Source: Bdellovibrionales bacterium
Lineage (GTDB): Bacteria; Bdellovibrionota; UBA1018; CAIMNF01
NCBI GenBank assembly: GCA_018266375.1
Contig: JAFEAO010000005.1
Span: 66,619 to 130,618 of the forward strand
Length of the DNA: 64,000 nt
Direction of reading: 5' to 3'
Shown here: positions 1-64,000 of the stretch, one piece after another
Layout: every line of letters starts with the position of its first letter
How positions within the stretch are numbered: position 1 is the stretch's first letter
Notes under the pieces: model-generated
Told to the model about the DNA's origin: nothing
What the model saw: the letters and a program-made list of their open reading frames with translations, nothing else
The model's database searches: none
Made by a program: the position numbers and the translations under genes

Positions 1-805
1 CGTCTTCAGCGCGCTGACCCGAGAGAATGTCGAGATCAACCACTTTCCAGAACTTCATCGTCTTGCCTTCGCCTTCGATTTGAATGCGTTCGACTTTGTA
101 GAAGAAGTTCAAGATCTCGGTAACAGTTAGGCCGAGAGCCTTAAGGAGCGTAGTTGCCGGCAGCTTACGCTTACGATCGATACGAGCGTACATGAGATCT
201 TTGTGGTCGAATTCGAAATCGAGCCAAGATCCACGGTGAGGAATGATCCGCGCGCTGTACAAGATTTTGCCTGATGAGTGCGACTTACCTTGGTCGTGCG
301 TGAAGATAACGCCTGGTGAACGGTGCAACTGAGACACAATCACGCGCTCGGTGCCGTTGATGATGAATGAACCGCTCTCAGTCATGAGAGGGATCTCACC
401 CATGTAAACTTCTTGTTCTTTGATGTCGCGGATGTTGCGATTGGTTGGATTATTTTCTTCCACATCGAATACCACCAAACGAACGGTGATCTTAAGTGGG
501 GCAGCGAAAGTCATGCCGCGCTGACGACATTCTTGCACGTCGTACTTCGGACGCTCGAGAGTGTAATTTTCGAACTCGAGTGCCGCTGTCTTGTCGAAAT
601 CTTCGATTGGGAAGATCGACTTGAAAACTGCTTGTAACCCGATGTTCGCGCGCTTATCGGCAGGAACGTCGGCTTGCAAGAACTTGTCATATGATCTGCG
701 TTGAAGTTCGATGAGATTTGGAATCTCGAGCGGAGTTTTGATCTTAGAAAATTCCCGACGGACGCGTTGTCCTTCGGTAAATGGAATCGACGAAGTCGTA
801 GGCAT
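1..805 (-). CDS. rpoB: DNA-directed RNA polymerase beta subunit, N-terminal part; 3' end lies beyond the window start
   Basis: Minus-strand ATG at complement 803-805, preceded by AAGGAG. Hand translation gives [39 protein letters not shown]..., which aligns to RpoB N-termini (EKKRIRKDFGK / LDVPYLLSIQLDSF pattern) and later to the [15 protein letters not shown]...HRSPGV block. It sits downstream of rplL as in the canonical rplKAJL-rpoBC operon. The ORF track omits it because it has no stop within the window. Confidence 0.85.
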
Positions 806-1048
806 GAATTCTCCTTTAGCCACGGATTAAAAAATCTGCTTAAGGTCAATCCATCGGTCGCCAGGCTGTTACTTCGCTTGCGCACACTCGGATGTTTGGG
901 AAACAATCGCGAGGTATCGGGCTCATGACATCCTGTACATGATCACCGGCAAGCCATATTGTGTTCTGGCTAGGAACTGGAATTTGGACTTAGTTGTAAC
1001 GGAAGTTAAAATTTTACTACAAATCTGAGTAAAGCACAACAATAAGAT

Positions 1049-1083
1049 AGGCATGACACCAGGCTTCCACCGGTATCATGCCT
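1049..1083 (-). terminator. rplL-rpoB intergenic stem-loop, candidate attenuator or partial terminator
   Basis: Inverted repeat aggcatga...tcatgcct (8 bp with extra internal pairing) inside the roughly 340-nt rplL-rpoB spacer. On the minus strand it is followed by the U-rich tract AUCUUAUUGUUGUG. The position matches the known rplL-rpoB attenuator of other bacteria. Confidence 0.35.
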
Positions 1084-1147
1084 ATAAATCAGAATCGAAG
1101 AAGTGGTACTTCAGCAATTCGAATCGACGCAATGCGTCGAAACGGAA

Positions 1148-1528
1148 TTACTTGAGTTCTACTTTTGCGCCCGCTGCTTCGAGCTTCTTCTTCATTTCTT
1201 CGGCGTCTTTCTTAGCTACGCCTTCTTTAACTGCTTTTGGTGCACCTTCAACGAGGTCTTTAGCTTCTTTCAAGCCGAGACCAGTGATAGCGCGAACTTC
1301 TTTAATGACGTTGATTTTGTTATCGCCGCCAGAAGTCAACACTACGTTGAATTCAGTTTTTTCAGCTGCTGCTGCGCCGCCTGCTGCTGCGCCGCCCGCC
1401 ATCACAGCCATAGGAGCTGCAGCAGACACGCCGAATTTCTCTTCAAGCTCTTTTACGAGCTGAGACATTTCGAGCACTGACATATTTTCGATAAAACTAA
1501 CAACTTGTTCTTTTGATACTGTAGACAT
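1148..1528 (-). CDS. rplL: 50S ribosomal protein L7/L12
   Basis: 126 aa, [39 protein letters not shown]..., with an Ala-rich hinge and C-terminal ...[39 protein letters not shown]. Canonical position after rplJ. Confidence 0.95.
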
Positions 1529-1602
1529 TCTTACTTTCCTCTTCTTTCGTTACTGATTTCTACCCGGTCGATCCTCACCAACTCAGGCAGCCCTCAATAA
1601 AA

Positions 1603-2145
1603 TTATTGTTGTCCGCCTTCGGCTTTCTTCTTTTCGATAGCCGAGAGAGCGGTGACTAGGCCGCGAGGCACCGCCGCCAAGACAGTGACAAAACTACGCG
1701 CAGGCCCGTTGAGGACTCCGAGGAGTTGTGCCAAAAGGACTTCTTTCGAGGGAAGCTCAGCCAGCGCGGTTACATCGGCTGGACGAAGAAGCTTCTTCCC
1801 AAGTAGACCTTCCTTAATTTTTAGTGCTTCGTGATCCTTTGCGAAGTTGTTGATCACCTTCGCGGCTGCAGCCGGATCTTCGTAAGCAAACGCTACGAGA
1901 GTCGGACCAACCAAGCGATCCATCACTCCGTTACCGTCTTCACCGAGCACGCCGTCTTTTGCAATCAAGCGGCCGATGTTGTTTTTCAAAACTTTTACTT
2001 CTGTGCCTTTAGCGCGAAGAGCTTTGCGGAGTTCGTCAGCTTCAAGGGCTTTCAAGCCTTTGTAGTCAGCGAAGATCGCAACTTTAGCTTTTTCGAACTT
2101 CGTTTTTAATTCTGTCGCTAATTCTGTTTTATTTGTGCGATCCAT
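1603..2145 (-). CDS. rplJ: 50S ribosomal protein L10
   Basis: 180 aa with typical L10 composition and position between rplA and rplL. Confidence 0.93.
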   Translation of the reverse strand: MDRTNKTELATELKTKFEKAKVAIFADYKGLKALEADELRKALRAKGTEVKVLKNNIGRLIAKDGVLGEDGNGVMDRLVGPTLVAFAYEDPAAAAKVINNFAKDHEALKIKEGLLGKKLLRPADVTALAELPSKEVLLAQLLGVLNGPARSFVTVLAAVPRGLVTALSAIEKKKAEGGQQ

Positions 2146-2146
2146 A

Positions 2147-2917
2147 TTATTTCCCTTCGCCTCCGCCGATTGTCGCTGTCATGTCAGCGATGTCGAGGCG
2201 AATGCCAGGACTCATTGTTGAAGCAATAGTGACGTTCTTAAGATAAGTGCCTTTGCTGGTTTGTGGCTTAGCGCGAATCACCGCGCCAGCAACTGCCAAA
2301 AAGTTTTCTTTAAGCTTTTGTGAGCCGAAAGATTTCTTACCGAATTTAACGTGAACGATACCCGCTTTTTCAGCACGGTATTCGACCTTACCTTTACGTT
2401 GCTCGTTGATCGCCTGACCCACGTTAACAGTAACGGTTCCGAGTTTCGGGTTTGGCATCAAGTCGCGAGGTCCGAGTATCTTACCGACTTTAGAGATCGC
2501 CACCATCATGTCAGGAGTCGCGATTAATTTGTCGAAATCGAGAAAACCCCCTTGAATGCGTTCAATGAGGTCTTCCGCGCCGACGACGTCGGCACCCGCC
2601 GCTTCGGCCTCTTTAGCCTTGTCGCCTTTAGCAACAACAGCGATGCGAAGTGTTTTACCCGTACCGTGAGGGAGACCGGTAGCACCACGAACTTGTTGGT
2701 CGCCTTGCTTAGTGTCGATGCCGAGAACAAATGCCGCGTCGATCGTCTCATCAAATTTCGCGTTAGCGAGTTTTATGATGAGGTCGAACGCTTCATTCAA
2801 GGTATAAGACTTGTCGCGATTTACTTGCGCGAATGAAGCAGCATACTTTTTGCCGTGCAATCTTGTGACTTGATCTTTAGGAGACGCTGCTGCGCCTTCT
2901 TTTTTCTTCTTTGCCAT
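2147..2917 (-). CDS. rplA: 50S ribosomal protein L1
   Basis: Start reassigned to the internal ATG ([12 protein letters not shown]...) at complement 2915-2917, which has an AAGGAG RBS 5 nt upstream. The ORF-track start at 2935 is a TTG with no RBS. L1 family sequence (...[33 protein letters not shown]...). Confidence 0.92.
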
Positions 2918-2993
2918 ACATTCTCCTTGGTACAAACGCCCTGGTACTTAACCAGTAGCTCCCAAAAGTTTTAGCTACGTTCGCTTTCTCTGA

Positions 2994-3419
2994 TTACTCA
3001 GAGATCGTGAGACCGCAGCTCTTTGCTGTTCCAGAAATTGAATTCATCGCAGTTTGGACCGTTGCCGCGTTTAAGTCCGGCATCTTGATCTTTGCGATTT
3101 CTTCGATTTGCTTTTTTGTTACGGAACCGACCTTTTTCTTGTTCGGCTCGCCTGAACCCTTTTCAATTTTTGCAGCTTTCAACAATAGCACCGCTGCTGG
3201 CGGAGTTTTTGTGATGAAGGTGAAGGAACGATCGGAGTAAACAGTGATGATCACAGGAATGACCATGCCCTTCTGATCAGCGGTCTTTGCATTGAACGCT
3301 TTACAGAATTCCATAATGTTTACGCCACGTTGACCGAGAGCCGGTCCAACTGGTGGGGCGGGGTTAGCCGCGCCGCCTGCAATTTGCAGCTTAATTTGTC
3401 CAGTTACCTTTTTTGCCAT
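2994..3419 (-). CDS. rplK: 50S ribosomal protein L11
   Basis: 141 aa, [44 protein letters not shown]..., a canonical L11. Confidence 0.95.
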
Positions 3420-3505
3420 AAGTGCCTCTTAATACCAGAATTAACCGTTTCTATCAATACTTAAATTGCCAATCAAATACTTAGCCGCAGGAAAAGCCTT
3501 GAAGC

Positions 3506-4063
3506 TTAGACCTTCTCAACCTGGATGAAATCCAGCTCTACCGGAGTAGAACGACCGAAAATACTGACGAGAACCTTTACCTTACCCTTGTCTTGGTTCA
3601 CTTCTTCAATGGTTCCGTTGAAGTTCGAGAATGGTCCGTCAACCACTTTGACGTTTTCGCCCTCTTGGAACGAAACCTTCGGACGTGGTTTAGCCTGACC
3701 TTCGACGATCCGGTTAGTCATCTTCTGAATTTCAGATTCTGGAACCGGAACAGGCTTTACTTTATCTCCAACAAAGCCCGTCACTTTTGGCGTGTTTTTA
3801 ACCACGTGCCAAGTTTCGTCAGTAAGAATCATTTTAACGAGAATGTAGCCGGGGAAGAAACGGCGCTTGGTTGTGCGCTTTTGGCCTTTAACGAGTTCGA
3901 CCACGTTTTCTTCTGGAACCACAACCTCACCGAAGTACTGCTGCATCTTGAGGGATTTAGCGCGCTCTTCAAGGCTGATCTTCACTTTGTGTTCGAAACC
4001 GGAATAAGTGTGAACCACATACCAGGCCATTTCAGTTGAAGTTTGGTTTTCTACGTTTTCCAT
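3506..4063 (-). CDS. nusG: transcription termination/antitermination factor NusG
   Basis: 185 aa with the WYVVHTYSGFEHKV N-terminal NGN motif and a C-terminal KOW region. Lies between secE and rplK as expected. Confidence 0.92.
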   Translation of the reverse strand: MENVENQTSTEMAWYVVHTYSGFEHKVKISLEERAKSLKMQQYFGEVVVPEENVVELVKGQKRTTKRRFFPGYILVKMILTDETWHVVKNTPKVTGFVGDKVKPVPVPESEIQKMTNRIVEGQAKPRPKVSFQEGENVKVVDGPFSNFNGTIEEVNQDKGKVKVLVSIFGRSTPVELDFIQVEKV

Positions 4064-4085
4064 ATCGCCTTAAATCCTTATAAAC

Positions 4086-4460
4086 CTACAAGACCATCCG
4101 CATGAGCCATGCGCAGAATGAATCAAACGCGCCAAGTACGGCTCCGACGATTATTACAAACAAGACAACCCAGATGGTTGCGTTGATGGTTTCTTTTTGT
4201 GTCGGCCAAGTCACGCGTGACATTTCCAAAACAACTTCGTTCAAAAAAGCATTCGATTGGTCATTGAGGTAAAGCCCAAAGCCCAAAGCAGCACCGAGAG
4301 CGATCGAACCGAAACGAATAATCATGTCGATCTGCTTAACGCTCGACTCGAGGTTGTAAACCGCAGCAATCTTAGACAAACCAACGAACAACACCGCAGC
4401 CACGAGAACCGCGACAGAGAGAAGGACTAGGTTTACCCATTTTTGCCTTTGATTTTCCAT
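4086..4460 (-). CDS. secE: preprotein translocase subunit SecE
   Basis: 124-aa membrane protein with multiple hydrophobic helices, immediately upstream of nusG and downstream of tRNA-Trp and tuf, the canonical context. Confidence 0.82.
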   Translation of the reverse strand: MENQRQKWVNLVLLSVAVLVAAVLFVGLSKIAAVYNLESSVKQIDMIIRFGSIALGAALGFGLYLNDQSNAFLNEVVLEMSRVTWPTQKETINATIWVVLFVIIVGAVLGAFDSFCAWLMRMVL

Positions 4461-4511
4461 CTTTCCTCTTCGAAAACACTTTTATAAAACAGACTGCACT
4501 AAAATTTTTAG

Positions 4512-4587
4512 TGGCAGGCCGGGAGGGATTCGAACCCACAACCCACGGATTTGGAATCCGTTGCTCTACCGTTGGAGCTACCGGCCT
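4512..4587 (-). tRNA. tRNA-Trp (anticodon CCA), CCA end encoded
   Basis: The reverse complement reads AGGCCGGTAGCTCCAACGGTAGAGCAACGGATTCCAAATCCGTGGGTTGTGGGTTCGAATCCCTCCCGGCCTGCCA. It forms a cloverleaf with anticodon loop TTCCAAA. Its position between tuf and secE matches E. coli. Confidence 0.9.
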
Positions 4588-4601
4588 CCAAACAAAACGA
4601 A

Positions 4602-4624
4602 GGCAGCCTCCAGAGGAGGCTGCC
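4602..4624 (-). terminator. GC-rich hairpin between tuf and tRNA-Trp, flanked by A/T runs (bidirectional)
   Basis: ggcagcctcc-aga-ggaggctgcc forms a 10-bp perfect stem. On the minus strand it is followed by UUCGUUUUGUUU and on the plus strand by CCGUUUUAAAU. Confidence 0.5.
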
Positions 4625-4636
4625 CCGTTTTAAATA

Positions 4637-5827
4637 TTACTCAATGATCTCAGATACGACGCCCGCGCCGACGGTACGGCCACCTTCGCGAATAGCGAAA
4701 CGGAGGTCTTTTTCCATCGCGATTGGAGTGATGAGCTCGACTTCCATAGAGATGTTGTCGCCTGGCATAACCATTTCGACGTTCTCTGGAAGAGTCACAA
4801 CACCGGTCACGTCAGTTGTACGGAAGTAGAACTGAGGGCGGTAGCCTTTGAAGAACGGAGTGTGGCGTCCGCCTTCTTCTTTAGTGAGAATGTACGCAGC
4901 ACCTTTGAATTTTTTGTGCGGAGTAACCGAACCTGGCTTCGCTAAAACTTGGCCGCGCTCAATTTCTTCTTTCTTCGTACCGCGGAGGAGTGCGCCGACG
5001 TTATCTCCCGCCTCACCTGAGTCGAGGAGCTTGCGGAACATTTCGATACCTGTAACGACAGTTTTAGTCGTCGGTTTGATACCGATGATTTCAATCTCGT
5101 CGTTGACTTTCAAAATGCCGCGCTCGATACGGCCTGTAACAACGGTACCGCGACCAGAGATCGAGAACACATCCTCGACCGGCATCAAGAAAGGTTTATC
5201 CAACAAACGTTGAGGCTGTGGGATATAAGAGTCAACTGCATCCATCAAGCGACCAATAGATGGTTCGCCGAGTTCTCCAGCATCACCTTCAGAGGCTTTC
5301 AGTGCTGAACCCTTAACGAATGGAATCTTATCGCCAGGGAAGCTATATTTAGAGAGAAGTTCGCGAACCTCCATCTCAACGAGGTCTACGAGTTCTTTGT
5401 CGTCAACCATGTCGCATTTGTTCAAGAACACAACGATCGCCGGAACACCCACTTGGCGAGCAAGGAGGATGTGCTCACGAGTTTGTGGCATTGGGCCGTC
5501 AGCCGCAGAAACAACGAGAATCGCGCCGTCCATTTGAGCTGCGCCGGTGATCATATTCTTAACGTAGTCGGCGTGGCCTGGGCAATCGACGTGAGCATAG
5601 TGACGTTTGTCAGTTTCATACTCAACGTGAGTGGTATTAATAGTAATACCGCGTTCTTTTTCTTCTGGCGCCTTATCGATGTTTGCATAATCGAGGGCTT
5701 TAGCTTTACCTTGTTTCGCGAGCACTTTAGTGATCGCAGAAGTCAAAGTGGTTTTACCATGGTCAACGTGACCGATGGTGCCGATGTTACAGTGCGGCTT
5801 ACTCCGGTTAAATTTTTCTTTAGACAT
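4637..5827 (-). CDS. tuf: elongation factor Tu
   Basis: Start taken at the internal ATG giving [28 protein letters not shown]... (396 aa), which has an AAGGAAGG RBS. The ORF-track 5' extension overlaps the upstream tRNA and is rejected. G1-G5 GTPase motifs are present and the C-terminus is ...[15 protein letters not shown]. Confidence 0.97.
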
Positions 5828-5949
5828 ACGTCCCTTCCTTCTCCTTTTAAAAAAGAATAAAAAAAAGCAATCAGGCTTTCTGGTATCAAATTGGTATACC
5901 AGTATAACCCGACCAAATTCCAGCATTTTTTTACTAACAAGCGAATAAA

Positions 5950-6024
5950 TGGAGCTGATGATGGGGATTGAACCCACGACCTCTCCCTTACCAAGGGAGT
6001 ACTCTACCGCTGAGCTACATCAGC
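5950..6024 (-). tRNA. tRNA-Thr (anticodon GGU), CCA encoded
   Basis: Reverse complement GCTGATGTAGCTCAGCGGTAGAGTACTCCCTTGGTAAGGGAGAGGTCGTGGGTTCAATCCCCATCATCAGCTCCA. It is directly upstream of tuf, like thrT-tufB in E. coli. Confidence 0.9.
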
Positions 6025-6087
6025 ATAACTTTCGATGAGACGACCTGCTGTTTGCCGGCGCATCTAGTCACTAGCCAGTTTCGGTTT

Positions 6088-6164
6088 TGGAGCAGGAGAC
6101 GGGTCTCGAACCCGCAACCCTCAGCTTGGAAGGCTGATACTCTAGCCAATTGAGCTACTCCTGC
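6088..6164 (-). tRNA. tRNA-Gly (anticodon UCC), CCA encoded
   Basis: Reverse complement GCAGGAGTAGCTCAATTGGCTAGAGTATCAGCCTTCCAAGCTGAGGGTTGCGGGTTCGAGACCCGTCTCCTGCTCCA. Anticodon stem TCAGC/GCTGA with loop CTTCCAA. Confidence 0.88.
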
Positions 6165-6195
6165 TCAAAACCAAATGGTGTTCCAAGTGATAAGA

Positions 6196-6281
6196 TGGTG
6201 GTGAGGGAAGGAATCGAACCTTCGAAGGCTTGCGCCACCAGATTTACAGTCTGGCCCGTTTGACCGCTCCGGAACCTCACC
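6196..6281 (-). tRNA. tRNA-Tyr (anticodon GUA), long variable arm, CCA encoded
   Basis: Reverse complement GGTGAGGTTCCGGAGCGGTCAAACGGGCCAGACTGTAAATCTGGTGGCGCAAGCCTTCGAAGGTTCGATTCCTTCCCTCACCACCA, 86 nt, closely resembling E. coli tRNA-Tyr. Confidence 0.9.
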
Positions 6282-6309
6282 AATGAGCTTATCTTCGAAG
6301 AAAAAACGG

Positions 6310-6385
6310 TGGAGCTGGCGACCGGATTTGAACCGATGACCTGCTGTTTACAAAACAGCTGCTCTACCAACTGAGCTAAGCCAGC
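6310..6385 (-). tRNA. tRNA-Thr (anticodon UGU), CCA encoded
   Basis: Reverse complement GCTGGCTTAGCTCAGTTGGTAGAGCAGCTGTTTTGTAAACAGCAGGTCATCGGTTCAAATCCGGTCGCCAGCTCCA. It is the first gene of the thrU-tyrU-glyT-thrT-like cluster. Confidence 0.87.
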
Positions 6386-6599
6386 ACACCCGTTTTTCTT
6401 TTACCGTTAGGTAAAAAACCTAACAGACTCAGAATAGAACTATTCTGTTCGAATTTTGGTAACGCACAAGTTTTTCCAATATTGAGCAGTTTTGTCAACG
6501 GAAATCCAGGCAAAACACTATTGATGCTAAGCATTGTGAAACAACTTCCGTTGATGGCACGCACCCTGCTCTCTCGGATCGCTCGAAAGAGAGGTTCGT

Positions 6600-7403
6600 A
6601 TGAATCGTAATTATGAAAAATGGGTACTTGTTGGGTTTTTGGTTCTGGTCGCGGGTTGCGGTGGGAATTCTCGAGGTCGGGATTCCGGATTGGCGGAAAG
6701 TAAACCGGCAGTCGCCGCTGGAACGGGCGGAGAAATTCGGGTAAATAACGAGCTCAAAAATATCCCCGCAAAAAACATCCCCGACTTCGGCGGGTACCGC
6801 GTCGTCGGAGTGATCGATCGAAACGAAATTCCCGCCGATATTCAAAATTTCGGAAGCTCGGCCATCGGCACGTTCGGAATCACCGTAAAGGTGAGCGAAT
6901 ACAAAGACACTTACGAGGGCGAAGCCACCCCCTTTACTCACGATGAGGAAATTGTCACTCCCGACATCGTTTACTTGATGCCTTTACGTACGATAGCGAC
7001 AAATCAAATGGTCGTGCTGCTCGATAAAAAGTTTGATGTCGAGCCGCTCCTGCACTCATCGACACCAAAGACAGTGGAGTCCCAGCTTCGCGATGTTTGC
7101 GTGAGCGTGCACATTCCTACGCGTACCCAGGATGACATTTACGAGCACGACGCTCCTTGTGACCTCAATGGATTCTGTTCGGTAGTACATATTCGAGGCG
7201 TGATCAATCCTCATGCAGAAATCGAAACGAAGCTTGCCATCCATGTGATGCACGACTACGGTCCTGGAACACGGGCGAATATACGGAAAATTTATACCAA
7301 GCACGAAACACTTCAAAATACTCGCACAGCCACTGAGATGCGGATTACGCTGAGCCGGAATTTGCAGGAATCGAGCGGCAAGACGTTGGTGTTTAGTTTG
7401 TAA
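6600..7403 (+). CDS. hypothetical lipoprotein
   Basis: 267 aa. The N-terminus MNRNYEKWVLVGFLVLVAGCGG is a type II signal peptide with lipobox LVAGC. GAGAGG RBS 5 nt upstream. No recognisable catalytic motif. Confidence 0.65.
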   Translation: MNRNYEKWVLVGFLVLVAGCGGNSRGRDSGLAESKPAVAAGTGGEIRVNNELKNIPAKNIPDFGGYRVVGVIDRNEIPADIQNFGSSAIGTFGITVKVSEYKDTYEGEATPFTHDEEIVTPDIVYLMPLRTIATNQMVVLLDKKFDVEPLLHSSTPKTVESQLRDVCVSVHIPTRTQDDIYEHDAPCDLNGFCSVVHIRGVINPHAEIETKLAIHVMHDYGPGTRANIRKIYTKHETLQNTRTATEMRITLSRNLQESSGKTLVFSL

Positions 7404-8226
7404 ATTGATTCCAGTACATCCCATCGCATGGTTTTGCGAAGACAGGATCTTTCATCCACTTGATAAGTTCGGCGTAGCTTGCAAATGCGTTTGCGCCGGA
7501 CTTATCAACATACTTATAATGATTGCGATTATTTCGATTTATCACGGGAACGAAGTTATCGGATACCGCATTCCAACTCAAATATGGAGCATACCCTTCG
7601 GACTTTGATCCAAAAATTAAGTCGGTGAGATCGCCTTCTTGGCCAGAACCTATCGGAAATGGAATCATAGAATGCTTAATGTGGCTCTTTTCTAAAATAT
7701 CTTTGGACTTTTCGCTAATCGACTTACCGTAAGTAACGAGCTCGACTTCAGGAGGATTTTCAAAATTCTCATCGATCCAACTTTTGACAAACTTCGCAGA
7801 AGGTCCGGCCGAATCGCCAGAATTTACGAAGTCTATAACCGATACGCGAGTGTATGACCCGCTTTTCATTTTTGTTTTGAGATACTCATCGAGAACAAAC
7901 TTCTTAAAATTCTTTTCAGCTTGTTCCATTTCGCTTTCTGCGATGTTTTTCACGCCAGAAAGCGGAATAGTAACGTAACTGTCTTGCAAACCAATCGACT
8001 CAGCGTATGCGGAGATAAGAATCGACGAACGTCCGATAAAGAGTTGTAAACACGATGGCGGTGAGCATTGCTTCAAAATTTTTTTATGAAAGTCTTTGAG
8101 TTGCGCGAAACCTTGACGAGTCATTGCGGGATATTTCAGTTTGACCTGCGCGCTCGCACAGTTATCATTGGCAACGCCGATTCCAACGGCTAGAAGAAGC
8201 GTCGAAATGAAATTTCGCCAAAACAT
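7393..8226 (-). CDS. hypothetical secreted protein (signal peptide MFWRNFISTLLLAVGIGVANDNCASA)
   Basis: 277-aa ORF whose 3' end overlaps the convergent 6600..7403 gene by 11 nt. No family recognised from sequence alone. Confidence 0.6.
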   Translation of the reverse strand: MFWRNFISTLLLAVGIGVANDNCASAQVKLKYPAMTRQGFAQLKDFHKKILKQCSPPSCLQLFIGRSSILISAYAESIGLQDSYVTIPLSGVKNIAESEMEQAEKNFKKFVLDEYLKTKMKSGSYTRVSVIDFVNSGDSAGPSAKFVKSWIDENFENPPEVELVTYGKSISEKSKDILEKSHIKHSMIPFPIGSGQEGDLTDLIFGSKSEGYAPYLSWNAVSDNFVPVINRNNRNHYKYVDKSGANAFASYAELIKWMKDPVFAKPCDGMYWNQFTN

Positions 8227-8294
8227 TCGACATTTATATACTAATTGATTAATTTAGTAAATAATTAATATCGATTAAATGATTTCAATTTAAC

Positions 8295-8963
8295 CTATCT
8301 CGAGCCGCCGCCACCGTTCGAAAATACACCAGTCCAGGCATTGTGATCGGCGGTTTTCCCACCCTGAATCAATTCAAGCGCGCGCTGGAGGGACTCTAAA
8401 CCGTACTGACCCCAAACGTAGAGTTCGGTGATTTCCTGAGGTTTCAGGTCACGCTGGAGCTTAAAAATCGTGTTCGTCGGGTTGAGCTCGGCATCTTCGG
8501 GCGAATACATGTCGCCTGACGTGGTTACCTCAAAGACCACACCGATGCGCGCGCCTCGATCATCGCCGTTATGGAAAATGTAGGTACTCGCCTCTTGAAT
8601 ACTCGAAGAAAACGAGACCCCGCCATCAACCGCTTGCCAGGTCACTTTGTCGAGAGCCATGCCCTTTTCGAGAATTTCAGCGAGAGCGTCGACGGAAAGG
8701 AACATCCCTCGATAAAGCTTCTTTGGATTTTTGATCTCAGGGTACCGTGTCTTGGCGAGATAGGGCTCAATCCGGCGAGAGTAATAGCCGCGCGTATAGT
8801 CTTCGGGCAACAGATGCGCCTTTAAGATCGCTTCACGATTCGATTCAACCGCTTCTTTAAGCTGAAGGTGATATGCTGAGTTGCAAGGATCGGGCTTTGC
8901 AGCCCAAACCGTGACTTGAAATAAAATTGCGAGAAATGCCGCAAAAACCTTCACAACGAGCAA
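8295..8963 (-). CDS. hypothetical secreted protein
   Basis: 222 aa with a TTG start and N-terminal signal peptide (LVVKVFAAFLAILFQVTVWAAKP). The C-terminus is Gly-rich (SNGGGGSR). It shows a weak Arg...S-T...acidic pattern (LYRGM / EASTYIF / PQEITE) but no canonical toxin motifs. Confidence 0.55.
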   Translation of the reverse strand: MLVVKVFAAFLAILFQVTVWAAKPDPCNSAYHLQLKEAVESNREAILKAHLLPEDYTRGYYSRRIEPYLAKTRYPEIKNPKKLYRGMFLSVDALAEILEKGMALDKVTWQAVDGGVSFSSSIQEASTYIFHNGDDRGARIGVVFEVTTSGDMYSPEDAELNPTNTIFKLQRDLKPQEITELYVWGQYGLESLQRALELIQGGKTADHNAWTGVFSNGGGGSR

Positions 8964-9000
8964 GAATATAGTAGTTGATTGAATAAATCAAGAAATCTAA

Positions 9001-9069
9001 GCGCCGTTGGAATTAAACGAGCGCCGTTGGAATTAAACGAGCGCCGTTGGAATTAAACGAGCGCCGTTG
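9001..9069. repeat. perfect 20-bp direct tandem repeat, 3.45 copies (gcgccgttggaattaaacga)
   Basis: Read directly: three perfect copies at 9001-9020, 9021-9040 and 9041-9060, plus the partial copy gcgccgttg. It lies between the meaB stop (9071) and the start of the 8295..8963 secreted-protein gene. Confidence 0.92.
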
Positions 9070-9070
9070 A

Positions 9071-9988
9071 TTATCCCGATGATCCGGAGATGAGCTTCGC
9101 GGCTTCGTAAGGTGCGATCTCTTTTTTGAGAAGGCGATCGAGGACTTCGACGCCACCACTGGTGGCGAGGATGGCTTCGATCGAACGACGGAGATCTTCG
9201 GTAAGAATATCGATCATCTCTTCGCGCAAAAAGGCCTTAGCCTTCTCAGCGCGCTTACCGCTCTTGCTGAGATACTCCTGATGTTTTTCGACACTGGCGA
9301 TGAGTTCGGTCATTCCGACGTCGCGGACCGCTTCGGTTTTACAAACCGGGACCATCCAACTGTCGGCATCGTGCGGACTGAGCCCCACCATCTGAGTGAG
9401 TTCGCGCACAAGCTTGTCGGCCTCGGGCCGATCCGACTTGTTGACCGCGAATACGTCGGCGATTTCCATGAGGCCCGCTTTCATCACTTGAATCGAGTCG
9501 CCGCTCTCTGGAACGAGTAGCACCATCACGGTTTGCGCGAGTTTTAAAATATCAAGTTCGGTTTGACCCACGCCGGCAGTCTCGACCAAGATCACATCAA
9601 ATTGTGCGGCATCGAGTGCAAGCACGACTTCCTTAGTGGAATGCGAAAGGCCGCCATGGCGGCCGCGCGTGCCTAAACTGCGGATGAAAACTCCGTTGTC
9701 GCCGGTATGCTGCTGCATCCGGATCCGATCGCCCAAGATCGCGCCGCCGGAGAACGGGCTCGAAGGATCGACCGCAACGACGGCCACCTTTTTACCTTTG
9801 GCGCGAAGGTGCACGATGATGCGATCCACGCAAGTGGATTTGCCGGCGCCCGGAGGGCCAGTGATCCCCCACACTTGAGCTTTGCCGGTATGAGGATACA
9901 AAAGTTCAATGAGCGTGCGAGTTTCGTGATTGCGGTGTTCAATACGAGAAATGAGACGCGCGAGCGACGCCAGGTCGCCTGCGCGCAT
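9071..9988 (-). CDS. meaB: MeaB/ArgK-family GTPase (methylmalonyl-CoA mutase-associated / LAO-AO transport system kinase-like)
   Basis: Start set at the internal Met (MRAGDLASLARLISRIEHRNHETRT..., 305 aa), 4 nt after the upstream helicase stop. The ORF-track 5' extension runs into the helicase gene and is rejected. Walker A GITGPPGAGKST and an NKxD-like VNKSD motif match the G3E P-loop GTPase family. Confidence 0.82.
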   Translation of the reverse strand: MRAGDLASLARLISRIEHRNHETRTLIELLYPHTGKAQVWGITGPPGAGKSTCVDRIIVHLRAKGKKVAVVAVDPSSPFSGGAILGDRIRMQQHTGDNGVFIRSLGTRGRHGGLSHSTKEVVLALDAAQFDVILVETAGVGQTELDILKLAQTVMVLLVPESGDSIQVMKAGLMEIADVFAVNKSDRPEADKLVRELTQMVGLSPHDADSWMVPVCKTEAVRDVGMTELIASVEKHQEYLSKSGKRAEKAKAFLREEMIDILTEDLRRSIEAILATSGGVEVLDRLLKKEIAPYEAAKLISGSSG

Positions 9989-9992
9989 TTTC

Positions 9993-11153
9993 TTAATCAG
10001 TTCTTTGGGATCGCTTGGGATACTCACTCTCTTCAATTTTGGCAGAATCCGTATCTTCACGGAAGTCCTTTTCCAGGGATTCTTTGGGTGACTCGCCGGA
10101 TTGATACCACATTTGCAGCCGCAAAAGTTCGGAGAAGGCCCGTGGACGAGGTCGCGCTTGCCGCTTGAGGCGCACAAAATCGTGATCGTTCCAAAGAAGG
10201 AAGACTTGGGCCGGCTCACCCGATCGCCCCACCCGCCCCAGCCCTTGAGCCAGCTGCAAAATCGAATAGGGGGGATCAAAGATAATCGCATACTTGAGCT
10301 TCGGATAATCCATTCCCATGCCGAACGCGGTAGTAGCGATCACCGTAAATGATTCACCACACGCGTGTGCGATCTCGATTTTAGATTCAAGCGTCGAGCG
10401 CTCCTCGGCCGACATACCAGCGTGATAGACCCAAAGTCTGCGATCGGGTCTGCGAAGATAAAGCTCGAGACGCTCGGCAAGCGAACGCGTACCCACATAA
10501 ATGATCCCGGACGTCTGCGAGTGGTGATGCAGCCACAGATCCGTCCACTCGAGTTTGCCGGCGCCGGATTTTTCGATTTTTTGGAGTTCGATGTTGAGAG
10601 GAATTTGAAACTTACCAAGTACGCTGCACGAACCAGTCACCTCTTGAATGGCTCGAACCATATCGGGCCTAAGCGTGGCCGAGCACCAAAACGATTTCTT
10701 GATTTTATGACGATGAAATAAGTTTTGAATCGCTCCAAACGCCGGGCGAAAGTCGTCGCCCCAATCAAAAACACAGTGAGCTTCATCGAAAATAAAAAAA
10801 TTGGGCCGCCAGTGCTCGAAGAGACGCTCTTCCTGCTTAAGCAACCTCTCCGGACTAACAACCCAAACTCCGGAATCTTGATCCGGAAATGCGACCTGTT
10901 TGGCGGGACCGATTCCGCACCAAACCCGGATCCCCAAGTCTTGAAAGCGTGCAACTTGCTGACGACCGAGAGCGACAAGCGGGGTCACAAGTACAGCACG
11001 AACGTCGCTTGAGCGATCGTGAATAAAACGCTGGAAAATAAGACTTTTACCCGCACCAGTCGGTGCAATAAGAAGTGTGTGGCGTGAGGACTCAAGGGAG
11101 TTCAGCGCTTCGGATTGAAAGGTTTTAAGGATCGGCCAGCTTCGAGGATGCAT
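9993..11153 (-). CDS. RecQ-family (superfamily 2) ATP-dependent DNA helicase, short form
   Basis: 386 aa with helicase motifs: Walker A APTGAGKS, DEAH box FDEAHCV, motif III SATL, motif V-VI TTAFGMGMDYP...QGLGRVGRSG. Confidence 0.82.
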   Translation of the reverse strand: MHPRSWPILKTFQSEALNSLESSRHTLLIAPTGAGKSLIFQRFIHDRSSDVRAVLVTPLVALGRQQVARFQDLGIRVWCGIGPAKQVAFPDQDSGVWVVSPERLLKQEERLFEHWRPNFFIFDEAHCVFDWGDDFRPAFGAIQNLFHRHKIKKSFWCSATLRPDMVRAIQEVTGSCSVLGKFQIPLNIELQKIEKSGAGKLEWTDLWLHHHSQTSGIIYVGTRSLAERLELYLRRPDRRLWVYHAGMSAEERSTLESKIEIAHACGESFTVIATTAFGMGMDYPKLKYAIIFDPPYSILQLAQGLGRVGRSGEPAQVFLLWNDHDFVRLKRQARPRPRAFSELLRLQMWYQSGESPKESLEKDFREDTDSAKIEESEYPKRSQRTD

Positions 11154-11186
11154 TCACGATTTCGAAGCAAAATTCGCACCAAGAAA

Positions 11187-12206
11187 TCACTGATTTGCTT
11201 GCTTTTGAAGTGCCGCTCCGGAGCGGAGTTTCTCGGTGTGGATCTTTAAGTAAGCAACACCGCCGACAAGACCGACCAACACTTGAAAGAACACAATCAA
11301 GCTAAATACTTCGGCACCTCGATCGGAGCCGACGAGTTTGAAGAGGGCAAGGAATGCCGCGTGCCCCGTTCCGACACCCGCCGGGAGAATCGGAATCGTG
11401 GTCGCGAGCATACCAATCGGGACAATTACCGCGAGCGCAAGTAGCGGGATCGGCGCCGGCGAAATGGATTCGGAAATCAAAAACGCGATCATAATGAGGA
11501 GCACATGAATCGAAATCGAAAGAGCAATAGCCTTCAAGACGCGTTTCGGATTGGCGCGATAACTCATCACGCCCTGATAAAGACGGTCCACGGCTCCCAG
11601 TTTTTCGTTTCGACGAGTAAAAAACTGAAGCAGCTTGAAGAGCGGATCCGTCTTATGGGACATAAACAAGTACACAAAGAAAAGCAAAACGCCAAGGCCG
11701 AGGACGCCGATCGCGTAAAGCAAAACGGGAGGCAGCGAGCCGCCCCAAGGTAGAACGAGGCTCAGAAGCGCCGAAAATGCTCCGACAAAAATCATCGCGG
11801 AGACACCGAGCAATCGGTCAAAGACCATACTTCCGAAAACAGACGCGCGTTTATCCGGAAAATCCCGAGCAACATACATCGCTTTGACAAAGTCGCCACT
11901 CACCGCGCCCGGCAATGCGATGTTAAAAAAGCTACCAATGAGCGTAAGCCGGAGTACGCGTCCAAACGACAGAATCGCACCTTGCGTTTTCAAAAGCACT
12001 TGCCAACGTAGGGTGCCACACAAGGTGTTGATCGCCATAAAAAAAAGCGCGAACCCGAAATAAAACGGAGAAGACAACAGACGTTGAAAACTTTCGACGG
12101 TGACAAGGCCCTTGTGATAAAGCCACCAGAACACCGCTCCAACAAGCGAGAATTTGAGGAAGAGTTTAATCCGTTCTTTGACTGGCAATCCTGAAGAAGT
12201 TTCCAA
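11187..12206 (-). CDS. polytopic membrane protein of the lysylphosphatidylglycerol-synthase-TM/UPF0104 (flippase-like) family
   Basis: 339 aa with about 8 predicted TM helices. The family assignment is inferred from composition and topology only and has low certainty. It overlaps the upstream GATase gene by 41 nt. Confidence 0.6.
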   Translation of the reverse strand: METSSGLPVKERIKLFLKFSLVGAVFWWLYHKGLVTVESFQRLLSSPFYFGFALFFMAINTLCGTLRWQVLLKTQGAILSFGRVLRLTLIGSFFNIALPGAVSGDFVKAMYVARDFPDKRASVFGSMVFDRLLGVSAMIFVGAFSALLSLVLPWGGSLPPVLLYAIGVLGLGVLLFFVYLFMSHKTDPLFKLLQFFTRRNEKLGAVDRLYQGVMSYRANPKRVLKAIALSISIHVLLIMIAFLISESISPAPIPLLALAVIVPIGMLATTIPILPAGVGTGHAAFLALFKLVGSDRGAEVFSLIVFFQVLVGLVGGVAYLKIHTEKLRSGAALQKQANQ

Positions 12207-12903
12207 AAATGGCCTTTCCTACGTTCTCATCATACAGCTTCGAGCCCTTGCCTAGGTTGAGAATCCAGTCCTTACGCTCGCCCTTTTTGAGTTTGTTGGC
12301 AAGAGACTCTTCGGCTTCATCGATCGAGTATTCCGGATGGAACTGAATCCCGAAGATTGATTTGCCATGAACTTGAAACGCCTGCGTGTCGCAGAATTCG
12401 GTCTTTGCGAATACTTCAGCGCCCGGCGGAGTTTCGCCCACTTCTTCGTAGTGAGACTCGTAGGTCACGAAATTATTTGCGAGCCCTTCGAACAAAGGAT
12501 TGGATTGGGTGATTTGAATTTTCTGCCAACCGAGCTCCGGATGATCCGCGCGACGAAGCGGCGCCGCCTTGCCCGCCATCTGAAACAAACATCGAGCAAT
12601 CGCTTGGTGTCCGTAACAGATCCCGAGCATCGGCGTGCCCAAAGTCAAGTGGCGGGTAATGAATTGATCCAAGGGTTGAATCCAAGACTCGTTCGCTTCC
12701 ATGCAGGATGTGATGGAACCGGAGAGAATAATCGCGTCAACGCGAATGTCTTGTGGAGGAATATCCTCATCCGGCGGGCGGCGGACTAAAACCTCCGAAC
12801 CCTGCGGCGCCATTTTCAGCGTCCAGTGGACGATATTTTTGCTCCCAAAGCACGAAGCCTCGCGGGTGTTATCGAGAATGAGGATCTTGAGAGGACGACT
12901 CAT
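12166..12903 (-). CDS. class I glutamine amidotransferase-like protein
   Basis: 245 aa. The nucleophile elbow GICYGHQ and downstream FHPE, the catalytic Cys-His-Glu context, are typical of GATase1 / GuaA-like domains. Confidence 0.75.
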   Translation of the reverse strand: MSRPLKILILDNTREASCFGSKNIVHWTLKMAPQGSEVLVRRPPDEDIPPQDIRVDAIILSGSITSCMEANESWIQPLDQFITRHLTLGTPMLGICYGHQAIARCLFQMAGKAAPLRRADHPELGWQKIQITQSNPLFEGLANNFVTYESHYEEVGETPPGAEVFAKTEFCDTQAFQVHGKSIFGIQFHPEYSIDEAEESLANKLKKGERKDWILNLGKGSKLYDENVGKAIFGNFFRIASQRTD

Positions 12904-13645
12904 AAAGGTAACTATAACTCAAAAACATCGCGTATGCAGAATGAATCGCGATGATGAAGCCCGGCAAGCCATCCATGAATCCGGCGCGGAGGAAATACAT
13001 GTCAAAAAACTTCCAGAAGGGCTTCAGAATCAACTTCTGGAGTTTAAAATGGATGTGATTCCTTATCGCCTTGCGCCGCTGATACTCGGCATACTCGATG
13101 TTTTTCAAGATATGGGAGCGCTGGCGCGGAAAACTGAAGTGCTCGATCGGGTGCTTAAGGCAAAGTATCTCGCCCTTCACGATCCACGATTCGTGGATTT
13201 CAGGCTCGTCCCATCGGGCTCTTTTACGGTTTGCCAGGCGGACCTGGTAATTCGGGTACCAACCCCCATGATAAATCCAGCGATTAAGATACAAGGTTTT
13301 GCGCGGGAGGCGGAACCCGTCAAACCGGTTCTGCAACCCTTGTTTAAAGATGCCGACAATCTCACCGGCGAGGTCGGGAGTAATTTTTTCGTCGGCGTCG
13401 AGACTTAAAACCCAATCGTAAGAGGCCTGATCTTGCGCGAAGTTCTTCTGTGCGCCGTAACCCAAGAACTTTTGAGTAATGACTTTTGCGCCGCTTGCGC
13501 GGGCAATATCGGACGTTTTGTCGGTGCTCTCGCTATCGATCACGATGATTTCGGACGCAAACGACTTTACGCTCTCGATGGCGCCGGCGATCCGATGCTC
13601 TTCGTTGCGGGTAATGATCGTCACGGTGAGCGGCAGCCGGATCAT
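12869..13645 (-). CDS. family 2 glycosyltransferase (GT-A, LPS-core type)
   Basis: 258 aa. N-terminal VTIITRNEE...DSESTD...SLDADE are the GT2 DxD/DAD motifs. It resembles KdtX/WaaE-like core glycosyltransferases. Confidence 0.8.
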   Translation of the reverse strand: MIRLPLTVTIITRNEEHRIAGAIESVKSFASEIIVIDSESTDKTSDIARASGAKVITQKFLGYGAQKNFAQDQASYDWVLSLDADEKITPDLAGEIVGIFKQGLQNRFDGFRLPRKTLYLNRWIYHGGWYPNYQVRLANRKRARWDEPEIHESWIVKGEILCLKHPIEHFSFPRQRSHILKNIEYAEYQRRKAIRNHIHFKLQKLILKPFWKFFDMYFLRAGFMDGLPGFIIAIHSAYAMFLSYSYLYESSSQDPHSR

Positions 13646-14577
13646 TCTTTTAACCGCCGATAATTTTTAAATTCAAAAAGACGATGACCGGTAAGCACTT
13701 CGAAGAAATCGAGAAGGATTTTTCTGAAATCCCCAAGCGTCATTACGAAACGCGAGCGGTTCAAATCCCAGTTCCAATCGCGCTTTAAAATCCGCTCGCG
13801 CATGATTCGCGGGTGAGTTTCGCCAGGATAGGCGCGGTTGAACTTCCACAACCCCCAAAAACGTTTGTACTGATAATTGGTGCCGGAATGAGGAAACTTC
13901 TCCTCTTCATTTTGCTCACCATGATAGAGCTGGTCCATGAACACGGTTTTTTCGAACATCGTTTCCGGAGAACGAACCCAACCATAGTGAAAAATCCGTG
14001 CATCAGTGAGAAGCGCATCGAGCTTCATCCCATCCGGTCCGAGAAAGCTTTGAGCATCGCCCACACTGCGAACGCCGCTTGATTTTTTGACCATGCGGAT
14101 TTCGCGGCGATACGCCGAGCGGGTTTTCTGCACCACTTGAAAAGATCCGTAAAAATGCCGGTATTCGAAGACCACAGCTTCGGCGCCAGGATCGCGGAGG
14201 ACATCTTTTTTAACAGCCTGAATTTTAGGGTAATCCTCTTCGTGCAGCACTTCATCGGCCTGAAGGTAAATACACCAATCGTATTGGCAACGATCGAGCG
14301 CAAGATTGGTCTGCTCTGAAAGAATAAGACCCGACTTGCGTTTTTCAGGATCATTGAGCGGCCACTCGGATTCGAACACGAGCACTTTCCCCTGGCCGGC
14401 GTCCCGGGCGAATTTTTGAACTTGCCCAAGCGTATCGTCGTCACCGTAACCGACGTTGACAACAAGCTCGTCCACCAAAGGCAAAAGCGATTTCATCGAC
14501 TCGATGAACGGATAATCGAACTTTACGCCGTTTCGAACGAGGGTGAACCCCGAGATCTTTTCACTTTGATTTGCCAT
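13642..14577 (-). CDS. putative GT-A fold glycosyltransferase / hypothetical
   Basis: 311 aa. N-terminal FTLVRNGVKFDYPFIESMKSL...VGYGDDDT resembles the GT2-like nucleotide-binding region. Overlaps both neighbouring genes by 4 and 17 nt, suggesting an operon. Confidence 0.55.
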   Translation of the reverse strand: MANQSEKISGFTLVRNGVKFDYPFIESMKSLLPLVDELVVNVGYGDDDTLGQVQKFARDAGQGKVLVFESEWPLNDPEKRKSGLILSEQTNLALDRCQYDWCIYLQADEVLHEEDYPKIQAVKKDVLRDPGAEAVVFEYRHFYGSFQVVQKTRSAYRREIRMVKKSSGVRSVGDAQSFLGPDGMKLDALLTDARIFHYGWVRSPETMFEKTVFMDQLYHGEQNEEEKFPHSGTNYQYKRFWGLWKFNRAYPGETHPRIMRERILKRDWNWDLNRSRFVMTLGDFRKILLDFFEVLTGHRLFEFKNYRRLKE

Positions 14578-15664
14578 AATCCGAACTGCAGTAATCTTTA
14601 TAAACGCGGGCGATCTGCTCGAAGACCTGGTCGGTCGTGATTTTAGTCATGCATTGATGCGCTTCGATCACGCAATCCTGCAACCCACACCAAGGCGGCG
14701 AACCGGGCTCGGTGTTCGAGCGGCAATGCAGTGGTTCCATAAACAGACGAGGATGACGATCCTGTGGATACGGATGCCACTCGAGCGGGTGCTCGGGCCC
14801 GAAGATAGTGACGGTCGGAATGCCGAGTGCCGCGGCTAAGTGTCTCGGACCTGAATCATTGCCCACCAAAACATTGAGCTGAGAAATCCGAGACGCGAGC
14901 GAGCGGATGTTCCCCACCGGCATCACTTGAATGGCTTTACGCATCTCCGCGTTGTCGGGAATGGATCTGAAAAATTCTTGGTGTAGGCTTTCTTCGCCCG
15001 GACCGCTAATCACAAGCACACTGCCGTGAGTTTGAACCCAACGTTGCGCGATCTCGGCAAAACGGTGAAGAGGCCAAATCTTTGTGGGACGAGAAGCACC
15101 GAGCGCGATGCCCAAGATCGGCTCTTTCAGGCCCCAGGCTTGAAACTCTTCTTTGGCGAATTGATTTTCTTCGGGCTTCAGGAAAATTTCAGGCATGATG
15201 CCTTCAGATACTTTGATACCGACGGCTCGAACCGTATCGAGGTCGCGCTCGACCACGGGCTTCACCACACCCTTGCCTGGGATCTGAACAGTCGAGTACA
15301 TGTCCTTGGCTTTGAAACTATGAAAGTGAATCGAGCGGATTTTTGCGCCGGTCGAAAGCGCCACCATCGCGGCCGCGGGCGATGAGTGAAACCCGAAAAC
15401 CATATCGTACTTTTCTTTGCGCAAATTGAACGCGAGACGGGTCGCAGCTTTAGTACGCGCCGCCCGATCGGCATGCCAAGTCACCGGCCAGAGCTTAGTT
15501 AGGCCCGGGAATCCGTCGAGCAACCAAATCCAAGGCTCCGTCACCGCTGCGTGAATAATCGCGTTCGGCCATTCTTGGTGAATCGCCTTCAACGCCGCAG
15601 TGAGAAGGATGGTGTCCCCCATCGCCCGGAATTTGGTGACGAGAATGCGTTTTGGATTGAGCAT
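14561..15664 (-). CDS. ADP-heptose:LPS heptosyltransferase (GT9 family)
   Basis: Start chosen at MLNPKRILVTKFRAMGDTIL...; the GT9 N-terminal KRILVIR...GD motif begins here. Also present: GASRPTKIWP and the C-terminal VGNDSGPRHLAAALGIPTVTIFG nucleotide-sugar binding motif. The ORF-track start (15709) would overlap the divergent GST gene. Confidence 0.8.
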   Translation of the reverse strand: MLNPKRILVTKFRAMGDTILLTAALKAIHQEWPNAIIHAAVTEPWIWLLDGFPGLTKLWPVTWHADRAARTKAATRLAFNLRKEKYDMVFGFHSSPAAAMVALSTGAKIRSIHFHSFKAKDMYSTVQIPGKGVVKPVVERDLDTVRAVGIKVSEGIMPEIFLKPEENQFAKEEFQAWGLKEPILGIALGASRPTKIWPLHRFAEIAQRWVQTHGSVLVISGPGEESLHQEFFRSIPDNAEMRKAIQVMPVGNIRSLASRISQLNVLVGNDSGPRHLAAALGIPTVTIFGPEHPLEWHPYPQDRHPRLFMEPLHCRSNTEPGSPPWCGLQDCVIEAHQCMTKITTDQVFEQIARVYKDYCSSDYGKSK

Positions 15665-15692
15665 GATCCCACTCATGTTAGCATAGCTTCGC

Positions 15693-16328
15693 ATGGCAAA
15701 TTCGAACAAATTCGCACTTTATATGAGCTTGAGGTCCCCCTTTGCACGCCGCGTTCGGCTGGCGCTGACTCATGCGGGCATCGATTACGAAGAGAAGATC
15801 GAGGATGTGTTCAATCCGACCGCGGAATTTATTGCGGCAAACCCCTTGGGACTCGTCCCGACCTTGGTCGGCCCGGACGGTCTCGTGGTTTCGGATTCGG
15901 CGATGATTTTGGAATGGATCCAAGCCCGGACCGGGACAGTGTTCCCTCGCGGTGGATTGGAATGGCCGGTTCGCCAGGCCAGTGTGCTTTGTGGAGGTGT
16001 GATCACCTCGGTCGTTCTGTATTTTCAAGAGGAGCACATGCACGCAAACCCATCGACTTATTGGATGGGCGAACACATGAGCGCACTTACAGCGGCACTG
16101 CGCGAGATCGAAACGCTCAATCGCGATCTATTGATTAACTCCGGTGAAGCCGGACCGCGCGCACTCACCCAGGCGGGCTGGGATCTAGCGACCGCACTTG
16201 AATACATGTCGCTGCGCTTGCCTCGTTACCGTTGGTCGACATTGCATCCAAACTTCAATGCCGTGATGTCGATTGCTCGCGCAGATGCGAAGTTTGCAGC
16301 GACCGTTCCGCCGGCGCTTCCGGCGTGA
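15693..16328 (+). CDS. glutathione S-transferase family protein
   Basis: 211 aa. The N-terminal thioredoxin-like segment KFALYMSLRSPFARRVRLAL...LVPTL matches the GST G-site (SPF / VP motifs). Helical C-terminal domain. Confidence 0.7.
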   Translation: MANSNKFALYMSLRSPFARRVRLALTHAGIDYEEKIEDVFNPTAEFIAANPLGLVPTLVGPDGLVVSDSAMILEWIQARTGTVFPRGGLEWPVRQASVLCGGVITSVVLYFQEEHMHANPSTYWMGEHMSALTAALREIETLNRDLLINSGEAGPRALTQAGWDLATALEYMSLRLPRYRWSTLHPNFNAVMSIARADAKFAATVPPALPA

Positions 16329-16402
16329 CTTTTATTTCGGGATTTTAAACGGAGAACCCGACCGATGTGTGGGCGGTTTGCCGTGGTCATTTCAACAGTC
16401 GA

Positions 16403-17095
16403 TTAGTAAGGGCAAGCCATTGCCGCGCCACCGGTATTGGTGCAACGTTCAGCTTCGACGGCTGCACCTGTTGATTGTCCGTAAGAGTACGGGTAGCCCG
16501 CCCCATAGCCGCCACCAAGGCTGATTGCCATTCCCAAAACCTGGAACGGACGATCTCCCGACCAGCCACAGCTGATCGAGCTTGCGATCTGGGACGTGTC
16601 CACGACAACGGTCAAAGTGCCGGCCGCAGGAACGGTCACCGCTCCGCCATAGCCGCCACCGATATTCTGGCCGTTGAGGTTAATTGCGATATTGGTCAAT
16701 CGGCCGCTTTTATTGTCGTAAGTATTGATGAGCTTGCGATCACAATAAATACGAGCCGCCCACATCGCGTTTGAAAGGTTGATAAAGAGACGGTCGCCGG
16801 CGTTGACTTGGACCGACTGAGTGAACGGTGTTCCCGGAGTCAAGTTCGAGTAAGTTCCACCGACAAGCGCAGTGCGAACCTTGTAACCGATAAGTTGGTT
16901 ACCGCTGTAGAGCGGGGTTTGATAACTTCCGCCGCCGTAGGTTCCATAACCGCTTTGGCCGTAGTAGCCGGCACCGTACGGGTTAGTCGCGCCGTAGCCG
17001 TTCATGTATGCGGCCGGGTTTTGATTCGAGTTTCCGCAACCTGCGAGGAAAGAGACTGCAAGAGCCATCAACGAAAACAATTGAAACTTATTCAT
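16403..17095 (-). CDS. Gly/Tyr-rich lipoprotein, hypothetical
   Basis: Start set at MNKFQLFSLMALAVSFLAGCGNS (lipobox LAGC). The mature protein opens with GYGATNPYGAGYYGQSGYGTYGGGSYQTPLY and ends with GGGYGAGYPYSYGQ. Confidence 0.6.
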   Translation of the reverse strand: MNKFQLFSLMALAVSFLAGCGNSNQNPAAYMNGYGATNPYGAGYYGQSGYGTYGGGSYQTPLYSGNQLIGYKVRTALVGGTYSNLTPGTPFTQSVQVNAGDRLFINLSNAMWAARIYCDRKLINTYDNKSGRLTNIAINLNGQNIGGGYGGAVTVPAAGTLTVVVDTSQIASSISCGWSGDRPFQVLGMAISLGGGYGAGYPYSYGQSTGAAVEAERCTNTGGAAMACPY

Positions 17096-17462
17096 AGTAA
17101 AAATCCTTCGACTCTCATTAAGCAGTTTCCATGCCAACTCAAACTATTATTAAATATCATATATTGAATAATGGGTCCGTTTTAACACCACTTGCGCTCA
17201 ATTATTAAACATAAATATGTAAAAATTTCATAGAAATTGATTAAACCGAAAGTCTATTGCGACACATTCACAGGGAGGTCCTGGGGCGAGACAATAGTAT
17301 GGAGAAGTACGTAAATAGGGATAGTATGACACTAATTAAAGAGATTTTAGGTAAAGGCTCGGCCGTTAACGTCCTCTGGATGGGGGGCCTCGTGAGCGCG
17401 GCACTCTGCATTGCAAGTCTATTCACTTGATCGAGACCTAGGCATACCGTAGCATTTAATGC

Positions 17463-18113
17463 ATGACCGATCCCATGCAGATTCGCCTTGAACCCGTCAT
17501 TCGGGATTTCACGACCGGCGATTACTACGCCGAAGTTTTCAAAGCCAAGCAAGAGTTCTTCGAACGCGCCGGAACCGTCTATGAAGACGATGCCGAGTTC
17601 GAGCAACGCATGAATCTGTTCATGGATTGGTATCTCTTCGATCGCGATCTTCCGGGCGTCGATCTCCCGCCGATTCGCTACTATATCCGTCAACATCAAA
17701 CCGAGTTTAACGATGAAGACAAAGGTCTTTACCAAGATCTCGCGTCATCACTCCACTCGTTGTTTGTTTTGCACCGTTTTACCTGGTTCAAAAAAGATCT
17801 CATCATCGTCGATTTGTTCTCACGCAAAAAATACACCGTCGTTGATCCGCGTTTGAAGCATGCTTTTTCTAAGGGCGACGTGTTCGAAGGCCGCATTTTC
17901 CCGCATGGCGGAAAGTGGCACTTCGCTCAAGGCTTTTGCTTTCATCCGGTCGAGATGAAATCGTTTATCACCTCGGAAATCAAGAAGATCCGTTTCCAGG
18001 ACCGCTCTCGTCACATGAAGCTTATTTTGCAACTGGCGCAAATGAAGTTGAAGCACCATCGGTTCGCGCACATCGACGTAAAACACATCTACGAGTTCAA
18101 CTCTAAGTTTTAG
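17463..18113 (+). CDS. hypothetical protein
   Basis: 216-aa ORF with coding-like composition preceded by a 320-bp AT-rich promoter region. No motif recognised. Confidence 0.5.
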   Translation: MTDPMQIRLEPVIRDFTTGDYYAEVFKAKQEFFERAGTVYEDDAEFEQRMNLFMDWYLFDRDLPGVDLPPIRYYIRQHQTEFNDEDKGLYQDLASSLHSLFVLHRFTWFKKDLIIVDLFSRKKYTVVDPRLKHAFSKGDVFEGRIFPHGGKWHFAQGFCFHPVEMKSFITSEIKKIRFQDRSRHMKLILQLAQMKLKHHRFAHIDVKHIYEFNSKF

Positions 18114-18164
18114 CTCAAATAAGTATGAATATATTTTCGGCGCGGACTCACGAAGCCGTAGAAC

Positions 18165-19301
18165 CTACTTCATCATCTGGATGAACTGATCGAAGAGGTA
18201 GCTCGAATCGTGCGGGCCCGGCGAGCTCTCGGGGTGATACTGTACCGAGAATGCGTTCATCGACGGCACCGATAAACCTTCGCAGCACTCGTCGTTGAGA
18301 TTTTGGTGCGTGAGTTTTGCTGTCGATGGAAGCGTTTCGACATCAACCGCGTAACCGTGATTGTGCGAACTGATCTCGACCGAACCTTGCGTTATATTTT
18401 TTACCGGTTGGTTGCCGCCGCGATGGCCGAATTTTAACTTGTAAGTTTTTGCACCCATCGCCATGCCGAGCACCTGATGACCCATGCACACGCCGAAGAT
18501 CGGTTTCTTGCCGAGGAGCGTTTTCACGCTCGACACCGCGTAAGTCGCAAGCTTCGGATCACCAGGACCGTTTGACAAAAAGATACCCTCCGGATTGAGC
18601 GCGAGCACTTTGTCCGCAGGATAATCCGCTGGCACCACGGTGAGATCGCAACCGCGTTTGGCGAGGTCGACCAGCAACTGACGTTTCACGCCGTAGTCGT
18701 AAACGACCACATTGTGTTTCTTGCCGTTGAATTCAACTTTCTCAAATGGCTTCGGTTGAAACCTGTAAGGCTCTTTGGTGGTGACGTTTTTGATCCAGTC
18801 GATCGAACCGTAATCGATTCCGAGCCATTTCTTTTTCCACTCGGCGAGGTTTTTTTCTTCTCTCGCTGGGAGAATCATCCCTGGTACGACGCCTTGTTTA
18901 CGAAGCTCAAGCGTGAGTGCGCGAGTGTCGACGCCGTGGATCCCCACCGTCTTATTGTCTTTTAAAAATTGATCAAGAGATTGCTTCGAACGGAAGTTAG
19001 ACGGGTGATCGACGTACTGACCGATGACCACGCCCCTGGCGTAAACTTTGGTGCTCTCGAGATCTTCCTGATTGGCGCCGGTATTACCGATGTGAGCGGC
19101 CGTAAAGACGACCATCTGGCCCGCATAAGAAGGATCGGTCAGCACTTCTTGGTAACCGGTCATTGACGTGTTGAACACCACTTCACCAAAAGCCGAACGG
19201 TCCGACGCATCTGCCGACCATTCGGCTCCAAAAAGCGTTCCGCGATAGATTTCATCACCGATGACTAAGATGCCGGCCTGCGAACTACCTTGCTTGGACA
19301 T
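18165..19301 (-). CDS. carA: carbamoyl-phosphate synthase small (glutaminase) subunit
   Basis: Start set at MSKQGSSQAGILVIGDEIYRG... (379 aa). CarA N-terminal domain plus GATase1 (nucleophile elbow CMGHQ in ...GVCMGHQVLGMAMG, and VQYHPES). Confidence 0.93.
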   Translation of the reverse strand: MSKQGSSQAGILVIGDEIYRGTLFGAEWSADASDRSAFGEVVFNTSMTGYQEVLTDPSYAGQMVVFTAAHIGNTGANQEDLESTKVYARGVVIGQYVDHPSNFRSKQSLDQFLKDNKTVGIHGVDTRALTLELRKQGVVPGMILPAREEKNLAEWKKKWLGIDYGSIDWIKNVTTKEPYRFQPKPFEKVEFNGKKHNVVVYDYGVKRQLLVDLAKRGCDLTVVPADYPADKVLALNPEGIFLSNGPGDPKLATYAVSSVKTLLGKKPIFGVCMGHQVLGMAMGAKTYKLKFGHRGGNQPVKNITQGSVEISSHNHGYAVDVETLPSTAKLTHQNLNDECCEGLSVPSMNAFSVQYHPESSPGPHDSSYLFDQFIQMMK

Positions 19302-19303
19302 TT

Positions 19304-20602
19304 TTATTTTACTACTCCCGCGACCATCGTCGCGAAAACTTTCCCTTTGAATCTCCGCCCTTGGAACCCATCCAAGAATGGAGAATTCGTGCTGATCGAC
19401 ACTACCTGATCCTTGGTTAAAGTCCACTCCAGAGTGGGGTCAATAAGGGTTAAATCCGCGGTTGAACCCACCTTCAAGGTGCCCAAATCCGAGCGCTTGA
19501 GGAATTTTGCCGGGTTGGCGCTCAAGAGCTCGATCATGCGGCTACGCGAGAATTTTCCGGCCGCGACCAGACCAAGAAGGAGTGGCAAAGTGGTCTGCAG
19601 TCCCAGGATTCCGTTCGCGACCATTTCGAACTCGGTTTCTTTATCTACACAGCTATGAGGGGCGTGATCTGAGGCCACCATATCGATGAGGCCAGTATTG
19701 AGCGCTTCGAGCAGAGCCTGCTGGTCGCCCTCACTGCGTAAAGGCGGCGCCATCTTGTGATCCGCGCGGTTGCTGGCGTGTGAGTGAAGCAGAGCCATCT
19801 CATTTAAGATCAAGTGATGAGGCGTGACCTCGCAAGTGATAGCGACCCCGTCAGCCTTGGCGCGCTCCACTTGCTTCAAACCTTGCTTGGTCGAGAGGTG
19901 CGCGATGTGGAGCTTGGCTCCGGTCAGACGTGCGAGCGCGATCTCGCGAGCGACCATGATTTCCTCGGACGCCGCCGGATTACCTTTAAAGCCCACGAGT
20001 GCTGAGACCGGACCTTCGTTCATTGCCGTGCCACCCGACAAAGCAATATCCTCCGCGTGACTGATGATCGGGAGGTCGAACGCGGTCGCGTACTCCATCG
20101 CTTTGCGCATGAGTGCCGAGTTCATCACCGGCATACCGTCGTCGCTGAGTGCGCAGATCCCAGCCTCGGCCATGAAACCGATGTCAGCAAGCATCTCGCC
20201 TTTTAAACCTTGAGTGACCGCGCCGATCGGGAACACGCGCGCCTGATTTGCGGCGCGAGCACGAGAGATGATCATCTCGGTGACTGCCGCGCTATCGTTA
20301 ACAGGATTGGTGTTAGCCATGCAAGCGACGCTCGTGAATCCTCCGACGATCGCGGCGTGAGTCCCGGTCGCAACGGTTTCCTTGTGCTCGAAACCCGGTT
20401 CGCGCAAATGCACATGCAAGTCGATAAGACCCGGCACGATCCACTTCCCTTTGGCGTCGATTTTATTTTCGATCTTCGTACCGGCGAATGCACCCGGCTT
20501 ATCGACCGCATTGATGCGGCCACTCTCAATCACGATATCTTTAGCTTCGTCGATTTTCGAGCTTGGATCAATGAGATGTCCGCCGTGGATTAAAGTTTTC
20601 AC
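19304..20602 (-). CDS. pyrC: dihydroorotase (long multifunctional-complex type)
   Basis: 432 aa with the metal-binding DLHVHLREPG motif and amidohydrolase fold. There is a 2-nt gap to carA and a 4-nt overlap with pyrB. Confidence 0.9.
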   Translation of the reverse strand: MKTLIHGGHLIDPSSKIDEAKDIVIESGRINAVDKPGAFAGTKIENKIDAKGKWIVPGLIDLHVHLREPGFEHKETVATGTHAAIVGGFTSVACMANTNPVNDSAAVTEMIISRARAANQARVFPIGAVTQGLKGEMLADIGFMAEAGICALSDDGMPVMNSALMRKAMEYATAFDLPIISHAEDIALSGGTAMNEGPVSALVGFKGNPAASEEIMVAREIALARLTGAKLHIAHLSTKQGLKQVERAKADGVAITCEVTPHHLILNEMALLHSHASNRADHKMAPPLRSEGDQQALLEALNTGLIDMVASDHAPHSCVDKETEFEMVANGILGLQTTLPLLLGLVAAGKFSRSRMIELLSANPAKFLKRSDLGTLKVGSTADLTLIDPTLEWTLTKDQVVSISTNSPFLDGFQGRRFKGKVFATMVAGVVK

Positions 20603-21570
20603 TTCTTACCTCCGCCGCTACCGAGGATTCCAGCAAGCACCGACATGCGCATCCAAACTCCGTTCTCAACCTGTTTCAAAATAAGCGACTGCGGACACTC
20701 GGCTGCTTCGGGATCGATCTCGAGGCCGCGATTGATCGGACCTGGATGAAGAATGGCCGCCTCGGGCTTCAAGAGACCGATCCGATCCTTAGTGAGTCCC
20801 CAAAAGTGGCGGTACTCTTCTTTGCTTGGAAAGTACCCTGCTCCCTGACGCTCGTACTGAACTCTGAGCATCATCACCGCATCTACATCGCGAAGAACGC
20901 GATCCGGCTGAAACTCCGTCGTAATTTTTGGAAAGAGCGAAAGATCTTTTGGAAGTAGCGTCGGCGGGCCGCCGATCACCACGTCGGCGCCGAGACGAGC
21001 GAGCAAGTGGATATTGGAACGCGCTACCCGTGAGTGGAGGACGTCGCCCAATATATAGATGAGTTTGCCTTTCAGAATTTTTGGATCGGGGGCTTTACCC
21101 CTCTGCTTATCGTGTACCGTGAAATGCTCGATCAAGGTCATCGCATCCAAGAGCGCTTGAGTCGGATGCTCATGCTGGCCATCGCCCGCATTGATGATCG
21201 GCACTCCAAGCCACTTGTGGAACAGCTCCGGACTTCCGCTCGAGTGGTTGCGCACCACCACCGCGTCGACGCCATATTGGAAAATCGTCTGAACCGTATC
21301 TTTGAGAGTCTCACCCTTAGCCAGGCTCGACTGCTGCTGAGCAAAGCCGATCGACGAGCCGCCGAGCTTCCGGACCGCGGCTTCGAACGACATCTTGGTG
21401 CGGGTGGAGTTCTCGGTAAAAAACTGGAGGACCGTCTTGCCCTTCAGGATGCTACCAACGGCAGGATCAGCGCCTTTGGCTTTAAATTGAAAAGATTGGT
21501 TTAAAAAAGAGAGAATATGATCGTCGGAGATGGTGCGGATCGCGAGTAGATTTTCTGGGAATGTCATCAT
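20599..21570 (-). CDS. pyrB: aspartate carbamoyltransferase catalytic subunit
   Basis: 323 aa with the carbamoyl-phosphate binding motif (STRTKMSFE..., HPTQ) and HPGP-type Asp-binding region. Confidence 0.93.
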   Translation of the reverse strand: MMTFPENLLAIRTISDDHILSFLNQSFQFKAKGADPAVGSILKGKTVLQFFTENSTRTKMSFEAAVRKLGGSSIGFAQQQSSLAKGETLKDTVQTIFQYGVDAVVVRNHSSGSPELFHKWLGVPIINAGDGQHEHPTQALLDAMTLIEHFTVHDKQRGKAPDPKILKGKLIYILGDVLHSRVARSNIHLLARLGADVVIGGPPTLLPKDLSLFPKITTEFQPDRVLRDVDAVMMLRVQYERQGAGYFPSKEEYRHFWGLTKDRIGLLKPEAAILHPGPINRGLEIDPEAAECPQSLILKQVENGVWMRMSVLAGILGSGGGKK

Positions 21571-21597
21571 CCCCCCCGGTGTTTTAGTCTAGTGGAA

Positions 21598-24500
21598 CTA
21601 GTGATAAGCCTCAAGAATCTTCTCCAGTTTTTTATCCAATTCTTCATTCTTCAAACGAATCTCTTCCGCCCTGCGTTCCATTTTTTCTTTCAGGGCCGGA
21701 CCGGACACCTGCCGCGTTTTAATCTGCGCATCTAAACTCTTCAACTGAGCATCAGCACGTTTGATTTGAGCATCCAAATCGGCCATTTCTTTCTTCAAAC
21801 GCGCAAGTTCTTCTTGAGGAGTCTCTTGCTTCGCTGCAGGTTGTTGAGTCGGCTGGATTGGCTGAACCGGACGATTACCTAGGGAATCCACAACTGGCTT
21901 ATTTACCGGATTGCCGGCCGGTGGCTCCATAAGCACCTTCACGCGTTCTGATTTCTGGTTGTAAGCCTCACTCATCTTATTGCGATTTGCTTGAAGGGTA
22001 CTGAACTGATTGATAATCGAATTGGTTTGCCCTTCGAAATCATTCAAAGAATCTAAATTTGCTTTCAGCTCGCGTTGAAGCTCATCGATTTCTTCATACA
22101 AATCTCCGGCAGGAAATTTATCTTTGACCGAGATGTTGGCGTTGTTAATGCTCGCAACGTACCACAATCTTCCTTTACCCGGACCCGGAGTGATTTCTTT
22201 CCAGAACTGACCGTCACGGTAAATTTCGACAACTGCTCCGGCCTCGCTAAACTTCAAACCGTCATCTACATATTGGAAGACAAGAAATCTAAACTCACCG
22301 GGAATTTTTGTTTTGCCTCCGGACAACGCAATCACGGTAGTTTCGCGTCCCGCTTTGCCAGTATCGTCCTTATCGAGGTTGGCGCCACCTTTTAAGTGGA
22401 ACGAGTTGTCGCTGAGAGTCTTGAAGAAGAGGTGCTTTCCGTCCGGCAAAAACAATTGGGAGTCGAGGTCGCTTTGTTTGTCGTTCCAAGTCAGAACGAA
22501 CACGATCCTGTTTGCCGTGTAGGATCTTGGAACAAGAGCGATATCCTGGTTTGGAAGATCTTCACCCGCTACCGGTTGCGGCTTCAAGAGCTTAGAGCGG
22601 ACAATATATTTTGTCGCCGTCCCTGTTGGTGTGAGACTTCTCGCGGTGTCCGGTACTTTACGGATCTCATAGAAACCGCTAGCGTTGGTCACGCCCTTCA
22701 ACTTGCCGCCTGAGCCGTCGATCGTTACGGTAATACCTTGGATCGGTTCTTTTGTGAGAACGTCGTAGACGATACCCGATACATCGGTACGCAGATATTT
22801 AACAACGATGTCGTGCGGATTCATCTTCCACGCTTGCAAGCCGCTTACCGGCTCGACCTTGGACCCATAAACGCTCTCGTCAGTCGAATTGACATTGAGT
22901 TCTTTAACTGTGATCGGGATATCTTCGATTTCATAATTGCCATCAAGATCGCTCGTGGATTTCAGATCCCGATAACCTGGGATCGAAATTACCATTCCAT
23001 CGGCCGGTTTTCCGCTCGGGATCGTGACCCGACCCTTAATCGTCGTGAGGTTCGGAATAATCGCAATATCGACTGTCTCAGCAGGACGATCAGGATCCAA
23101 AGTAACTTTCTTCTCGCCTGGCTGGTGGCCACCCAGCGTGTCTTCGACAACTATCGTAGTATTTGGAATTGTGACTGGTACGTTCTTGATGACGTAATGA
23201 CCTTTTTCGTCGGTAAGAGCAGTGAACTCCGTATAACCCTTGACGTAAACTTTCAGCCCTTTTAATCCGGTACCGAACCGTGGCGTACGCGTTTCGGAAA
23301 TATCACCACTGACCGTGACTCGGATCGGATCCAAAAGCATATCCACCTGCTGGGATACGATATTGAACTTCAAACCCTCGATCGAGATCGAACCGTCTCG
23401 GTAGAGACGATGGTGCCCATGAATGTGCCGTTCGAGGCCTTTCATTCTCAACTGCTCGAAGAGATAACCCCCTGCCGTCGATGTCTTCTTCGAGTAAACT
23501 TCAGCCAGCCCAGCTACGGTTACATCGGCGTTCTGAACCGGGAGCTTGGTGACCAAGTCGAGGACTTTACCTTTGATACCTGCGTAGACGATGATCTCTT
23601 TAGGATAATCTCGCAACTTACCGGCGATGTAGCTCGGATCTTTGCCTGAGCTTTTCTCGCTCTTCTTATAGAGCGGAATTTCTTTGGAAACCAATCCCTT
23701 TTTTATGGTCGTTCCGACTTCGACGCCGCATTGGTTTGTTACCGCCTTGATGACATTCCCGACCATTGGAACGTGAATGGTTTTTTGAGTTTTTTCCGGC
23801 GTCGGATCTTTCCAGGCGACCAAAAATCGCGGCACCATACAACTCACCACGGTCGAAGCACTGATTTCCTTGCCGTTTTCATCTTTATGAACGAGCGAGC
23901 GCACTCGGCACCCGACAATCCAAGGATAACCTTTGCCGGTGAGATACTTCACCATTTGCGGAAGCTCATCACTGTTGAGCGGGAAATCCACCGGAATATT
24001 GATCACGTCAAACGGTTCCTCGGAGTCGAGTTCCACCGATTCGATTTTGGTGTCATAGTCCGGATACTTTTTGTGAACTTGCTCGTCGAACTCCGTTTCG
24101 CCTTTTTTTACCTTTTCCAGCAAGTCATTCAGTTTCTTTTCATCCGCGCCAAATGCCGCCAGGTCCTGCCAAGGCGTTTTGTAGGCATCGTGGTAGCCCT
24201 TCAGCAAAGTGCGGCCGACATCGGTCGTAGGAGTGACTTCTGTAGTCGATGGATCTTCTGCATAGACAAACTTCGGGGCCCGCTCTTGAATCTTACGGTT
24301 GTCCTCATCGAGTTTGCGCTTTTGTTCTTCGTTATACCGACGACTCTCCTCCGCGCTCTTCCTTTCCCAAGCTTTAAAGTCTTCTTTTTCTTTGCGTTTA
24401 CGTTCTTTCTCTAGCTGGCGTTCTTGGCGCGGGGTCAGTTCTTTTTCCGGAACGATGATTTTTTGTTTCTCCGTAGGATCGGCGTTAGCAACAACTTTGT

Positions 24501-25398
24501 TGATACGCATATCGATCGGGGTTTCAAGCTTTTTTTCTTCCTCCTCGAACTGACAGCTCGTTACCTCGATAGTGCGATATTCGTAACCGTCCGCATACGG
24601 ACTAGTCATTTTGTAATAACGAATGGCATGACTGGTGTACACCATCACCCGACCCGCACCGATTGAAGTAGACGGAGAGTTCCCGCTTTGCATCGTTTGA
24701 ATCTGACTGGAAAACTCGCGAAGATAAGCCGGTTCGTCCACACACTTAATAAAGCCAGGATCAACCTTGAACCGTTTATGAAGGTAGTACTTGATATCGT
24801 TGCAAACATCGCTATATCCGTTGATCGTCAACATCCGGATATCGGCAGGAGGTGGCGATTGATACATGACTCGCATCTGCTCCTCGAGTTTCGGTAAAAA
24901 TTCAGTCTTAAATTTAATCCAACTCGGATGTGTGGCGTGCTCCGGATTAAATTCCGGGCGGTCAGAGGGGAAATCGGTCCAGACATTTAGCTGCCGGATC
25001 GCGCACACTGGGGTACCGCCTCTTCTGATATTATTTTCGATAACCGAATAGTATTCGTTATCGCCGTAACGTCGCTGAATCGGATCCGAAAGCTTAAACT
25101 TGCAATCGATCGGATAATCTTTGTGATGCTCTTGAAGCCACTTTTGAACAAGTCCAACGGCTACGCTACTGTCCATCGACGACCAACCCGGAACTGTCCT
25201 TTCGAGTTCGAGAAGCGAAGGAAGCCTTGAAAGGTCGATAACGACTTGGTTACCTTGATCGCCCTGACTGTCGCGAGCCTGACCAAACGAAGGCGAAAGT
25301 TGTAACGCGCCCACTAGCACACACATCAAAAATGCATACACACTCGTTGCTTTCACCATTGCGCGAATGATAAAATAATCGATCTTTATTGTCAACAA
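21598..25398 (-). CDS. large secreted multidomain protein: N-terminal Lys/Glu-rich coiled coil, three carboxypeptidase-regulatory-like beta-sandwich modules, a YfaP/DUF2135-like module, C-terminal coiled coil
   Basis: 1266 aa with an N-terminal signal peptide (MVKATSVYAFLMCVLVGALQLSPSFGQA). Three segments fit the CarbopepD_reg-like pattern (for example IKGRVTIPSGKPADGMVISIPGYRDLKSTSDLDGNYEIEDIP and VSGIVYDVLTKEPIQGITVTIDGSGGKLKGVTNASGFYEIRKVP). The segment VFVLTWNDKQSDLDSQLFLPDG...GGANLDKDDTGKAGRETT resembles the YfaP-type LDxD domain. The C-terminal 150 aa are heptad-like (ELARLKKEMADLDAQIKRADAQLKSLDAQIK). Confidence 0.7.
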   Translation of the reverse strand: MLTIKIDYFIIRAMVKATSVYAFLMCVLVGALQLSPSFGQARDSQGDQGNQVVIDLSRLPSLLELERTVPGWSSMDSSVAVGLVQKWLQEHHKDYPIDCKFKLSDPIQRRYGDNEYYSVIENNIRRGGTPVCAIRQLNVWTDFPSDRPEFNPEHATHPSWIKFKTEFLPKLEEQMRVMYQSPPPADIRMLTINGYSDVCNDIKYYLHKRFKVDPGFIKCVDEPAYLREFSSQIQTMQSGNSPSTSIGAGRVMVYTSHAIRYYKMTSPYADGYEYRTIEVTSCQFEEEEKKLETPIDMRINKVVANADPTEKQKIIVPEKELTPRQERQLEKERKRKEKEDFKAWERKSAEESRRYNEEQKRKLDEDNRKIQERAPKFVYAEDPSTTEVTPTTDVGRTLLKGYHDAYKTPWQDLAAFGADEKKLNDLLEKVKKGETEFDEQVHKKYPDYDTKIESVELDSEEPFDVINIPVDFPLNSDELPQMVKYLTGKGYPWIVGCRVRSLVHKDENGKEISASTVVSCMVPRFLVAWKDPTPEKTQKTIHVPMVGNVIKAVTNQCGVEVGTTIKKGLVSKEIPLYKKSEKSSGKDPSYIAGKLRDYPKEIIVYAGIKGKVLDLVTKLPVQNADVTVAGLAEVYSKKTSTAGGYLFEQLRMKGLERHIHGHHRLYRDGSISIEGLKFNIVSQQVDMLLDPIRVTVSGDISETRTPRFGTGLKGLKVYVKGYTEFTALTDEKGHYVIKNVPVTIPNTTIVVEDTLGGHQPGEKKVTLDPDRPAETVDIAIIPNLTTIKGRVTIPSGKPADGMVISIPGYRDLKSTSDLDGNYEIEDIPITVKELNVNSTDESVYGSKVEPVSGLQAWKMNPHDIVVKYLRTDVSGIVYDVLTKEPIQGITVTIDGSGGKLKGVTNASGFYEIRKVPDTARSLTPTGTATKYIVRSKLLKPQPVAGEDLPNQDIALVPRSYTANRIVFVLTWNDKQSDLDSQLFLPDGKHLFFKTLSDNSFHLKGGANLDKDDTGKAGRETTVIALSGGKTKIPGEFRFLVFQYVDDGLKFSEAGAVVEIYRDGQFWKEITPGPGKGRLWYVASINNANISVKDKFPAGDLYEEIDELQRELKANLDSLNDFEGQTNSIINQFSTLQANRNKMSEAYNQKSERVKVLMEPPAGNPVNKPVVDSLGNRPVQPIQPTQQPAAKQETPQEELARLKKEMADLDAQIKRADAQLKSLDAQIKTRQVSGPALKEKMERRAEEIRLKNEELDKKLEKILEAYH

Positions 25399-25470
25399 TT
25401 TAACTGGATGATTACAATAATCTACGATCTAAATTTATATGGGTATTTTACTCACATAAATAATGGTTAT

Positions 25471-26235
25471 TTAATCAAGGACTTCTTTCAATTGTACGAG
25501 CACGAGAAGCAATACAACGACGACCAGCACCGGTCTCACGACCTTCTCCGATCTCTTCGTGGCGAGACTCGCACCTAGAAATCCGCCCGCGGTCATCCCG
25601 ATCGCCATCACTAGCCCCTGTTTCATATGCACGTAACCCTGGACTCCGTAAGAGACGAGCGACACACTTGCGGACAGGGTATTGGCGAGTTTCGAAAGCA
25701 ACAGCGCTTCGAAGAGCGGGAGCTTCGCTCCCCAAAGCAGTCCGATCAGCATGAAGGTGCCGCCACCCGGCCCAAAAAATCCATCATAAAAACCGACCAG
25801 GATTCCCGCGATGATCAAGACTGCGAGCGGTCGGCTCGCGTGATCTTTCACTTCCTGCAAAAAAAGCTGCTTGTTCCACACCACCCAAAGCACCATCGGG
25901 CATGCCGCGATGAGGAAGTAGCGGAAATAAATTTTAGAAACCATCGGTGAAAGCAAAGAGCCGATGAGAGAACCTACCCCCACCGACGCCACGAACGAAA
26001 ATCCGCGCTTCAAGTTCAAAGGGTGTTTGCGAAGGTAGACCACGAACGCGATGAGCGCCCCCATCGCGCCGACGATCTTGTTGGTCCCGATCGCATGAGC
26101 ACCGGGTTCCAATACGCTTGAAAGCACCGGGAGGGTGATCAACCCGCCGCCGCCGGCGATCGAATCGATGCAACCCGCAGCAAAACCAGCGAATAAAAGC
26201 AGCATCTCAGTAGCCGAAGTGAGCGCGGAATCCAT
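25471..26235 (-). CDS. TauE/SafE (TSUP, DUF81) family anion exporter permease
   Basis: 254 aa with 7-8 TM helices and Gly-rich motifs (IDSIAGGGGLITLPVL and GFFGPGGGTFM) duplicated in the two halves, typical of TSUP transporters. Confidence 0.8.
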   Translation of the reverse strand: MDSALTSATEMLLLFAGFAAGCIDSIAGGGGLITLPVLSSVLEPGAHAIGTNKIVGAMGALIAFVVYLRKHPLNLKRGFSFVASVGVGSLIGSLLSPMVSKIYFRYFLIAACPMVLWVVWNKQLFLQEVKDHASRPLAVLIIAGILVGFYDGFFGPGGGTFMLIGLLWGAKLPLFEALLLSKLANTLSASVSLVSYGVQGYVHMKQGLVMAIGMTAGGFLGASLATKRSEKVVRPVLVVVVLLLVLVQLKEVLD

Positions 26236-26236
26236 C

Positions 26237-27784
26237 TTATCTCAACTCTTCCTTTAACTCGCAGCGGGTCGGCAAGCGTAGAAATGAAGGATAAAACTCA
26301 TCGTAAGCACGCTTCAACACTTCATCGCGATACATCGCATACTTAAATCCGATGCCTTTTGAAATCCAATACCGTACGCCATTTTGCTCAATCCACTTGG
26401 CTTCCGTGGCTTCGAAAAATCTCGACCAATCGTGCGCGCTCCACTCGCCACGCGCGAGCATCATGATGTTTTTACCGTTTAGATTTTTCCAGTCGGAGGT
26501 GAAATCGTACGCACGGCCAAAACGGCTGCCCGTACCCATGACGAGCAACTGCGGCGGCGTAGTCACCAAACGACGTTTGAACTCGAGATCAAACACACTC
26601 GCCAAACTGTAGCCATCCAGCGCGACCGCATCCATCCCGTTTAGGCTCGGCACAAGGTTATCAATCATCTCCTGCGGCCGAAACGCGAGCTCGAACTCAA
26701 ACTGATGACGACCATGCAAGGCGGGCTTCAGTACATCTTCGGGCCGATTGAGTGCGATCGTCGCGGTGATCGTCAAAATGAGCGATACCGTCATGATTCC
26801 AAGCGCACGGCGCTCGAGCGAATCCGGACTTGCCACTCGCACGCCCACCCACATCACAAAAAACGGAAGATAAGGCACATACCAATGCAAACCCTGGCCG
26901 CGGCCGAGAAGTGCCGTCAGCGTGAAAATCCCGATCGGGACCGCCCACGAAAATAGAAAGTAACGCTCGAGCTGATGGCTATCTTGATCGGTTGCTTCAC
27001 GTGCGGCGGGAGCCCTGCGAAACATCCCCTTCCATAGAAACGGCGTCGACATCAGCAGCAAGTACGCAATAAAGAGCAGCATGATATCACTCCACGCACC
27101 GTCACTGACTTTTTGCCGAGTCACGAGATTAAAAACAAAATTGGCCCAGCAATGGGTCGCGTTCCACAAAATATGCTGGATGACAAATGGAATAGCGCCA
27201 AACCCGAACCACAGCAAACCCTCGTAGCCAAGCTTCTTGTTGGCCGATTTCATGCGTGAGTAAAAAAACCAAATCAAAAGAGCCGGCAATGAAAATACCG
27301 CGAAGTATTTGGATAGAAAGGCCGCACCCCAAAGAGCACCCGAGAGCAAATAGTCACGCCGACCTTTAGCGCCGAAAAACATCACCGACGAGTAGAACGT
27401 AAAAAACAACAGAGGCAAATCCGGCGCCACCATCACGGCCATGAACGGAACCGGCAAGAAAAAGAAAATCAGCGCAAGCAACGCGGACGATTTCGGACCC
27501 ACGGCTTTGCGCGTCCATTCAGCTATCCCAAACGCAACCAGCACCATCGTGATTAGATTCGGAAGGCGCAGCCACCACGATTGCAACGAAACGTTCGTCA
27601 GAAAAGATTCCCACCATCCCACCATTGGAGGAAGATCGTAATACCCCCCTGCAGGATGAGTACCCCAATAGAAATAGTAAGCTTCATCGGCGATCACCGG
27701 GAACTGCACCATGAGTATGAAGCGAAAAACAATGAGCACGGCAGCCAAAATCAGGAGTCTCGGATAAGACAAGAGCGCTTTCAT
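26237..27784 (-). CDS. ArnT/PMT-like GT-C fold membrane glycosyltransferase (GT83/GT39-like)
   Basis: 515 aa, polytopic. The first periplasmic loop carries the ADEAYYFYWG motif, the DE..Y signature of lipid-linked-sugar GT-C enzymes. A C-terminal soluble domain follows. Confidence 0.72.
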   Translation of the reverse strand: MKALLSYPRLLILAAVLIVFRFILMVQFPVIADEAYYFYWGTHPAGGYYDLPPMVGWWESFLTNVSLQSWWLRLPNLITMVLVAFGIAEWTRKAVGPKSSALLALIFFFLPVPFMAVMVAPDLPLLFFTFYSSVMFFGAKGRRDYLLSGALWGAAFLSKYFAVFSLPALLIWFFYSRMKSANKKLGYEGLLWFGFGAIPFVIQHILWNATHCWANFVFNLVTRQKVSDGAWSDIMLLFIAYLLLMSTPFLWKGMFRRAPAAREATDQDSHQLERYFLFSWAVPIGIFTLTALLGRGQGLHWYVPYLPFFVMWVGVRVASPDSLERRALGIMTVSLILTITATIALNRPEDVLKPALHGRHQFEFELAFRPQEMIDNLVPSLNGMDAVALDGYSLASVFDLEFKRRLVTTPPQLLVMGTGSRFGRAYDFTSDWKNLNGKNIMMLARGEWSAHDWSRFFEATEAKWIEQNGVRYWISKGIGFKYAMYRDEVLKRAYDEFYPSFLRLPTRCELKEELR

Positions 27785-27799
27785 CCCCTACCAATCTCC

Positions 27800-29596
27800 T
27801 TAGTCGATCTTGAGAACAGCCAAGAACGCCTCTTGAGGGATCTCGACGTTACCGACGGCTTTCATCCGCTTCTTACCCTCTTTTTGCTTCTCGAGAAGTT
27901 TGCGTTTACGCGAGATATCGCCGCCGTAGCATTTCGCGGTTACGTTTTTGCGATAGGCCGAAATATTTTCGCGAGATACAATTTTTGAACCGATCGCCGC
28001 TTGAATCGAAATCTCGAACATTTGTCGTTCAATCAATTCTTTTAGTTTTTTAGCAAGTTCGCGACCACGGTAAGCCGCTTTATCGCGATGGATGATAATG
28101 GAGAGAGCGTCGACCGGCTCGGAATTGATCAAGATATCCATCTTTACGAGATCCGACTCACGGTAATCCGTCAATGCGTAGTCCATCGACGCGTACCCGC
28201 GAGTCGAGCTCTTAAGCTTGTCGTAGAAATCAAACACCATCTCGGCGAGTGGAATTTGGTACACGAGGGTCACGCGATCCGCAGTGACGAAATCGAGTTT
28301 TTCCTGCAACCCCCGGCGCTCGTTACAAAGCGCCATCACGACACCGACGTACTCGGACGGCATATGGATACTCAAGCGGATGTACGGCTCTTCGATTTTT
28401 TCTATCTTAATCTGATCCGGAAGCTTGGCCGGATTCTCGACCATGATCTCTTCGCCGTCGAGCATTTTAACTTTGTAGACCACCGATGGCGCGGTCGTGA
28501 TGATACTGAGATCGTACTCACGCTCCAGACGCTCTTGCACGACGTCCATGTGGAGGAGGCCCAAGAACCCGCAACGGAATCCGAAACCGAGCGCGCTTGA
28601 GGTCTCCGGTTCAAACTGAATTGCCGAGTCGTTCAGACGTAACTTTTCGAGTGATTCTTTGAGATCGTGGTAATCATCGCTGTCTACTGGATAGACGCCG
28701 CAAAAGACCATCGGCTTTGCTTCGGCGAAACCGCCGAGTGGTTCGCTCGCGACATTCGAGAAGTCCATGATCGTATCGCCGACCTTCATGTCACGAACGT
28801 CTTTGATGCCGCAAATGATGGCACCGACCTCGCCACTGGCGAGCTGCTTGGTGTCGGTATACTTCGGGGAAAACGTCCCTACTTTTTGAACTTCGTACTC
28901 TTTACCCACGTGGAAGAGCTTAATCTTCATGCCAGGCTTGATGGTGCCCTCGAAAACCCTGCAAAGCGCGATCACGCCTTGATATGGATCGAACCAAGAG
29001 TCAAAAATCAGCGCGCGCAATGGGCTTGTGTCGTCATCTTTCGGTGCCGGAAAATTTTTCACCACCGCTTCCAAAATATCTTCGATCCCGATGCCCGCTT
29101 TCGCGCTCGCAGGGACGGAGCGTGACGAATCGACGAGACCGATCGTATCGTTGATTTCTTTTTTGGCCTTTTCGATATCCGCACTTGGCAGGTCGATCTT
29201 ATTGATGACCGGGAAAACTTCGAGATTGTTCTCGAGCGCCATGAAGACGTTTGCGAGTGTTTGCGCCTCGACCCCTTGAGTAGCGTCGACTACAAGGATC
29301 GCGCCTTCGCACGCGGCGAGTGAGCGCGAAACTTCGTAAGTAAAGTCGACGTGGCCCGGAGTATCAATCAAATTGAGAATGTAACTTTGTCCATCTTTAG
29401 CCTTGTAGTTGAGGCGCACGCTTTGGGCTTTGATCGTGATCCCGCGTTCGCGTTCGAGTTCCATATTGTCCAAAAATTGAGCTTCCATCTCACGAGCGGT
29501 AACCGTACCGGTTTTTTCCAAAAGGCGATCGGCGAGCGTGGATTTGCCATGGTCAATGTGGGCAATGATGCAAAAATTGCGGATGTTTTTAGACAT
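27800..29596 (-). CDS. lepA: elongation factor 4 (LepA)
   Basis: Start at [26 protein letters not shown]. Canonical LepA with the C-terminal ...[23 protein letters not shown]. Confidence 0.95.
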
Positions 29597-29825
29597 ATAC
29601 AAGGAGAGAGAAAATGTAGCAGGAAGTCAGAATATTGGCACGCATTTTCGCAATGCGATATCCATCTAAATCCAACAATCGTAACGCACCACAATTTGTC
29701 TCATGCATTATATGCATCAAATTATTGACAAAACTTTTTAGTTTATAAGTCCTCTATGTGTATTAATGTGCCGAGTCGAAATTTCAGTTAACAACTCGCG
29801 CAAATCAACGCTATAATCAAAGGGT

Positions 29826-30212
29826 ATGAAGTCACAAAATTTGAAAATTCTAGTTCTGAGTTTAACCGCAGCCCTCGTGATGAGTTCGTGCGCGACTATG
29901 TCGGGTGCCGAGAGCAAAGAAAACATGGCCAAACTGAAATACGGCATGAGCGAGTCACAAGTATTGAGCGTGCTCGGCTCTCCGGACTCAGTAGTTCGCC
30001 CGAGCAAAACAGACGACCGTTGGATCTATGAATTCAAGAGCAACGACAAGAAAGGCCGCAACCTCTTTGTTGATTTCAAAAACAACCAGCTTATTAAAGC
30101 TGGCGAGCTCAATGGCCGCGATATCGCAGCCACGGAGGAATCTCGCGAATCAGGAATCTGCACTCATCACAAGCAGCCTGAATTCCAGTACGAATCCCTT
30201 TGCATCAAATAA
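29826..30212 (+). CDS. BamE/SmpA-OmlA-like outer-membrane lipoprotein
   Basis: 128 aa with lipobox LVMSSC. GMSESQVLSVLGSPDSV...WIYEF matches the SmpA_OmlA fold signature. Confidence 0.6.
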   Translation: MKSQNLKILVLSLTAALVMSSCATMSGAESKENMAKLKYGMSESQVLSVLGSPDSVVRPSKTDDRWIYEFKSNDKKGRNLFVDFKNNQLIKAGELNGRDIAATEESRESGICTHHKQPEFQYESLCIK

Positions 30213-31303
30213 CAGTTAAGATCACGGATTTATCACGTGGTGGTAGCGGCGTCGCCCGACTCGAGTCGGGCGAAGTCGTTTTTATACCCTTCACTTCTCC
30301 CGGCGACGAAGTCCTGATCGAAATCGTCGAAATCAAAAAGAACTACTTACACGGGAAATTACTCGAAGTCGTCAGGCCTTCGCCCAATCGTATAAAACCC
30401 GAATGTCACGTTTTCGGCAAATGCGGCGGCTGCGAATGGCAGCATCTGCCTTACACACTCCAATTTGAAACCAAAAAGAGGGGCGTTTTGCACGCTCTCG
30501 CGCGCGCCGGAGTCCCTTTCGACGGGATTTCAATCGACGATTTACCCGCTGCGAATCCCTACTCCTACCGTAACCGCATTCAAATGAACGGCGATGTGGC
30601 GGCAAAAACATTCGGATTCTACTCGCGCGGTAGCAAGGTCATCGTGGACACCGATAGCTGCTCTGTCGCTTCGGACGCAATTAACTCCGCAATCCCTCGA
30701 ATCCGCGAAGAAGGATTCAAGACCCATCGGGAAAACTTCAAAGCCGAGATCACTGTCGATGCCGAAGACCCGGAACAACTCGACGTTACTTGGAACATGC
30801 CGAACGCCGCAAACGGTTTCCGGCAAATCAACGACGAGCAAAACGCTGTTCTGCAAGGCTGGATCGCAAAACACACCGCCGATGCCGAAACCCTCCTTGA
30901 TTTGTTCGGCGGCGCTGGAAACTTGAGTCTTGGCATCGCGAAAAAATTTAAAGAGGTCCATTGCGTGGACATCCGAGTGCCCAAGGACTCGTCCTTTCCG
31001 CATTTTCACTTCCATAAAGGCACCGTTTCGAGCTGGCTACCTACCTTTAAAAAACCTGGAAGCAGCGTGAGCTTGATCTTGGACCCGCCTCGAGAGGGTC
31101 TCTCACAAGAATTCGAGAGAATCACGAAAAGCGTGGAAAAATATCCCGTTCAAACGATGATTTTAGTTGGCTGCGACGTCGATGCGTTCGTCAGAGACAC
31201 TCATCGCTTCATCAAACATGGGTTCAAACTCAAACGTCTCGGGATTTTGGACTTATTTCCGCAGACGACACACGTCGAATCGCTTGCGCTTTTTACGCGT
31301 TAA
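30200..31303 (+). CDS. 23S rRNA (uracil-C5)-methyltransferase, RlmD/RumA family (TRAM + 4Fe-4S + SAM MTase)
   Basis: 367 aa with a TTG start overlapping the previous stop by 13 nt. It has an N-terminal TRAM-like segment (ITVKITDLSRGGSGVAR...VVFIPFTSPGDEV), the Cys cluster CHVFGKCGGCEWQH, a SAM-binding DLFGGAGN and the catalytic region ILDPPREG. Confidence 0.8.
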   Translation: MHQITVKITDLSRGGSGVARLESGEVVFIPFTSPGDEVLIEIVEIKKNYLHGKLLEVVRPSPNRIKPECHVFGKCGGCEWQHLPYTLQFETKKRGVLHALARAGVPFDGISIDDLPAANPYSYRNRIQMNGDVAAKTFGFYSRGSKVIVDTDSCSVASDAINSAIPRIREEGFKTHRENFKAEITVDAEDPEQLDVTWNMPNAANGFRQINDEQNAVLQGWIAKHTADAETLLDLFGGAGNLSLGIAKKFKEVHCVDIRVPKDSSFPHFHFHKGTVSSWLPTFKKPGSSVSLILDPPREGLSQEFERITKSVEKYPVQTMILVGCDVDAFVRDTHRFIKHGFKLKRLGILDLFPQTTHVESLALFTR

Positions 31304-31319
31304 GCCTTAAACTGGAAGC

Positions 31320-32123
31320 ATGAAAAAGCTACTTCGGGTGTTAGCAATCATTTCATTGGCCTCCATCCAAGCCGCGTCACTGTCCGGATGCGCAAGTTCC
31401 AGTTCGCCTCGTTCCGATTCCACCGGGCAAAAACGGATGTCGTCTCATGAACGAGCGATGATGTTGATCAGCTTGGCGTCCGCGAACATCACCGAAGGCG
31501 ATGCGACTCAAGCTTTGCAAGCCCTCAAGGAAAGCGAGGAGATCGATAACAGCATTCCTGAAACCTACTATCTCTACGCGCTCGCCTATCACTTAAAGAA
31601 CGAGCGAACCCTTGCGATTCAGTCCGCACGCAAAGCAATCGAGTTGCGTCCGACTTACTCGAAAGCAAAAAACACGCTCGGCAAACTTTTGCTCGACCAA
31701 GGTCAGTACTCCGAAGCCGAAAAATATTTGAAAGAAGCCGTATCGGACCTTTTGTTCGATGAAGCTTACCTCGCAAAAGCGAATCTCGGGATACTCTACT
31801 ACAAACAAATGAGGTACGACAAAGCGATGCCTTACCTCACCCAAGCTTTGCGCGAAGGCGGCAATACGACTTGCGTCGCCGCCTACTATCGCGGACAAAT
31901 TTACCTCGACAAGAATCAGTACGAATACGCGCTTGCCGATTTTACACGTGCTTCAAAAAACAGCTGTGCACGCATTACCGAAGCGCACTTGGCAAAAGGC
32001 CAGACTTTGATCCGCATGAAAAAGTACGACCAAGCGCGCGCGAAAATGCTGGAGATCGAGCAATTGTTCCCGCTCACCGATGCCTCTGAAAAAGCAGCCC
32101 AATATCTGAAGGAAATTCCGTGA
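31320..32123 (+). CDS. TPR-repeat lipoprotein (PilF/PilW-like)
   Basis: 267 aa with lipobox LSGCAS and tandem TPR-like helices. It sits immediately upstream of rodZ with a 4-nt overlap, the pilF-rodZ synteny known from proteobacteria. Confidence 0.6.
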   Translation: MKKLLRVLAIISLASIQAASLSGCASSSSPRSDSTGQKRMSSHERAMMLISLASANITEGDATQALQALKESEEIDNSIPETYYLYALAYHLKNERTLAIQSARKAIELRPTYSKAKNTLGKLLLDQGQYSEAEKYLKEAVSDLLFDEAYLAKANLGILYYKQMRYDKAMPYLTQALREGGNTTCVAAYYRGQIYLDKNQYEYALADFTRASKNSCARITEAHLAKGQTLIRMKKYDQARAKMLEIEQLFPLTDASEKAAQYLKEIP

Positions 32124-33076
32124 CCCTAGGACGGATCTTGCGAGAACGACGTACCGAGCTCGGCAAAAGCATAGAGCAAATCTCGGCGGCCACTCGTATT
32201 CACGTCCGTATCCTCTCAGCGCTCGAAGACGACCGCTACGCGGATCTTCCGGCCCGCACCTTCACTCGCGGTTTCATCACTTCGTACGCAAAGGCGCTCC
32301 GTCTCGATGCCGATCAGCTGTTTCGCGATCACCACGACTTTCTCGAACAAAAATTTACCGAACGCCAAGACCGTGACCAAGGCCACCATGGTTACGTCTT
32401 TGAAGGCAAGGAACTGGAACAGAACAAGCGAGGCTTGATTATCGGTGCGTCTGTTGCGGCAGTGTTCGCGGTAGCAGTGCTTCTGGTGTTCAAACCTCAG
32501 AATCACCATCGCAAAGAAAAGCATAAAGAATTTACTTCGGAGGACATGGCTTCGACATCACCTGCGGAAGACGCCGATTCGGATGAGGTCATCACAACGG
32601 AGACTCCGGCAGCCGTTGCGACCGCAACGGCTGCTTCGGGATCAAGCACTCCAGCCGCGACGGCAACACCAACCGAAGCGCCAAAGGCTACCGTAACGCC
32701 GACTCCAGCTCCAACGACTGAGCCCACAGCGACGCCAAAACCGACTCCAAATGCAAGCCCGGCCCCTTCTCCAGCTACCAAGGAACCCAAGAAGGATCCT
32801 CTTAATAAGGGGGACGAGCTCGGTCCGAAGGAATTTAAGAAGAAGATCGCCTTTGAAGCTCTCGAAGATTGCTATGTGAAGTACCAGGCCGACGGTAAAC
32901 CTCCGATGCAGTTCAATCTTCGAAAGGGTCGCTTCCTGGTGATCAAAGCAAAATCGGCTATCCACTTCGAGGTCAATAAACCTGAAGCCCTCATGTATCG
33001 CACCAAAACCCGGGAATACTTTCCCGTCATGAAAAGCAGCTTCAACGTTGGCGACGACGGAAGCCTCTCCGATTAG
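32120..33076 (+). CDS. rodZ: cytoskeleton protein RodZ-like (HTH_XRE + TM + Pro/Thr/Ala-rich linker + C-terminal DUF4115-like domain)
   Basis: 318 aa: an N-terminal helix-turn-helix (LGRILRERRTELGKSIEQISAATRI), a single TM (LIIGASVAAVFAVAVLLVF), a PT/A-rich low-complexity linker and a conserved C-terminal beta domain. Confidence 0.75.
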   Translation: MTLGRILRERRTELGKSIEQISAATRIHVRILSALEDDRYADLPARTFTRGFITSYAKALRLDADQLFRDHHDFLEQKFTERQDRDQGHHGYVFEGKELEQNKRGLIIGASVAAVFAVAVLLVFKPQNHHRKEKHKEFTSEDMASTSPAEDADSDEVITTETPAAVATATAASGSSTPAATATPTEAPKATVTPTPAPTTEPTATPKPTPNASPAPSPATKEPKKDPLNKGDELGPKEFKKKIAFEALEDCYVKYQADGKPPMQFNLRKGRFLVIKAKSAIHFEVNKPEALMYRTKTREYFPVMKSSFNVGDDGSLSD

Positions 33077-33370
33077 TAAAATTCAGGAATATTGTAGTGT
33101 GAATGTTAAAATTCTTTGATGCGCTTTGCGACATTTTATAATTTTCACGTCAGGCTTTTATGTGTCTTATAAACTCTTAGCTGACTCAAGTCTCGCTGTA
33201 GACTTTATCCACACATTTATCCAAGTTATCCACCATGATCATATGCTTGTAATCATTAAATAAAACACCGCTGATTTTGATGTTTTCGAGCAATATCGTT
33301 TTTTTATTCACCTGATAAGCAAAAACAGGGGTTTTTTGACGTTTTTACAGAGCAGTCAAGAAACTAGCGC

Positions 33371-34189
33371 CTAAACCTGCCTTTTTTGGAACAGGAATCC
33401 CTCGAATCGATACGCAAATGCGGCCTCTTTGCGAGTCCCAAAGCGAGTTTTCACGTGTTCGCGAGTCTCGTTTCGAACGTCAAGCACTTTTTGTTTTTCG
33501 TTTCGAGTTTCAAAATCGAGGAAGCGAGCTTGAGAAAAAATCATCTCGCTAAAAAAATCCGCAGAGTGCTCCAAACTCTTTTCGAGGTGGCGTGAGGCAA
33601 TTTGAGAAAACTCGGAATGGTCGCGAAGCGACTGCGTCTTTTCGTACAAATTTCCCCGGGGCACCTGATCTTCAAACTTCCAGGTCTCATTGAACTGGCG
33701 ACGGATCCATTCATTGAGCCCCAGTGTGTCACTTTCGAGCTTCGGGAACTGATATTCAAAGACAAAAATTGCCCCACCAGGCTTTAGCACGCGCTCGATC
33801 TCGCTCAACGCCGCCACTTTGAACCAATGCCACGCCGATCCGACCAGAACAACATCAACGGAGGCACTTCCAATGGGAAGCTGTTCCGCCGAGGCAACGT
33901 ACGCGCTCGTAGTAAACGTCTTTGCTGACGAAGGAGCCGCCGCAAGCTTCGCAGTTGCGGCTTCAAGGAGAGCTCGATTCGGATCAACCTGAATAAACTC
34001 AAGATCGAGCGCTTCGATCATCGGATGAACCGAGTTCCACACCAGGCCAGTACCGCACGCTAGGTCAAGCACGCTGAGATGCTCAGGTAGACGACGTCCC
34101 ATGACCACGCGAAGCGGCGCAAAGAGTTCCATCGGATAGATAGGTCGCGATAAATCGTAGAGCTCCGGATGATAGCGAGAATGAATCAC
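33371..34189 (-). CDS. class I SAM-dependent methyltransferase
   Basis: 272 aa with motif I VLDLACGTG and post-I/II acidic residues (Methyltransf_11/25-like). Confidence 0.75.
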   Translation of the reverse strand: MIHSRYHPELYDLSRPIYPMELFAPLRVVMGRRLPEHLSVLDLACGTGLVWNSVHPMIEALDLEFIQVDPNRALLEAATAKLAAAPSSAKTFTTSAYVASAEQLPIGSASVDVVLVGSAWHWFKVAALSEIERVLKPGGAIFVFEYQFPKLESDTLGLNEWIRRQFNETWKFEDQVPRGNLYEKTQSLRDHSEFSQIASRHLEKSLEHSADFFSEMIFSQARFLDFETRNEKQKVLDVRNETREHVKTRFGTRKEAAFAYRFEGFLFQKRQV

Positions 34190-34220
34190 AATGTTAGTTA
34201 CCTGTTCGATCCGCGCTAAA

Positions 34221-35327
34221 TCACCACGACGCGCGCTTAAATGCGATTGAACCCGCGATTAGCACGAGCGCATTCGGTATCTGCATCGCAAGCCACGGCG
34301 GCACGGTACCCGCTTCGCCCAACCAAATCGCGCTCACTTGAATTTGCCAGTAAAGCGCCATCGTGACGAAAGCAACCAGCAACACACCCATACGCGCACC
34401 ACGGGTGCGGACGGTACCGAAGCCAATTCCCATCAGCACGAAAAGAATCGGTACCACTGCAACCGTGATCCGACGCCAAAGTTCGGTATTGAGCTCTCGA
34501 CGTTGTTCCGGCGGAAGATCGGGTTTCGCTAACCGATCGTCGATCTCTTTAACCTCGAGCATTTTAGGGCGATAACCGAACTGACCGGAGGTATCCGGAA
34601 TGTCGAAAAAGAGCTGGTAGGTGTTGAAGTTGATCCGGTTGTAACTAAGATCGGCCTTCTCGTTTTGATGGATGCTGCCATCCTGGAGCTGCATCACGAG
34701 ACCGCCGAGGTCGTCTTCGCCGGATTGAACGCGGATCAACTCGCCAGTTTTTGCGACAATCGTGAGCGGGTGCTTTGGATCGCGCTCGTCATACATAAAA
34801 ACGTGCTCCATCCGTCCGGCGCGTTTATTGACCTTCTCGGTAAAAAGGAGAAGGTTGAAAAAGCCGGTGGTGAATGTGCCCTCGTTGATCGCACTCGCGA
34901 AACGTAAGTTACCTATCTTGAGCATGGTGTTGCGGCTTGCGACCTCGGACCAAGGTGCCCAATTTAGGTTCAAAAAGAGCGAAAACGCGGCTACGACAAA
35001 AGATAGCGTAAAAACCGGGATCGAAATGCGCCACAGGCCCATTCCGCTTGCCTTCATGGCTACAATCTCACTGTCGTTACTAAAACGAGAGAAAGCAAAA
35101 AGCACCCCCATAAGGAAAGAGATCGGCAAGCCCAAGGGCAGGAAGTTTACGATCAGAATTCCAAGCAGCTTCAGCAACAAACTAAAAGGCGCGTTATTCA
35201 CAATCAATTCTTCGGCGAGGCGTAGCATCTGGAACAAAAGAAAGACGAAGGCAAAGAACACCGTGCCCGCCAGAAACGGGTTCAGGACTTCTTTCAAGAT
35301 GTACAGATCGATCTTCCTAATACGCAT
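34221..35327 (-). CDS. LptF/LptG-family LPS export permease (YjgP/YjgQ)
   Basis: 368 aa with N-terminal YILKEVLNPFLAGTVFFAFVFLLFQMLRL, a periplasmic beta-jellyroll insert, and 6 TMs in total. Confidence 0.8.
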   Translation of the reverse strand: MRIRKIDLYILKEVLNPFLAGTVFFAFVFLLFQMLRLAEELIVNNAPFSLLLKLLGILIVNFLPLGLPISFLMGVLFAFSRFSNDSEIVAMKASGMGLWRISIPVFTLSFVVAAFSLFLNLNWAPWSEVASRNTMLKIGNLRFASAINEGTFTTGFFNLLLFTEKVNKRAGRMEHVFMYDERDPKHPLTIVAKTGELIRVQSGEDDLGGLVMQLQDGSIHQNEKADLSYNRINFNTYQLFFDIPDTSGQFGYRPKMLEVKEIDDRLAKPDLPPEQRRELNTELWRRITVAVVPILFVLMGIGFGTVRTRGARMGVLLVAFVTMALYWQIQVSAIWLGEAGTVPPWLAMQIPNALVLIAGSIAFKRASW

Positions 35328-36675
35328 TCTTATTTATGAATCCTTTGAATACCGTAAGCACCATGATCTTGAGGTCAAACCAAAGCGACCAATTGCGAAT
35401 ATAAAACAAATCGCATTCAATTCTCTTTTCGAGCGACGTATCGCCACGCCAGCCGTTGACTTGCGCCCAACCCGTAATGCCTGTTTTTACGCGGTGACGA
35501 AGCATGTAGTTCGGGATCTCGTGTTTAAACTTAGAAACAAATACCGGGCGTTCCGGACGTGGACCCACTACCGACATATCTCCCACCAAGACATTCCAAA
35601 GCTGCGGGAGCTCATCGACGCTCGTGGAACGTAAAACAGTGCCGATCGGAGTGCGACGATCATCGTTTTGCACGGCCCATACGGCGCCCGTTTTATCTTC
35701 GGCGTCGATCCGCATCGAGCGGAACTTAAGCATGTGGAATGTGCGACCATCGAGCCCCATGCGCTCCTGGCGGTACAACACCGGACCACGCGATGTGATC
35801 TTGACTAAAATTGCAACAAGCGCGAGAAGCGGCGATAAAATCAAAAGCGCGATCGCGGAAACAACAAAGTCAAAGAGACGCTTCATCCATGCGCGATAGC
35901 CGATGAGCGGTGACTCGTTCAATTGCACGAGAGGCACGCCTTCGAAGTTTTCGACACGAGCTCCGAGCGCAAGAAAATCCGAATAGTCCGGGAGGATTTG
36001 CAAATCGATCGGAGCATCCTTGATCGAATCGATGATCAAATCGAGCGTCTTTGTATGCGAGCGCGGTAATCCAAGAAGTAAAATTTTTGGATTGAGCGCT
36101 TTGATCTGAGAAATCGCATCGTCGTAGTGATCCGGACCGATGATCTTGATGATTTCGACGCCGATCTCCGGATAACGGTTGAGCTGGTCGACAACAAACG
36201 CAAAGGCCTTGCCCTCGCCGACCGCGAACAGCGAGGTGTTGTTCACACCCTTCTTGTGGAGCTCTCGCAAAATCTTGCGGTACACCACGCGGAAAAGCCA
36301 ACAACCGATCGCGACTTGGATACCGAAGACGATAATCACACCGCGCGAGAACCGGTACTGAGTAATAAAGTAAGCGAGCGCGGTAAAGAAGATAAGCGTC
36401 GCAAAATGAGCTCGCAACATGGTGTAAATCTCCGTCGAACGGCGGTACACCTTTTCGTATCGGTACAATCCAAACGATTGAAATCCCGCGACCCAAAGCA
36501 CGACAATCATGGGCAGCAGCGACAAATAGTGTTCAAACGCGGGAGTTTCATCAAACGGAATCATCCGGAGCCACTGAAAGCGAATCGGATAAGCCGCAAG
36601 CCATGAACTGATCACAATAATCAGATCTGCGAAGCGCGTCAAAACGCCGGCTGAGGATTGATATTTTTTAAGCAT
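35317..36675 (-). CDS. undecaprenyl-phosphate sugar phosphotransferase (WbaP/WcaJ-type polyprenyl glycosylphosphotransferase)
   Basis: 452 aa. The C-terminal catalytic domain matches the bacterial sugar-transferase family: ...LPQLWNVLVGDMSVVGPRPE...GITGWAQVNG...DLFYIRNWS. N-terminal TM bundle. Confidence 0.85.
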   Translation of the reverse strand: MLKKYQSSAGVLTRFADLIIVISSWLAAYPIRFQWLRMIPFDETPAFEHYLSLLPMIVVLWVAGFQSFGLYRYEKVYRRSTEIYTMLRAHFATLIFFTALAYFITQYRFSRGVIIVFGIQVAIGCWLFRVVYRKILRELHKKGVNNTSLFAVGEGKAFAFVVDQLNRYPEIGVEIIKIIGPDHYDDAISQIKALNPKILLLGLPRSHTKTLDLIIDSIKDAPIDLQILPDYSDFLALGARVENFEGVPLVQLNESPLIGYRAWMKRLFDFVVSAIALLILSPLLALVAILVKITSRGPVLYRQERMGLDGRTFHMLKFRSMRIDAEDKTGAVWAVQNDDRRTPIGTVLRSTSVDELPQLWNVLVGDMSVVGPRPERPVFVSKFKHEIPNYMLRHRVKTGITGWAQVNGWRGDTSLEKRIECDLFYIRNWSLWFDLKIMVLTVFKGFINKNAY

Positions 36676-36768
36676 GGCTTCTTTTAAAACTAACTGATTC
36701 CACGTTCAAAAAACAGTGATATTATGCTGAGATACTTCAACTGAAGGCCCCCGATAAAGGAACATTTT

Positions 36769-38301
36769 ATGAGCAAATCCAAACTCGACCTGATTCACGA
36801 TTTAACACCCATTCTCGTCTCTAAAAACTTCGAAGGCGACACCCTGGGCTATCTCTATTTTCAAGCCGACGGCAAAGGTAACAAAAAGACCGCCACCTTA
36901 AATTCTCAAACCATCACCGAGATTCAGGATCTTGCAAAGAGCGGGACCTTCACCGCAGCGGCGAAGAGCTGTTATTTCATCCGCGCTTCTTACATCGAGA
37001 AAACAAACATCCTTGTTGCCGGACTCGGCACCAAGAAAAACTTTTCTCCGGAGAAGGCCCGCCAAACCGGCTCGATCGTTTACGGAAAAGTCTCCGCCGA
37101 GAAGGTCAAATCATTCGGATTTGATATCGACACGATTTTGAAATCCGTTTCGCGCTCACAAGCCGAGCCGTTGATCCAAGCATTCTTGGAAGGCTTCTAT
37201 CTCACGAGCTACGCCTTCAACAAGTATAAGAGCGGCCCGAAAATCGCTCCAACACTCAAAGAAGTCCACCTCGTCACTAAAGATTCGAAAAACGCAAAGT
37301 GGCTCGGCGATCTCATTACTCGCACCTTGATCACCGTGGATTGCGTTTTCATCACACGCGACTACTCGAACGAACCCTCTAACTACGGTACGCCCGAATA
37401 CTACGCAAAGGACATCTCGGCCCTTGCAAAACGTTTCGGCCTCAAGTGCAAAGTCATGGGCGAAGCGGAATGTAAAAAAGAAAAGATGGGTCTCTTCCTT
37501 GCGGTCAGCGCAGGATCGGATCGCGAAGCTAAGTGCGTGATCCTCGAGTACACTCCGAAAACCGCGAAAAAAGGCAAACTCATTTCGCTCGTCGGCAAAG
37601 GAGTGACCTTCGACTCGGGCGGGATCTCGATCAAGCCGTCAATGCGCATGGAAGACATGAAGCACGATATGACGGGCGCCGCGACCATGCTCGGCTCGAC
37701 TCTCCTCGCTGCTCGCCTCGGCTCTAAAAACCGTCTTGTCACGATTCTCGTATTCACCGAGAACATGCCGAACGGTATCGCAACCCAACCGGGCAACGTG
37801 ATCACCGGCCGTAGCGGCAAAACCGTTGAGATCATCAATACCGATGCGGAAGGCCGCTTGATCCTGGCCGATGCGCTCGATCTCGCACAAGACTATAAAC
37901 CGGACATCGTCGTGAACTCGGCGACTTTGACCGGCGCATGCTCGATCGCTCTCGGCAAATTGGCAAGTGCGCTATTCTCGAACGACAACGGTCTTGCCAA
38001 GCGCGTCTTTGCCGCTTCCGAAGCGACCGAAGAAACCTTGTGGGAACTTCCGATGTTTGACGAATATTTTGAGGACATGAAATCGAACTACGCCGACATG
38101 ATGAACTCGGCTAACGACGGTTACGGCGGGACCATCCGTGGCGCGATCTTCATGAAGCAGTTTATCCGCCCTGGCACAAAATGGGCGCACATCGACCTCG
38201 CAAACCGTGCTTACGATCAAGGCTACTTGCCGTATGCTCCCCGCAAAGGTTCAAGCGGCATCTACGTCCGTACATTCGCGCAATTGGCGATGGATTATTA
38301 A
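36769..38301 (+). CDS. pepA: leucyl aminopeptidase (M17 family)
   Basis: 510 aa with M17 active-site motifs VGKGVTFDSGG and NTDAEGRLILADAL. Confidence 0.9.
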   Translation: MSKSKLDLIHDLTPILVSKNFEGDTLGYLYFQADGKGNKKTATLNSQTITEIQDLAKSGTFTAAAKSCYFIRASYIEKTNILVAGLGTKKNFSPEKARQTGSIVYGKVSAEKVKSFGFDIDTILKSVSRSQAEPLIQAFLEGFYLTSYAFNKYKSGPKIAPTLKEVHLVTKDSKNAKWLGDLITRTLITVDCVFITRDYSNEPSNYGTPEYYAKDISALAKRFGLKCKVMGEAECKKEKMGLFLAVSAGSDREAKCVILEYTPKTAKKGKLISLVGKGVTFDSGGISIKPSMRMEDMKHDMTGAATMLGSTLLAARLGSKNRLVTILVFTENMPNGIATQPGNVITGRSGKTVEIINTDAEGRLILADALDLAQDYKPDIVVNSATLTGACSIALGKLASALFSNDNGLAKRVFAASEATEETLWELPMFDEYFEDMKSNYADMMNSANDGYGGTIRGAIFMKQFIRPGTKWAHIDLANRAYDQGYLPYAPRKGSSGIYVRTFAQLAMDY

Positions 38302-38318
38302 TCACTAGGAGTATTTAA

Positions 38319-39656
38319 ATGGAAAACAACAGACTCACGATCGCGCAAGTCGCGAAAGCGGTGGATCAGTACGACGGTAAAGAAGTGACTTTGAAGGGCT
38401 GGGTGTTCAATAAACGCTCGTCGGGCAAAATCAAATTCCTCGTATTGCGAGACGGGTCTGCTCACATCCAAGGCGTACTCGTCAAAGGCGAATGCGAGGA
38501 CGAAACCTTCGAGGGTTTCGATAGGCTCACGCAAGAATCCTCAATCAAAGTAACGGGTAAGATTCGTAAGGAACCCAAGGCCCGCTTAGGTTGTGAGATT
38601 ACCGTGATGAGGATCGAGGCCGTACAAATCGCGCAAGAGTATCCGATCACCCCGAAAGAACACGGCGTTGAGTTCTTGATGGAAAACCGTCACCTCTGGA
38701 TTCGCAGTAACCGCCAATGGGCGGCATTGCGCGTGCGCTCGGAGATCATGTGGGCGATTCAAGCGTTCTTTCGCGAACGCGGGTTCATCCGCTTTGATCC
38801 TCCGATCTTGAGTGCGACCTCATGCGAAGGAACCTCGACGCTCTTCACGACTCCTTACTTTGACGAGAAAGCTTATCTCACTCAGTCGGGTCAGCTTTAC
38901 GGCGAGGCGGGTGCGTTTGCATTCGGTAATATTTATACTTTCGGACCGACGTTCCGTGCGGAGAAATCAAAAACCCGCAAGCACTTGACCGAGTTCTGGA
39001 TGGTCGAGCCGGAAATGGCATTTGCCGAACTTCCCGATGTCATGGATTTAGGCGAAGCGTTTGTGACCTATATTATCAAGCACTGCTTGGCCAATTGTCA
39101 GAAGGAATTGAAAATCCTCGAGCGCGACACCAGCGAACTCGAAAAAATCGTTGCCGGCCCGTTCCCGCGTATCAGTTATGACGAAGCTCTCGTGATTTTG
39201 AAAAAACGCGGACTTGAAATTCCTTGGGGCGAAGACTTCGGAGCGCCACACGAAACCGCTCTCGGCGAGGAATTCGGTAAACCGGTATTCATTCACCACT
39301 TTCCTGCCCAGATCAAAGCGTTTTACTTTAAACATGCGGATGATCCAAACGGTGGCGGCATCGACAAAGACGGCAAGTACGCGCTCGGCGCGGATTTGAT
39401 CGCTCCATTCGGTTATGGCGAAATTATCGGCGGCGGTCAGCGCGAAGACAAAGTCGAAATTCTCGAACGTCGTCTTGCCGAACACGGCTTGAAGAAGGCG
39501 GATTACAATTGGTACCTCGATCTTCGCCGCTTCGGCTCCACTCCGCACGCGGGATTCGGTCTCGGTGTAGAACGAACTGTCGCTTGGGTTACCGGTGTTG
39601 AACACGTACGCGAGACGATTCCGTTTCCTCGCATGATCAATACCATTAAACCGTAA
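38319..39656 (+). CDS. asnS: asparagine--tRNA ligase
   Basis: 445 aa: an N-terminal OB anticodon-binding domain, then class II motifs 1-3 (FRAE..., ...GGSQRE..., GFGLGVERTV). Confidence 0.92.
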   Translation: MENNRLTIAQVAKAVDQYDGKEVTLKGWVFNKRSSGKIKFLVLRDGSAHIQGVLVKGECEDETFEGFDRLTQESSIKVTGKIRKEPKARLGCEITVMRIEAVQIAQEYPITPKEHGVEFLMENRHLWIRSNRQWAALRVRSEIMWAIQAFFRERGFIRFDPPILSATSCEGTSTLFTTPYFDEKAYLTQSGQLYGEAGAFAFGNIYTFGPTFRAEKSKTRKHLTEFWMVEPEMAFAELPDVMDLGEAFVTYIIKHCLANCQKELKILERDTSELEKIVAGPFPRISYDEALVILKKRGLEIPWGEDFGAPHETALGEEFGKPVFIHHFPAQIKAFYFKHADDPNGGGIDKDGKYALGADLIAPFGYGEIIGGGQREDKVEILERRLAEHGLKKADYNWYLDLRRFGSTPHAGFGLGVERTVAWVTGVEHVRETIPFPRMINTIKP

Positions 39657-39681
39657 TACATAAACATGGTGTATATTATAG

Positions 39682-40161
39682 ATGGCAACTCTTGAGCCTG
39701 TCTTGAACATCGTCCTTTTTGAGCCCGAAATTCCGCAGAACACGGGGAGCATCGGGAGACTTTGTTTAGCCACTCGGTGCGCCCTGCACTTGATTAAACC
39801 GCTTGGTTTTAGCATCGATGCACAGGCGCTAAAACGGGCTGGATTGGACTACTGGGAGCACTTGGAGGTGGTGATTCATGAGTCTGCTGAAGACTTTTTA
39901 CGGTATCTTCCAGCGAATTCGAAGGCTGCTTTGGTCGAAACCCGGGCCGGGAAAACAATTTATGATATTGAATATTCCACAGGGATTTTCCTTGTTTTCG
40001 GTAAAGAAACGACCGGACTTCCCGACTGGTTTTTGAACCGATTCGCAAGTGACTGGATTCGAATTCCGATGTGGGATGCTCGGGTAAGATCTCTCAATTT
40101 GTCGAACGCTGTGAGCATCGTTGCGTACGAAGCCATCCGGCAAATCAAGAAATTGTCTTAA
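39682..40161 (+). CDS. trmL: tRNA (cytidine/uridine-2'-O-)-methyltransferase TrmL (SpoU/TrmH family)
   Basis: 159 aa. NIVLFEPEIPQNTGSIGRLC and the C-terminal LNLSNAVSIVAYEAIRQ are SPOUT knot motifs. Confidence 0.85.
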   Translation: MATLEPVLNIVLFEPEIPQNTGSIGRLCLATRCALHLIKPLGFSIDAQALKRAGLDYWEHLEVVIHESAEDFLRYLPANSKAALVETRAGKTIYDIEYSTGIFLVFGKETTGLPDWFLNRFASDWIRIPMWDARVRSLNLSNAVSIVAYEAIRQIKKLS

Positions 40162-40272
40162 ACTTTTATGAGGCAAGGCTCAAAAAACATGCAATTTTGC
40201 CGGGTTTTTTTCAGATTTTTAATCTAAGGATTTGTTGCATTCCGCGTTGAGTACGGTTAGCTTTTCGAACTG

Positions 40273-40932
40273 ATGATGCCGTTAAACGCCGTATGGATAG
40301 ACTCTGAAAAGGAGTTTGTAGACTCGATGCGATCTTTGCTCGAGAGTAAATTGAATGGGAGTTATCTCATTCAACACTTACCCGAGTGGACTGAGACAAC
40401 GATTCGGTCGGTGTCCTGGAATGAAATTGATGTGGTATTAGCTGAGCTGAATTTTCAAGACCGACATGTATTCGAAGTGATCCCTGAAATCCGCAAACAA
40501 AAGGTTAATATGCCTGTCGTGCTCGTCACGAATAAAGCTGATAAAGACATCTTTATTCGCGCCATTAATTCTGGCGTGAATGGTTTTGTCGAAAAACCTG
40601 TGGAATTTACCGTTCTCCGCGATTTGATTGAACGCCACCGTTGCTGTGGTTTCGAATTGCGTATGAACGACGATCGCAAAGCCATTTACTCTCAAGGAAA
40701 ATGGGTAGACCTCACTAGCACCGAGTATAAGATTATTGAGACCTTAAGAACCGCTAAACGCCGTCTAACACGCGGAGAGCTGCAAGCTTCAGTTTGGCCA
40801 AATTCCTCAATTTCTGAAAACAACCTCGATACCCACCTCACCAATCTCAAGCGTAAGATCCCAGAGCTTACGACCTGTTTGAACGTAAAGCGTGGCTTAG
40901 GTTACTATCTAGACACAAAAAATAGTCTATAA
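40273..40932 (+). CDS. OmpR/PhoB-family response regulator with Glu at the phospho-acceptor position (atypical receiver + winged-helix DNA-binding domain)
   Basis: 219 aa. The receiver retains the acidic pocket (WIDSE), conserved Thr (VLVTN) and Lys (VEKPV), but the phosphorylation site reads VVLAELNF, with Glu where Asp is expected. The C-terminus TEYKIIETLRTAKRRLTRGELQ...GLGYYLD is a trans_reg_C winged helix. Confidence 0.72.
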   Translation: MMPLNAVWIDSEKEFVDSMRSLLESKLNGSYLIQHLPEWTETTIRSVSWNEIDVVLAELNFQDRHVFEVIPEIRKQKVNMPVVLVTNKADKDIFIRAINSGVNGFVEKPVEFTVLRDLIERHRCCGFELRMNDDRKAIYSQGKWVDLTSTEYKIIETLRTAKRRLTRGELQASVWPNSSISENNLDTHLTNLKRKIPELTTCLNVKRGLGYYLDTKNSL

Positions 40933-40987
40933 TATCGAGCACTTAATATATAATTGATACACAGCATAAAAATTGACTATTTTGGTC

Positions 40988-41014
40988 TAAAGTTCCTTAA
41001 TTCCCGACCGATAC
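40988..41014 (+). promoter_or_regulatory. sigma-28 (FliA)-type promoter upstream of the first flagellin
   Basis: TAAAGTT, 15 nt, then ACCGATAC fits the TAAA-N15-GCCGATAA consensus. It lies about 110 nt upstream of the ATG at 41126. Confidence 0.45.
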
Positions 41015-41125
41015 GCTCAAGTGAGAGATATTTGACGGATCATATCCATCAAGTATCACTTGATGCAACCGGTACAGCAACCATGTTGCGTCTTCAACTA
41101 ACAATGGGACACATGAGGAGGAATT

Positions 41126-41959
41126 ATGGGTCTTCGGATTAATACGAACGTACAATCTCTCGTTGCGCAAAGAAATTTGGGCATGTCTAACGAGAAGCAA
41201 CGTGCAAGCTTGGAGAAAATCGCTTCAGGCACACGTATCGCGCGCGCTGCAGATGATGCTGCAGGTTTAGCGATCGCAGAAAAAATGAAAGCGGATATCC
41301 GTTCATTGCGCCAAGCTGGCCGTAACGCGAACGATGGTATCTCTCTCGTGCAAGTCGCGGAAGGTGGAATGAACGAAATCTCGAACATTCTCACTCGTTT
41401 CCGCGAATTGTCTATCCAAGGCGCTTCCGACACTATCGGTGAACGCGAACGTGGTTTCATCAATAAAGAAGTGATGCAATTGCGCTCAGAAATCGATCGT
41501 ATCGCGGCAACTACCGAGTTCAACGGACGTAAATTGCTCGTTGGCGAAGGCGATAAACTCGAAGTTCAAGTGGGTTTGAACAACTCCCCTGAATTCGACC
41601 GTTTCGTTTACGACACGCAAAAGCTGAACGTTACCGCTCACGCTCTCGGCGTGGCTGACGTGAGCACTGAAACCAAGGAAGCGTCTCAGCAGAACTTGGC
41701 TAAGATTGACGGAGCAATCAAGCAATTGTCTGAGAACCGTTCTGAAGTCGGTGCTCTTCAAAACCGCCTTGCTTCTTCAGTAAATAACATCGCTATTTAC
41801 GAAGAGAACTTGTCTGCAGCGAAGAGCCGTATCTATGATGTCGACATGGCTGTTGAAACTTCGGAATTGACGAAGTCAAACATCCTGACTCAAGCAGGTA
41901 CATCGGTCCTCAGTCAAGCGAACAACAACTCAATGAGCGCTCTCAAGCTCTTGAGCTAA
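41126..41959 (+). CDS. fliC: flagellin
   Basis: 277 aa with conserved N-terminal D0/D1 (MGLRINTNVQSLVAQRNL...DDAAGLAIAEKM...NANDGISLVQVAEGG) and C-terminal (...GTSVLSQANNNSMSALKLLS) helices and a short variable core. Confidence 0.93.
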   Translation: MGLRINTNVQSLVAQRNLGMSNEKQRASLEKIASGTRIARAADDAAGLAIAEKMKADIRSLRQAGRNANDGISLVQVAEGGMNEISNILTRFRELSIQGASDTIGERERGFINKEVMQLRSEIDRIAATTEFNGRKLLVGEGDKLEVQVGLNNSPEFDRFVYDTQKLNVTAHALGVADVSTETKEASQQNLAKIDGAIKQLSENRSEVGALQNRLASSVNNIAIYEENLSAAKSRIYDVDMAVETSELTKSNILTQAGTSVLSQANNNSMSALKLLS

Positions 41960-41985
41960 TTCACCACTAATCTTGGGTTTACATA

Positions 41986-42025
41986 GAGAGGGGCAGGACG
42001 GTTTAACCGCCGAACCGCCCCTCTC
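41986..42025 (+). terminator. GC-rich stem-loop after the first flagellin
   Basis: gagaggggc...gcccctctc, a 9-bp stem about 27 nt after the stop. No strong U tract follows, so it may be a partial terminator or a processing or stability element. Confidence 0.4.
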
Positions 42026-42264
42026 CCCAAGCTTCGTTGGGTTCGCTGAATCAACGAATCTCGTTGATGAATTTTTCTTAAATATTCGAATTTATTTGTT
42101 AAAATATACTACTATTTTGCTCAACTTTTTTGATGCATTCCGTCATGGACTATCGTAGACTTGTTCTTGAGGGCGTCATTAAAGACTTCGGACCAAGGGG
42201 GTACGGGGCACGCTAAACGTAGAACGTTGATGGGACAGCGTTAGACGAAAGGGCAAATAATAGT

Positions 42265-43098
42265 ATGGGATTAAGAATCGGCACGAACATCGCTTCAATG
42301 GCCGCACAACGAAACATGGCAAAGAGCAGTGTGGAGTTGGGAAAAACATTCAACCGCTTAGCATCAGGTAGCCGGATTGTCTCAGCCGGAGACGATGCAG
42401 CAGGTTTGTCAATCAGCGAAAACTTGAGAGCGCAAGTTCGCTCCTTGAAACAAGCTGAACGCAACGCTAACGACGGCATCTCCTTCGTGCAAGTCGCAGA
42501 AGGTGGTTTGTCGGAAGTGGGCAACATCTTAGTTCGCCTCCGCGAACTTTCAATCCAATCAGCTTCAGACACCATCGGTGACCGTGAACGCGGTTTCATC
42601 GACAAAGAATATCAAAGTTTAAAGCAAGAGATCGACCGTATCTCTGAAGTGACAAACTTCAACGGCACTCCCCTCTTGAACGGTAAATCCGATAAAGGTG
42701 AACTCGAGTTCCAAGTCGGTTCTCGCAACAACGAGAACGACCGCATCAAGTTTGCGGTTAAGGACTATGACGTGAAAACCGATACTCTCGGTATCGCTGG
42801 GATATCTGCTTCGAACATCAACGATGCTCGCGAAGCTCTGGATAAAATCGACGAGGCTCTCGGACGCGTCACTGGTGCTCGCGCGGGCTTGGGCGCTATG
42901 CAGAACAAGTTGCAATCCACAGTGAACAACTTGGGCGTAGCTACTGAAAACTTATCTCAAGCGCGCAGCCGCATCGCCGATGCGGACATTGCCGAGGAGT
43001 CTACCGCTCTGACCCAACGTCAGATCCTGCAACAAGCAGGTACGGCGGTCCTCGCGCAGGCGAACTCTTCGCCGCAGCTCGCACTCAAATTACTCTAA
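42265..43098 (+). CDS. fliC: flagellin (second tandem paralog)
   Basis: 277 aa with the same conserved termini as the first copy (MGLRIGTNIASMAAQRNM..., ...NSSPQLALKLL) but a diverged central region. Confidence 0.93.
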   Translation: MGLRIGTNIASMAAQRNMAKSSVELGKTFNRLASGSRIVSAGDDAAGLSISENLRAQVRSLKQAERNANDGISFVQVAEGGLSEVGNILVRLRELSIQSASDTIGDRERGFIDKEYQSLKQEIDRISEVTNFNGTPLLNGKSDKGELEFQVGSRNNENDRIKFAVKDYDVKTDTLGIAGISASNINDAREALDKIDEALGRVTGARAGLGAMQNKLQSTVNNLGVATENLSQARSRIADADIAEESTALTQRQILQQAGTAVLAQANSSPQLALKLL

Positions 43099-43148
43099 TA
43101 TGTTAGGCCCATCGTCTGAAAAGGTGGTCCTTGTTACAGAATCATGAG

Positions 43149-43185
43149 TCCATGGTCGACCAGTCTCAGGTTGGCCGACCATGGA
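43149..43185 (+). terminator. rho-independent terminator after the second flagellin
   Basis: 13-bp inverted repeat tccatggtcgacc / ggccgaccatgga (one mismatch) with an 11-nt loop. It is followed by cgaTCTTTCTgcgcTTTTTcaaTTT. Confidence 0.5.
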
Positions 43186-43354
43186 CGATCTTTCTGCGCT
43201 TTTTCAATTTCGCGCCATATGCGCAATACAAATGATATTCGTTCGCTACACCACTTCGATGTGGTGGGCCGATTCGTGCCGCCCGCCACCGTGACGTCTA
43301 CACGGTCGGGCGGCATTTTTCCGAAACACGATCAGTGCATCGATTGATCGGTTG

Positions 43355-44113
43355 CTAGTGCTTACTCTTTGCAGCTTCGATCTCGTCTCTTAACCACTTG
43401 ATATTATCTCTGACCAAAGTATTACGCGGATCAATTTTTTCGGCTTCGTTGAGTTGTTTTTCCGCTAGTACAAATTTCTTTTTAATGATGTTTACTGTCG
43501 CCATATTGTTGAGCGCAAATGCATATCGGGAGTCTTTCTTAGAAACCTTGCTCCAATATTTCATCGCGGTCTCATAATCTTGAATTTGAAAATAATTGTA
43601 ACCGATATTTAAGTTCGCATCGGTAAGCACATCGTTTTTCATCCCCGACATCGCTTTTTTCATTTCTTCGATATCTTTCTTGAGCTTCTCAATCGACTCG
43701 TCGATTGATTTAAGGTTGTTCGAGGCGATTTCAAGTTTAGGATTCAATTTCAGTGCTTGTTCGCATTCTGTACGGGCTTTTTTCCAATCCTTCAATCCAA
43801 TAAAAGCGGAACAAATGTTGTTATGAGCAATCGGTGAATTGACGTCGAATTCTACAGCTTTTTGAAAAGCGGCTAATGCGCTGTGATGATCTTTTAAGTT
43901 TGAATATGCCAATCCGAGACCAGTAAAATTATTAAAATTAGGTGCAACTTTCACTTTTTCTTGTGCTGCTTGAAGCTCGTCGTTTGCTTCACCACGGGTT
44001 TTTACAGCGGGTTTGCTTGTTGCTGCCGTTTGAGGCTCAGGTGCCTTCTCAACTTTTTTCTGACAAGCCGTCGGCGCAATCGCCAATAAAAACAAAATCC
44101 TCAATCTGTACAT
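43355..44113 (-). CDS. TPR-repeat lipoprotein
   Basis: 252 aa with lipobox LAIAPTAC. Multiple TPR-like helix pairs (ALAAFQKAVEFD..., AMKYWSKVSKKD...). Confidence 0.7.
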   Translation of the reverse strand: MYRLRILFLLAIAPTACQKKVEKAPEPQTAATSKPAVKTRGEANDELQAAQEKVKVAPNFNNFTGLGLAYSNLKDHHSALAAFQKAVEFDVNSPIAHNNICSAFIGLKDWKKARTECEQALKLNPKLEIASNNLKSIDESIEKLKKDIEEMKKAMSGMKNDVLTDANLNIGYNYFQIQDYETAMKYWSKVSKKDSRYAFALNNMATVNIIKKKFVLAEKQLNEAEKIDPRNTLVRDNIKWLRDEIEAAKSKH

Positions 44114-44208
44114 GTACTTATTTTTTGTTTTGCTGTCAAAATTGTCAAGATCAACTATGATTCAGATCATATTCTTCCCGTTTTCCCCTGTGAGACGCTT
44201 CCATTCGA

Positions 44209-45270
44209 ATGAAGCATCGAGGACGATCACGAAGGATACAAATGCAAAAACTAGCGCTATTCTATTTACTACTTTTAAGCACCGCCGCTTCGGCTGCGGG
44301 GCACGATCGCTTTAACGCTTACCAGTGGGATCCCGCCAACCGCGGCCCTTGGTACGAATGGTGGTATTACAAAGTCGTCGACCCGGTCACAACGCACGCT
44401 TTTTACTGGGTTTACGGCGTCGTCAACCCTTGGGACCAGAAAGGGACGCTAAAAGGAACGAGAGCCTCCGTGGCCATCGGCGATTTCTCGCGCAAGATCA
44501 ACCTCTTCAAAAATTATCCGATTGCAGACTTTGACGCCAGACGAGATCAAACCCTTGTACGCATCGGTGACAACATCGCCACCCAGGATTCGCTCAAGGG
44601 CCAGATCGAAACCTCTGAAGGCCTCGCCGAATGGGATGTCCGCATTGAGAAAAGCTGGGGCTTCAATGCCATGAGTTGGGCGATGGCAGTTCCGAAAATA
44701 CTCAACATCTATTGGTATCCCGCGCAGGCCTCGGCGAAAATGTCCGGTTTCCTGCGGATCAACGGCCGAGAAGTACGCTTTGAAAACGCGGCAGCCTATC
44801 AAGACCGCAACTGGGGCTCGAGTTTTCCCAAGTGGTGGGCCTGGATCGTAGCCAACGAATTTGAAAACTCTCCCGGTACGGTACTCGCGTCGGGCGGCGG
44901 TCGGCCAAAAATCCTGGGCCATGAACCGTATGCAGGCATGAGTATCGGACTTCTCCATCAAGGAAAGGAATACAAGTTTCGTCCCAACGACGGAGATATC
45001 GTCCAAACGGATATCAATTTTGGTAAATGGGAAGTGACAGCGACCAAACTCGGACGCTACCGTATCTCGATCAGCGCTCGTGCCAATCGAGAAAAATTCA
45101 TGCTCTTGCCGTTTATAACTCCTGATGGTGACACTTACAAAGACTACGAGACATTGAACGGAAACCTCAGTGTGCAGCTCTTTAAATATGATCCGCGAAC
45201 GAGGTCACGCTGGAAGCTTATCGCGGACTTGTTTTCAAGTCGTGCCGGTATTGAGTACGGCTCTTACTAG
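44209..45270 (+). CDS. secreted AttH/CrtC-like (lipocalin-like) protein
   Basis: 353 aa. The signal peptide probably starts at the internal Met (MQKLALFYLLLLSTAASAAG). The Trp-rich segment WYEWWYYKVVDP...YWVYGVVNPW resembles the AttH/CrtC hydrolase-like family. Assignment is low-certainty. Confidence 0.5.
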   Translation: MKHRGRSRRIQMQKLALFYLLLLSTAASAAGHDRFNAYQWDPANRGPWYEWWYYKVVDPVTTHAFYWVYGVVNPWDQKGTLKGTRASVAIGDFSRKINLFKNYPIADFDARRDQTLVRIGDNIATQDSLKGQIETSEGLAEWDVRIEKSWGFNAMSWAMAVPKILNIYWYPAQASAKMSGFLRINGREVRFENAAAYQDRNWGSSFPKWWAWIVANEFENSPGTVLASGGGRPKILGHEPYAGMSIGLLHQGKEYKFRPNDGDIVQTDINFGKWEVTATKLGRYRISISARANREKFMLLPFITPDGDTYKDYETLNGNLSVQLFKYDPRTRSRWKLIADLFSSRAGIEYGSY

Positions 45271-45282
45271 GGCATGTCCCAA

Positions 45283-46512
45283 TTAACGCAGCCACAGGGG
45301 TGAGGCTGCAAAGCGGATGTTACGAGCTTTCGCGTTTTGGTAAAGCGCGCCCAACATTGCACTCCACTTCGTGCCGCGGTCGAAACGGGTCATCATGTAC
45401 TCTTTGCCATAGTTTTGGAAATACTCTTGGCTCGGTCCCCAAATCGAGAGGCCATGTGAATTTGAGTAATCCTTGGTTACGCCGTTTGCAACGACTGCTT
45501 GCTTCAAACGACCTTCAGCGGCGACAATCCATTGATCGCTGACTACACTGCTCAAACTCTTCTGACCGCGGATCAATTCATAAAAATTTACGAGATCGAT
45601 ATAGTCGGAGTTGTAGTAGTGCTGAGCGGTTGCGAACGCTTTAGACACCAAAAGTTTTTGGTCGGAAGATGCCTTCTTATAAATAGTCTCCGCGAAATCG
45701 CGAAGATCTTTGGCAATCGTATCCATGACCGACAAATTCACCAATGACATGGTCACTTGCTCGTTGCCTTGAGAACCGCCGCTGTAAGACGCCATGTACG
45801 CCTTAATTGTTGCCTGACCGAGCTTCAATGGGCTCGCGGTTGGATTCTGCATGAAGTACGGAAGCATATCGCGATAAGACCAGCCGTAACCCGGCTCAAC
45901 TTCTTGAGAAGCAAGCAAGTAATCGGCGTTACCCCAAAACTCAGCCGCCACTTCGGTCATCGCCATCAAGCAAGCATCGAAACCGACGATGTCGATATTT
46001 TTGCCGAGAAGTTTTTTAATTTCAAATGCCATCAACGACAATTGAGGCAAACGGATTCCGTTACCCGTCAACTCGTCGATACTGACGATTTTGCCGTCGC
46101 TTGCGCGCCAGCCGGCACCATGATCCGCGACGACAAGCATGTAGTGTTTTGCAGGAAAGTTTGTTTTAGACCAGTTCACGAACGCGACAACCTCGCGCCA
46201 ACTGCCCATGTCGGCACCAGTGACGTCTTGAAGAACCGGAGAGGTAATATTTTGAGGGTCGTTGTCCCTAGTAATCCGTGTGCGAACGACTTTGCGCTTC
46301 GAGTAGCTACCCCACTCCGCGACGACGTTCACTTTGTCGGAAGATCCCACCATCTCCATCTCATTCATGTCCATTTGAATGTATTCGTCGAGATTGTTTT
46401 TGCCATTTTCGAAAACCATCACTGTCCACTCGGCTTGGTTAGCCGCATGAGCCAAGTTGACACTTGACAGTAATAGTGTGAGACCGATGAAAATAGAGGC
46501 GATAGATCGCAT
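45283..46512 (-). CDS. secreted clostripain-family cysteine peptidase (MEROPS C11)
   Basis: Start at MRSIASIFIGLTLLLSSVNLAHA, with a GGGGGA RBS. Catalytic His/Cys contexts HYMLVVADHGAGW and IVGFDACLMAMTE are C11 hallmarks. Confidence 0.8.
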   Translation of the reverse strand: MRSIASIFIGLTLLLSSVNLAHAANQAEWTVMVFENGKNNLDEYIQMDMNEMEMVGSSDKVNVVAEWGSYSKRKVVRTRITRDNDPQNITSPVLQDVTGADMGSWREVVAFVNWSKTNFPAKHYMLVVADHGAGWRASDGKIVSIDELTGNGIRLPQLSLMAFEIKKLLGKNIDIVGFDACLMAMTEVAAEFWGNADYLLASQEVEPGYGWSYRDMLPYFMQNPTASPLKLGQATIKAYMASYSGGSQGNEQVTMSLVNLSVMDTIAKDLRDFAETIYKKASSDQKLLVSKAFATAQHYYNSDYIDLVNFYELIRGQKSLSSVVSDQWIVAAEGRLKQAVVANGVTKDYSNSHGLSIWGPSQEYFQNYGKEYMMTRFDRGTKWSAMLGALYQNAKARNIRFAASPLWLR

Positions 46513-46635
46513 GTTGTGTTCCCCCAAAATCCTGAACGCTTGAAATCCCACCACGCGAGAAAAAATACGTCAATGAAACTTATTGGAGGTCATTAGAAAA
46601 TTTGAAATTGTGCGACAAAAAGTTTGTTGATGACG

Positions 46636-47295
46636 CTATTCAACAATGCGATCTGTGTTTTTATCCGGTCTAAACTGGAACATTTTGTCGTCGAGCTTTG
46701 GTTGCAGTTTGATTTCCTGCAATTTGATATCAGTTTTATTTCCGCTGGTGTGCGTTAGGATCACTTCTTCAATCTTATGACTAGCTTCATTAATGACTAC
46801 TTCGGCCGTTTTCACGTCACCCGCAGTTCCGTTCTTCGGTGTGAGTATAAACGAGTTTTTGGTCTTCTCGACGATCGTGGTCTTACCGCCGAACTCGAAA
46901 CTGCCTGAGAGAAGCATATTTAAGAACTGAGTCTGCACTTGGGCTGTTTTCTTAATGATGACTTGTCCTCGTTCGCCCTTTTCAAACGGGGGCGAATAGA
47001 ACCAAAACGTCTTGCCGTCGCTCACCAGGATGTTTGGGTCCGGATTGATCGTCTCCCAACGGAGTTTGTTAGGGCGCTTGATCCAGATCTTGCCTTGGGC
47101 CTTCTTGACCTGGCGCGTGGACTTCACGTCGATCAATTGATTGAACGTCGCTTCGAGACCCGCTGACTTCTTGTACTCGGCTTGCACCTTCGCTAAAAGC
47201 GGTGGAATCGCAACCGGAACCGATAGCGCGTTTGCCGTAACCGAAGTTAAAAGGACGAGACTACTGAAGCTCGATAGAAACCATGCGCGAGACAC
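46636..47295 (-). CDS. lolA: outer-membrane lipoprotein carrier protein LolA-like
   Basis: 219 aa with a signal peptide. FNQLIDVKSTRQVKKAQGKIWIKRPNKLRWETINPDPNILVSDGKTFWFYSP is LolA-like. Confidence 0.72.
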   Translation of the reverse strand: MSRAWFLSSFSSLVLLTSVTANALSVPVAIPPLLAKVQAEYKKSAGLEATFNQLIDVKSTRQVKKAQGKIWIKRPNKLRWETINPDPNILVSDGKTFWFYSPPFEKGERGQVIIKKTAQVQTQFLNMLLSGSFEFGGKTTIVEKTKNSFILTPKNGTAGDVKTAEVVINEASHKIEEVILTHTSGNKTDIKLQEIKLQPKLDDKMFQFRPDKNTDRIVE

Positions 47296-50200
47296 CCGGC
47301 TCCTCCATCGTCACGCCGTAGAGCGTGTCGTTCAGTTCCATCGTCTTCTTGTTGTGAGTGACGAGAATGAACTGAGATTTCGACGACATCTCGCGAACGA
47401 GAGCGTTGAACTTGCCGATGTTCGAATCGTCGAGCGGAGCGTCGACCTCGTCCAGAATACAGAACGGAGACGGCTTCACCATAAAGATCGCGAAAATGAG
47501 AGAAATTGCGGTCAGCGCTTTCTCACCACCCGAAAGCAAGGTCATGTTCGAAATTTTCTTTCCGGGAGGCTGAGCAAGAATATCCACGCCTGCTTCAAGG
47601 ATATCGGTCGATCCTTCCGGATAAACCAGGGTGAGCTGCGCCTGACCCCCGCCAAAAATGATCGGAAAGAGCTTTTCGAAACGTGTCGCAATCGCTTCAA
47701 AGGCTTTTTGGAAGCGTTCGATCGAAGTCTTATTGATGTGCTCGATCGCGTCGTTCAAGTTCTGAATCGATTGCTCGAGGTCCATTTTCTCTTTGTAGAG
47801 ATGCTCATGGCGGCGTTGCATATCGTCGAATTCTTCGACGGCCATCGTGTTGACTTCACCTAAGCGGCGGATGCGGTCGCGGAGTGACTCGACTTCTTCG
47901 TGGAGGACTTTTTCCTCTTCCTCGGAAATTTCAAGAGTCACCACAGGATCGGTCATCTCGGATTGCGGCTCTGCTTGATCCAAACAGCCTTCGCCGTATT
48001 TTTCTTCCATGTTGAGCTTCAAGTGATGGAGCTCGCCTTGGATGCGTTCGACGTCGATAGCGAATTGATTGATTTGCTGGTTTTTCTCGTCACCAAGCTT
48101 ATGGAGTTCCTTAATGCGGTCCATGTAGCCGGTCGTGAGAGTGGTCACTTGTTCCAAGCGATCGCGTACGGCTGAGAGCTCTTCACGTTTGTCAGTGAGT
48201 GCGCGAGTGAGAGCGAGAATCGCTTCTTCGTGCTCGAAATCACCGCCGCTGAACCGTTCGCGGTCTTGCTCGAAAGACTCGAGGAGACGGGCAAGCTCCG
48301 ACATGCGGCGTTCGCGGTCCTGTAGATACTTTTGTTCGGTTTCGAGTTCTTTCTTGAGAGAGTTTTTACGTTCGCTCGAAGAAGCCTCTTGAATCTTGAG
48401 TTGCTGAAGCCGTTCCTCATCGGCACGGAGAGATGCGTACTCGGCATCCACTTCGGATTCGTGATCGACAATCCATGCATCGAGAGCCGACTTGGTATTA
48501 GCCATCTCGAGAATGGAGTTTTCGACTTCAGCAATCTCGGTACGGGCAATCTCGGCTTGTTCCGCCGCAGTCTCACGGTCGTCAGCGGCACGCGCTTGGT
48601 TGCGATCGAACTCGGCGACTTGACGCTCGAGCTGAGTGCGTGAACGCTCGAGAGTTGTGACTTCGATTTCGAGGTCAGATGCGGTCGCTTGAAGCTGCTT
48701 CAATTCGGTTTCGACCGATTCCAATGCAACTTGAGCCGCGGTCAAAGCGGTTTCAGACGATTCGTACGTCGCCGTCACCGACTCGAGCTCTACTTTAAGC
48801 TCACCAATCACGCGCTTGCGCGAGAGAACTCCACCGGCTTGCTCGCTGTCGGTCGCGCCACCAAAGAGAACACCTTGGTTAGCATCAAACCAGATTCCAT
48901 TTTTAGTCACGAAGCTAATGCCTTCGGACTGGTAAGTCTTGATGTCGCCCATCGCCGGTACTTCTTCGAGAACTTCGACCGATGCGACGAGGTTTTCAAT
49001 CAAGCGGTGAACCGCTTTTGAGTTTTCAGCTGTATAGCCTTCTGGCATAACAAGCTTTACGAATTTTTTAAGCGGATTGTAGTTCGCGCGATCTTGCGTA
49101 TTTGCCGACGGAACCGCGATTTGAATCGAAGCGCTGCCTGACTTGCTCTCTTTCAAGAAGTTGAGTGCTGCGAATGCATCGTCGGCGTCTTGAGCGTACA
49201 GGCGCTCGAAAGCGTGGCCCATGACCGCTTCAACGGCGGCATCGTATCCGTTTTCGACCTCGATGAAATCCGAGAGAACGGCAAACGCCTTACCGTGTGA
49301 CTCGGTCCATTCCAAAATTTTTTTAGGCCCGTTGGCCATGCCTTCACGAGCGCGTTCGAGATCCTCGAGAGACTTTAATTTCGAGCTGAGGAGCGTGAGT
49401 CCCTTGTGAGATTCGTCACGTGTTTTGCGAGCCGCTCTCAAAGCATCTTCGGCGTCCGAGCGTGCGGCCTTTTGAGAATCGACGCGAGCACGGATTTCGT
49501 TACGGCTCGACGTCTTCTCGTTCAAATCCGTGGTTAAAGTCTCGAACTCGGCCCTGCTTTCAGATGCTTGCGTGCCGATTTCTGCGAGCAAAGAATCGAT
49601 GCGGGCCATTTGACCTTCGGCGCCCTGAATGCGCTCACGGAGCGCGGCGATTTGCGATTGGCTCTCGGTCGTGGTCTCGGTCAAACTCACGAACTCGCGG
49701 CGCTTGATTTCAGCTTCGCGTTTTTTGTCGTCGTGACGTTTACGGAAATCGGAAACATGTTGATTGAGCTCCGAAGTCTTCGCTGTGAGCTCGGCGACTT
49801 TCTCATCGATTCCCAAAAACTCTTCGTTTTTGCCCGCGATCGATTCGCGATGCATTCCCAAATCTTCTTCAATCTGATTGCGTTCGGCTTCGAGTTGAGC
49901 GAGTTGGCGGTTTAAGTCTTCTTGGCGCTGTTTCGAGAGGTGGAGCGCTGACTGGTGATGAGTGAGATCGCCGGCCAGTTTTTCGACCTCGGCTTGGACT
50001 TGCTCTTGGTTTTTAGAATCCGCGAGCTGAACCACGCGCTGAGATTCGAGATTGGCTTCGTTTTGCGCGAGCTCGGCACGAACACCCACGAGCAAATGAT
50101 CCAGACCTTCGCGATCGGCCTGAAGCTTGTCGAACTGACGTTTCAAAACTTGGTTCTTGCGACGGCCCCAAGTGGTTTCTTTTTCGAGAAGTTCTGAGCG

Positions 50201-50896
50201 GTATTCTTTGTATTTGCGGGCTTTCTGCGCCTGGCGCTCGAGCGATGCGAGTGAGCGATCAATCTCGGCAATAACGTCGTTCAAGCGTGACAAGTTGACG
50301 TTCGCGCCTTCGAGTTTGCGCAACGATTCTTTTTTACGCGCTTTGTATTTCGCGATCCCTGCCGCGTCTTCGATGAGCAAGCGTCGATCTTCGGGCTTCG
50401 AGTTCACGACTTTATCGATCTGTCCTTGCTCGATGACCGAGTAACCTTTTGCGCCGATACCGGTGTCCAAGAAAAGCTCCTGGATGTCTTTCAAGCGCGC
50501 CTGCACCCCGTTGATTGCGTATTCGCCGACGCCGTCCGCCCGATACACTCGACGAGTGACCGAAACTTCGCGAGTTTTTTTAGGGAGATTCTCTTCAGTC
50601 GACGCACCCATCGGCATGTTTTCGGTGTCGACGTAGTCTTGCTCGAGAACGAGAGTGGCTTCGGCCATGCCGAGAGGCTGGTACTTGCTTGAGCCTTTGA
50701 AAATGATGTCGTCAGAGCCGCTGGAACGGATGTGTTTGTAGGACTGTTCGCCCATGACCCAGAAGAAGGCGTCGACAATATTGGACTTTCCAGAGCCGTT
50801 TGGTCCGACAATACCGGTAATGGGGCGATCAAAGTGAATGATCGTTTTATCTTTGAATGACTTAAAGCCCTGAATCTCTAGACGTTTAATCCGCAT
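47261..50896 (-). CDS. smc: chromosome partition protein SMC
   Basis: Start at MRIKRLEIQGFKSFKDK...GPNGSGKSN (Walker A). It has long coiled-coil arms, a hinge, the C-terminal signature LSGGEKALTAISLIFAIF and Walker B ILDEVDAPLDD. Confidence 0.93.
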   Translation of the reverse strand: MRIKRLEIQGFKSFKDKTIIHFDRPITGIVGPNGSGKSNIVDAFFWVMGEQSYKHIRSSGSDDIIFKGSSKYQPLGMAEATLVLEQDYVDTENMPMGASTEENLPKKTREVSVTRRVYRADGVGEYAINGVQARLKDIQELFLDTGIGAKGYSVIEQGQIDKVVNSKPEDRRLLIEDAAGIAKYKARKKESLRKLEGANVNLSRLNDVIAEIDRSLASLERQAQKARKYKEYRSELLEKETTWGRRKNQVLKRQFDKLQADREGLDHLLVGVRAELAQNEANLESQRVVQLADSKNQEQVQAEVEKLAGDLTHHQSALHLSKQRQEDLNRQLAQLEAERNQIEEDLGMHRESIAGKNEEFLGIDEKVAELTAKTSELNQHVSDFRKRHDDKKREAEIKRREFVSLTETTTESQSQIAALRERIQGAEGQMARIDSLLAEIGTQASESRAEFETLTTDLNEKTSSRNEIRARVDSQKAARSDAEDALRAARKTRDESHKGLTLLSSKLKSLEDLERAREGMANGPKKILEWTESHGKAFAVLSDFIEVENGYDAAVEAVMGHAFERLYAQDADDAFAALNFLKESKSGSASIQIAVPSANTQDRANYNPLKKFVKLVMPEGYTAENSKAVHRLIENLVASVEVLEEVPAMGDIKTYQSEGISFVTKNGIWFDANQGVLFGGATDSEQAGGVLSRKRVIGELKVELESVTATYESSETALTAAQVALESVETELKQLQATASDLEIEVTTLERSRTQLERQVAEFDRNQARAADDRETAAEQAEIARTEIAEVENSILEMANTKSALDAWIVDHESEVDAEYASLRADEERLQQLKIQEASSSERKNSLKKELETEQKYLQDRERRMSELARLLESFEQDRERFSGGDFEHEEAILALTRALTDKREELSAVRDRLEQVTTLTTGYMDRIKELHKLGDEKNQQINQFAIDVERIQGELHHLKLNMEEKYGEGCLDQAEPQSEMTDPVVTLEISEEEEKVLHEEVESLRDRIRRLGEVNTMAVEEFDDMQRRHEHLYKEKMDLEQSIQNLNDAIEHINKTSIERFQKAFEAIATRFEKLFPIIFGGGQAQLTLVYPEGSTDILEAGVDILAQPPGKKISNMTLLSGGEKALTAISLIFAIFMVKPSPFCILDEVDAPLDDSNIGKFNALVREMSSKSQFILVTHNKKTMELNDTLYGVTMEEPGVSRMVSIELQ

Positions 50897-50944
50897 GCTG
50901 CCCCCTGCCCACACATCATCCTCAAATGAGCAGGAAATGGCAAG

Positions 50945-51346
50945 TTAAGCTACAGACTTTTTGACGGTTTTAGAGAGCTCATCTTTTATTGCGGTGCAGA
51001 AAGTTTGGCGTGAAAAGATCGGCGCATGTGCCTCACCATCCATCAGAATTTCGGTCGTTTTCAGAATCATTTCTTCGGCCACCAAAAACACCGGCGTATG
51101 CGGATGTTGATTCTGTAAGTGTTTTGAAAATTGGATTCCATCGCCCTGCATCTCCGGACAATGACTCAGAAGGAGTTCGGCGAATATGAAATCATACTCC
51201 CGCTTTGAAATGAGTTCACGAGCGCGGCTAAAGGTCACCGCGGTTTCGACTTCAACATCGAAATCCTGGAGCGTCTTCATGACTTTGATTCGCTCCCCGA
51301 GGTGATCTTCTACGAGTAAAACCCGCTTTTTTCCGGCCCTTTTCAC
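50945..51346 (-). CDS. single-domain CheY-like receiver with non-canonical active site (pseudo-receiver)
   Basis: 133 aa with a receiver fold (VLLVEDH...). The phospho-acceptor position reads FIFAELLL, with Glu in place of Asp. Thr is replaced by Ala (LVAEE) and the conserved Lys is absent. It lies 49 nt upstream of smc on the same strand. Confidence 0.62.
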   Translation of the reverse strand: MKRAGKKRVLLVEDHLGERIKVMKTLQDFDVEVETAVTFSRARELISKREYDFIFAELLLSHCPEMQGDGIQFSKHLQNQHPHTPVFLVAEEMILKTTEILMDGEAHAPIFSRQTFCTAIKDELSKTVKKSVA

Positions 51347-51804
51347 GATTTTTCCTGTCCCATTCCCGCGTTACTAAAATTTTATAAAAAAGGGCCCGCA
51401 GATCTGAGATATGCGGGCCCAAGATGTCATTGTGACTTCTATCTAGGGGGTTGGGGGGTAAGATCGTCGCCACATGTATATATTCGGGCTCCCTCTCCCT
51501 AACTTTCCCCTTACAATTTTGTATTTAATTTTTTGGTCCGCTGATCCCGTTCTTCCTGGCCGGGAAGAACTACTCAGTTCACAAGTCCCGCCGATATCCC
51601 GCGTCAAACCTGTGCCTTACCTAGCGTGGGGGACCTGCACAATCGATTTCAATCTTTTCGTATTCGTTTTGAGGTAGCTGTTGCGCTGAGATGATGCTCA
51701 TTACGGCCTCCGTACTAATAGAATCTTATACTTGATGAATTTGATCAACTAAAAAGTTAAAACTTTTTGTTTATTTTTTTGTTCAATAAATTCAATATAT
51801 TATC

Positions 51805-52548
51805 ATGACTTCTTTGAGCATCATTCTGCCGGCCTACAACGAGGCAAAGCGGCTCCCCCGGACTTTTAGCCTGATTAAAAAGGCGATCAAACAAGGGGTC
51901 TTCGACCAGTGTGATCTTCAAGAGATCCTGGTCGTCGACGACGGCTCTAAAGACAACACCATCCAAGCTGCAGAGGCTGCAAAAACCGAGCTCCCTCAAA
52001 TCCGGGTGGTGCCCATTGTCCCAAACGCCGGCAAAGGAAACGCGATCCACACCGGACTTCGGGAGTCTCGCAGCGACTGGTGCCTCATCGCGGATGCCGA
52101 CAGCGCCACCCCGTGGGATCAATTCATGAAACTTTGGTGGGCGATTCAAAAAAGCAAAGAACCAACCCAGATCGCGATCGGATCACGCGACCTTCCGGAG
52201 AGCGAAATTCGCACTTCTCAATCTTGGCTCCGCGAACACATGGGGAAAACATTCAATTTATTTGTCCGGATAATTACGGGCCTGCCGTTTAAAGACACTC
52301 AGTGCGGTTTCAAACTCATCCATCGCGGATCGATTCAGCCGTTTATCTCACTCCTCATCGTAAAGCGCTTCGCTTGGGACGTGGAGTTCCTCATGTTCGC
52401 CCGCGTGTACAACTTGAATACCGTCGAGGTTGCCGTCGCATGGGAACACCAAGACGATAGCCGCGTGAGCAAGCTAAAAGACAGCGCCGAGATGTTACTT
52501 CGCGTGCTTCAAATGAGAATCCGACTTTTCTTTCTGAAATGGAAATAA
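51805..52548 (+). CDS. polyprenyl-phosphate sugar synthase-type GT2 glycosyltransferase (Dpm1/ArnC/GtrB-like)
   Basis: 247 aa. SIILPAYNEAKRL...VVDDGSKDNT...IADADSATP are the GT2 DxD/DAD motifs typical of dolichyl/undecaprenyl-phosphate sugar synthases. The 3' end overlaps the next gene by 10 nt. Confidence 0.85.
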   Translation: MTSLSIILPAYNEAKRLPRTFSLIKKAIKQGVFDQCDLQEILVVDDGSKDNTIQAAEAAKTELPQIRVVPIVPNAGKGNAIHTGLRESRSDWCLIADADSATPWDQFMKLWWAIQKSKEPTQIAIGSRDLPESEIRTSQSWLREHMGKTFNLFVRIITGLPFKDTQCGFKLIHRGSIQPFISLLIVKRFAWDVEFLMFARVYNLNTVEVAVAWEHQDDSRVSKLKDSAEMLLRVLQMRIRLFFLKWK

Positions 52549-55500
52549 ACAAACCAGATCGCGCTTTCCGGTTCGGAATCCTGTGCTGCGCACTTTTGTG
52601 TTTGTACATTCTGTTTTTCCTCCCGACCTTCGATCTCGACGAGTCGCTCTACCGTCGTGTCGCGGCCGAAATGAAGTTGCACGGAGACTATTGGCATCCC
52701 ACTTGGGATGCGCGCCCGCTCTTGCACAAGCCGCCGATCTTATACTGGATCATCGATTTTTTCAGTTCGGTCATCGATCGCACGCCCGACTACGTGAGCT
52801 CAGTCGCCGCACGCATGCCGGGATTTTTAATTTCAGTCGCGATGACGTTCGCTCTCGGGTGGCGGGCGTCAATGTACTTGTGGATGGGAGCATTCCCCCT
52901 CCTCACCGTTTGCTCGGTGATTTACGATCCGCTTCAAACGCTGGCGCTACTCCCTGCGCTATTGATTCCGGTGCGTTGGTTTCATGAAGATCGCGCAGGC
53001 ACGACTCGCGAGTACGCGTACGTCGCGCTCAGCATGTTCGCCGCCTGCGCGGTCAAAGGATTGAACGGACTCGTGCTACCTGCGCTTGCGGTCGGCGTGC
53101 AACTCCTCGTGCGCGGGGGACCCGAGATGTGGCGACGCGGGTTTGCGTTCAAGGTCAAATCGTTTTGGCCGGCGGTCGCACTCTCGGCCCTCTACTACTG
53201 GTGGCTCGATCAAAAGATGGGTCGGGCGTTTACCGAAGAGTTTTTTTTGGTCCAACACTTCGGGCGCTCACAGGCAGCGCAAGAGTCTCACGGCGGTGGA
53301 ATCCTGTACTACCCGCTCGTCGTATTCATCGGCGCGGGGATGATGCTTCCGTTTTTAATCTCAGCGATAAAATCCCTCGGCAACCTACCTCCGGAGGGTC
53401 CCACGTTACGCCAGACTTTCGCGCGCGTCGGATTCCCTCTTACCTACGCACTTTGTTTCATCGTTTTATTTAGTTTTTCGGCTACAAAACTTCCGCATTA
53501 CCTTTGGCCGATTTGGCCAGCTCTGGCGATTTTTATCGCCGGACGTGAAAGGAGTCCCATGGGTCGCATCGTTCTTATGATCTCATTGATCCCGATGTTT
53601 ATTTTTACGGCAACGTCGATCTTGCTCGCACTGAACCCGATCAGCTTACTGCATGACGTGATCGGATCACCGGCGTTTAAAGCCATTTTCCCGATCGACT
53701 ACTCGATGCCGCTTTCGAGCCGGGCGATGTTCGCGCTGGCAGCGATCATCGGCGCTTCGATCGTCGTCAGACGCCGCAAACTCGCTGAGACGCCTTCGAA
53801 GGCGTTCGGGCAATCGGCTCTCTTCTGCTTGCTGCTCGTCGGCGCCTTCGGACCGATCTTTATCGAACGCGTGCACAATCCGGCGATGGAAATCGCGAAA
53901 GACGTGAACTCACTCGATTACCCGCCGAACACGTGTATGTGGTACACGGGCCCGCACTCGGCAACTTTGAGTATCGCCCTCGGTAACAATATTCTCCACA
54001 ACCGCTGCGAACCACCCGACATGGCGATGATGATCGCACCGGATTGGAAAGTACAAGAGTGCGAAGAGCGCGGAATGAAAGTCGTGAGCCATCACGGTTA
54101 CTTGAACTTGTGCGTGAGCACGACCAAATCCGGAACTTGGGGCGCGAAAGCGTTCGAACCGGGTTTTGGCGGCGTAGGTGGCGCACCGATGGCGAATGCC
54201 AACCCAACAGGCACGGCTATCCTTCCGGGTGCTGACGGAATTCTTGGAACGGCCGACGACATCGTGGTTCAGAATCACGTTCAAGTCGGCGGCGAAGACG
54301 CGACGGATCCTCAGAGCGCAGCAATGCAAGAACTTGTCGTGACTCAGCTCGCGGGCATGGATAAAACTCCCAACACTCTCGACGACGTCGTGACTTACAC
54401 TTACGCCGGCCCGGACGGAAAGCTCGGTACCGAAGACGACGTTCCGGCTCCGCGCCTTGGCCGTCGCAAATCTAAATCGACCAAATCTGCTCAGTCCGCA
54501 GTCACTCACCTCGGGTTCGACAAGGCGGGCAACACCGAGACCATGGAGTTCGTCGGCGGCGACGGAGTCGAAGGCACTGCCGATGACGTCGTTGTGACCC
54601 GCGCTGCGGGTCCGGATGGAAAAACCGGAACGGCCGACGACGTGGTAGTCACGCAAATGGTGGGTGAAGACGGAATCGCCGGTACCAAAGACGACATCGA
54701 ACTTGTGCGAACCGTGGGCGACGACAAAATTCCGGGAAACGCCGACGACGTGGTTTCTTACGTGTACGCAGGTCCGGATAAAATTTTCGGAACCGAAGAC
54801 GACGTTCCGACCACTCCGTTGGCAAAAAAAGATCATAAAGCTTACTCCGACAAAGAATCGAAGAAAGTGAAGAGCACTCAGCTCGATCTCGGCGATGACC
54901 GCGAAGTCGTCATGACGTTTGCGGGTGAAGACGAAAAGTTCGGCACTTCGGACGACGTTGTGGTGATTAAAGACAAGAAAACGGGCAAGACGACCACTCA
55001 AGCGATCGGCGAAGACAAAACTCCCGGCACCGAAGACGACGTCTCGGTCACTCGCTTGGTTGGCGACGATGGAATCCCAGGAACAGAGGACGACGTCGTC
55101 GCATACAAATATGCGGGACCGGATAAGGCTTTCGACACCGGGGACGACGTTCCTGCGACTCCGCTAGGAATCGCGGCAACTTCGATTCCGGCTCCGGGTC
55201 GCGATCCGATCTTGGGTAATCTGAAAAATAATTCGCGCGGGATTCCACGCACTCGTTCTTCCAAAAAAGGAAAAGTCGTGCACATCGGGCTAAAAGACGG
55301 CCGCGAAGTCGTGATGACCTTTACCAGCGAAGACGAACACGGCAACGCGAAACCCGCTCCGGATGACGTTGCCGTTATCAAAGACAAGAGAGGCAAAGTC
55401 ACGAGACAAATGATCGGCGACGACTTAACTCCGGGAACGGCGGATGACGTCGTAGTCACAGAGTTCATCGGTAAAGACAAACTCGCTGGGTCTAAAGATC

Positions 55501-56189
55501 ACGTTCTCGTTGCGAAACGCGTGGGTCCGGATTTGCTTCCGGATACTGCCGATGACGAAGTGATCGACCTCGCCAAGGGCGGCATCCAATTCAAAGGCGG
55601 TAAACCTCTAGTCGAGGGCGAACAATCTACTGCAGGCGCAGTCACCGATACAAAGGGCGCGGTGAAAATGAAAGTAACCGACGCTAAAGGTGCCGCTACC
55701 GGAACGGGCGCATACGCGAAGAAGGCAGACGAGAAACCGCCAATTGCAAAAATGTTCCCGGTACCGCCAAAGAAACCGACTCCTCGCAAAGCGATCGTAA
55801 AGGTCGCAAAACCGGCCGCACCGAAGACTCCAAAAGAAAATCCAGCGAAGGTAAAGAAGATCGCGTTTGAGAAAAACGTAAAGGTGGTCGAACAGCAAGT
55901 TCTCGCAATGGACTTCTGCGAAGCTTATCTCTGCGACGATCAGTATAAATCCGAACGCGTCCTTGAGAACATCGAATCGTTTAACTACGACTACCAAGAG
56001 CCGCAGTATCGCGCGGTTCAGCTCAAAATGCTAAACGATTCGCTCATCAAAGCGATCGAGTACAAAAAGAACTGGCGCAAGTACACGCCCGAGTACGAAG
56101 TCGGATTGATGAGCCAAGAGCAAGTGGACGGGATCATGACTCCGCTCATTCAGCGCTTGCGCGACAACATCAAACTCCTGAAGAAGTAA
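52539..56189 (+). CDS. fusion protein: N-terminal ArnT/PMT-like GT-C membrane glycosyltransferase (about 500 aa) + about 600-aa Asp/Thr-rich tandem-repeat region + Lys/Pro-rich linker + C-terminal globular domain
   Basis: 1216 aa. The first loop, FDLDESLYRRVAAEMKLHGDYWHPTWDARPLLHKPPILYW, closely parallels the ArnT DE..YAEISREM...FEKPPLxYW signature. About 12 TM helices follow. From about aa 560 onward there are at least 15 copies of a 13-16-aa unit G-x-D-G-x-x-G-T-x-D-D-V-V-V-T (for example PGADGILGTADDIVV, AGPDGKTGTADDVVVT, VGDDGIPGTEDDVVAY). These are organised into three roughly 90-aa super-repeats that each begin REVVMTF-(A/T)-(G/S)-EDE. Then come AKP-rich spacers and a final roughly 110-aa domain containing two Cys. 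Confidence 0.78.
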   Translation: MEINKPDRAFRFGILCCALLCLYILFFLPTFDLDESLYRRVAAEMKLHGDYWHPTWDARPLLHKPPILYWIIDFFSSVIDRTPDYVSSVAARMPGFLISVAMTFALGWRASMYLWMGAFPLLTVCSVIYDPLQTLALLPALLIPVRWFHEDRAGTTREYAYVALSMFAACAVKGLNGLVLPALAVGVQLLVRGGPEMWRRGFAFKVKSFWPAVALSALYYWWLDQKMGRAFTEEFFLVQHFGRSQAAQESHGGGILYYPLVVFIGAGMMLPFLISAIKSLGNLPPEGPTLRQTFARVGFPLTYALCFIVLFSFSATKLPHYLWPIWPALAIFIAGRERSPMGRIVLMISLIPMFIFTATSILLALNPISLLHDVIGSPAFKAIFPIDYSMPLSSRAMFALAAIIGASIVVRRRKLAETPSKAFGQSALFCLLLVGAFGPIFIERVHNPAMEIAKDVNSLDYPPNTCMWYTGPHSATLSIALGNNILHNRCEPPDMAMMIAPDWKVQECEERGMKVVSHHGYLNLCVSTTKSGTWGAKAFEPGFGGVGGAPMANANPTGTAILPGADGILGTADDIVVQNHVQVGGEDATDPQSAAMQELVVTQLAGMDKTPNTLDDVVTYTYAGPDGKLGTEDDVPAPRLGRRKSKSTKSAQSAVTHLGFDKAGNTETMEFVGGDGVEGTADDVVVTRAAGPDGKTGTADDVVVTQMVGEDGIAGTKDDIELVRTVGDDKIPGNADDVVSYVYAGPDKIFGTEDDVPTTPLAKKDHKAYSDKESKKVKSTQLDLGDDREVVMTFAGEDEKFGTSDDVVVIKDKKTGKTTTQAIGEDKTPGTEDDVSVTRLVGDDGIPGTEDDVVAYKYAGPDKAFDTGDDVPATPLGIAATSIPAPGRDPILGNLKNNSRGIPRTRSSKKGKVVHIGLKDGREVVMTFTSEDEHGNAKPAPDDVAVIKDKRGKVTRQMIGDDLTPGTADDVVVTEFIGKDKLAGSKDHVLVAKRVGPDLLPDTADDEVIDLAKGGIQFKGGKPLVEGEQSTAGAVTDTKGAVKMKVTDAKGAATGTGAYAKKADEKPPIAKMFPVPPKKPTPRKAIVKVAKPAAPKTPKENPAKVKKIAFEKNVKVVEQQVLAMDFCEAYLCDDQYKSERVLENIESFNYDYQEPQYRAVQLKMLNDSLIKAIEYKKNWRKYTPEYEVGLMSQEQVDGIMTPLIQRLRDNIKLLKK

Positions 56190-56204
56190 ACTAGTACGTC
56201 CGAA

Positions 56205-56249
56205 CAAAACAAAACCCCCGGGCAATTTCGATGCCCGGGGGTTTTGTTT
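56205..56249. terminator. bidirectional rho-independent terminator between the GT-C fusion gene and the histone-fold gene
   Basis: A 10-bp perfect stem, cccccgggca-atttcga-tgcccggggg, flanked by AAAACAAAA on the 5' side and TTTTGTTTT on the 3' side. Confidence 0.72.
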
Positions 56250-56274
56250 TAAGACTTAAAATATTTCGCCAAGA

Positions 56275-56475
56275 TCAGCTAAAATCGCGGTCCATTACGG
56301 TTTTGCGTCCGTCGCGCTTAGCAGCTTCTACCGCTTGGTCGCAAAGATCGCGCACTTTGTCTGAAAGTACGTCGATGACTGCTGCTGAAGTGTTCATGCC
56401 TGACTTAGCACGAATGTAGTTCTTCAATTTAGAAGCGACGATCAAAACTTCTTTTTCTGCATTACCTTCTGTCAT
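56275..56475 (-). CDS. histone-fold DNA-binding protein (archaeal HMfB-like / Bdellovibrio HBb-like). Minimal 66-aa form; the in-frame ORF extends to 56835
   Basis: MTEGNAEKEVLIVASKLKNYIRAKSGMNTSAAVIDVLSDKVRDLCDQAVEAAKRDGRKTVMDRDFS aligns to the HMfB pattern (...RIIKNAGAERVSDDA...EIASEAVKLAKHAGRKTIKAEDI), including the diagnostic A-K-x-x-GRKT-[IV] motif. The ATG at 56475 has a GAAAGGGA RBS-like sequence upstream. The ORF is continuous for another 120 codons upstream (see findings). Confidence 0.6.
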   Translation of the reverse strand: MTEGNAEKEVLIVASKLKNYIRAKSGMNTSAAVIDVLSDKVRDLCDQAVEAAKRDGRKTVMDRDFS

Positions 56476-56869
56476 GGTGTAGTCCCTTTCTTCTTCTGAT
56501 TCTTGTTCTTCTGAACCTAAACCTGCAATAAATCTTTCCCGATCCGATACGACTTTTCGACTGGTTCCACTGCTGGCTGCCTTCTCGCGAGGTGACTCGG
56601 AGGTCGATGGTGCATCGTCTGCGGTGAGCTCTTTTGGAGCTCGGTTTTCTAACGCCCAGGATTCTCGATGGTTATACAACGGAACGTGGGCATCCCAACA
56701 CTCTACTGAGCAAAAAACCAGTCCAGTACGTTTTCGGTTACAGGTCGAAACATTACAGGTCCAATACACAGATTTCAAGTGAATCGGTTTCTTACATGAG
56801 GAGCAAAGCTTCCAAACGATCTGTGTGGTGTCCACACTCGAAATTCTTCAATGGTTTCAAATAAAAAGC

Positions 56870-56918
56870 GAGGACAAAAAAAATGGGCTGCAACCAAAGG
56901 GGGGTGAGGTTGCAGCCC
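56870..56918 (-). terminator. minus-strand stem-loop + U-tract (intrinsic-terminator-like) just upstream of the histone-fold ORF
   Basis: gggctgcaacc...ggttgcagccc forms an 11-bp stem with a 12-nt G-rich loop. On the minus strand it is followed by AUUUUUUUUGUCCUCGCUUUUUAU. Confidence 0.4.
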
Positions 56919-57182
56919 GAAAAATGCGCCTTTGTGAGGGGGTTAGGGGGATCGGCACACTTATACTCCCCATTAAAGCAATGCCCATGCCATTGCAACA
57001 CAATGGGTCATCATCCCTGTATTTTAAGCGTTTTTTGTCTGACCCCGACCCTTGTTTATTACATACCGCATGTATATTTTATTTACACTCGTATATTTTC
57101 TACCAAGATTATTTAATATCAGGGCTTTGGGCTCCGCTATAGGAGGGTCGGCGTGGCACTAATCTTGTAATAATCAGTACAT

Positions 57183-57698
57183 ATGAAAAAGTTTATTCCA
57201 TCGTGCCTCTTGATGACACTGTTAGTGACCGCTCTGAGCGGTTGCGGTGAACTACGCCCCGAAGCGGCCGCTACCTACGCGCGCGAACGCCAAGAGCAGG
57301 AAGATCGCCAGAACCCACCGAAGATCCCAACCCTCGTCGTCAATAACATCACTTACGATTCGACTGGCGCGACCGATCTTCGTTACTTGATCTCTTTTAA
57401 CTCGGGCGCGAAAACTTTCAGCTTTCAAGTCTCAAGAACCGCTTGGGGCCCGACTTCAAAAACGATTTCGGTTTCTCGCAGTAACATGCCTGCTCAATTC
57501 GATTTGCTCGTCAGCGTATTCGCCGGCAAAGTCGGCATTACGGTCGATACTCAATGTACTACCGACTGTCCGGTCAGCTCTGCCGAGCTACTCCGCAGCG
57601 ACACGGGCGTGAGTATGTCCACTCCAAATCCTTTCGTTGCAGACGGCAATGGGAATCTCTTCACTAATTTGAATCATTTTATTTTAAACCACCTGTAG
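57183..57698 (+). CDS. hypothetical lipoprotein
   Basis: 171 aa with lipobox ALSGCG. No recognised domain. Confidence 0.6.
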   Translation: MKKFIPSCLLMTLLVTALSGCGELRPEAAATYARERQEQEDRQNPPKIPTLVVNNITYDSTGATDLRYLISFNSGAKTFSFQVSRTAWGPTSKTISVSRSNMPAQFDLLVSVFAGKVGITVDTQCTTDCPVSSAELLRSDTGVSMSTPNPFVADGNGNLFTNLNHFILNHL

Positions 57699-58272
57699 TA
57701 ATTGCTTCGAAGACCCCGCTCCGGATCATCGAAACCGCGATGGCAGCAAGTAAGAGAGCTGCGATTTTAGAAATCACGACCGTTCCGTCTTTGCCGATCA
57801 CTCTCTGGATAACGGCGCTTCGGAGCAGGACGATCCATGCAAATACGTAGTTTACAATCAATGCCGCAAGCGTGATCGGGTATCCCGTCGCATCGACTTG
57901 AATCATCAGTGCGGTCAATACCGCGGGGCCCGTGATGAGCGGTACTGCAAGCGGCACTACTCCGGTCGAGCCCGACACCTTCTGCTTGTTTTCCTGACCG
58001 CCCAAGAGGTCGGCAAGCGAGATCAGAAGGAGCACTAGCCCACCCGCCATTTTGAAATCAAAGAGCTGAATCCCGAGATAACGGAACAGCGCGCGTCCGC
58101 CGACCATGAAAACTACGGCGACAACGAGGGCAACGAGCATGGATTGGTTGACGACCTTGCGGCGCTGATCCTCGGGAAGATCGCGGGTCATGCCCAGATA
58201 CACCGGTAGCGTACCGATAATGTCTAATGCTACAAACACCGCGGTAAAGGTCAGTAGGAAATTTTGGAACAT
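57679..58272 (-). CDS. MarC-family (UPF0056) integral membrane protein
   Basis: 197 aa with 6 TMs. The N-terminus FLLTFTAVFVALDIIGTLPVYL is typical of MarC. Confidence 0.8.
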   Translation of the reverse strand: MFQNFLLTFTAVFVALDIIGTLPVYLGMTRDLPEDQRRKVVNQSMLVALVVAVVFMVGGRALFRYLGIQLFDFKMAGGLVLLLISLADLLGGQENKQKVSGSTGVVPLAVPLITGPAVLTALMIQVDATGYPITLAALIVNYVFAWIVLLRSAVIQRVIGKDGTVVISKIAALLLAAIAVSMIRSGVFEAITTGGLK

Positions 58273-58283
58273 GAACTTTTTTA

Positions 58284-60068
58284 TTAGCCGACTTGCTTCT
58301 CGCCGCTGTCTTTATCGCTGTCTGTGCTCGTCGGCGGTACCAATTTGGCGATGCGTACCTGATTGCGTCCATTGCGCTTACATTCGTACATCGCATCGTC
58401 GGCCATGTTAAAGAGAGCGCGCGGATCCTTGGTGTGAAGCCCAGTTTGAGAAATACCCACGGAGACCGTCACCTTCAAATTTAGATTTTCGTAGACGAAG
58501 TCTTTCTTCGCGATTTTTTCGCGGAATTCTTCGAGCAATAAAATCGCTTCTTCGGCCGTAGTTTCAGGCATGACCAAACAAAACTCCTCGCCACCATAAC
58601 GGTAAGCCTGGTCCTGATGGCCTTGACGACGCAGATCCATAAATACTGATGCGACCGATTTCAGGATGAAATCGCCGGCTTTGTGGCCGTGCTTATCGTT
58701 GAATTGTTTGAAATGGTCGATGTCGCAAATCACAAGCGAGAGCGGCTTATCTTCGACCACCGCTTTTGCGGCGAGTTCGTAGAACGTGTCCTCGAAGTGA
58801 CGCGAGTTATTGAGACCGGTGAGACGGTCGGTGATCGACGCCGAGTAGAGACGCGACTTGTGCAACGAGACCGCGGATTGGTCGGCGATCCCTTGCAAGA
58901 GACTCAAGTCCTCGCGAGTGAAGCGTCCGAGCGTATCGAGAACGGCTGACCCGTCTTTTTCGATATGCACCTTGTTGGTGAAGTTCATGATGCCCTCGAG
59001 CTGGCCGCCGTTCAATACCGGGACCGAGCAGATGCAGTAAGTTTCAAAAGAGCCCATTTGCGGAATGTCATCGCGGTTATTGACCACGACCGATTTGCGC
59101 TGAAGGGCTGATTGTCCGGCGATCCCCTCGCCGATGTCAAATGACTTGGTCTCGATCCGCCCCGAGTTCAAACCTTCGAGTACGTTTTCGTCGATGTAAC
59201 CCCACGCGACCGTGAGCTCGAGTTTGCCGGTCTGACGGTTCAAGAGCATCAGGTTGCCCTTTTGCGCTTTGACCGCCTTGACCGCGTTGCGAATCGTTTC
59301 GCGGCAAAGGAGTTTGAAATCGTTGATCGTCGACAACTCTTGGTGGAAATCGTAAAGAATCTGAATGTTGTTCAAGATCCGTTGGTTTTTCTCGTAACGA
59401 AGGGTCGAGTCGATGATCGTAGTAGCGAGCGACGCGAGCTCTTGGACGAACGAATAATCGGTTTCTGAAATCTGAGTCCCATCGCGGCGTTCGCCGAGCG
59501 TGAGGACACCGATGACCTCGCCGCTTTTAATGAGCGGACACCAGAAGTCCGAGCGCAAAACGTCGAGGCCGAGTTTTTCCCATGCGGTCGTGAAACGCGG
59601 TTCCTTTTGAAGGTCGCGGACCGAAAACACGTTACCTTGTTGAATGAGCTGCCAGAGAAGACCGTTGTTCTTTTCGATGCGGAAAAGATAGAGCGGCTCT
59701 TTGCGGCCCATCGAATCGATGTAGTGATCCTCGAGTCCGAAATAGCGCATCACCTGGAAGTGCTCTTTCTCGCCGTTTTCAAAATCTTCTTTGAGGAGCA
59801 CGCTTGAATTGGTGAGGTCGTAACGCTCGCGGACGACGGCCATGAAAGTATCGAGCAAGTGCGGAAGGTTCAAAATATTTGAAAGACCTTTACCTGATTG
59901 AAGGAGCGCTTGCATTTCGAAAATTCGAATGTCCTGCGCGGTGACTTTACCTTTGAGACCTTTGATCTCGCGCTTCAAACTACGGATCAAATCCCCTTGG
60001 CTGTTGTCGAAACCATCCCCGGTGTGGGTGGCAGTGACCTCTAAAAATTTTGGGTTGGAAGAATCCAT
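58284..60068 (-). CDS. GAF-domain diguanylate cyclase (GGDEF)
   Basis: 594 aa with two GAF-like regions, then GGDEF with RYGGEEF (A-site) and a RxxD I-site context (...DRLTGLNNSRHFEDTF...). Confidence 0.88.
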   Translation of the reverse strand: MDSSNPKFLEVTATHTGDGFDNSQGDLIRSLKREIKGLKGKVTAQDIRIFEMQALLQSGKGLSNILNLPHLLDTFMAVVRERYDLTNSSVLLKEDFENGEKEHFQVMRYFGLEDHYIDSMGRKEPLYLFRIEKNNGLLWQLIQQGNVFSVRDLQKEPRFTTAWEKLGLDVLRSDFWCPLIKSGEVIGVLTLGERRDGTQISETDYSFVQELASLATTIIDSTLRYEKNQRILNNIQILYDFHQELSTINDFKLLCRETIRNAVKAVKAQKGNLMLLNRQTGKLELTVAWGYIDENVLEGLNSGRIETKSFDIGEGIAGQSALQRKSVVVNNRDDIPQMGSFETYCICSVPVLNGGQLEGIMNFTNKVHIEKDGSAVLDTLGRFTREDLSLLQGIADQSAVSLHKSRLYSASITDRLTGLNNSRHFEDTFYELAAKAVVEDKPLSLVICDIDHFKQFNDKHGHKAGDFILKSVASVFMDLRRQGHQDQAYRYGGEEFCLVMPETTAEEAILLLEEFREKIAKKDFVYENLNLKVTVSVGISQTGLHTKDPRALFNMADDAMYECKRNGRNQVRIAKLVPPTSTDSDKDSGEKQVG

Positions 60069-60201
60069 ATCACTGCACTTTTCGGTAGAATCGGGTCAAA
60101 AATTAAACGCAAATTTTCCCAGTGATTACATATATTTTGTTGAGTTTGGATTGGCCCGATAAATAATTGACTGAGAGGGCCTCGGTGACTATACTCCGCG
60201 C

Positions 60202-62076
60202 ATGTCAAAACGCGCACATTCTTTAGTTTTTACCCTAACTTACGCAATCTTCGCGGCAATCCCGGCCGCCACCGCCGCTCCTTACGCAGCGCCGGTGAAG
60301 CTCTCTTTCTTAATGACAAATGACGTCCACGGTCACCTTGAGCCAAACGGGAGCATCGGAGGCCTCAGCACTCTTGCCACCATTGTTCATACCATCGCCG
60401 GGCAAGCGGAATATCAGAACGGTCGCGCCGGTTTCTTTACCATCGACTCGGGCGACCAATTCCAGGGCACGCTCATCAGCAACTACGACGAAGGCAGTGC
60501 GGTCTTCAAAGCATTCAATGAAATCGGATACGACGCGATCATTCCAGGCAACCACGATTACGACTTCGGTCCGATCAACTGGCTTTACGACCGTGTGACC
60601 CCAGGCCAAACCGGCAACAATCCGCGCGAAGTGATCGAAGGCTTGTCCGCAATCGCGAAATTCCCGATGCTGTCCGCCAACACCTATATTAAGAAAACGA
60701 TCAAGAGCACTGTTGCAGGCGAACTCACTCTCGACAACTCATGCGTTCCAACCAACCAAACCCTGCGGGACAAGCTCGATTTCAGCACCGCTGAACGCCC
60801 GGCGTTCTTGAAGCCTTACGTGATCGTCGAAAAAGCCGGCGTTCGCGTCGCCCTCATCGGTATCGACAACAAAAATACAACCGCCATGACCACCGGTGAA
60901 AACGTCGGTGACCTCTGCTTCCGCGATGAAGCCGAGACTTACATCGAACTCCGCAAACAACTCGAAGGCCAAGCCGACGTGTTCGTGATCCTCATGCACA
61001 ACGGCGACACTAAAAGCACTGAGAAAGCGACTTTGGGCGTGAAAGACGGATCCGACATCGGATCTAAAATCTTGGACGCGATTCCGGACGGCGTGGATTT
61101 GATCGCCGCCGGCCACACCCACTACACTCACAATAACCAAGTCAACGGTGTACGCGTAATCCAAGACGGTGCTGAAGCTAGAGCCTTCGGCCGCGTGGAT
61201 TTATTTTTCGACCCGATTAACAAAAAAGTTTTAAGGAACATGACCCGCAGCTGGGCAGGCCAGGAGATCGACCCGGGCAAGTGCGCGATCGAGAAAGCCG
61301 ACCGCAACGCGTTCATCTGCGATCAGTATCCGGTACTCCCCGTTGCTAAAAACGCGGTGGTCGAAGACATCATCGCGAGCTTAAAGAATCAGATTGCACC
61401 GCTCGCGAAAAAGAAAATTCTTACCGCGAACGTGAAACTCACCCGCAACCGCATTGGCGAGAGCCCGCTCACGAACGTACTGACCGACGCTTTTCGCCGC
61501 GCGACGAAGACCGAGATTTCATTCATGAACACCGGTGGGATCCGCGTCGACTTGCCGGCGGGCGACATTTTGTACGAAAAATACTTCGAAGTCCTCCCGT
61601 TCAACAACCAAGCGGTGATCATCAATGCTTTACGCTGGGACATGGTAAAGACCTTGCTGATCAAGTCGATCCAAACTTGCGGCAAATACGGCTCACTCCT
61701 TTTCAGCGGTCTCCGAATCGAGTTCACCCGTACTTGCACTCCGACCAGTGACATGGACATGAACGCCCAGCTTGTAAAAGTCACAACCGACTCGGGCGAA
61801 GTCCTCATGGATGGCCGCTTTGAAGTTGCCGCGGACCGCACTTTCAAAATTGCGACTCTAGACTTTATCGCGGACGGCGGCAACGGATACGAAGTGTTTC
61901 GCGGCGTGAAGCAAGACGGACGCCCGGGCATCGCCCGTGAACTCATCGCCGATCAATTGTCGAGCGAGCACTTCGTGGCTGAAGGCGCGGTCGACGGCCG
62001 CATGAAAAACATCGCCCCAACCGTACAGAGCACGATCAGGGCGATCGGTAATCCTCGCAATAGAGCTGGAAACTAG
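60202..62076 (+). CDS. secreted bifunctional 5'-nucleotidase / UDP-sugar hydrolase (UshA family)
   Basis: 624 aa with a signal peptide. It has calcineurin-like metallophosphatase motifs (NDVHGH, GNHDYDFG, GHTHY) plus a C-terminal 5'-nucleotidase substrate-binding domain. Confidence 0.85.
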   Translation: MSKRAHSLVFTLTYAIFAAIPAATAAPYAAPVKLSFLMTNDVHGHLEPNGSIGGLSTLATIVHTIAGQAEYQNGRAGFFTIDSGDQFQGTLISNYDEGSAVFKAFNEIGYDAIIPGNHDYDFGPINWLYDRVTPGQTGNNPREVIEGLSAIAKFPMLSANTYIKKTIKSTVAGELTLDNSCVPTNQTLRDKLDFSTAERPAFLKPYVIVEKAGVRVALIGIDNKNTTAMTTGENVGDLCFRDEAETYIELRKQLEGQADVFVILMHNGDTKSTEKATLGVKDGSDIGSKILDAIPDGVDLIAAGHTHYTHNNQVNGVRVIQDGAEARAFGRVDLFFDPINKKVLRNMTRSWAGQEIDPGKCAIEKADRNAFICDQYPVLPVAKNAVVEDIIASLKNQIAPLAKKKILTANVKLTRNRIGESPLTNVLTDAFRRATKTEISFMNTGGIRVDLPAGDILYEKYFEVLPFNNQAVIINALRWDMVKTLLIKSIQTCGKYGSLLFSGLRIEFTRTCTPTSDMDMNAQLVKVTTDSGEVLMDGRFEVAADRTFKIATLDFIADGGNGYEVFRGVKQDGRPGIARELIADQLSSEHFVAEGAVDGRMKNIAPTVQSTIRAIGNPRNRAGN

Positions 62077-63422
62077 TACATCAAGCTCGGTATTGGGAGA
62101 ACGAAGCCTTCGCTTTGTTCAACCTTGCCGCCGACGCTTGATACGTCGCTGACCTGCAAGCGAGCCGCTGCGATCGCAGCAGTCAGTTCAGACGACAGCG
62201 CGAGCTTAGCCGCAGTCACCGCGCGGTTCTTGTTCACGATACCGCCGGACACAACCTTGCCTTTCATGAAATCCTTCATGTCGGAAGTTTCCATCAGAAT
62301 CTTCTTGATGTCGGAGTTCGAGAGGCTTGGGTTTTCGTCCAACAGGCGGCCGATCGCGTTGGTCACGAACGGAGCCGCTTGAGACGTCCCGCTGACGGTC
62401 AGATACTGATCGCCTGGGATAGTAGACAGGATGCCTACGCCTGGGGCGGCAACTTCGACCAACTTCTCACCGTAGTTCGAGAAGCTGGCGATCTTGTTGT
62501 AGTCCTGGGTCGCGGCAACCGTGATAGTGTTATCCAACTTCAAGTTTGCCGGGAAGGTCGGAAGCTCGTCGTTGTTGGTGCCGTCGTTACCGGCAGCGAT
62601 CACAAAAAGGGTCTTCGGTGAGCCTGTTGCAAACGTCTTGCCCGCTGAAACGATTTCAGAGACGAAGTATCTGCTGAAATCCAGAAGCTCTTCCGGAGTC
62701 GCGTCGCGGCCCATGGCGATCTTCAGGATCGGTTTCAGGATGGTCGAAGCCGCGGTAGTGCTGGTTCCGAAAGAACAGTTCGCTACGCGAGCGTTCTCTT
62801 TTTTAACGTAAGCACTCATCGGAGCAAGCGCCTTGGATTGTTGACCTGCGAGCAATTTCAGAAAGCCCTTGATCACTTTCGCGCTCAAGTGCAATCCGCG
62901 GCCGTTACCGCTGCTGCCTCCGCCCATAGCCGCTGGAGCCTGGACTTTGGTCGCCATGATCTTCAAGCCCATGATGCGAGCCGCATCCGCGTCGCGGGCG
63001 CTGATGCCTGCAACGTGAGTTCCGTGAACGAAGTTCCCGAACGTACCGAGTTCGGCGATGAGCGCGGTGTTTTCGCGAGCAGCCGACATCCAAGCTTTAT
63101 CCTCGTCAGTACCGATACCTTTCAGCAAACGGGTCTGAACTTCGAAAAACTTGTAGACGTCGCTTGAGAAGGTGCCGAGGAATTTACGGTCGATCAACTT
63201 GTTGTTGCCGTCCGCGAAGTTCCAGCCGTTCACGTCGTCGATGTAGCCGTTGTCGTCGTTATCGACGGCGTCGTCCACGTCTTTTGGGTTAACCCAGGCT
63301 TTGCTTTGCAAATCCTTGTGGGTCAGATCGGTGCCCGAGTCGATGATCGCGATCGTTGTCGCGTGAGCCGAGCCCACGATCAAAAACGCCGCAAGTGCCA
63401 ATACGCCATTGAGTTTATTCAT
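62073..63422 (-). CDS. secreted subtilisin-like serine protease (S8)
   Basis: 449 aa with a signal peptide and the catalytic triad contexts IAIIDSGTD (Asp), HGTHVAGI (His) and GTSQAAPFV (Ser). Confidence 0.88.
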   Translation of the reverse strand: MNKLNGVLALAAFLIVGSAHATTIAIIDSGTDLTHKDLQSKAWVNPKDVDDAVDNDDNGYIDDVNGWNFADGNNKLIDRKFLGTFSSDVYKFFEVQTRLLKGIGTDEDKAWMSAARENTALIAELGTFGNFVHGTHVAGISARDADAARIMGLKIMATKVQAPAAMGGGSSGNGRGLHLSAKVIKGFLKLLAGQQSKALAPMSAYVKKENARVANCSFGTSTTAASTILKPILKIAMGRDATPEELLDFSRYFVSEIVSAGKTFATGSPKTLFVIAAGNDGTNNDELPTFPANLKLDNTITVAATQDYNKIASFSNYGEKLVEVAAPGVGILSTIPGDQYLTVSGTSQAAPFVTNAIGRLLDENPSLSNSDIKKILMETSDMKDFMKGKVVSGGIVNKNRAVTAAKLALSSELTAAIAAARLQVSDVSSVGGKVEQSEGFVLPIPSLMY

Positions 63423-63446
63423 GGTGTGTTCCTTTGTTGTGTTGAA

Positions 63447-64000
63447 TTACTGAAGGGTCAGGCCGCCACGACGGATGTCGTTAGCCAGATCTTCGCCGGT
63501 TTCATATTGAAGCTGTGAACGACCGAACACCGGTGCATGAGCGCGTGAACGGTGTGCCGCTTTATAAATGAAGTCCGAGATTGGAGCCGCGATGTAGCGA
63601 CCCATCACGAATTCAAGCTTGTCCGCCGCTTTGCTGCAAAGTTGGTTCAGCTGAGAAGGCCAGCCTTGCTTGATGATGATCGCCTTACATGCATAGAGTG
63701 ACACGTAGTAAGTGATGATATTCGCGAACGGGATGAAGTGTTTGCGGTATTCGATACGGTTATCGACACCGGCGACTTGCCATTCTCCGTTTGGACGAAA
63801 CACGACCGGAATCGCGAAATTCAAGGTACGAACGGTTTTGATAATCGGAAGATTCAAGATTAACGCACCGAACTTATCGCCGAGCTTGTTGATGTAGGTT
63901 TCGAGCCAGGCAAAAAGCGGGGCGTGATCGCCGAGGTCGTTGAACTGAAGCATCATCATCGCGTTTTCGAAGTTCAAGGAACCTTCGTCGGATTCCCATT
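63447..64000 (-). CDS. hypothetical protein, probably 5'-truncated by the window end
   Basis: The ORF is open in-frame upstream of the TTG chosen by the ORF track, through to position 64000 (..WESDEGS-LNFENAMMM...). No motif recognised. Confidence 0.4.
   Translation of the reverse strand, partial: WESDEGSLNFENAMMMLQFNDLGDHAPLFAWLETYINKLGDKFGALILNLPIIKTVRTLNFAIPVVFRPNGEWQVAGVDNRIEYRKHFIPFANIITYYVSLYACKAIIIKQGWPSQLNQLCSKAADKLEFVMGRYIAAPISDFIYKAAHRSRAHAPVFGRSQLQYETGEDLANDIRRGGLTLQ

What the first reader, a model, noticed from the sequence alone, without database searches (positions are those of the whole stretch)
56275..56835. Histone-fold protein gene whose ORF carries a possible FCS/TRASH-like zinc-ribbon and acidic-linker N-terminal extension
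The C-terminal 66 aa match the archaeal HMfB histone fold, including the A-K-x-x-GRKTV-x-x-x-D signature. The bacterial histone HBb (Bd0055) of Bdellovibrio bacteriovorus is of this type. The reading frame stays open for 120 further codons upstream. This is unlikely by chance at about 50% GC. That extension encodes MDTTQIVWKLCSSCKKPIHLKSVYWTCNVSTCNRKRTGLVFCSVECWDAHVPLY. It contains a CxxC...CxxxxC...FCSxxC...H arrangement reminiscent of FCS/MYM/TRASH zinc fingers. A Ser/Glu-rich acidic linker (GSEEQESEEERD) follows. If translated as one protein, it would be a zinc finger-acidic linker-histone architecture. That resembles eukaryotic chromatin proteins and is not described for the short bacterial histone.
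Basis: partly seen in the sequence, partly recalled or inferred. Interest (0 to 1): 0.8.

Follow-up and report, generated by a model that had tools for sequence, protein, structure and literature searches.

The report
ZZ-type zinc-finger bacterial histone gene
The ORF is a real, widely conserved fusion of a two-zinc "ZZ-type" finger to an HBb-like bacterial histone, a family already described in 2024 as "ZZ histones"; the new point is comparative evidence that this clade may also make a short histone-only product from an internal ribosome-binding site.

Summary
Window 56275..56835 (-) is one 186-aa ORF with a GTG start: a Cys/His-rich module (res 8-67), a disordered acidic linker (68-120) and an HBb-like histone fold (121-186).

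The extension is not incidental 5'-UTR. All 160 related loci keep both parts in one frame. Eight zinc ligands (C11 C14 C27 C32 C42 C46 H50 H56) are invariant.

The architecture is not undescribed. It is the "ZZ histone" family of Schwab et al. 2024, to which I infer Bd3044 of B. bacteriovorus belongs. At least 578 species genomes of Bdellovibrionota and Myxococcota carry it. The finger is a two-zinc cross-brace module whose best, though weak, fold matches are ZZ domains. It is not a single-zinc FCS/TRASH finger, although it contains an FCS motif.

Most likely it is a low-abundance nucleoid protein. It would dimerise and bind the DNA backbone like HBb, and carry two tethered ZZ modules.

Two things appear new.
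- A Shine-Dalgarno motif sits 6-10 nt before Met121 in about 12 independent lineages. The Arg codon there is AGG in 15/15 genes against 5% elsewhere. This predicts an additional 66-aa histone-only isoform.
- A sigma-54 promoter drives an 87-nt C-rich terminated RNA directly upstream in all 21 close relatives.

Verdict: new member of a known kind, with modest interest.

The parts
56275..56835 (-). Complete ZZ-histone ORF: 186 codons plus a TGA stop at 56275..56277
   Evidence: Identical to NCBI JST80_06575. 3918 homologues at E<=1e-3.
56833..56835 (-). GTG start codon of the long product, with no Shine-Dalgarno motif upstream (duplex dG -1.0 kcal/mol)
   Evidence: An in-frame TGA lies 5 codons upstream, and the next possible start lies after the first CxxC. 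The homologous GTG/TTG-GAA start is present in 19 close relatives.
56635..56814 (-). Zn module, residues 8-67. Ligands are C11 C14 C42 C46 (site 1) and C27 C32 H50 H56 (site 2). The site assignment is by analogy with the published one.
   Evidence: Ligands invariant. pLDDT 80-96 in the full-length model. Best fold matches are ZZ domains. Ligand numbering of a Haliangium orthologue matches published D0LYE7.
56476..56634 (-). Variable linker, residues 68-120, predicted disordered and acidic at its C-terminal end (SEEQESEEERD)
   Evidence: pLDDT 40-62. Length and composition vary among homologues.
56483..56488 (-). Internal Shine-Dalgarno-like AAGGGA, 7 nt upstream of the Met121 ATG
56473..56475 (-). 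Internal ATG (Met121), the predicted start of a 66-aa histone-only isoform
   Evidence: Met invariant in the close clade. SD+ATG recurs in about 12 lineages.
56278..56475 (-). HBb-like histone fold with a truncated alpha3, residues 121-186
   Evidence: HBb DNA-contact residues are conserved (mapped).
56206..56250 (.). Bidirectional hairpin terminator shared with the convergent 1216-aa ORF
   Evidence: Sequence. The weak Rfam 'His_leader' and 'ohsC' hits here are hairpin/T-run artefacts.
56977..56992 (-). Sigma-54 type promoter TGGCAT-N5-TTGCT
   Evidence: Only match in the 64 kb window, 0.08 expected. The GG/GC elements are invariant in 16 loci.
56876..56962 (-). 87-nt C-rich RNA. A 5-bp stem (9 bp in the single-sequence fold) closes a loop containing CCCCCUAACCCCCUCAC. 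A U-tract follows, then a terminator hairpin with a CCCCCC loop and a U8 tail.
   Evidence: MFE -33.5 kcal/mol, z = -7.8. 6 covarying pairs. Covariance-model hits directly upstream of the gene in all close-clade loci. No Rfam family.
56855..56860 (-). Conserved TTGAAA box between the RNA terminator and the GTG start. It is a possible -35 element. Spacing in this window (19 nt to GTG) differs from most relatives (32-34 nt).

Best explanation
The ORF encodes a ZZ histone as defined by Schwab et al. 2024. It is one polypeptide with three parts: a small N-terminal module that binds two zinc ions in cross-brace fashion, a flexible non-conserved linker, and an HBb-type bacterial histone fold with a truncated alpha3 helix. 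Shown here: the fusion is conserved and under purifying selection, the eight ligands are invariant, and the histone fold is 58% identical to HBb and keeps its DNA-contact residues. Inferred: the protein dimerises through the histone fold exactly as HBb does. It then binds the DNA backbone non-specifically in the minor groove and bends DNA. Each dimer carries two ZZ modules on roughly 50-residue tethers. These would act as an interaction module, binding a protein ligand or possibly nucleic acid through the invariant basic N33-R34-K35-R36 loop. The result would be a low-abundance, specialised nucleoid adaptor rather than the bulk chromatin protein. In this Bdellovibrionales clade the long product starts at a GTG without a Shine-Dalgarno motif. 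A conserved Shine-Dalgarno + ATG at Met121 probably also yields a 66-aa histone-only product. That product could form homodimers, or heterodimers with the long form.
For: - ORF and identity to a deposited protein.
- Conservation: 3918 homologues, mostly full length. At least 578 species genomes in Bdellovibrionota and Myxococcota. 160/160 loci have both parts in one frame with intact ligand spacing.
- Ligands: eight invariant ligands. Their numbering in a Haliangium orthologue (C20 C23 C36 C41 C51 C55 H59 H65) equals that published for the type ZZ histone D0LYE7, except C53 versus C55.
- Histone fold: HBb at E 6e-14 and TM 0.82-0.88. HBb contact residues S9 K10 K12 K16 N22 S24 K52 T53 R57 and the R51/D58 clamp (PMC11317129) map to S135 K136 K138 R142 N148 S150 K178 T179 R183 and R177/D184.
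- Dimerisation: ZZ histones are predicted to dimerise through the same interface as HBb, without the N-terminal domain (supplement of PMC11390915).
- Abundance: low expression and abundance of the B. bacteriovorus ZZ histone/Bd3044.
- Module distribution: the Zn module is found essentially only fused to histone folds. There are 299 clusters at 50% identity in 1.84 billion proteins. Apparent exceptions break inside helix 1 and look like chimeras or frameshifts.
- Internal start.
Against: - No Pfam ZZ (PF00569) hit for any of 45 members, even at E<=1.
- hhalign against a p62 ZZ sequence found nothing.
- The ligand-binding pocket of eukaryotic ZZ domains is reported not to be conserved, so the function of the module is unknown.
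- Zinc binding, DNA binding and dimerisation are untested for any ZZ histone.
- The promoter of the long form is not identifiable in this window.
Confidence: 0.85

Rival explanations
1. Dual-product gene. Besides the 186-aa ZZ histone, ribosomes initiate at the internal SD+ATG (Met121) and make a 66-aa HBb-like histone. The ratio of the two products sets how many ZZ modules each dimer carries. This extends the best explanation rather than excluding it.
For: 34 of 160 loci have a Met within 20 residues before the fold. 32 of those 34 have an SD duplex of <= -5.0 kcal/mol placed 6-10 nt upstream, against about 20% of control positions. 41% reach <= -7.5, against 4-5% of controls. These loci fall into about 12 lineages with unrelated linker peptides, including Polyangiaceae with AAGGAG-N6-ATG. 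In the close clade the Arg codon in the SD is AGG in 15/15 genes, against 10/212 Arg codons elsewhere in the same genes. The other four genes have AAG-GAG there instead. Met121 is invariant in the clade. The long form's own start is a GTG with no SD.
Against: There is no experimental evidence. The acidic, purine-rich linker raises the background of SD-like strings. The motif could be a decaying relic of the gene fusion or a translational pause site. Most Myxococcota and Bdellovibrio-proper relatives lack the Met. Lineage counts were made by eye, not from a tree.
Confidence: 0.5
2. Only the short 66-aa histone is made, and the upstream 120 codons are incidental 5'-UTR.
For: A good SD+ATG lies at Met121, whereas the upstream start is a GTG without an SD.
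Against: The upstream part is the best-conserved region of the protein. It has 13 invariant and 14 nearly invariant columns across roughly 50%-identical sequences, while synonymous sites are scrambled (mean majority-codon fraction 0.62). There are no stops in 160/160 loci. The domain model is confident. Most relatives have no internal Met at all.
Confidence: 0.02
3. The N-terminal module is a single-zinc FCS/MYM/TRASH-type finger or a MYND finger, rather than ZZ-type.
Confidence: 0.1
4. The sigma-54-driven C-rich RNA upstream is a cis-acting leader or attenuator of the ZZ-histone mRNA, not an independent sRNA. Expression of the gene would then depend on terminator read-through.
For: The RNA sits immediately upstream, on the same strand, in all 21 close-clade loci, while the genes further upstream vary. 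In this window and in L161 no convincing promoter lies between the terminator and the GTG.
Against: The terminator is strong: an 11-bp GC-rich stem plus U8. Most relatives have a conserved TTGAAA-N17-(A2/T6 hexamer)-N9-GTG arrangement between terminator and start, which suggests a separate promoter. The element is absent from all more distant ZZ-histone loci.
Confidence: 0.25

Closest known systems
ZZ histones (Schwab et al. 2024, Nat Commun 15:7950; type example D0LYE7 of Haliangium ochraceum; I infer Bd3044 is the B. bacteriovorus HD100 member)
   Same: [quoted passage not shown] The ligand positions and the phyla are the same.
   Different: This clade has an acidic linker, a GTG start without an SD, an internal SD+ATG before the fold, and a sigma-54 RNA gene upstream. 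I found none of these in the passages I read of the papers I searched. The published ligand list gives C53 where all sequences here have the equivalent of C55.
HBb / Bd0055, the bacterial dimer histone (PDB 8cmp, 8fvx, 9ezz, 9f0e)
   Same: The C-terminal 58 residues are 58% identical with the same fold (TM 0.82-0.88). The RD clamp and 9 of the 10 main DNA-contact residues are kept.
   Different: HBb is a 60-odd-residue singlet that is abundant and probably essential. This protein carries 120 extra N-terminal residues, and its Bdellovibrio counterpart is scarce.
Eukaryotic ZZ domains (p62/SQSTM1, ZZZ3, HERC2, p300/CBP, RSC8, Ada2)
   Same: Small cross-brace module binding two zinc ions. These are the best fold matches.
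   Different: No sequence-level relationship is detectable. The third ligand pair is CxxxC, not CxxC. The peptide-binding pocket is reported not to be conserved. A basic NRKR loop is invariant here.
FCS / MYM / TRASH and MYND zinc fingers
   Same: FCS motif and a CxxC...FCSxxC outline. Weak Pfam and fold hits.
   Different: FCS/TRASH fingers bind one zinc through four ligands. MYND ends in Cys and is C4-C2HC. All hits are below their thresholds.
Bacterial genes with in-frame internal initiation giving two isoforms (IF2 alpha/beta, ClpB 93/79, CheA L/S; from general knowledge)
   Same: An in-frame SD+ATG inside an ORF, upstream of an autonomously folding C-terminal domain.
   Different: Nothing has been tested experimentally here. 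The inference rests on comparative sequence data only.

Membership tests
ZZ histone (Schwab et al. 2024) | N-terminal domain with a C4 site and a C2H2 site at conserved positions | tested here: met
   C11 C14 C27 C32 C42 C46 H50 H56 are invariant in 45 sequences and in 160/160 loci. The Haliangium orthologue numbering matches the published D0LYE7 ligands for 7 of 8. The eighth is C55 rather than the printed C53.
ZZ histone (Schwab et al. 2024) | C-terminal bacterial-dimer-like histone fold with truncated alpha3 and the RxTxxxxD motif | tested here: met
   HBb hits at E 6e-14. TM 0.82-0.88 at 58% identity. Helices 126-145 and 151-175 plus a one-turn alpha3 at 182-184. R177/T179/D184 present.
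ZZ histone (Schwab et al. 2024) | Both domains in one polypeptide joined by a disordered linker | tested here: met
   Single frame in 160/160 loci. Linker pLDDT 40-62.
ZZ histone (Schwab et al. 2024) | Actual binding of two zinc ions; dimerisation; DNA binding | not testable with these tools
   Needs metal analysis, SEC-MALS and EMSA. I found no ZZ histone reported as characterised biochemically.
ZZ domain (Pfam PF00569 / eukaryotic ZZ) | Match to the family profile | tested here: not met
   No PF00569 hit for the window protein at E<=10 or for any of 45 members at E<=1. A profile of the module finds only 299 clusters, and the best 150 that were listed and inspected are essentially all histone fusions. 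hhalign against p62 ZZ found nothing.
ZZ domain (Pfam PF00569 / eukaryotic ZZ) | Cross-brace two-zinc fold superposable on solved ZZ domains | tested here: inconclusive
FCS / MYM / TRASH zinc finger | Single C2-C2 zinc site with an FCS motif; match to zf-FCS, zf-FLZ or TRASH profiles | tested here: not met
MYND zinc finger | C4-C2HC ligand set; fold match | tested here: not met
   The last ligand is His56, not Cys. Foldseek E >= 0.9 to MYND domains. No Pfam zf-MYND hit.
HBb-type bacterial dimer histone (singlet) | Stand-alone histone-fold protein of about 60-70 aa | tested here: not met
   The ORF is 186 aa. Only the hypothetical internal-start product (residues 121-186) would meet this feature.
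Sigma-54-dependent promoter (for the upstream RNA) | GG-N10-GC elements (TGGCAC-N5-TTGCW) upstream of the transcript | tested here: met
   TGGCATGGGCATTGCT at 56992..56977. It is the only match in the window, with 0.08 expected. T1 G2 G3 C4 A5 and T12 T13 G14 C15 are invariant in 16 loci. Dependence on RpoN and on an activator was not testable.

The most novel reading that the evidence does not exclude
In this Bdellovibrionales clade, and in about ten other scattered lineages, the ZZ-histone gene is a two-product gene. A weakly initiated GTG start with no SD, possibly on a leaderless mRNA, gives the long ZZ-tagged histone. A selected internal Shine-Dalgarno + ATG gives a 66-aa HBb-like histone. 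The cell would then make mixed dimers carrying 0, 1 or 2 ZZ modules from one locus. The locus is also physically coupled to a previously undescribed sigma-54-dependent, C-rich small RNA that may tie histone expression to an enhancer-binding-protein signal.
Probability: 0.4. Interest if true: 0.6.

Novelty: new member of a known kind. Interest (0 to 1): 0.35.

Why it matters
As reported, the finding re-discovers a published family, so it does not change what is known.

The extra observations are what could matter.
- No ZZ histone has a known function.
- According to Schwab et al., half of the organisms with a ZZ histone have no other histone.
- If the gene also supplies a short HBb-like histone by internal initiation, such organisms might still have a bulk histone. 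The ZZ form would then be a sub-stoichiometric, tagged variant of the same dimer, a simple bacterial analogue of a histone variant.
- The conserved sigma-54 RNA gives a concrete regulatory lead.

Both ideas can be tested directly with standard experiments.

Tried and rejected
- **Rfam scan of 55500..58000.** Only sub-threshold hits (His_leader, ohsC, sbrA and others), all on the two terminator hairpins. Rejected as hairpin/T-run artefacts.
- **Consensus promoter/terminator scan.** Found nothing useful near the gene. It missed both real hairpins because their loops exceed 8 nt.
- **PDB sequence search with the Zn-module profile.** Only chance-level hits. MYM5 TRASH scored E 0.94.
- **afdb50 fold search.** Intended to recover D0LYE7 and Bd3044 directly, but the library was unavailable. 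Membership was tied to the literature through ligand numbering in a Haliangium MAG orthologue instead.
- **Other architectures for the Zn module.** The 15 long representatives without a histone hit mostly break inside helix alpha1 (for example 'VLVVVSKLKAEGLSILL...') or turn into low-complexity sequence. I read these as assembly chimeras or frameshifts.
- **Pairing of the upstream C-rich RNA with the internal SD region.** Only 5-6 nt of complementarity by eye (AAAGGG/CCCUUU). Not pursued and not claimed.
- **A near-leaderless sigma-70 promoter (TTGAAA-N17-hexamer-N9-GTG).** This fits 14-17 of 19 relatives. It does not fit this window or its closest relative L161, where TTGAAA lies 19 nt from the GTG. 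It is therefore not asserted for this locus.
- **Second histone gene in the window.** None found by tblastn. Whether the genome has a separate HBb gene could not be checked.
- **Neighbouring genes.** MarC, GAF-GGDEF, a 171-aa ORF and a 1216-aa ORF give no functional link.
Full report
**1. The observation**

Window 56275..56835 on the minus strand is a single ORF of 186 codons.
- It starts at a GTG. An in-frame TGA lies five codons upstream of that GTG, and no alternative start lies before the first CxxC.
It is identical to a deposited MAG protein, JST80_06575 from a Bdellovibrionales bacterium, on a 675-kb contig.
- Met121 (ATG 56475..56473) begins the 66-residue histone part.
- At the window's 50.5% GC, 120 stop-free codons have a chance probability of 0.0038.

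**2. The C-terminal part is an HBb-type histone fold**

- Residues 128-185 match the solved B. bacteriovorus histone HBb/Bd0055 (8cmp, 8fvx, 9ezz) at E about 6e-14.
- An AlphaFold2 model built on 45 homologues gives two long helices and a one-turn alpha3.
- That model superposes on HBb at 58% identity, TM 0.82-0.88 and rmsd 1.4-1.9 A.
- Hu et al. 2024 (PMC11317129) list the main HBb DNA-contact residues as N22, R57, S9, T53, T8, S24, K10, K12, K52 and K16, plus the R51-D58 clamp.
- With the +126 offset of the alignment these become N148, R183, S135, T179, A134, S150, K136, K138, K178, R142 and R177-D184. Only T8 is replaced.
- Non-specific binding of the DNA backbone by a dimer is therefore a well-grounded inference. 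It was not tested.

**3. The upstream 120 codons are coding**

- A search of 5.8 billion proteins found 3918 homologues. The great majority cover 96-100% of the query at 45-85% identity.
- In an alignment of 45 diverse members, C11, C14, C27, C32, C42, C46, H50 and H56 are invariant. So are V29-S30-T31, F41 and P67. W8, K15, N33, R34, R36, W47 and others are nearly invariant.
They are named Bdellovibrionales, Oligoflexia, Bacteriovoracaceae, Pseudobdellovibrionaceae, Polyangiaceae, Haliangium, Kofleriaceae, Nannocystaceae, Sandaracinaceae and Binatia.
- In all 160 fetched loci that carry the pattern, the spacing C-x2-C-x(10-14)-C-x4-C-x(8-10)-C-x3-C-x3-H-x5-H is intact. In all of them the histone fold follows in the same uninterrupted frame.
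- Synonymous sites in the close clade are scrambled, with a mean majority-codon fraction of 0.62. The amino-acid conservation therefore reflects selection on the protein.

**4. What the N-terminal module is**

- *Sequence.* Neither the window protein nor any of 45 relatives matches Pfam ZZ. The only hits are sub-threshold: zf-FLZ (FCS-type) in 18/45 and zf-FCS in 5/45.
- *Reach of the profile.* A profile of the module run against 1.84 billion representative proteins finds only 299 clusters. It does not reach eukaryotic zinc fingers.
- *Architecture.* Among the best 150 clusters, essentially all complete sequences carry a histone fold. Seven of 67 carry two histone folds. The apparent exceptions break inside helix alpha1 and look like chimeras or frameshifts.
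- *Structure.* The module is confidently predicted in the full-length model (pLDDT 80-96).
- *Foldseek* puts three p62 ZZ structures first (E 0.05-0.15, TM 0.57-0.63), followed by MYND and other ZZ domains.
- *Conclusion.* Eight ligands in the order 1-1-2-2-1-1-2-2, with a His-His last pair, fit a cross-brace two-zinc ZZ-type module. They do not fit a four-ligand FCS/TRASH finger. The FCS motif is real, but it is only the third ligand pair.

**5. It is a known family**

- Schwab et al. 2024 (PMC11390915) define "ZZ histones". These have an N-terminal ZZ-type finger with a C4 and a C2H2 site and a C-terminal histone domain like that of bacterial dimers.
- They report the family as closely related to HBb-type histones and found mostly in (then) Proteobacteria.
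- Their type example, D0LYE7 of Haliangium ochraceum, has ligands C20, C23, C51, C53 and C36, C41, H59, H65.
- A Haliangium MAG orthologue fetched here has C20, C23, C36, C41, C51, C55, H59 and H65. Seven of eight numbers are identical. The printed C53 is probably a slip for C55, since every sequence here has CxxxC.
- Their supplement predicts dimerisation through the HBb interface, with the N-terminal domain not involved.
- They report very low transcript and protein levels for the B. bacteriovorus ZZ histone. They also report that the eukaryotic ZZ binding-pocket residues are not conserved.
- Hocher et al. 2023 (PMC10627809) describe Bd3044 as the longer, less conserved and scarcer second histone-fold protein. 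It is present in 37% of Bdellovibrionota genomes and cannot substitute for Bd0055. Since HD100 encodes only these two histones, I take Bd3044 to be its ZZ histone; I did not align its sequence.
- A 2025 preprint reports that bd3044 and bd0055 transcripts both peak late in the growth phase.
- The claim that the architecture is undescribed is therefore wrong. The right comparator is Bd3044, not Bd0055.

**6. Internal ribosome-binding site (apparently new)**

*This locus and its close clade*
- In this window AAGGGA (56488..56483) lies 7 nt upstream of the Met121 ATG. The GTG start of the long form has no SD (duplex dG -1.0 kcal/mol).
- In the close clade of 19 distinct genes, Met121 is invariant.
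- The Arg codon inside the motif is AGG in 15/15 genes, against 10 of 212 Arg codons elsewhere in the same genes (Fisher p 3e-17, not corrected for relatedness). The four genes with Lys at that position read GAA-AAG-GAG, which regenerates AAGGAG.

*Across all 160 loci*
- 34 loci have a Met within 20 residues before the fold.
- 32 of those have an SD duplex of <= -5.0 kcal/mol, against 17-23% of four kinds of control position. 41% reach <= -7.5, against 4-6% of controls.
- These loci fall into about 12 groups with unrelated linker peptides. Examples are CCGGAGG-N8-ATG, AAAGGAG-N6-ATG, CAGGAGG-N6-ATG and, in Polyangiaceae, AAGGAG-N6-ATG.

*Reading*
- This is what selection for an internal initiation site looks like. 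It predicts a 66-aa histone-only product in addition to the long form. I put this at about 0.5.
- The alternatives are a relic of the ancestral fusion or a pause site. Most Myxococcota and Bdellovibrio-proper relatives lack the Met.

**7. Surroundings**

- The gene is monocistronic.
- Downstream, a bidirectional hairpin (56206..56250) separates it from a convergent 1216-aa ORF with no Pfam match.
- Upstream lie a 171-aa ORF on the other strand, a MarC-family gene and a GAF-GGDEF cyclase. None suggests a functional link.

*The upstream RNA*
- Immediately upstream, on the same strand, is a textbook sigma-54 promoter: TGGCATGGGCATTGCT at 56992..56977. It is the only match in 64 kb, with 0.08 expected.
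- An 87-nt RNA follows at 56962..56876. Its parts are:
  - a short stem closing a loop with two C-runs (CCCCCUAACCCCCUCAC);
  - a U-tract;
  - a terminator hairpin with a CCCCCC loop and U8.
- Its MFE is -33.5 kcal/mol, z = -7.8.
- In 16 distinct loci the promoter elements and the C-runs are invariant. The terminator stem varies by compensatory changes at six pairs.
- A covariance model finds the RNA directly upstream of the ZZ-histone gene in every close-clade locus with enough sequence, including three cut by contig ends. By eye it is also there in the closest relative, L161. The model finds it in none of the distant loci.
- Rfam 15 has no matching family.

*Between the terminator and the start*
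- Most relatives carry TTGAAA-N17-(hexamer with A2 and T6)-N9-GTG here. This suggests a separate promoter whose transcript would be nearly leaderless.
- In this window and in L161 the spacing is different, and no promoter can be assigned.
- A weaker, related C-rich element lies at 51383..51475 (-) and is syntenic in relatives. It was not followed up.

**8. Verdict**

- The finding is real and correctly read as a zinc finger - linker - histone fusion.
- It belongs to a family published in 2024, so the finding as reported has low novelty.
- The function of the ZZ module remains unknown here and in the literature.
- My committed mechanism is a low-abundance HBb-like dimer that binds and bends DNA and presents two tethered two-zinc modules as an interaction surface.
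- The internal ribosome-binding site and the sigma-54 RNA are new, testable leads. They raise the interest somewhat above that of a plain re-identification.

Noticed in passing
window 56876..56992 (-): Sigma-54 promoter (TGGCAT-N5-TTGCT) driving an 87-nt C-rich RNA. The RNA has two hairpins and a U8 terminator. It is conserved with covarying stems directly upstream of the ZZ-histone gene in all 21 close-clade loci, is absent from distant clades, and has no Rfam family. It is a candidate new sRNA, or possibly a leader.
   Followed up: yes
window 51383..51475 (-); also L004:7784-7862, L003:7804-7882, L006:7067-7148, L001:3829-3912, L007:7428-7487: A second conserved RNA-like element with a CCCC(AA)CCCCCC motif, a G-rich 5' segment and a terminator. 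It lies 3-5 kb downstream on the same strand and is syntenic in relatives. It gives weak hits (19-24 bits) to the covariance model of the first RNA.
   Followed up: partly
window 56836..56875 (-) and relatives: A conserved TTGAAA box lies between the RNA terminator and the start codon. In 14-17 of 19 relatives it is 32-34 nt from a GTG/TTG start, with an A2/T6 hexamer at 17-18 nt. This suggests a nearly leaderless GUG-start mRNA. This window and L161 deviate, with 19 nt.
   Followed up: partly
P0048, P0079, P0086, P0112; also P0143, P0178, P0186, P0214, P0237, P0247: Variants with one ZZ module followed by two histone folds in tandem (249-274 aa), found in Myxococcota-type sequences. They would form an intramolecular pseudo-dimer carrying a single ZZ module.
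   Followed up: no
window 56518..56556 (-), residues 94-106: A clade-specific linker motif, K..S[DE]RE[KR]F[IV].G[LI], with a weakly predicted helix at 98-104. It is conserved in long-linker relatives and missing in short-linker ones (145-152 aa).
   Followed up: no
window 52539..56189 (+): Convergent 1216-aa ORF with a multi-pass hydrophobic N-terminal third and dozens of Asp-rich 'GxDGxxGTxDDV'-like repeats. No Pfam hit at E<=1e-3.
   Followed up: no
PMC11390915, Fig. 4 legend: The published ligand list for the ZZ histone D0LYE7 gives C53 (profile position C43). Every sequence examined here, including a Haliangium orthologue with otherwise identical numbering, has the ligand at the equivalent of C55 (CxxxC). 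This is probably a misprint or a different assignment.
   Followed up: partly
L029 (CAMBZJ010000041.1): A contig labelled 'MAG: Klebsiella pneumoniae' carries a ZZ-histone gene of Bdellovibrionota/Myxococcota type. This is probably a mis-binned or mislabelled MAG.
   Followed up: no
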